From the NCBI GenBank assembly GCA_018650165.1, contig JABIGM010000061.1, positions 1 through 23,293 on the forward strand: DNA of 23,293 nt, in the 5' to 3' direction. The number at the start of each line of letters is the position of its first letter. The first letter of the stretch is position 1. This document shows, in pieces, positions 1-23,293 of this stretch. The stretch is from Methanobacteriota archaeon (GTDB lineage Archaea; Thermoplasmatota; Poseidoniia; Poseidoniales; Poseidoniaceae). The notes under the pieces were generated by a model. The model worked only from the letters and a program-made list of their open reading frames with translations. It had not been told where the DNA came from and did not search any database. Made by a program: the position numbers and the translations under genes.

Positions 1-432
1 AAGAGTGTGATGTTCCTTGGTCGCGGCCTTTCATCACCAGTTGCTAGTGAGGGTGCATTGAAATTGATGGAAATTGCTTACATTCCTTGTCTAGCATATC
101 CCGCTGGAGAAATGAAGCATGGACCTATTGCTCTACTAGAAGAGGGAAGTCCAATCGTGGTAATTGCACCTAACGATAAACATCGAGAGAAAACAATCGC
201 ATCGCTGCATGAATGTAAGGCAAGAGGTGCAAAAATTATCCTTATACACGAAGAGGGAGATACGATTTCAGAAGAAGCCGATATCGCAATACCAATTCCT
301 GCATGTGATCCATTACTAACTCCTTTACTGTCAGTGTTACCAACTCAACTGCTTGCTTACAAGACAGCCCTAGCATTAGGGTGTGACGTAGATAGGCCTC
401 GCAATCTTGCAAAGTCAGTTACAGTTGAATAA
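1..432 (+). CDS. glmS: Glutamine-fructose-6-phosphate transaminase (isomerizing), C-terminal SIS domain; 5'-truncated by the window edge
   Basis: Frame is open from base 1. It contains AGEMKHGPIALL and ends in the GlmS signature DVDRPRNLAKSVTVE-stop. Confidence 0.96.
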   Translation, partial: KSVMFLGRGLSSPVASEGALKLMEIAYIPCLAYPAGEMKHGPIALLEEGSPIVVIAPNDKHREKTIASLHECKARGAKIILIHEEGDTISEEADIAIPIPACDPLLTPLLSVLPTQLLAYKTALALGCDVDRPRNLAKSVTVE

Positions 433-3400
433 TTATTTCGAATTAACCCATTTCTGAGATTCATTATCCCAATAGTGAACTGTACCGTCTTCTAAACGAG
501 ACCAGTTGACACCATTTGCATCAATCCATTCACTTGGACCATCATTAGGAGATGATTTTTCAGGAATATTTTCCTTGTTCTGGTTCTGGTATAGCATGAA
601 TCCAACGCCACCAATTACTGCGATCAATACTATCATCAGTATCACAATCAATGTGTTTGAACTTTCTACTTCCATTTTTGAACGACTAGCATCAAGTGGG
701 TATGCATCTAATTCATCAGCAACTCCATCTCCATCTTTATCCGAAGAATACCTTGATTCATATGGGAAATCATCGAGCATGTCATTTACACCGTCAAGGT
801 CTGAATCTCGTTGTGATTCCGTACAGCCATCAACATCTACGATTTCGCCTGCTGAAGTATAGGTGCACTTGTCATCAGCGTCATTTACACCATCAGAATC
901 ACTATCTTTCTGCATGGTTGCACAACCATTGAAGTCTACGAAAACACCAGATGGAGTATTAGGACATAGGTCGATACTATCGAGATGGCCATCTCCATCG
1001 GTGTCACGTTCATTTGGCCCACAACCATCTAGATTTACCGAGGCTCCATCTTGAGTGGAAGGGCAGATATCATTACTATCTTTCACTCCATCTCCATCAC
1101 TATCTCTTTGTGAATCTGAGCATCCATTTAAGTCAATAGAAGATGTATCGATAGTTCCTGGGCAAAGGTCAAAATTATCGGTAATGGTATCGGAATCAGT
1201 ATCCTTTTGTGAAGGAGCACAGCCATTGGAATCAACAATTTGAGCAGTTGGTGTATTTGGGCAATAATCAGCGGAATCAACAATTCCATCATCATCAGAG
1301 TCTCTTTCATCATCAGAACAGCCAACTCCATCAACGATCGATTCAGGAGGAGTTGTCGGACATTGGTCACGATCATCTGTTATGGTGTCGTTGTCAGTAT
1401 CTCTCTGGCTTGCAGAGCAGCCACTATTGTCTGGATTTTCACCTTGCGGCGTTGCAGGGCATGTATCGAATGCATCTTTGATGCCGTCCATGTCAGTATC
1501 GCGTTGTGTATCATCGCATCCTTGTAAATCAACGATTCCACCGATTCCTGTATTAGGGCACAAATCTCCATTATCACCAACTCCATCAGAATCAGAATCA
1601 AGCCATTCACTATTATCAGTAGGGAATACATCTGAATTATCACCTACGCCATCACCGTCGGTGTCAGTCCATTCGGTGATGTCAGATGGAAATACATCCG
1701 CATTATCGCCAACTCCATCGCCATCAGAGTCTAAGCATTCGGAATTATCATTTGGGAATGCATCACTGTTATCACCGCAACCATCGCCATCAGAGTCGCT
1801 AGTTTCGTTTCCATCGCTAGGGAATGCATCTGAATTATCACCTACACCATCACCATCAGAGTCTAAGCATTCGGAATTATCATTGGGGAATGCATCGCTA
1901 TTATCCCCGCACCCATCTCCATCCGAATCTGCCCATTCATACTGGTCGTTAGGGAATGCATCTCCATTATCGCCAACACCGTCTCCATCACTATCTTCCC
2001 ATTCGGAACCGTCGTTAGGGAATTCATCGGTATTATCACCATATCCATCACTATCGCTGTCATTCCACTCCGAAGAGTCTCCTGGGAACGCATCAATATC
2101 GTCAGTATAACCGTCATTGTCACTATCTTTCTGGTAATCAGCGCAACCATTCATGTCAACAGTATATCCTGGTAACGTATTATTACACCAGTCATCTTCA
2201 TTGAGAACCCCATCTCCATCGTCATCAAATGCTAGTTGAATACAGGTTTCATCTACATCCCAGAGGCTTCCATTTTGGCTGTGTAAGTAGGCTACTGCGC
2301 AATACCATCCACTAGTATTCTGTGGAGTCCATGTCCAGTTTTCCCAATGGTCAGATGAACCGGTCCATGTTCTGTTTGTAGTGTATTGTAAAACTAGACC
2401 GTTGAAATCTTCAATTTCCACATGTACTCTCCATGGCCCATTATTGAGTAATTGACTGGAACTAATTCCGATACTTGTATTGTTAAAAGTAGTGAAATTG
2501 ACTGCTGGTAAGGTTGGAGTATAACAATCGACTTTGTGCTCAAGAAGTGTTCCATTTGCTGCCCAAATGTCGGCCCAAAGACAATTGGAGCCTTGAGAGA
2601 GATAGCTCCACGATGCAGTGGTAAATCCGTTACCCGTAGTAGAAGTTGAGATGCTATTATTCCCACTATTGTGGATATTTGCACCATTTGAATTTCTTAT
2701 CGACCAAGAATAATGAAAATTAGAACTAGGTTCTAAATCACTAAGGTTGACATTTACTTTCCAGTCATTAGGGAAATCAGTCTCGATGAAGGTTGGAGTC
2801 CAGCAATCAATCGATGTGTCAAGTTGTAATGTTGTTGAGTTGATAGTTCCTTCAAGAGTTGCAACTAGGCACCAACTCTCACTTATCCAGTTGCGTTGAT
2901 GACTAATAGTTTGATTATTTACTGCTCCAGCATTTGATGCGTTCCAAGAATAGGACCCATTGTCAACTATCAGGAGATTACCACTATTCCACCTAGACAA
3001 ATTCCAGTTTACCGAATAACTTGCATTCGCCGTTGTGTTGTAAATATACGACCATCCCGATGTAGCATTATTATTGCCAACAACAAGATCCCCATTTACT
3101 AGAATTGGTTGTGGGGTTGAAGAGTTAGTTGCAACTTCTAATCGGTATGTGTTGGTAGCGCCACTAAATCCATCAACCCTAATGTGATGGGTTCCATTTG
3201 TAGTTGCACTCCAACTGATTTGTTCATTGTTTGTTGAAGTCTCAGATGAATCTAATTCAGTACCTGAATTGTCGTATAGGAATAATTCGAGGTCTCCACC
3301 TGAGTCAATGAAGGTTAAGTTTAACCAATACGCATCACCACTACTTGCATAGAACGAATAGAAATCCTCGTCTGTGGAATTGTGGATAGTTGCACTTTGG

Positions 3401-4248
3401 CTACTAAACGGTAGAGAGATGGAGTGGGACTGATTGATTGCCTCATTTGGTTCATATGAATCTGCGATATTTTTTGCAGGAGTACTTCGATTTGCATGTT
3501 CAATGCTCATATTGTACCCTGCAGCACCGCTAGTAGCTAACACTCTGATTAATATCGTCCAAGTATTATTTGCAGTAGTTGATGAATTGAAGGTTGCTTG
3601 CTCCCAATCAACTTCGGTATCGCTGTGGTCAAGAGTAGTCTTGAAACCTCCACCTGTGTCTCTGTATGCCCAGAGTATTGCATCCATTTCTGCATGGTTA
3701 TGTGTAAGATTAACCCAAATATTCTGATTGCCAGTCACATTGAACCAGAACCAATCTTCGTCGCTGTAGGAGTGCATTGTTAAATTCGTGTAATTGGTGA
3801 AGGTATTGATTTGCACAGCGGCGCTTTGTCCATCATTTGGCTCATAACTATCTTGGGTGGTTGAATTATTAGTGCCTGGGGAGTAAAATGTTCCATTGTG
3901 ATAATCCAGAATTTGGCTGTTTGAATACTTGTATAATCGTAAGGAAAAAGTATAGTTTCCTGCTTGTACACAAGGACCCCAATGTGCAGAATCAGTCATC
4001 GTAGATTGAACGTTTTGTGTCATATATCCCGTGTCAGATGCACACATAGAGCCCGTTGGATAATAGATGAATAAAATCCATTTGTACTGATCTGCAGAGT
4101 CAAGGTTAGATGCTGTAATATTTGCTTCATCAGTGAGAACATTTGATGCTTGAATCACTTCATTGCCAGTGAGTGCTTCAACTGGCTGAACAAAGCCTGT
4201 TAATGGAGCACATAGAAAAAGCAATGCGATGAATGTATTCCTTAGCAT
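433..4248 (-). CDS. Large membrane-anchored cell-surface protein: signal peptide, two PPC-like domains, three Cys-paired beta domains, thrombospondin type-3-like Ca-binding repeats, C-terminal TM helix and short cytoplasmic tail
   Basis: Hydrophobic N-terminus MLRNTFIALLFLCAPLTGFVQPVEA. Two DSYEPN...DED(W/F)(F/Y) blocks. 19 DxDxDGxxD repeats. TM helix TLIVILMIVLIAVIGGVGFMLY. Start is uncertain: ATGs at 4248, 4260 and 4266, and a GTG at 4299 overlapping the upstream stop. Confidence 0.85.
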   Translation of the reverse strand: MLRNTFIALLFLCAPLTGFVQPVEALTGNEVIQASNVLTDEANITASNLDSADQYKWILFIYYPTGSMCASDTGYMTQNVQSTMTDSAHWGPCVQAGNYTFSLRLYKYSNSQILDYHNGTFYSPGTNNSTTQDSYEPNDGQSAAVQINTFTNYTNLTMHSYSDEDWFWFNVTGNQNIWVNLTHNHAEMDAILWAYRDTGGGFKTTLDHSDTEVDWEQATFNSSTTANNTWTILIRVLATSGAAGYNMSIEHANRSTPAKNIADSYEPNEAINQSHSISLPFSSQSATIHNSTDEDFYSFYASSGDAYWLNLTFIDSGGDLELFLYDNSGTELDSSETSTNNEQISWSATTNGTHHIRVDGFSGATNTYRLEVATNSSTPQPILVNGDLVVGNNNATSGWSYIYNTTANASYSVNWNLSRWNSGNLLIVDNGSYSWNASNAGAVNNQTISHQRNWISESWCLVATLEGTINSTTLQLDTSIDCWTPTFIETDFPNDWKVNVNLSDLEPSSNFHYSWSIRNSNGANIHNSGNNSISTSTTGNGFTTASWSYLSQGSNCLWADIWAANGTLLEHKVDCYTPTLPAVNFTTFNNTSIGISSSQLLNNGPWRVHVEIEDFNGLVLQYTTNRTWTGSSDHWENWTWTPQNTSGWYCAVAYLHSQNGSLWDVDETCIQLAFDDDGDGVLNEDDWCNNTLPGYTVDMNGCADYQKDSDNDGYTDDIDAFPGDSSEWNDSDSDGYGDNTDEFPNDGSEWEDSDGDGVGDNGDAFPNDQYEWADSDGDGCGDNSDAFPNDNSECLDSDGDGVGDNSDAFPSDGNETSDSDGDGCGDNSDAFPNDNSECLDSDGDGVGDNADVFPSDITEWTDTDGDGVGDNSDVFPTDNSEWLDSDSDGVGDNGDLCPNTGIGGIVDLQGCDDTQRDTDMDGIKDAFDTCPATPQGENPDNSGCSASQRDTDNDTITDDRDQCPTTPPESIVDGVGCSDDERDSDDDGIVDSADYCPNTPTAQIVDSNGCAPSQKDTDSDTITDNFDLCPGTIDTSSIDLNGCSDSQRDSDGDGVKDSNDICPSTQDGASVNLDGCGPNERDTDGDGHLDSIDLCPNTPSGVFVDFNGCATMQKDSDSDGVNDADDKCTYTSAGEIVDVDGCTESQRDSDLDGVNDMLDDFPYESRYSSDKDGDGVADELDAYPLDASRSKMEVESSNTLIVILMIVLIAVIGGVGFMLYQNQNKENIPEKSSPNDGPSEWIDANGVNWSRLEDGTVHYWDNESQKWVNSK
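690..2226 (-). repeat. Intragenic TSP3-like repeat array: ten 22-aa units (DxDxDGxGDNxDxFPxDxxEWx) and nine 33-aa units (DxDxDGxxDxxDxCPxTxxxxxVDxxGCxxxQR)
   Basis: Counted from the translation. Order from the N-terminus: one 33-aa, eight 22-aa, eight 33-aa, two 22-aa units. A 132-bp DNA-level periodicity is visible at 1732-1797 versus 1864-1929. Confidence 0.9.
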
Positions 4249-4295
4249 GAATTGTTCCATCCTCATATTAATGACACATACCTCAAAGAATCTAG

Positions 4296-5015
4296 TCACT
4301 CAATTGAGAATCTTTGATCTGCAGAATTCCAGAGGATAGGTGAATATCCTAACTTGTGATGGGTATGACGCATTTTGATAACACCTATCTTTCGAGTGAT
4401 ATCGTCGCCTTCACGGTCCATTGTTAGGTGCATTACACCATCTGAAAGATAATCTTCAACACCATACTCTCCAAACTGTTTGTGGTCTTCACCAGTCATT
4501 TCACAGATAAAGAACGAAGTTAGTTCTAGTCTGCGGCATGCTTCGAATAGGCGGAAAATTTCGTCACGAGGATTTTCCATTTTGGTTAGAGTAAAGAAAG
4601 CACCAAGAGAATCGAATACTAACAATTCAAATCCAATAGATTGTCGATATGAAGTAAGTTGCTTGATCAGTTGCCCCATCCAATCGATGCGGTTACTCAT
4701 TCCTTGTTCATCCAATTGAACACGTAAATCTGCCAAATCGATAATAGCAATTCGATTGCGAACCCTTGGGTCATCAACATTCATTCCCATATTGGACATG
4801 TGAGAGCGTAACGAATCTTTTCCTTGCTCAAGAGTAACATATATCCCACTGGTTTCGCCATATAGAACGGCATTATACAATAGCGAAAAGGTAACTGAAG
4901 ATTTCATTGCACCAGACTGTCCAGCGACGATACAAATGTGGCCTTGAGGGATACCACCCTGCATATTTTCATCTAGTCCAGCGATGTGTGTTGGAATCCT
5001 TTCAATGTCACTCAT
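4296..5015 (-). CDS. Single-domain KaiC/RAD55-family (RecA-superfamily) ATPase
   Basis: RIPTHIAGLDENMQGGIP, variant Walker A GQSGAMKS, YVTLEQ, Walker B LLVFDS, EDYLSDGVMHL and arginine-finger region IKMRHTHH. Confidence 0.9.
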   Translation of the reverse strand: MSDIERIPTHIAGLDENMQGGIPQGHICIVAGQSGAMKSSVTFSLLYNAVLYGETSGIYVTLEQGKDSLRSHMSNMGMNVDDPRVRNRIAIIDLADLRVQLDEQGMSNRIDWMGQLIKQLTSYRQSIGFELLVFDSLGAFFTLTKMENPRDEIFRLFEACRRLELTSFFICEMTGEDHKQFGEYGVEDYLSDGVMHLTMDREGDDITRKIGVIKMRHTHHKLGYSPILWNSADQRFSIE

Positions 5016-5016
5016 G

Positions 5017-5026
5017 ACCTCTCACC
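5017..5026 (-). promoter_or_regulatory. Shine-Dalgarno-like site of the KaiC-like gene
   Basis: Minus-strand GGTGAGAGGT directly upstream of ATG 5015; GGTGA matches the archaeal SD core. Confidence 0.55.
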
Positions 5027-5078
5027 GGTACGGTGTAATAGCGATGTTGTCTTCAAGGTGACCCCCAAACGCCCGCAT

Positions 5079-5630
5079 ATGGGAATCTGGTTAGCTAGTG
5101 CTTCACAGCGTCGCGCACAAATTCTTCAGGAACGATTTGGAGAGATTCATATCGAAGCACTTGGGGGCGTAGATGAGACGCCGCCACTCGGTTCTGTATC
5201 AAGTCAGGTGTTGACTATTTGTCGTCGGAAAGCGGACTTTGTAAAAACCAATCATGGCTATCAGGCAGTAATTGTTGCAGATACGATGGTCAATGACCCA
5301 GATGACCCAAATATGGCGTTGGGTAAGGCTACTAATGAATCCGAGGCAACATCTATGTTGGAAAGATTGTCTGGACGGCAACACAAAGTTTGGTCTGCTA
5401 CAGGCATCCAGATTTGTGGCGACTGGACTTTCTTTGTTGAATATGCTATGGTTGAATTTCAAGAATTAGAATCTAGCGTAATCAAAGAATTAATTCAGTC
5501 TGGTTCATGGGTTGGTAAAGCAGGATCATATGATTTGGCGGGTGCTATGGGCGAATATGCAAAACTTGTCGAAGGTGATGAATTGACAGTTCTAGGTTTT
5601 GCTCCAAGCGCATTAAGATTAGTCGTTTGA
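5079..5630 (+). CDS. maf: Maf-family nucleoside triphosphate pyrophosphatase
   Basis: IWLASASQRRAQIL, DET, RRKA, ADTMV, LGKA, LSGRQHKVWS, GKAGSY and VLGF match Maf motifs. Start moved to ATG 5079 because the longer ORF runs into the divergent ATPase gene. Confidence 0.9.
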   Translation: MGIWLASASQRRAQILQERFGEIHIEALGGVDETPPLGSVSSQVLTICRRKADFVKTNHGYQAVIVADTMVNDPDDPNMALGKATNESEATSMLERLSGRQHKVWSATGIQICGDWTFFVEYAMVEFQELESSVIKELIQSGSWVGKAGSYDLAGAMGEYAKLVEGDELTVLGFAPSALRLVV

Positions 5631-6950
5631 CAATTCTAAATCAAATCCAGGCCCTTGCTCGGGATGTGCTAAGTATTGGTCATAGTACAGTGGAATTTTA
5701 TGCCAGTCATCGATACTGAAGAAAATATCCTTGAGCCAATAAATTAGAATAAGTATGTAGGATAGAGCATAAAGGGCAATTCCATACCGAGGGTATTGTA
5801 TCAATATTTCACCGCTATACCAACTACTAAACATCGAATATATAGTGACCAATGTTCCTAGATTTATTGTCACTAAAATTAACCACTGAGATTTCCTTCT
5901 ATGGATTGAAACTCTCTTATGGTCATCATGCAAAAATGCTGCAAATCCCCATAATGCTTGGAAACTAAATCCAAAAATCAATATCCATCTGTAATAAGAC
6001 ATCATTGCTTTGGTTGTTTCAACATATTGCATAATTTCCATGTAAGATGCAATTCCAATAAATGGTAACCAGAATATTGCAGTTATGACCATCTTGCTAT
6101 AGGGATTACCCTGTTTGATCTTTGTTATAATTTGTTTAGGGTTTAACATAATGAAGATAAAGAAATATGGCAGTGAGGATAATGTTGCATTTATTCGCAT
6201 CGAAATGTCACCGCTATTTGATAGCGGTTCTGAAATTACTGCCAAGAGAAGTAGTATTGTGAAAATACCATAACTCTTTCCTGTATTACTGGGTTTGATA
6301 ATTTCCCAATCTAAACGTCGATTTATATGAGAAATAATAGTTGCAATAATTGCAAGGGGAATGAAGAAATCAAATACTAGTGCTTCTGAAATTTTCAACA
6401 CTCCATTAAAGTAGTCGCGTGCAATCCAACAAATTATTGTAACGATTCCCAAAATTGGCATGATTGCTCCTATCGAATAGGAGAACGCCCCCATCGTGTC
6501 CGATTCTATTTTTTTGCTTTTGAAAATAGTCATAGCAGGTGAAATAAGACAGATTAGAGATCCGCATAGTAAGGTTAAGCCGATTGTTGAAAGAGTATGG
6601 AACACTGCAATGTCCCTACTAACTATGCCGAACATTATGGCAAATTGGCCAGACATATTCATTGTGACATATATCCGCATTACAGTTTTTTCAAAGCCTG
6701 GTACGTCATAAATAAGGGGGAGAATGCTAAATCCAAGTCCTGCGATAATACACATCATCCATCCAAGACCGATTTGCATTCGGAGTACATACTGAATTTC
6801 TTCTAAATTTTTATCAAAAAAATCGGAACCGTATGTGCCGACCCAAACAGATGTAAAAAAGAATATAATTTGCATGATGATTGCGGCTAACATCAAATCG
6901 ATATATGTACCAACAGCCCAGTGCTGTTTATGGTGGATATCGGAATTCAT
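5619..6950 (-). CDS. Polytopic integral membrane protein of unknown function (about 12 TM segments)
   Basis: 443-aa ORF from ATG 6950 with regularly spaced hydrophobic segments and no recognisable catalytic motif. Confidence 0.75.
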   Translation of the reverse strand: MNSDIHHKQHWAVGTYIDLMLAAIIMQIIFFFTSVWVGTYGSDFFDKNLEEIQYVLRMQIGLGWMMCIIAGLGFSILPLIYDVPGFEKTVMRIYVTMNMSGQFAIMFGIVSRDIAVFHTLSTIGLTLLCGSLICLISPAMTIFKSKKIESDTMGAFSYSIGAIMPILGIVTIICWIARDYFNGVLKISEALVFDFFIPLAIIATIISHINRRLDWEIIKPSNTGKSYGIFTILLLLAVISEPLSNSGDISMRINATLSSLPYFFIFIMLNPKQIITKIKQGNPYSKMVITAIFWLPFIGIASYMEIMQYVETTKAMMSYYRWILIFGFSFQALWGFAAFLHDDHKRVSIHRRKSQWLILVTINLGTLVTIYSMFSSWYSGEILIQYPRYGIALYALSYILILIYWLKDIFFSIDDWHKIPLYYDQYLAHPEQGPGFDLELSND

Positions 6951-6973
6951 TGTGTATCCGAAACAGGGCTGGC

Positions 6974-6983
6974 ATATAGTTTC
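6974..6983 (-). promoter_or_regulatory. Possible BRE/TATA-like element for the membrane-protein gene
   Basis: Minus-strand GAAACTATAT lies 24-33 nt upstream of ATG 6950. A CTATAT hexamer sits at a similar distance upstream of ATG 14627 (14654-14659). Confidence 0.3.
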
Positions 6984-6999
6984 TAAGCCCACAATAACT

Positions 7000-7599
7000 T
7001 CAAATTAGTAATGGGGAAAGACCCAAATCATGTCGCGAAACATCGATTGATACTTTGTTACCGGGTAATAGGAGAAGTTTGTCTTCTGCATCTAGAGAAA
7101 ATATCGGGACATCAATTTCATCACCCATTTGTTTCAAACTTCGCCTGCAAGCATTCGTTTGGGTGTCCATATGGATTAGACCTGTAAGGTCAACAATTAC
7201 TGTATCACCTCTTCGAATTCGATCTTCGATTTGTCGCATAGGAAGGCGGTGCATTTTATCGGGCATCACATATCTAAGTGCTCTATCTGGATATCCAGAA
7301 GGAGGTGACGAATAATTAGAGAGGTCATGGAAGGCAATACCATCCGGTGTTACAGGTCCGACCCATCCATCTGGAATCTTAGAAGTGTGCCTAATCGGTG
7401 GAGGAATTGAGACTGGTTGTGGTGCCACTTCGATTGTAGAATTTGTTTCTAGAGGCGCATCATCTATTGGACTAACAATTGTCAATTGTTGGCCTGGTGC
7501 CTGTTCCGGCTTCTTAGCCTTCTTTTTGGAACGACTTACATTTTCTAAAGCTGGTGTTTCCGGGTCAGGGAAGCCAAAAAATTGCCAAAGTGTGCCCAT
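7000..7599 (-). CDS. sepF: Archaeal-type cell division protein SepF with N-terminal amphipathic segment and Pro-rich linker
   Basis: C-terminal domain QIEDRIRRGDTVIVDLTGL...RRSLKQMGDEIDVPIFSL...LLLLPGNKVSI fits the archaeal SepF core. N-terminal MGTLWQFFGF resembles a membrane-targeting sequence. ATG 7599 preferred over GTG 7608. Confidence 0.72.
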   Translation of the reverse strand: MGTLWQFFGFPDPETPALENVSRSKKKAKKPEQAPGQQLTIVSPIDDAPLETNSTIEVAPQPVSIPPPIRHTSKIPDGWVGPVTPDGIAFHDLSNYSSPPSGYPDRALRYVMPDKMHRLPMRQIEDRIRRGDTVIVDLTGLIHMDTQTNACRRSLKQMGDEIDVPIFSLDAEDKLLLLPGNKVSIDVSRHDLGLSPLLI

Positions 7600-7611
7600 T
7601 ATTTCCACTGC

Positions 7612-10600
7612 TCATAGGTCCAAGTCATCTAGAAGATCGGCTAGGGCCTGCGACGCAGGGGTCGGTGCTGGTTCTTGAACCATGGGCTGGTCAAGTACTG
7701 CCGGAGCAGGTTCTGAATAGGTCTGTACTGGTTCCGGTTGTGAATAAACGGGTACCGGTTCTGAATAGGTTTGGGTTGGCACCGGTTCTGAATAGGCTTG
7801 GACCGGTTCTAGTTCAGAATAGACCGGTGCTGATGCGTGATCTGCTAGATATTGCTCACCATAGTATGCCCATTGCTCCATAGTCCAACCTTGTGGAAGG
7901 CCAGATGCCGGCAATGGTGGCCCTGAACTAGCAGTCTCCATTGGTGGCGGGGATGTTGAAGGAGAATCATTCCATACTTGGTCGGGAATATTCTTTGTAA
8001 TCATTGGTTCTGAATCTGAGGAACGTCCACGCATGACAAGAACGCCCAATAGTACGGCAATGAATATTGCAAGAGCGGACACTATTGCCGTAGTCCCTGA
8101 AACTCCTAGCAAGCCTTCAGAAGGCTTTTCCACTACTTCAACAAGTATTGAAGCAGTCGCAGATTTCCCATCATCATCAGTAACTGTTAGATTTACAAAG
8201 AATTTACCTGGTTGGTCAAATTTGATAGTATAATTTTCACCATATCCATCTTGCGCTGCCCCCTCGGTATTGGGGTCATTCCAGATAAATATCAGATTGA
8301 TTCTATCGGTTGGAGTATCCAATGAATCACTTCCAGTAAATGTAATCGTATCGCCTTCAGTGATTGAAAAACCATCGTCAGGAACAAAGATCACAGCAGT
8401 AGGTGGGCGATTAACGATAGTTACGTCAATCGAGAAGGTGTCTGTCGCATTATCGTCATCCCAGACATTTGCAGTAATAGTGCGCAGCCCACTAGTCGCC
8501 CAAGAGTATTCTAAATCTTGACCTTCGACATCACAATCATTTGTTAGAATGCCATCTTCATCGGAATCAACTGAAACTATCAAATCCCAACAGAAAATCA
8601 AGTCTTCAGCATCAGCAACATCGGTTGCTATTGCACTTAGATTTAGGACTTCATCTTCAAAAAGAGCCTGTGATGCCGGTAATGTCCCTAATACTGGAGC
8701 AATATTATTCACACTAACATATCCCAGAATAGTATCGCTTGTAGCACCATCATCGTCAGTAGCAAAGGCTCGGATAGTATGTAGCCCCGAGTCAGACCAT
8801 GCGGCAGTAATTGCCGAATTTGGGCCTGATGTAGTGACGGTCCAATTTTGGTCAAAGTCATCTGGGTACCACGTAATCAGTAAGCCTTCTTTGTCAGACA
8901 GAGTATCATCGCCATCAATTGCCAGAGAAACAACAACATCTTCATCAACACTCCAAATGCCATCTTGCGGTATGAATGGAATTCCATTTATTGACAATAG
9001 CATCTCTCCAACTGTTGGTGCTACATTGAGTACCTCGTAGGTGAAGAAATCAGAAGTAGATGAATTGTCATCATCAGTGACAACTACCTCAATTTGGTGT
9101 TCACCTTCTACTTCAGGTGAAAGAGTACAATATGGTCCATATAGTCCTTCAGAACATGCGCTATTCGGCCATGTAATTGTAACATGTTGTCCTTCAGGAG
9201 AGATTGTATCAGTGTCACCACTATCGGTTGCATTGAAAGTAATCGAAGACCCTGCAGCAACTGTTGCCAAAGGCGACGTTAAGTTGACATACGGGTCTCG
9301 ATTTAGAATCACAGCTTGTAGAATCAATTCGATTTCATCGAGTTCATCATCGACCACAATTACCTTGACATCCCATTCCCCATCATCAGTCCATGACCAG
9401 TTAGTTTGGCAATTCGGGGCATCGACGTATTCGGTTCTAAATCCATCTTGGATTTCAAAGAAACACTCAACAGGCCCACTATCCAAGTCATATGAAGAAG
9501 AAGCATCAATTGTTACATTAACAAATGTGAACACATTGTCGCCTAGTGTCATATTTACCACAGGCATCCTACCAATGAAAATATCCAGCGAGGCATTATT
9601 GTTTGAGCGATTCGCATCTGCAGTAACCATATTATCAGGGTCTACCATAAATGAGAGGGTTTGAATTCCAATCGCCGCATCAAGTGGAACAGTCCAGTTA
9701 ACATCGACTCTTGCTTCTGAATAAGGTGCGAGTGCAGGAAGGGTTCCTCTGACAGTTGAACCATCTGGGGTAGTTATTTCCATTTCAGTGGATGGCGAAA
9801 CCAAAACTCCACGGTTTTGAGCAGGAACGGAGAAATGAATTGTATCTCCTGGTAATGCATTATATCCACTTGCTTGGGATAAGATCACCGAATCATTCCC
9901 CCTTGCTCTTGTTACAATCATTGAATCTGGCTTAGCAACCAAATCAACACCTACAACAGACAAATCCATCACAATTGTAGCGGCTCCAACAATTTTGTTT
10001 ACCGGATCCCAAATGATTACTCCATTACTGGTCCAATCATCAGATGCAGCAGATGCATCTTGTAGAAAACCAACATCCAAATATGGAGTAACTTCTCCAT
10101 TTGAATCGGTAGTTAAACTCATAATTACATTATCACTTTCATATCGTAATTGTAGATTCTTCCCTACTTCGTTGGCTGAATTGACAGTAAAGTGGCCAAC
10201 GACTTCTTCAGTTGCATTCGGCAAGATTGCAACAAATTCAGGTTCAACTGTTATGACTGCATTTCTAATTCCAGGCGATGATTGTGGAACTCCTCCAGAA
10301 GAATCTACTGGAGAATATGTTTTCAATAACCAATCGATTTGGAAACCGGCAGGATTGATAATTCGATACCATGCATATGACCTTACAGAATCACAATACC
10401 ATTCAAAGCCGTTAGCAGAGCCAGTATTGTTCCAAGCATTCACTTTGTGTGAATCAGAACAGCCACTGTACGAGGGAGGGGTAACACCAGTTTCTGCAGG
10501 AGTGCCATCAGATGTGACTTGGTAAGTGGTATTATCTTCAACATATGGTGTATCAAATGTAGTTGGGTCGAAGTAGTCCGAAGTTCCAGTAACATTGGTT

Positions 10601-11196
10601 CCAGACTGGTAATTACTGGTCCATTGGTCACCTGTGCGTAGTGGGAAATCAAACTTTTCTCGAGGAGGCTCATACACAGTTGCAAATGTGATATCTGCTA
10701 ATTCCTGTGCAATCCAGCCTAAATTGAATGGAGCAAACTCAACGAGTAGGGTAAATTCGCTATCCCATACCGCAAGGTCACTAGCACGCAGAAGGTCTGT
10801 CCCCTCATATACAATGTCGAGCCGACCAGAAGTTCCTTCCAGTGTTGCACCATTATTTCCAGAAGTGAAAGTACCATCAATACTCAATTCGTAAACCAAG
10901 GTTTGAATACCTTGGATCGTTACAAATTTAATATCTGTGACTTCCATAGAAGTGTCGCCAGTTAGTGTATTAATCGAAGCAGAAACATTGGCAGCTTGTA
11001 TTAATCCCGCAACATCGAATTTGGTTTCATATACCCAGGTATCTCCGATTCTCCATGTTGGGACATCATGAACATCAACTCCCGATTCCCCGGCTAAATT
11101 AGTTTGATTTTCTTCAAATTCATCGAGCATAGATAGTGGCCCATACGCAGTCATTAATATCAGGATAAAGATGGGGACAACTGTTCGCATTGACAT
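7612..11196 (-). CDS. Membrane-anchored surface protein: N-terminal WxxGDxWxY/FPLxxGxxW beta domain, CARDB-like Ig domain, several PKD-like domains, TM helix, Pro-rich cytoplasmic tail (paralog A)
   Basis: Signal/anchor MRTVVPIFILILM. VPAQNRG...TLSFMVDPDNMVTADANRSNN (CARDB-like). Repeated IDASSSYD/FNATDSGD/FTGSDSLD...W...G...VxVxVxDDD...NxxP (PKD-like). TM helix AIVSALAIFIAVLLGVLVM. Confidence 0.82.
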   Translation of the reverse strand: MSMRTVVPIFILILMTAYGPLSMLDEFEENQTNLAGESGVDVHDVPTWRIGDTWVYETKFDVAGLIQAANVSASINTLTGDTSMEVTDIKFVTIQGIQTLVYELSIDGTFTSGNNGATLEGTSGRLDIVYEGTDLLRASDLAVWDSEFTLLVEFAPFNLGWIAQELADITFATVYEPPREKFDFPLRTGDQWTSNYQSGTNVTGTSDYFDPTTFDTPYVEDNTTYQVTSDGTPAETGVTPPSYSGCSDSHKVNAWNNTGSANGFEWYCDSVRSYAWYRIINPAGFQIDWLLKTYSPVDSSGGVPQSSPGIRNAVITVEPEFVAILPNATEEVVGHFTVNSANEVGKNLQLRYESDNVIMSLTTDSNGEVTPYLDVGFLQDASAASDDWTSNGVIIWDPVNKIVGAATIVMDLSVVGVDLVAKPDSMIVTRARGNDSVILSQASGYNALPGDTIHFSVPAQNRGVLVSPSTEMEITTPDGSTVRGTLPALAPYSEARVDVNWTVPLDAAIGIQTLSFMVDPDNMVTADANRSNNNASLDIFIGRMPVVNMTLGDNVFTFVNVTIDASSSYDLDSGPVECFFEIQDGFRTEYVDAPNCQTNWSWTDDGEWDVKVIVVDDELDEIELILQAVILNRDPYVNLTSPLATVAAGSSITFNATDSGDTDTISPEGQHVTITWPNSACSEGLYGPYCTLSPEVEGEHQIEVVVTDDDNSSTSDFFTYEVLNVAPTVGEMLLSINGIPFIPQDGIWSVDEDVVVSLAIDGDDTLSDKEGLLITWYPDDFDQNWTVTTSGPNSAITAAWSDSGLHTIRAFATDDDGATSDTILGYVSVNNIAPVLGTLPASQALFEDEVLNLSAIATDVADAEDLIFCWDLIVSVDSDEDGILTNDCDVEGQDLEYSWATSGLRTITANVWDDDNATDTFSIDVTIVNRPPTAVIFVPDDGFSITEGDTITFTGSDSLDTPTDRINLIFIWNDPNTEGAAQDGYGENYTIKFDQPGKFFVNLTVTDDDGKSATASILVEVVEKPSEGLLGVSGTTAIVSALAIFIAVLLGVLVMRGRSSDSEPMITKNIPDQVWNDSPSTSPPPMETASSGPPLPASGLPQGWTMEQWAYYGEQYLADHASAPVYSELEPVQAYSEPVPTQTYSEPVPVYSQPEPVQTYSEPAPAVLDQPMVQEPAPTPASQALADLLDDLDL
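7700..7830 (-). repeat. Intragenic imperfect YSEP-type low-complexity repeats in the cytoplasmic tail of paralog A
   Basis: ggttctgaatagg occurs at 7709, 7757 and 7784; the region encodes YSELEPVQAYSEPVPTQTYSEPVPVYSQPEPVQTYSEP. Confidence 0.8.
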
Positions 11197-11210
11197 ACGG
11201 AGTATGCCCT

Positions 11211-14200
11211 TTACTTTTCATTCTGTCCGTTCTCAGATTCTTGTATTTCTATGAACTGGTGGCCATAATGTTGCCACTGTTCGATTGTCCATCCCTCGGG
11301 CAGCCCATCTTCAGGAAGGGGCAATGCATCAGGTTCACCCGCATCCGTTGGTGTTTCAATCGACTCTTGACTGAATACATCCATTGAAGGCGCTTCAAGT
11401 GGAACTTCGATAGTTGGTACATCGTCATCATCCCACACCGATTTACGCTTTTTCTGACCTTTCTTTAAGAATATTACAAGTCCAAAAATAATTAATGAAA
11501 TCATTACTAACTGGAGGAACGGGTTCGCTTCTTCACCAGTCAAAGATTCCATTACTTCCTCAAAGACAGTTCTATCTGGCGAATCAACTTCAATCACTGC
11601 GGTTTTACTGCTTGGTTTCATAATTTCTTCATCCCAAGCAATAGCCTTAATCGTGAATTTACCAGCCCTAGGAAATGAGTATTTTACGATTGAACCAACT
11701 AAATCAGCGTCATTGTCCTTGATTCCATCTCCATCGCTATCAATCGAGCAGTCCACGTCCCAAACCACTGTCAAGTACTCTCTGTCAATCTCTGAGTCAA
11801 GAGTTGGTGATGCATCAAATTGGACCGTCTCACCAGCGATCGCACTATTTGGTACGACCATTCGAATCATTGGTGGGAGATTGAGAACAGTAACCGCAGC
11901 AGTAGATGAATTTCTTGCCCCATCATCATCAGTCGCATGAAATACAATATTATGGACACCTGCGTTTTGCCAAGACCAAGTTAAATCTGCGCCTTCAATA
12001 TCACAGTCATCATCTGCTGAGCCAATGCCATCGGTATCTGCCCCGGGGTCTATATCCCAGCAAATAATCAAATCTGTCATGTCAGATGGTGTGTCCCATG
12101 CTACGCCTGACAGGCTGACAGCCTGTCCTTCTGCAACTGCCATTATCTCCGGCAGATCTTCAATTTGTGGCTCGATATTTCTAACATCTACCCAGCGTTC
12201 AACCCAGCCACTATCTACATCTTCCGAATCGATAGCTCTAACCAAAACGGTTTGCATTCCAGATTCACTCCAGAGCATAGGGACTCTGGATTCTCTTCCC
12301 TCTGTATCGGCCCCAAATGACCATTCATATCGCAAATCTTCGAGATCATCTAATGAGTCTTCAGCGCGAGCGGATAGTTCGACTTCTTGGTCTTCACCGA
12401 CCAACCATGTCATCTGTCCAGTGGCATCAATCAATACATTATTTTCATCCCACATTGTAACTGCAACATCATGAGGTGCAATATTTGTAAATTCAATATC
12501 GATGGTTGCATAGGTTTGATTTCCATCATCATCGGTTCCAATTGCAGTGAATGTGTGTAGACCTTCTTCCCATGCTGTTGTGGTACAAACTCGTGAGTAG
12601 TACCCTTCTTTACATTGAGCATTAGGCCAGTGCACATCGACAATTCCGGGCCATGGGTCTTCTGAATCGGAATCATTTGCAAATACGTACAAGGTAACGG
12701 GATGTTCAACTTTAACCTGTGAGCGTTGAGAGATAATCTCTACATTGGGAGCACGATTATGAATTACGACTTCGAGAATATTTTCAGAATAATCTCCTTC
12801 TTCGTCATATACCGTGACTAGAATTGAATATATCCCGTCATCAAGCCAAGTCCAATTTATTGAGCAACTATTACGCATTACTTTTTGATGAGCCATTGAG
12901 TAAGTACCATCATAATATTCGATATCAAACATACACCAAACAGAGCCTCCATCTTCATCGAAACTAGTGGAAGCATTTAACAGGATTTTTTCATTAGTCC
13001 ATGCACTCTGATTTTCCCCTGAATATGTTGGAATACTTCCAATAAACAGGGAGAGAGTACCAATGTCATTTGCGGAATCTGCATCATTAGGATTAGCCAT
13101 TTGGCGGTCGACTTCCCACTGTATGGTCTGATTATCAATACTCGAATTGATATCAACATGCCATTCAATTTCAAAAATGAATTGTTCAAACATTTCTAGA
13201 GAAGGTAATATTTCACTCACTTCATAGCCATCGGGATATGTGATATGAGTCGTAGTTGGATTACTAGCCGTAATACCACGGTTGTAAACTGGTAATTGGA
13301 TTGTTAAGTTATCACCGGGTAGTATATTGTACCCCGAAATAGAATTCATAGTAACTAATTCACCACTACGATTACGCAAGATGTTTGCACGTTCAAATCC
13401 AGCAACCAGATCCAGCCCCACGATATCTTCATCCAAAGTTACAGTTGATACACCGAACATTCCCCCACTCGCAGCTACGATTCCATGGCTTGCCCAATCA
13501 ATCGTAGTGGCCGAAGTATCGGTCGCATTACCAACTGAAATAATCGCCCAAACGCTCCCATTTGATGCAGTAGTAAGAGTTGTTGAGAAGCCCTCAGATT
13601 CATGTCTGATTTCAACACTGAGGCCGGATTGTGGATTTCCCGAAGCATCACTAACATTGGCCCAAACTTCGATAGGTGTATTCAATGCGGTAATTTGAGT
13701 TGATAATTCAACATCGATTTTCATATTTCGATATCCTGGATTAGAATTGGCAATAACGCCACTGGATCCTACTGGAAGATATTGCTTAAGTCTAAAATCA
13801 ATTACTAATCCAATATCTTCCTCGGTATGTGACCATGCAAAATTACGAACCTCTGGACAAAACCATTCGTATGATGTTTCAGTTCCATTATCATCATAGG
13901 AAGTTAGTTCATATGATGCATTACAGCCACCATATCCAATTTGCTCTCCTAAATCGTTTACAGGTTTACCAGTATCAGTGATTTCCCAATTTGTGTGATT
14001 GGCTCCACTGGTTGGTTGTGGAAACGGCGTAATATATTCGGAAGAACCCGACCATGCAGTAGATGATACATAGGATGTATTCCATGTTTCTCCAACACGC
14101 ATTGGAAAATCATAATTTTCATTGATGGGGTCGTATGATGTGCTAATTGTAATATCTGCAATATCCTGTGTAAATGCAGAACCAAATGATGGAACGAAAA

Positions 14201-14627
14201 CAACATCTAGGGAGAGGTCTGAGGATAATTTAGCAAGGTCTGATACACGCCTGACTTCATTAACTTGATATTTGATCAATACAGTTCCATCATAACCTGC
14301 AAGCATTACTCCTGCTTTATCGAAATCAGCGTTAGCTGATGTTTCATAAACCAAAGTTGGAATTCCATTTATATTAATTTCAGAAATTGCATCGACAGTT
14401 GTTGTAGAGTCTCCCCCGATTTTGCCAACTGAGGCATCAACCCCAGCGCCTTGAATCAAACCAGTAGGGTCGAATGCGCCTGCGTATATCCACTTGTCTC
14501 CAACCCTCCAAGTTACGACATCACTCACACCTGGGTCTTCACTTCCAACACCTCCAGCACTTACTTGTGGAGGCACCACAAGTGTCGATAGAAAGAGGAG
14601 GAGTACCATCCCCACTTCTCGGCGCAT
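11211..14627 (-). CDS. Membrane-anchored surface protein with the same architecture as 7612-11196 (paralog B)
   Basis: Colinear motifs WRVGDKWIY, YDFPMRVGETW, GC...WFC, LPVYNRG, LNASTSFD, NxAP repeats and DSDGDGIKDND, then TM helix FLQLVMISLIIFGLVIFL followed by KKGQKKRK. Confidence 0.82.
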   Translation of the reverse strand: MRREVGMVLLLFLSTLVVPPQVSAGGVGSEDPGVSDVVTWRVGDKWIYAGAFDPTGLIQGAGVDASVGKIGGDSTTTVDAISEININGIPTLVYETSANADFDKAGVMLAGYDGTVLIKYQVNEVRRVSDLAKLSSDLSLDVVFVPSFGSAFTQDIADITISTSYDPINENYDFPMRVGETWNTSYVSSTAWSGSSEYITPFPQPTSGANHTNWEITDTGKPVNDLGEQIGYGGCNASYELTSYDDNGTETSYEWFCPEVRNFAWSHTEEDIGLVIDFRLKQYLPVGSSGVIANSNPGYRNMKIDVELSTQITALNTPIEVWANVSDASGNPQSGLSVEIRHESEGFSTTLTTASNGSVWAIISVGNATDTSATTIDWASHGIVAASGGMFGVSTVTLDEDIVGLDLVAGFERANILRNRSGELVTMNSISGYNILPGDNLTIQLPVYNRGITASNPTTTHITYPDGYEVSEILPSLEMFEQFIFEIEWHVDINSSIDNQTIQWEVDRQMANPNDADSANDIGTLSLFIGSIPTYSGENQSAWTNEKILLNASTSFDEDGGSVWCMFDIEYYDGTYSMAHQKVMRNSCSINWTWLDDGIYSILVTVYDEEGDYSENILEVVIHNRAPNVEIISQRSQVKVEHPVTLYVFANDSDSEDPWPGIVDVHWPNAQCKEGYYSRVCTTTAWEEGLHTFTAIGTDDDGNQTYATIDIEFTNIAPHDVAVTMWDENNVLIDATGQMTWLVGEDQEVELSARAEDSLDDLEDLRYEWSFGADTEGRESRVPMLWSESGMQTVLVRAIDSEDVDSGWVERWVDVRNIEPQIEDLPEIMAVAEGQAVSLSGVAWDTPSDMTDLIICWDIDPGADTDGIGSADDDCDIEGADLTWSWQNAGVHNIVFHATDDDGARNSSTAAVTVLNLPPMIRMVVPNSAIAGETVQFDASPTLDSEIDREYLTVVWDVDCSIDSDGDGIKDNDADLVGSIVKYSFPRAGKFTIKAIAWDEEIMKPSSKTAVIEVDSPDRTVFEEVMESLTGEEANPFLQLVMISLIIFGLVIFLKKGQKKRKSVWDDDDVPTIEVPLEAPSMDVFSQESIETPTDAGEPDALPLPEDGLPEGWTIEQWQHYGHQFIEIQESENGQNEK

Positions 14628-14778
14628 GAATTGATTATGCTAATGGCGGATAGATATAGATGAGGGCGGCACGGATTTTAGTAATTTTACATAAATAGAG
14701 TAGAAAACAAGCGATATCACCCGATTTCCCAATCATGTTGGGCAATAGACTCATGTTCATAGTCAGACTGGCCGTAAC

Positions 14779-15651
14779 ATGCGCTGGTACGCCTTCAATG
14801 GTGATGCTGATGGCATTTGTTCCATGGTTCAATGGGGTTTAGTGCATGGCATTGATGGGCAAACAGTGACTGGTGTCAAGCGAGATATCGAACTTCTTGA
14901 GAAAATAAACCCCGGGCCGGGAGATGAAATAATCGTAATGGATATCTCGCTGGCACGGAATCACCAAAGAGCTAGTCAAATGGTCCGAGATGGCATCAAA
15001 ATTACTTGGTTTGACCATCATTTACCCGGCGAGAAAATCGAAGGCGTTGAAACCAATATTAACACTGCAGCCGAAGTTTGTACTGCGCGTATTATCGAGT
15101 CTTATTTAGGGGTAGAATCCGATTGGGCCCAAGTCGCTCTCCACGGGGATGGTTTGTCTTCTTACTCGGCCAAACCTGAGTTCAAAGAATTGGGAGAACT
15201 TCTCAATTACAATGGATATGGGGCGGACCTTTCTGATTTACACTTTCATCCAAATGAATTATTGAATTTATGTCTTAAATCTGAAACCCCTAGTAATTTT
15301 ATGCTAACATCCACATTTCAAACATTGCAACAAGGTTTTGCTAACGATATGTCTCATGTGAATTCGATAGTTGAGGTTGAAGGAATATATTTGCTTCCCG
15401 ATGAAGCCTGGGCTCGTAGGGTAGTGGGGGTAATGGCTCATAGAATCAACTCAGAAGGCCCCGGTCCTCATGTAATTGCAATCGACAAAGGTGAAACTTT
15501 GCAAGTTTCATTGCGTGGACAGAGTGGCATAGGCGAGTTGTGTTCTCTGTTTGGAGGAGGCGGCCGCGCGACCGCAGGAGGCATTGATGCTCTCCCAAAG
15601 GGAGAGATACCAGCCTTGATGAATGAAGTCAATGTCCGAAGGTTTGCTTGA
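14779..15651 (+). CDS. DHH/DHHA1-family phosphoesterase, probable pAp (3'-phosphoadenosine 5'-phosphate) phosphatase
   Basis: FNGDADG (motif I), MDIS (motif II), WFDHH (motif III) and C-terminal GGGRATAGGI (DHHA1). The pAp substrate is inferred from its position directly before cysD-cysNC. Confidence 0.82.
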   Translation: MRWYAFNGDADGICSMVQWGLVHGIDGQTVTGVKRDIELLEKINPGPGDEIIVMDISLARNHQRASQMVRDGIKITWFDHHLPGEKIEGVETNINTAAEVCTARIIESYLGVESDWAQVALHGDGLSSYSAKPEFKELGELLNYNGYGADLSDLHFHPNELLNLCLKSETPSNFMLTSTFQTLQQGFANDMSHVNSIVEVEGIYLLPDEAWARRVVGVMAHRINSEGPGPHVIAIDKGETLQVSLRGQSGIGELCSLFGGGGRATAGGIDALPKGEIPALMNEVNVRRFA

Positions 15652-15660
15652 GGTGCTGTG

Positions 15661-16566
15661 ATGGAGGATAGAATGACTCATCTTCAGAGATTGGAAGCCG
15701 AGGCTATCCATATCATGAGAGAAGTTGTTGCAGAAGCGGAAAACCCCGTAATGCTCTATTCGATTGGTAAGGACTCATCGGTAATGTTACATCTTGCAAT
15801 GAAAGCTTTCCATCCCGCTAAGCCGCCATTCCCAATCATGCACATAGACACGATGTGGAAATTTTCAGAGATGATTGCGTTTAGGGAAAAGATAGCCGAA
15901 GAATTTGGTCTTGATTTAATTGTACACATCAACCCTGAAGGCAAAGAGATGGGAATGAACCCATTTATTCATGGTTCTTCAACTCATACAGATATGATGA
16001 AAACTCAAGGGCTAAAACAAGCATTGGATGCTCATGGGTTCGATGTTGCATTTGGTGGAGCGCGTAGAGATGAAGAAAAATCACGTGCAAAAGAGAGAAT
16101 CTTTTCTTTTAGAAACGAAAGTCACCACTGGGATCCCAAGCGTCAACGGCCTGAACTTTGGAATCTCTATAATTCAAAGAAAAACCAAGGCGAATCGATA
16201 CGTGTTTTCCCGCTATCAAATTGGACTGAATTAGATATTTGGCAATATATCCATCTCGAAAAGATTCCAATTGTACCACTTTATCTTGCCAAACCTCGGC
16301 CAGTTGTCGAGCGCGATGGCGTTCTGATTCTAGTGGATGATGATAGAATTCCAATGGCAGAAGGCGAAGAACCAATGATGAAAACAGTCAGGTTCCGTAC
16401 TCTTGGATGCTATCCATTAACCGGGGCAGTTGAGTCTGAGGCCGACACATTACCGGAAATCATTCAGGAAATGCTACTGACTACAACATCAGAACGTGAA
16501 GGCAGAGTTATCGATTTCGATAGCACAGCATCAATGGAAAAGAAGAAGCAAGAGGGGTATTTCTGA
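15661..16566 (+). CDS. cysD: Sulfate adenylyltransferase subunit 2 (CysD/NodP type)
   Basis: [67 protein letters not shown] and [11 protein letters not shown]. Start is ATG 15661 (GAGGTG upstream) or 15673 (GGAGG upstream). Confidence 0.97.
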
Positions 16567-18458
16567 TGGCACATATCAGCGACCTCATTGCCACTGACAT
16601 AGAATCATACCTTGCTGCCCATGAGCAAAAGGAGTTGTTGCGATTCATTACTTGTGGTTCAGTCGATGATGGGAAATCCACTTTGATTGGCCGTATGCTG
16701 TATGAATCACACATGCTTTTTGATGATCATTTAGCAGCACTTGAGGCGGATTCAAAGCGAGTTGGAACACAAGATGGAGAGATTGATTTCGCCCTACTTG
16801 TTGATGGATTAGCCGCTGAGCGTGAACAAGGAATTACAATCGATGTTGCTTACAGATTCTTTTCTACCGAGAAAAGAAAGTACATTGTGGCAGATACACC
16901 CGGCCACGAAGAATATACGCGAAATATGGCGACAGGAGCATCCACTGCAGATGTGGCAATTATCCTAGTTGATGCAAGTCAAGGTATTCTAACACAAACA
17001 CGTCGCCATTCGTTTATCGTTTCAATGGTTGGAGTTAAGAGAATTATTTTAGCTGTTAACAAATTAGATTTAGTTGATTATTCTCAAGAAGTATTTGATT
17101 CAATACTTGCAGATTACAGTAGATTTGCCGATGATGCCCTCGCACTAGATGCGATAACAGCAGTACCAATTTCTGCGCTAAAAGGCGATAATATAGTTGG
17201 TCCAAGTGAAAATACTCCTTGGTATAATGGACCTTCAATTATGGATTACCTCGAGACTGTAGAAATCGCCTCAACATCACAAAAGCGCTCGTTTAGAATG
17301 CCTGTTCAATGGGTGAATAGACCAAACCGTGAATTCCGTGGATTCGCTGGAATTATCGGTAGTGGAACCATCTCTCCTGGAGATAAAGTCAGGGTCCTGC
17401 CCAGCGGCACAGAATCTGTTATTGATAGAATTGTAACTTGGGAAGGCGACCTTGAGGTTGCAGGCGCAGGTCGTTCAGTGACACTTACTCTAGCGGATGA
17501 AATAGATATTTCACGCGGTGACATCATTACAACTGCTGATAATCCATGTGGCAGTGCAGACCAATTCCAAACTCGAATATTATGGATGGATGAAAATGCA
17601 ATGATGCCAGGTCGTCAGTATTTGTTCAAGGCTAATACACAAACCACTTCTATGACACTTGGGCAACTCAAGCATAGAATCGATGTCAATACATTGGAAG
17701 AGTTACCTACAAAGGTACTGGAAATGAACGAAATAGGAGTTTGTAATATTTCATTATCAAGCCGAATCGCATTCGATTCTTATGATGAAGATCCAACTAT
17801 GGGCGGTTTCATTATTGTAGATCGTATGACCAACAATACAGTTGGAATGGGACTGATTGATTTTGCATTGAGGCGAGCGGATAACATCCATTGGCAATCA
17901 ATGGATGTAACCAAAGAAAGCCGGGCACAGCAAAAGAGTCAACGGCCACGTTTGGTTTGGTTTACTGGGCTGTCCGGTTCAGGGAAATCCTCGATAGCAA
18001 ATATTTTGGAAAAGAAGTTACAAGCAATGGGTCGCCATACAATCAGTCTTGATGGTGACAATATCCGCCATGGCCTGAACCGAGACTTAGGCTTCACGAA
18101 GGCAGACCGTGTTGAGAATATCCGTCGTGTTGGTGAAACTTCGAAATTGATGATTGATGCAGGGCTGATATGTATTTCATCATTCATTTCACCCTTTGAA
18201 TCAGAACGGCAAATGGTTCGCTCACTAGTGGGTGAAGAAGAATTTATCGAAGTATTCATCGATACCCCCCTAGAGGTTTGTGAACAAAGAGATGTCAAAG
18301 GCCTCTACGCGAAGGCCCGTGCTGGCGAGTTACCAAACTTTACAGGAATATCTAGTCCGTTCGAAAGCCCAGTAGATCCTGAAATTAGAATTGACACTAC
18401 TCAAGTAAGTGCCGAGGAAGCGGCTGACCAAATTATCGATTATTTGAGCCGCTCTTGA
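16566..18458 (+). CDS. cysNC: Bifunctional sulfate adenylyltransferase subunit 1 / adenylyl-sulfate kinase (CysNC/NodQ type)
   Basis: GTPase motifs GSVDDGKST, EQGITID, DTPGH, NKLD and SAL. C-terminal APS kinase WFTGLSGSGKS, LDGDNIRHGL, FISPF and RDVKGLY. Start overlaps the cysD stop (TGATG). Confidence 0.97.
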   Translation: MAHISDLIATDIESYLAAHEQKELLRFITCGSVDDGKSTLIGRMLYESHMLFDDHLAALEADSKRVGTQDGEIDFALLVDGLAAEREQGITIDVAYRFFSTEKRKYIVADTPGHEEYTRNMATGASTADVAIILVDASQGILTQTRRHSFIVSMVGVKRIILAVNKLDLVDYSQEVFDSILADYSRFADDALALDAITAVPISALKGDNIVGPSENTPWYNGPSIMDYLETVEIASTSQKRSFRMPVQWVNRPNREFRGFAGIIGSGTISPGDKVRVLPSGTESVIDRIVTWEGDLEVAGAGRSVTLTLADEIDISRGDIITTADNPCGSADQFQTRILWMDENAMMPGRQYLFKANTQTTSMTLGQLKHRIDVNTLEELPTKVLEMNEIGVCNISLSSRIAFDSYDEDPTMGGFIIVDRMTNNTVGMGLIDFALRRADNIHWQSMDVTKESRAQQKSQRPRLVWFTGLSGSGKSSIANILEKKLQAMGRHTISLDGDNIRHGLNRDLGFTKADRVENIRRVGETSKLMIDAGLICISSFISPFESERQMVRSLVGEEEFIEVFIDTPLEVCEQRDVKGLYAKARAGELPNFTGISSPFESPVDPEIRIDTTQVSAEEAADQIIDYLSRS

Positions 18459-19480
18459 ATTCGCTTTGCGACTTCATCCCATTGAAGAGCATCTCGTAAC
18501 TTTATCATTGATTCACGAGATGAATCCAAATTCTTTTGTCCGATTGCTGAAATACTTGCTACGATATCATCGACACTTCTGCCGCGCATCTTAATTGCAC
18601 CAGCAATATCATCGAATATTGAAATTGGAGTTACAGCTAATGGAACTCCAGCGGCAACACCCATTCTAACTGCGCCCGACGCCGACTCCTTGGTATTTTG
18701 ATATGGAAATACTAGCAATTCACACTTTGACAGAGTAGATATTGCAACATCATCATCTAAGAAATCTGTAACCAAACGGACACGTCCAGTTAGGCCTTTA
18801 TTTTGGATAAGGGAGTTGACTTTTTTCTCCATATTTCCACTGCCTTCTCTTGTTGCACACAGCAATAACAATTCATCCCAACCGGGGAGTCTATCGAATG
18901 CTTCAATCAATTCCAACTGCCCTTTGTGGGGTAACAGGAATCCAAAGGTCCCCATAACTCTACCTTCCATGGGCAGAGATTCCGCAGAATCAGAGGGTGG
19001 AGGATATATTCCATGTGGAATCATTACTACATTTTCTTCAATTCCAAGAGTTCTTAGATTTTCAACATCTGCTTCAGTATGCACCATTACAGTTGAGCAT
19101 GATTTCAGACCATCTATCGCCTTCTCAATCCGCTTGCTCGGGAATACAAGAGAACGGTCTCGTGTATTGTGCATCGTAATGAAGACTTTTACTCCCATCT
19201 CCGATAATTTCAGCAACAACTCATTGAGATATGAAAATCTTAGCAAACCAGGTTGGTGCTGAATTACCATTTGTTGAATACCCTTAGCAGCAACTTGAGC
19301 AATAATGCCTTCAAATGCATTTGAGTCTCTACCCCAACATGGAATCGCACCCTCAACATCACCTTCACCAGATTGGCACATGACGATTACATCATCCATC
19401 TGTTCAACTAGAAAGCGAGAATATGTTGCAATACCACACCTGATATCCCAAGTGCTAATCCAGCCAATCATTATTTTCAC
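18440..19480 (-). CDS. GT-B fold glycosyltransferase, GT4-like
   Basis: WDIRCGIATYS at the N-terminus, HGIYP, TFGFLLPHKGQLELIEAF and VFPYQNTKESASGAVRMG...VTPISIFDD. Start is GTG 19480 (overlapping the upstream stop) or ATG 19471. Confidence 0.88.
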   Translation of the reverse strand: MKIMIGWISTWDIRCGIATYSRFLVEQMDDVIVMCQSGEGDVEGAIPCWGRDSNAFEGIIAQVAAKGIQQMVIQHQPGLLRFSYLNELLLKLSEMGVKVFITMHNTRDRSLVFPSKRIEKAIDGLKSCSTVMVHTEADVENLRTLGIEENVVMIPHGIYPPPSDSAESLPMEGRVMGTFGFLLPHKGQLELIEAFDRLPGWDELLLLCATREGSGNMEKKVNSLIQNKGLTGRVRLVTDFLDDDVAISTLSKCELLVFPYQNTKESASGAVRMGVAAGVPLAVTPISIFDDIAGAIKMRGRSVDDIVASISAIGQKNLDSSRESMIKLRDALQWDEVAKRIQERLK

Positions 19481-20058
19481 TCCTTGAAATCGAAATCAGA
19501 GTACTTGTCAAGAATTGTCTTTACATCACTCGATCTCGGAGAATATTTTTTCTTTCTTTCGCGTAATGAGAAGCCATCCATATCGACTTCAACATCAATT
19601 GAGTTTAGTGCCTCAAGAGCCTCTTGGTTAGTATAGGGGTAGCGTAAGAATGCGACTTTATCGATATTGGATTGTTTTGCATTACGGAAACTTTCGAGGA
19701 ACATAGAAAATCCAACAGGGTCATTGGGAAATGATTGCAAAAACCTCGAAAGAGGAATTTCTGGGGCGTTAATCCCAAGGCACATCTTCGCCGCATTGGC
19801 CGTTAGAAATTTACGACGGTCCATTGAACGAATCGCATCAAGATAATCTCCATGAATTACCAAAATTGGTTTTCCAACACTCTTTCCCGGATGTTGCTTA
19901 TGGCAAATCAGGCCATAATTATCAGGTCGCGTCCTAATTCCTTGAGATTCCATATGGTCACAAAGCGCATTAGAGGCTACACCGCCATGCGATACAACCC
20001 AGATATCGATACTATTTGCATCGACCTCACTAGGTCCTAGTGGCTGCATTGAGATCAC
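19477..20058 (-). CDS. Hypothetical protein with degenerate sulfotransferase-like (P-loop) motif order
   Basis: IWVVSHGGVASNALCDHM (PSB-loop-like), ICHKQHP, ILVIHGDYLDAIRSM (3'-PB-like strand-helix) and FLRY. The CDS is likely real from its tight overlaps on both sides; the function is uncertain. Alternative start ATG 20049. Confidence 0.5.
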   Translation of the reverse strand: MISMQPLGPSEVDANSIDIWVVSHGGVASNALCDHMESQGIRTRPDNYGLICHKQHPGKSVGKPILVIHGDYLDAIRSMDRRKFLTANAAKMCLGINAPEIPLSRFLQSFPNDPVGFSMFLESFRNAKQSNIDKVAFLRYPYTNQEALEALNSIDVEVDMDGFSLRERKKKYSPRSSDVKTILDKYSDFDFKE

Positions 20059-20684
20059 AGCAGGTCTGCTAACTCATCTTGGATAATCTGTACAGCCTCA
20101 AGAATCTCGTCCTTGTGGCGAGCACCGGTGATTACCATCTTTCCAGATCCGAAGATCAAACAGACTACCTTAGGATAGTCTAATCGATAAATCAATCCAG
20201 GGAATTGCTCTGGCTCGTACTCAACCTTATCGAAAGGCAAGTGGAAGGTTAGGTTGTTGAGGTTCAACTTGCGAGGTAGTCCTGCGAGTGGGTCTCCTTC
20301 TTTCAATTCTTGAGTATCCATTCTCTGGGTACCTTCGTAATCTTCGGGATAGTGTAGAGCATAGGTTGCAACCATGTTCTGAACTTCAATTTCGACATCC
20401 TTTAGGTCCCAAGTTGTGATTCCAGCAGAACGTAGATCATTGATCATTCGCTCGATACCGGTGTGAATGTTATCCTCATTCTTTCCACCAGTACATACAG
20501 CACGTCCGGAACGGAACATTAGGATAGCAAGTTTAGGTTCTGCTACACGGTATACAACCCCAGGAAACTGCTCAGGTTCATATTCACAATTCAATTGAAT
20601 TGCGATATCTGGGAGATCAAGCTCTTCCGCTACTCGAGTGCTGGCAACGACATTTACTACAGTCAAACGGTCCTCATCGTTCAT
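20055..20684 (-). CDS. tbp: TATA-box-binding protein (archaeal), with an insertion in the second repeat
   Basis: Two direct repeats NVVAS...EYEPEQFPGVVYR...FRSG...TG and NMVAT...EYEPEQFPGLIYR...FGSGK...TGAR. Confidence 0.97.
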   Translation of the reverse strand: MNDEDRLTVVNVVASTRVAEELDLPDIAIQLNCEYEPEQFPGVVYRVAEPKLAILMFRSGRAVCTGGKNEDNIHTGIERMINDLRSAGITTWDLKDVEIEVQNMVATYALHYPEDYEGTQRMDTQELKEGDPLAGLPRKLNLNNLTFHLPFDKVEYEPEQFPGLIYRLDYPKVVCLIFGSGKMVITGARHKDEILEAVQIIQDELADLL

Positions 20685-20694
20685 GGTTGAGCCG

Positions 20695-20714
20695 ATTATA
20701 AACCCCTATTTAAA
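20695..20714 (-). promoter_or_regulatory. TATA-like boxes upstream of tbp
   Basis: Minus-strand TTTAAATA (20707-20714) lies 23-30 nt before ATG 20684, the spacing expected for a leaderless archaeal transcript. A second box, TTTATAAT, lies at 20695-20702. Confidence 0.55.
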
Positions 20715-20722
20715 GGACCGCA

Positions 20723-21820
20723 CTACTCAAAGGGATTCCAAAGAGTAGATTCTCCCTCAAAATCAACTGTCATTCCTTGTGCCGCAATCCTACTTATCAG
20801 TGTTCTACCACCTGCCAATTCAATCGCCTCACTCGTTTCTTTAGGGTTGCGGGTCAGTGCAATCATACACCCTCCACCACCAGCGCCAGTTAGTTTGACA
20901 CCTAGAGATGAAGGGGCTGCTGCGCTGATTAAAGATTCTAATTCAGGACAAGAAATACCAAGGTTACGTAGCATTAAATGATTTTCACTCATCGCCCTAC
21001 CTACATTTTCCATATTCCCTTCCACTAATGCAGTAATGCCTCTTCGAGAAATAATACCAATAGTTTCGATTTCACGGATTCTGTCAGGGTGTTCTTCGAT
21101 TAGAGATGCGACATATGCGACTTGTTGTGATGTGGGCGCATGTATTCCAGTATTGCCAATTACTAGCCATACATCTTCGGTAGATTTTGGAAGTTCTACA
21201 GAATGTACTTCCCATGAAACACCATTCAGGCTTCGAGAATAGATCCAATTCAAATCATTTTCAATTTTATCTGAAAGTACAATACATCCGCCATGTGCGC
21301 ATACACTCGAATCAAGAGGCGATGCCCTTCCTCCTTGTGCAGTCGCTTCAACTGCATGTGCTAAAATCGCACATTCATCCACATCTACCGCTTTTGCTCC
21401 AACCTCAACGAAATCACCTTTTTTCAACTCCCACGGACCAGAATATGCATCCTCAGGACTTGCAGCAGTCCAACCTTCTGCCCAATCATCATCTTTGATT
21501 TGCCGACCTCTAGCACAACGTAATGCTGCACTAGCTGCTACGGACAGAGCTGCGGATGAACCCAATCCGCTAGCGGGAGGGATATCGCCATGAATTTTGA
21601 TAGCCAACGGTGGACCATCCTTCCATAATCTTTGTTTTAATGCTTCAACATGGGGGTGGCGCGATGGGTCAAATCTCATTCCATCAATACGCCAGACATC
21701 GCTTGGTTCTAGTCCAACAGACATCCTTTGGTCAATTGCTACGGCGACGGCTGGCTGGCCATAAACCACGGCATGTTCTCCAAAGAGAATACACTTGCCG
21801 GGAGCACTGGCTTGCACCAT
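20723..21820 (-). CDS. mvk: Mevalonate kinase (GHMP kinase family)
   Basis: SAPGKCILFGEHAVVYG, PPASGLGSSAA, AHAVE...ASPLD and KLTGAGGGGC. Start moved to ATG 21820; the extension to 21895 overlaps the next gene. Confidence 0.9.
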   Translation of the reverse strand: MVQASAPGKCILFGEHAVVYGQPAVAVAIDQRMSVGLEPSDVWRIDGMRFDPSRHPHVEALKQRLWKDGPPLAIKIHGDIPPASGLGSSAALSVAASAALRCARGRQIKDDDWAEGWTAASPEDAYSGPWELKKGDFVEVGAKAVDVDECAILAHAVEATAQGGRASPLDSSVCAHGGCIVLSDKIENDLNWIYSRSLNGVSWEVHSVELPKSTEDVWLVIGNTGIHAPTSQQVAYVASLIEEHPDRIREIETIGIISRRGITALVEGNMENVGRAMSENHLMLRNLGISCPELESLISAAAPSSLGVKLTGAGGGGCMIALTRNPKETSEAIELAGGRTLISRIAAQGMTVDFEGESTLWNPFE

Positions 21821-21886
21821 GGAGTGCGGTTGTGTAGGAGGTACTTGGCCGTTGGGTTGAAGGCGTGAGTCCACTTCGTGAACTTG

Positions 21887-23293
21887 ATGGACCACCCACT
21901 CGATGTCACTTATGCTGGTATTTCAGGGTGGTACCTTCTTCTTGCTCTAGGTGCTATATCCATTGGTTTCTTTGCCTATCAAGTGCAAAAAGCAACACGT
22001 TTGGTCCTTCTTGGATCCAAAGATAACAGGTTCGATTCTTGGGGCGCTCGATTCAAGGAAACTGCTCGTGTTTGGCTTGGTCAGCGTAAGGTGTTAGAGG
22101 ACCCCGTCGCAGGTGGAATGCACGTTCTGATGTTCTGGGGTTTCCTGATGCTATCCACTGATATGTTCGATTTGGCAAGCGGTAATAGATTCAGCGAGCA
22201 TCTTCTGCCTGATGTACTGAACCCTTTTTGGAATGCAATGGTTGAACTTGGATATACCAGTGCGCTAATCGGATGTTTCCTTGCTCTAAATCGTAGAGTT
22301 CTATTCACTCCTGAGAAATTAAAGGGTAAGAGTCAGTTAGAAGGAAATGTCATTCTATTGTTGATTATGACAATCTGTACAACCGCTTTCGTTGTAGAAG
22401 CAGGAGAAGGACCTCATGCAACTTACGAAATGATTGGAGCCTGGGTTGCAAACACATTTACAATTTCGCAGAGTACAGTAAATATTGCATATTGGGTACA
22501 TATGCTAGCGATTTGTACTTTCCTTTTCCTTATACCAGTATCAAAACATATGCACTTGGTAATGGCACTTCCAAATGTATTCTTCTTTGATACACAGCCC
22601 ATGGGCAAAATGCGTCCACTACAGATGGATGAAAATGGAACCGCAGTACCGCTAGATGAACTCGACATAGAGACATTCGGTGCATCTCAATACACCCAAT
22701 TATCTTGGAGGAGTCTAATCGATGGTTGGGCTTGTACTTCTTGTGCAAGGTGTCAGGATGTCTGTCCCGCCTATGCATCAGGCAAAGACCTCAACCCAAT
22801 GCAAATTATTCACGATGTAAGAGGATATGCAAACGAACATTCAGAATTGCTTCTCAAAGGCGAGGCTCCAGAAGAAGACATAATCTCCAGATTTGGAGAA
22901 GCCGCTATTTGGGCTTGTACCACCTGTAATGCTTGTGTCGATGTTTGCCCAGTTAATATTGAGCATGTTCCAAAGTTGACCGATGCTCGCCGTCATCTAA
23001 TGATGGAAAGAATGGAATTTGATGAATCTGTAGAAGATACAGTCATGCCACTGATGGCAACAATTGAGAATCTTGAGAATGATTCCAACCCATATGGAAT
23101 ACCAATGCATGAGCGTGGCGATTGGGCTGCTGACCTCGATGTTAAGGTAGCAGAACCTGCTGAATACATCTACTTCGCTGGCTGTGCTGCTTCATTCGAT
23201 GAGCGTAACAAGAAGGTTGCTCGAGACACAATTTCGATTATGAAAGAGGCAGGATTGGATGTTGGTATTCTTGGAATGCAAGAAGGATGCACT
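21887..23293 (+). CDS. Membrane-bound heterodisulfide-reductase-related Fe-S oxidoreductase (FadF/HdrD-like: NarI-like heme b domain, two [4Fe-4S] motifs, CCG domain); 3'-truncated
   Basis: Manual translation from ATG 21887 gives 469 codons with no stop: MDHPLDVTYAG..., MHVLMFWGF, YWVHML, SKHMHL, CTSCARCQDVCP, CTTCNACVDVCP, NPYG and YFAGCAASFD...ILG..EGC. Not in the ORF track because the stop lies outside the window. Confidence 0.9.
   Translation, partial: MDHPLDVTYAGISGWYLLLALGAISIGFFAYQVQKATRLVLLGSKDNRFDSWGARFKETARVWLGQRKVLEDPVAGGMHVLMFWGFLMLSTDMFDLASGNRFSEHLLPDVLNPFWNAMVELGYTSALIGCFLALNRRVLFTPEKLKGKSQLEGNVILLLIMTICTTAFVVEAGEGPHATYEMIGAWVANTFTISQSTVNIAYWVHMLAICTFLFLIPVSKHMHLVMALPNVFFFDTQPMGKMRPLQMDENGTAVPLDELDIETFGASQYTQLSWRSLIDGWACTSCARCQDVCPAYASGKDLNPMQIIHDVRGYANEHSELLLKGEAPEEDIISRFGEAAIWACTTCNACVDVCPVNIEHVPKLTDARRHLMMERMEFDESVEDTVMPLMATIENLENDSNPYGIPMHERGDWAADLDVKVAEPAEYIYFAGCAASFDERNKKVARDTISIMKEAGLDVGILGMQEGCT

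Follow-up and report, generated by a model that had tools for sequence, protein, structure and literature searches.

The NodPQ/NodH-type systems and the mycobacterial CysDNC/Stf/CysQ system reserve PAPS for the sulfation of glycoconjugates: PAPS is generated by CysD together with a CysN-CysC fusion and used by a sulfotransferase acting on a glycoconjugate, and a dedicated pAp phosphatase is present. CysD and a CysN-CysC fusion were likewise found in a block of five genes within the window analysed here, i.e. a stretch of 23,293 nucleotides from a planktonic marine archaeon of the family Poseidoniaceae. Unlike the above systems, this block is archaeal, its probable pAp phosphatase is of the DHH type instead of CysQ, and its candidate sulfotransferase, designated here as h193, is only ~190 aa in length and is devoid of the canonical lysine of the 5'-PSB loop and the canonical arginine of the 3'-PB motif. 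A second comparator is the cysQ-cysD-cysNC locus of MGIIb (Thalassarchaeaceae) genomes, whose CysD and CysNC proteins are 80–85% and 71–85% identical, respectively, to those of the window, and in which, as in the window, the pAp phosphatase gene is positioned directly upstream of cysD. The MGIIb locus differs in that it encodes CysQ instead of the DHH protein, occupies a different site (o184...pfd-SRP) and has neither GT4 nor h193 nearby. The block of the window is considered to represent a real, non-assimilatory sulfation module, with a probability of roughly 70%.

The sequence-only reading had described dhh-cysD-cysNC as converging on a coupled sulfotransferase-like/GT4 pair, flanked by surface-protein genes and tbp; all five ORFs and their packing were confirmed, as were both flanks by means of domain searches. 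On the forward strand, dhh (14779..15651; 290 aa) is separated by 6 nt from cysD (15658..16566; 302 aa), which in turn overlaps cysNC (16566..18458; 630 aa) by 1 nt. These genes are preceded by a divergent, AT-rich intergenic region of 151 bp with TATA-like stretches (14628..14778), located between a surface-protein gene and dhh and presumed from its sequence to be the dhh-cysD-cysNC promoter region. The GT4-like gene (18440..19480; 346 aa) and h193 (19477..20058; 193 aa) are located on the reverse strand, as is the TBP gene (20055..20684; Pfam TBP, E 1.9e-52), mentioned here for context only; these three genes are co-directional, with a 4 nt overlap at both the TBP/h193 and the h193/GT4 junction, while the convergent 3' ends of cysNC and the GT4 gene overlap by 19 nt. 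As most homologues begin at internal ATGs, the likely starts are the ATG at 20049 for h193 (190 aa) and the ATG at 19471 for the GT4 protein (343 aa). RNA-library contigs were found to cover parts of cysD, cysNC, h193 and TBP, with those from three runs in two studies spanning positions 19643–20226, including the TBP/h193 junction. The upstream flank encodes PKD/CARDB surface proteins with C-terminal anchors, and the downstream flank encodes TBP and mevalonate kinase. Since the surface-protein neighbours are kept within one genus only, they provide no independent evidence, and no link between them and the product of the block was seen; the synteny of the whole block, which is also limited to one genus, may reflect simple inheritance. 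TM segments were not detected in any of the five proteins, which was counted in favour of a cytoplasmic sulfation module.

CysD and CysNC were identified without ambiguity. CysD scored 542.7 bits against the curated NCBIfam equivalog NF009214 (cut-off 413) across residues 4–302 and carries the Pfam PAPS_reduct domain (E 1e-55), while CysNC scored 1016.6 bits against NF004035 (cut-off 715) and comprises the Pfam domains GTP_EFTU, GTP-eEF1A_C and APS_kinase. From these assignments, the two proteins are predicted to make PAPS. CysD, the 290 aa DHH protein and a true APS kinase have the same distribution among genomes: they are present in all eight genomes of the genus that were compared, whereas the DHH protein and APS kinase are present in none of the 53 other genomes of the family sample; a single family genome outside the genus (G005) encodes a divergent CysD. 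With regard to sulfate uptake, searches yielded no clear transporter, with SulP being absent and DASS giving only a weak match.

The DHH protein scored just below the cut-off of the Pfam DHH model (26.7 bits), and its AlphaFold2 model (pLDDT 93.5) was compared with known structures using Foldseek. The two best matches both corresponded to 8A8K (E 2e-13; TM 0.73/0.67), the structure of MtPAPP, which is the biochemically proven PAP phosphatase of Methanothermococcus thermolithotrophicus, while RecJ, NrnA, PggH and the other next matches did not exceed a TM of 0.60. At the sequence level, a phmmer search against PDB sequences returned only Staphylococcus aureus NrnA (E 0.12), with 8A8K being absent at E ≤1. 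Among 15 orthologues, D9 and D11 (DxD), D55, D79-H80-H81, D124 (GDG) and a GGGGR motif were shown to be invariant. Matched by motif order rather than by superposition, D9, D11, D55, D124, H80 and H81 correspond to D8, D10, D57, D127, H76 and H77 of MtPAPP, the metal (Mn) ligands being those listed by Jespersen et al. 2023 (PMC10322725). The window protein thus resembles MtPAPP in its two-domain DHH/DHHA1 fold, in its retained Mn ligands and in the position of its gene next to those for ATP sulfurylase and APS kinase, yet differs in length (290 versus about 315 aa), in carrying Asn7 where MtPAPP has His6, and in having GGGGR where MtPAPP has GGGH. An Inositol_P/CysQ protein was not found in its own genome and, given the cysQ-cysD-cysNC order in MGIIb genomes, the DHH gene fills the operon slot of CysQ in this genus. 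The modelled fold and the shared ligands, indirectly backed by the CysQ slot and by a genome distribution identical to that of cysDNC, indicate that the DHH protein is probably an MtPAPP-type pAp phosphatase; together with the equivalog scores of CysD and CysNC, they support the earlier proposal of PAPS synthesis and pAp removal by the block.

The GT4-like protein is soluble, without TM segments, and was assigned to the GT-B glycosyltransferases on the basis of a C-terminal Glycos_transf_1 match of 29.1 bits (cut-off 26.4), while its match to the N-terminal domain model Glyco_transf_4 (23.5 bits) fell below the cut-off of 28.5. PF00534 is present in the precomputed annotation of nearly all of its homologues. 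The family is narrow, with 209 homologues that all originate from Poseidoniaceae-type sources, and a search of PDB sequences revealed no relative at E ≤1. In 27 of 29 species loci, the GT4 gene is paired with h193.

No Pfam or NCBIfam model matched h193, for Pfam even at an E value of 5, and only one of 53 relatives matched PF00685 (E 9e-4). Profile–profile comparison (hhalign) with canonical sulfotransferases encoded by neighbouring genes was insignificant, with probabilities below 1%. The AlphaFold2 model of h193 (pLDDT 89.8), which is consistent with a minimal sulfotransferase-like fold, was compared by two structural methods. In Foldseek, ranks 1–48 were all sulfotransferases (E 0.009–0.14; TM about 0.4), and in VIA-align ranks 1–23 were all sulfotransferases (138–175 aligned residues; Z 5.6–7.2, the best value being below 8 and in the range that this tool calls 'common'). 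NMP-kinase-like P-loop folds followed at Z ≤5.4, with sulfotransferases being aligned over about 50 residues more than these kinases. Furthermore, all ESM neighbours of h193 with a named family belong to the sulfotransferase families PF00685 or PF13469. A non-sulfotransferase fold for 19477–20058, named beforehand as an outcome that would count against a sulfation module, was therefore not what these comparisons returned, the Z scores being modest.

The best fold matches of the h193 model, aligned over 150–170 of its 193 residues, come from the PAPS sulfotransferase superfamily (Sulfotransfer_1/2/3; e.g. NDST1 9F6Z, TPST 3AP3, StaL 2OV8 and Stf0-like 3RNL), with which h193 also shares the order of elements, i.e. 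a strand, a P-loop-like loop, a helix, a histidine and a strand-(G)D...S helix. Unlike these enzymes, h193 is about 60–100 residues shorter and lacks the canonical lysine and arginine. Conserved positions are S23-H-G-G-V-[GA]-S-N, C52-H53, G70-D71, S78, R82 and N88, as well as K91, D113-P114, R168 and Y186. In the 5'-PSB loop (S23-H24-G25-G26-V-[AG]-S-N), 34 of 53 family members have His and nine have Ser at position 24, where the canonical Lys never occurs. The 3'-PB motif, taken as Arg followed by Ser eight residues on, retains its serine (Ser78 in 50/53), whereas the Arg position is occupied by Gly70 in 48/53, preceded by His69; neighbouring canonical sulfotransferases carry REPVSRTxS and RNPWDMAVS at this motif. 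The conserved residues N88, K91, R82 and R168 might substitute for the canonical Lys/Arg pair. The description of the 193 aa product as sulfotransferase-like is in line with its best fold matches, but is supported neither by the two PAPS-binding basic residues, which are missing, nor by profile homology.

Members of the h193 family occur in archaea and bacteria as well as in giant viruses. On three giant-virus contigs, h193-like genes are located among genes for GT4-like, GT32 and GT47 transferases, GlmS, ManC and PMM. In other Poseidoniaceae, the pair of h193 and GT4 adjoins genes for PAPS metabolism or canonical sulfotransferases, such as in the gene orders CysC-fusion, LonN, h193, GT4, Sulfotransfer_1/3 and CysQ (locus L024) and h193, GT4, Sulfotransfer_2, Sulfotransfer_2, Sulfotransfer_1/3 and EamA (L026), which agrees with the co-occurrence with PAPS genes that a sulfation role had been expected to entail. 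In loci L024, L025 and L026, h193 is located beside canonical sulfotransferases and not in their place, while in L027 and L028 it occurs with GT4 and an APH-type kinase and no sulfotransferase. Of the genomes checked for the company of h193, four out of five encode a true APS kinase, the fifth being a 1.2 Mb fragmentary MAG, and h193 was found in none of the 53 family genomes that lack a true APS kinase.

Within the genus, GT4-cysNC-cysD-dhh constitutes a constant core. At the block locus, two genomes (G053 and G060) have no h193 and a third (G151) retains only a 55 aa remnant, indicating that the gene is dispensable at this location. In G053, h193 is instead located away from the block, convergent with a Sulfotransfer_1/3 gene, and in G060 (86% complete) neither h193 nor a canonical sulfotransferase was found. 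The proposed five-gene block is accordingly maintained for its four-gene core, whereas some species have lost the sulfotransferase-like member, carry it in degraded form or have it at another site. Across 26 genomes of the genus, 13 encode only h193, six only a canonical sulfotransferase, two both and five neither, and h193 and canonical sulfotransferases thus tend to alternate within the genus. A canonical sulfotransferase was not found in the genome containing the window, where h193 is the only candidate sulfotransferase.

The cysDNC-dhh operon would have a different role if it served sulfur assimilation via unrecognised reductases, with GT4 and h193 as unrelated neighbours. PAPS reduction also yields pAp, the genomes are incomplete MAGs (80% completeness for that of the window), a DHH PAP phosphatase of this type operates in M. 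thermolithotrophicus within an assimilatory route whose reductases are atypical (PMC10322725), and MGIIb cysDN/cysC have been interpreted as assimilatory sulfate reduction (Orellana et al. 2019; PMC6864105). However, PAPS reductase, sulfite reductase and cysteine synthase domains were absent from all large ORFs of the window, as had been reported previously, and the search was extended to whole genomes. For PF01507, only CysD and weak PP-loop matches were obtained in eight genomes of the genus (that of the window and seven congeners), and only CysD in three MGIIb genomes with cysDNC. NIR_SIR, which represents sirohaem sulfite reductases and covers the Fsr and Dsr types, was found in none of 26 genomes of the genus (54–93% complete), whereas it was positive in 11 of 14 reference genomes used as a control. 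In the window's own genome, FAD_binding_2 matches considered as possible AprA-like reductases proved to be SdhA and NadB. G005, the sole genome of the family to carry another strong PAPS_reduct-family gene, harbours a different, divergent cysDN set. These searches largely remove the earlier caveat that assimilation genes could be located elsewhere, and assimilation is regarded as highly improbable. In contrast to that of MtPAPP, the lineage of the DHH protein is without a detectable reductive pathway, in which case the protein would serve sulfotransfer rather than assimilation. It is also very unlikely that the adjacency is inherited chance, with GT4 and h193 being part of a TBP/mevalonate kinase transcription unit for unrelated glycosylation and the PAPS consumer being encoded elsewhere. 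The location of both genes on the opposite strand, the translational overlap with TBP, the RNA contigs that bridge TBP and h193, and the restriction of the full arrangement to one genus are all compatible with such a scenario, but in other genera the h193-GT4 pair adjoins genes for APS kinase and CysQ together with as many as three canonical sulfotransferase genes, the arrangements being varied, and h193 is confined to genomes with a true APS kinase to the extent given above.

With the sulfation module as the preferred reading, the role of h193 within it has to be weighed separately. The protein could be a PAPS/PAP-binding accessory or regulator, or a kinase or other group transferase with the GT4 product as its substrate, with the true sulfotransferase being a different, variable or unrecognised gene. 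The loss of the PSB lysine and 3'-PB arginine, the lack of profile homology to sulfotransferases, the loci in which h193 accompanies canonical sulfotransferases without replacing any or is present with an APH-type kinase alone, and the ranking of P-loop kinase folds as next-best matches would fit such a role. Against this, h193 lacks a Walker-A GK[ST] motif, making a kinase role unlikely, and aligns with sulfotransferases over the greater length; moreover, the genome of the window and 12 congeners with h193 are predicted to make PAPS with no canonical sulfotransferase seen, and the two types tend to alternate. A non-catalytic or alternative function is hence deemed unlikely, and the evidence leans slightly towards h193 itself being the sulfotransferase. 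As archaeal carbohydrate sulfotransferases have yet to be characterised (PMC11625862), h193 represents a concrete candidate.

According to the proposed mechanism, CysD and CysNC would convert sulfate, ATP and GTP into PAPS, whose sulfuryl group would be passed by a sulfotransferase to an acceptor that contains sugar and that the GT4-like glycosyltransferase of the block may help to build, while the DHH-family enzyme, encoded by the first gene of the operon, would hydrolyse pAp, an inhibitory by-product, to AMP and phosphate. The candidate sulfotransferase h193 would have a pared-down fold with the P-loop-like loop SHGGV[AG]SN, with the conserved His53 as a candidate base and the conserved Ser78 at the 3'-phosphate position. 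Most likely, a lipid-linked glycan or glycolipid would be assembled at the cytoplasmic face to serve as the acceptor, and the product would presumably be displayed on the cell surface. For this organism, glycoconjugate sulfation is thus the most likely role of the module, in place of sulfur assimilation. A broader and tentative proposal is that the h193 family constitutes an unrecognised class of minimal (about 190 aa) carbohydrate sulfotransferases, which would manage PAPS binding in the absence of the PSB lysine and 3'-PB arginine and be common to planktonic MGII archaea, giant viruses and bacteria of the sea, and that PAPS synthesis in Poseidoniales (MGIIa-K1-like and MGIIb), interpreted until now as sulfate assimilation, is directed to sulfated envelope glycoconjugates.

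Marine Group II archaea rank among the most abundant plankton yet to be cultured, and their envelopes are almost uncharted. If the above interpretation is correct, one MGIIa genus, and probably others, would put sulfate on a glycolipid or glycan, and metabolic reconstructions should refrain from counting Poseidoniales cysDN/cysC as 'assimilatory sulfate reduction'. An unnamed family of archaeal, bacterial and giant-virus proteins would furthermore acquire a function that can be tested, namely that of a very small sulfotransferase whose PAPS site is unusual, and sulfate decoration would have consequences for the charge of the cell surface, for virus attachment and grazing, and for the oceanic pool of sulfated organic matter.

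The five ORFs that a sequence-only reading had joined into a block building and sulfating a cell-surface glycan or glycolipid were all recovered at exactly the positions first assigned, on contig C47 of a Poseidoniaceae (Marine Group IIa, MGIIa) genome with a completeness of 80%. The identities of CysD (15658-16566, +; NF009214, 543 bits) and the CysN-CysC fusion (cysNC, 16566-18458, +; NF004035, 1017 bits) were unambiguous, the product of dhh (14779-15651, +) scored slightly under the Pfam DHH cut-off, and the GT4 glycosyltransferase (18440-19480, -) matched Glycos_transf_1 with 29.1 bits, over the gathering score. This GT4 family is narrow, comprising ~200 sequences derived exclusively from Poseidoniaceae-type sources, and the fifth gene, encoding the 193-aa protein h193 (19477-20058, -), showed no Pfam or NCBIfam match. 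The genes are tightly packed, with a 6 nt gap between dhh and cysD, a 1 nt overlap between cysD and cysNC, a convergent 19 nt overlap between cysNC and GT4, and 4 nt overlaps at both the h193/GT4 and TBP/h193 junctions. None of the five products was predicted to contain a membrane segment, and three large PKD/CARDB/TSP3 proteins, each with a C-terminal anchor, are encoded upstream of the block. Between these surface-protein genes and a Maf-like gene lie two further ORFs (5619-6992, -, 457 aa; 7000-7608, -, 202 aa), neither of which produced a Pfam match at E≤0.01; the earlier naming of the latter as sepF thus had no confirmation from Pfam.

The TBP gene (20055-20684), whose second repeat carries an insertion, overlaps the h193 start in the sequence GTGA, so this basal transcription factor may share a transcript with genes for glycan modification. 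Seawater metatranscriptome libraries (three runs, two studies) yielded contigs that span the TBP/h193 junction, matching positions 19643-20226 with one mismatch, while parts of cysD and cysNC were matched by other such contigs without mismatch. These are short library contigs, in which the lack of coverage of dhh and GT4 says nothing about absence, and they represent a weak hint, rather than proof, of transcription, co-transcription or a single transcript.

The DHH protein was assessed as a candidate pAp phosphatase. The DHH/DHHA1 motifs D9-x-D11, D55, D79-H80-H81, G-D124-G and GGGGR were invariant among 15 orthologues, and the best structural match of its AlphaFold model (pLDDT 93.5) was MtPAPP, the DHH-family PAP phosphatase of Methanothermococcus thermolithotrophicus (PDB 8A8K; E=2e-13, TM 0.73/0.67), followed by RecJ-Cdc45, PggH, NrnA and Rv2837c with TM≤0.60. 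MtPAPP has been shown experimentally to be specific for pAp, and its gene adjoins those of ATP sulfurylase and APS kinase (PMC10322725); the enzyme's ligands D8, D10, D57, D127, H76 and H77 correspond to D9, D11, D55, D124, H80 and H81 of the DHH protein. Comparative genomics supplied an argument independent of the fold: in the related family Thalassarchaeaceae (MGIIb), the operon is cysQ-cysD-cysNC, with a CysD 80-85% identical to that of the window and an upstream CysQ-type bisphosphate nucleotidase (TIGR01331, 224 bits), whereas this slot is taken by the DHH gene in the genus of the window. No member of the Inositol_P (IMPase/FBPase/CysQ) family was found in the 80%-complete genome, as compared with at least one in 14 of 14 control genomes. 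The 290-aa DHH protein was present in all eight genomes of the genus and in none of 53 others, a pattern identical to that of APS kinase, and the MtPAPP-type enzyme is read as a non-orthologous displacement of CysQ.

PAPS may feed either reductive assimilation or sulfate transfer, and the two routes were weighed by their genes. A search with PF01507 of the genome itself and seven congeners (86-93% complete) returned CysD and otherwise weak PP-loop matches alone, which are typical of tRNA-thiolation enzymes. The sirohaem sulfite-reductase domain, the model of which also takes in Fsr and Dsr and was positive in 11 of 14 reference genomes, was detected in none of the 26 genomes of the genus. As M. 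thermolithotrophicus reduces PAPS by means of an AprAB-like enzyme (PMC10322725), AprA-like flavoproteins were also sought, and the two strong FAD_binding_2 matches in the genome proved to be SdhA, with SdhB adjoining, and L-aspartate oxidase. The caveat that assimilatory genes could lie elsewhere was thus largely set aside. For MGIIb, cysDN/cysC have been read as 'potential for assimilatory sulfate reduction', with the remark that PAPS also feeds sulfotransferases (PMC6864105), and no second PAPS_reduct-family gene was found in three MGIIb genomes carrying cysDNC. The same genes were reported missing in two MGIIa genera, L1 and M (PMC6864105); in the window's genus, eight of eight genomes contained both a true CysD and an APS kinase, and among 53 other Poseidoniaceae genomes cysD occurred in G005 alone, as a different, divergent set. 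A route of the sulfoquinovose type, in which GT4 would act as an SqdX-like transferase, was likewise set aside, since it depends on sulfite and the searches detected no PAPS/APS reductase.

Several other sulfate-activation loci were observed during this comparison. The divergent set of G005, a member of another MGIIa genus (contig C110, locus L034, 4440-7312), contains cysN (40% identity) and cysD (49%), after which comes another gene of the PAPS_reduct family (E=6e-36) that could be a genuine CysH; the locus may represent a distinct sulfate-activation set, perhaps an assimilatory one. Window positions 15658-18458 encode proteins highly similar to those of the MGIIb loci L031-L033 (genomes G108, G120 and G126; CysD 80-85%, CysNC 71-85% identity). 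Most other MGIIa genera lack cysDNC, and the MGIIb copies lie at a different site with a different pAp phosphatase; together with the sequence identities, this suggests transfer between the MGIIa and MGIIb families. Loci L024 (8173-9036, +) and L038 (1084-1932, -) encode a 287-aa protein in which APS kinase is fused to a domain resembling cytidylyl/NMN-adenylyltransferases (PF01467, weak). In two MGIIa genomes this fusion adjoins CysQ at o184...pfd-SRP, the very site that holds cysD-cysNC in MGIIb; no CysD was seen in these two genomes, and the fusion's small nucleotidyltransferase domain may serve as an ATP sulfurylase of a type not yet recognised.

Within the genus, 22 species share the order FeS-MvK-TBP-h193-GT4-cysNC-cysD-dhh-surface proteins, which counts as one evolutionary observation, the exceptions and other genera being the informative cases. 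In G053 (L039, 8052-8108) and G060 (L041, 7929-7939), h193 is missing and TBP abuts GT4, while in G151 it is cut down to a 55-aa remnant (L042, 7923-8081). The sulfotransferase-like gene is therefore one recently gained or lost at a fixed site, and the proposed five-gene unit was narrowed to a constant core of GT4-cysNC-cysD-dhh with a variable fifth gene. On another contig of G053, an h193 with 57% identity faces an authentic Sulfotransfer_1/3 gene in convergent orientation. Among the 26 genomes of the genus, 13 carry h193 only, six a canonical sulfotransferase only (including the one with the remnant), two both and five neither (raw Fisher p 0.04, descriptive only, as the genomes are related).

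Beyond the genus, locus L024 contains, in order, the APS-kinase fusion, LonN, h193, GT4 and Sulfotransfer_1/3, with CysQ on the opposite strand, while L026 comprises h193, GT4, two Sulfotransfer_2 genes, Sulfotransfer_1/3 and an EamA transporter, in a genome where CysQ adjoins the APS-kinase fusion. A true APS kinase was identified in four of five genomes with a divergent h193, the fifth being a fragmentary 1.2-Mb MAG, and h193 occurred in none of 53 genomes of the family that lack APS kinase. In giant viruses (Nucleocytoviricota), three of six loci place h193-like genes in glycan-synthesis clusters (L052, 4890-9137; L053, 2642-8767; L049, 4723-7421) with a GT4-like transferase, GT32 (DXD) and GT47 transferases, GlmS, ManC and phosphomannomutase (PMM); no informative glycan genes were found near the h193-like gene at L048, L050 and L051. 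Taken together with the exceptions within the genus, these contexts link the h193 family with the making of glycans, and its archaeal members with PAPS metabolism as well. At L027 (2847-5720) and L028 (8061-11413), an N-terminally extended h193 of 279 aa is followed by GT4, a phosphotransferase of the APH family and a protein with a MOSC domain; neither sulfotransferase nor PAPS genes lie near it, and APS kinase was not found in that 1.2-Mb MAG.

All 82 close relatives of h193 are unnamed and from Poseidoniaceae-type sources; among ~80 representatives standing for more remote relatives, some have N-terminal extensions, and the clusters of ten distant relatives yielded no named member. Pfam searches at E≤5 with h193 itself and nine relatives, either distant or fused, revealed no sulfotransferase or other catalytic domain, but just EF-hand or low-complexity N-terminal extensions, and the family HMM retrieved nothing meaningful from PDB sequences. 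The model of h193 is confident (pLDDT 89.8), and Foldseek against the PDB gave no strong match, yet ranks 1-48 were all PAPS sulfotransferases (E 0.009-0.14, TM ~0.4). Independently, VIA-align against 48,161 representative chains placed sulfotransferases of every subfamily (NDST, TPST, SULT, Stf, StaL and HS 2-O/3-O/6-O) at ranks 1-23 (138-175 residues aligned) with Z 5.6-7.2, a result that is suggestive only, because Z<8 can reflect a common arrangement; NMP-kinase-like P-loop proteins followed (Z≤5.4, ~110 residues). A language-model search returned 20 named sulfotransferase hits among 30 (scores 0.93-0.96), with all Pfam-bearing neighbour clusters belonging to PF00685 or PF13469.

The h193 family conserves a P-loop-like S-H-G-G-V-[GA]-S-N motif, C52-H53, G70-D71, S78, R82, N88, K91, D113-P114, R168 and Y186, and presents the PSB loop, His and 3'-PB strand-helix in the same order as the canonical sulfotransferases encoded beside it at other loci, but lacks their PSB lysine and 3'-PB arginine. 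Comparison by hhalign of the family alignments (wide, A2; close, A1) with these canonical neighbours, Sulfotransfer_1/3 (A3) and Sulfotransfer_2 (A4), gave probabilities below 1%, a weak negative with references of three or four sequences each. Owing to the missing residues and the insignificant profile-profile scores, membership of the sulfotransferase superfamily is not established on defining features; fold and context suggest that h193 may work like a sulfotransferase. That it is the sulfotransferase of this locus is plausible despite these two sequence discrepancies, with odds slightly in its favour.

The initial interpretation was borne out in part, and a dedicated, non-assimilatory sulfation module represents the best reading of the locus (probability roughly 0.72). 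Following entry of sulfate into the cell, APS would be formed by CysD/CysN and PAPS by the CysC domain, and the resulting pAp would finally be hydrolysed by the DHH enzyme, as indicated by strong family and fold evidence for both steps. As regards the entry step, no SulP sulfate transporter was found in the genome, which holds one weak DASS-type match on contig C32. The candidate h193 would move sulfate onto a sugar of a glycoconjugate, either lipid-linked or soluble, to whose assembly in the cytoplasm GT4 contributes, a canonical sulfotransferase presumably performing this transfer in some relatives. By analogy with general archaeal glycan biology, and given neighbouring surface-protein genes conserved in one genus only, the product may be displayed on the surface. 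CysDNC and the DHH PAP phosphatase are of known kinds; the new elements are a candidate minimal sulfotransferase family and a re-reading of PAPS synthesis in Poseidoniales.
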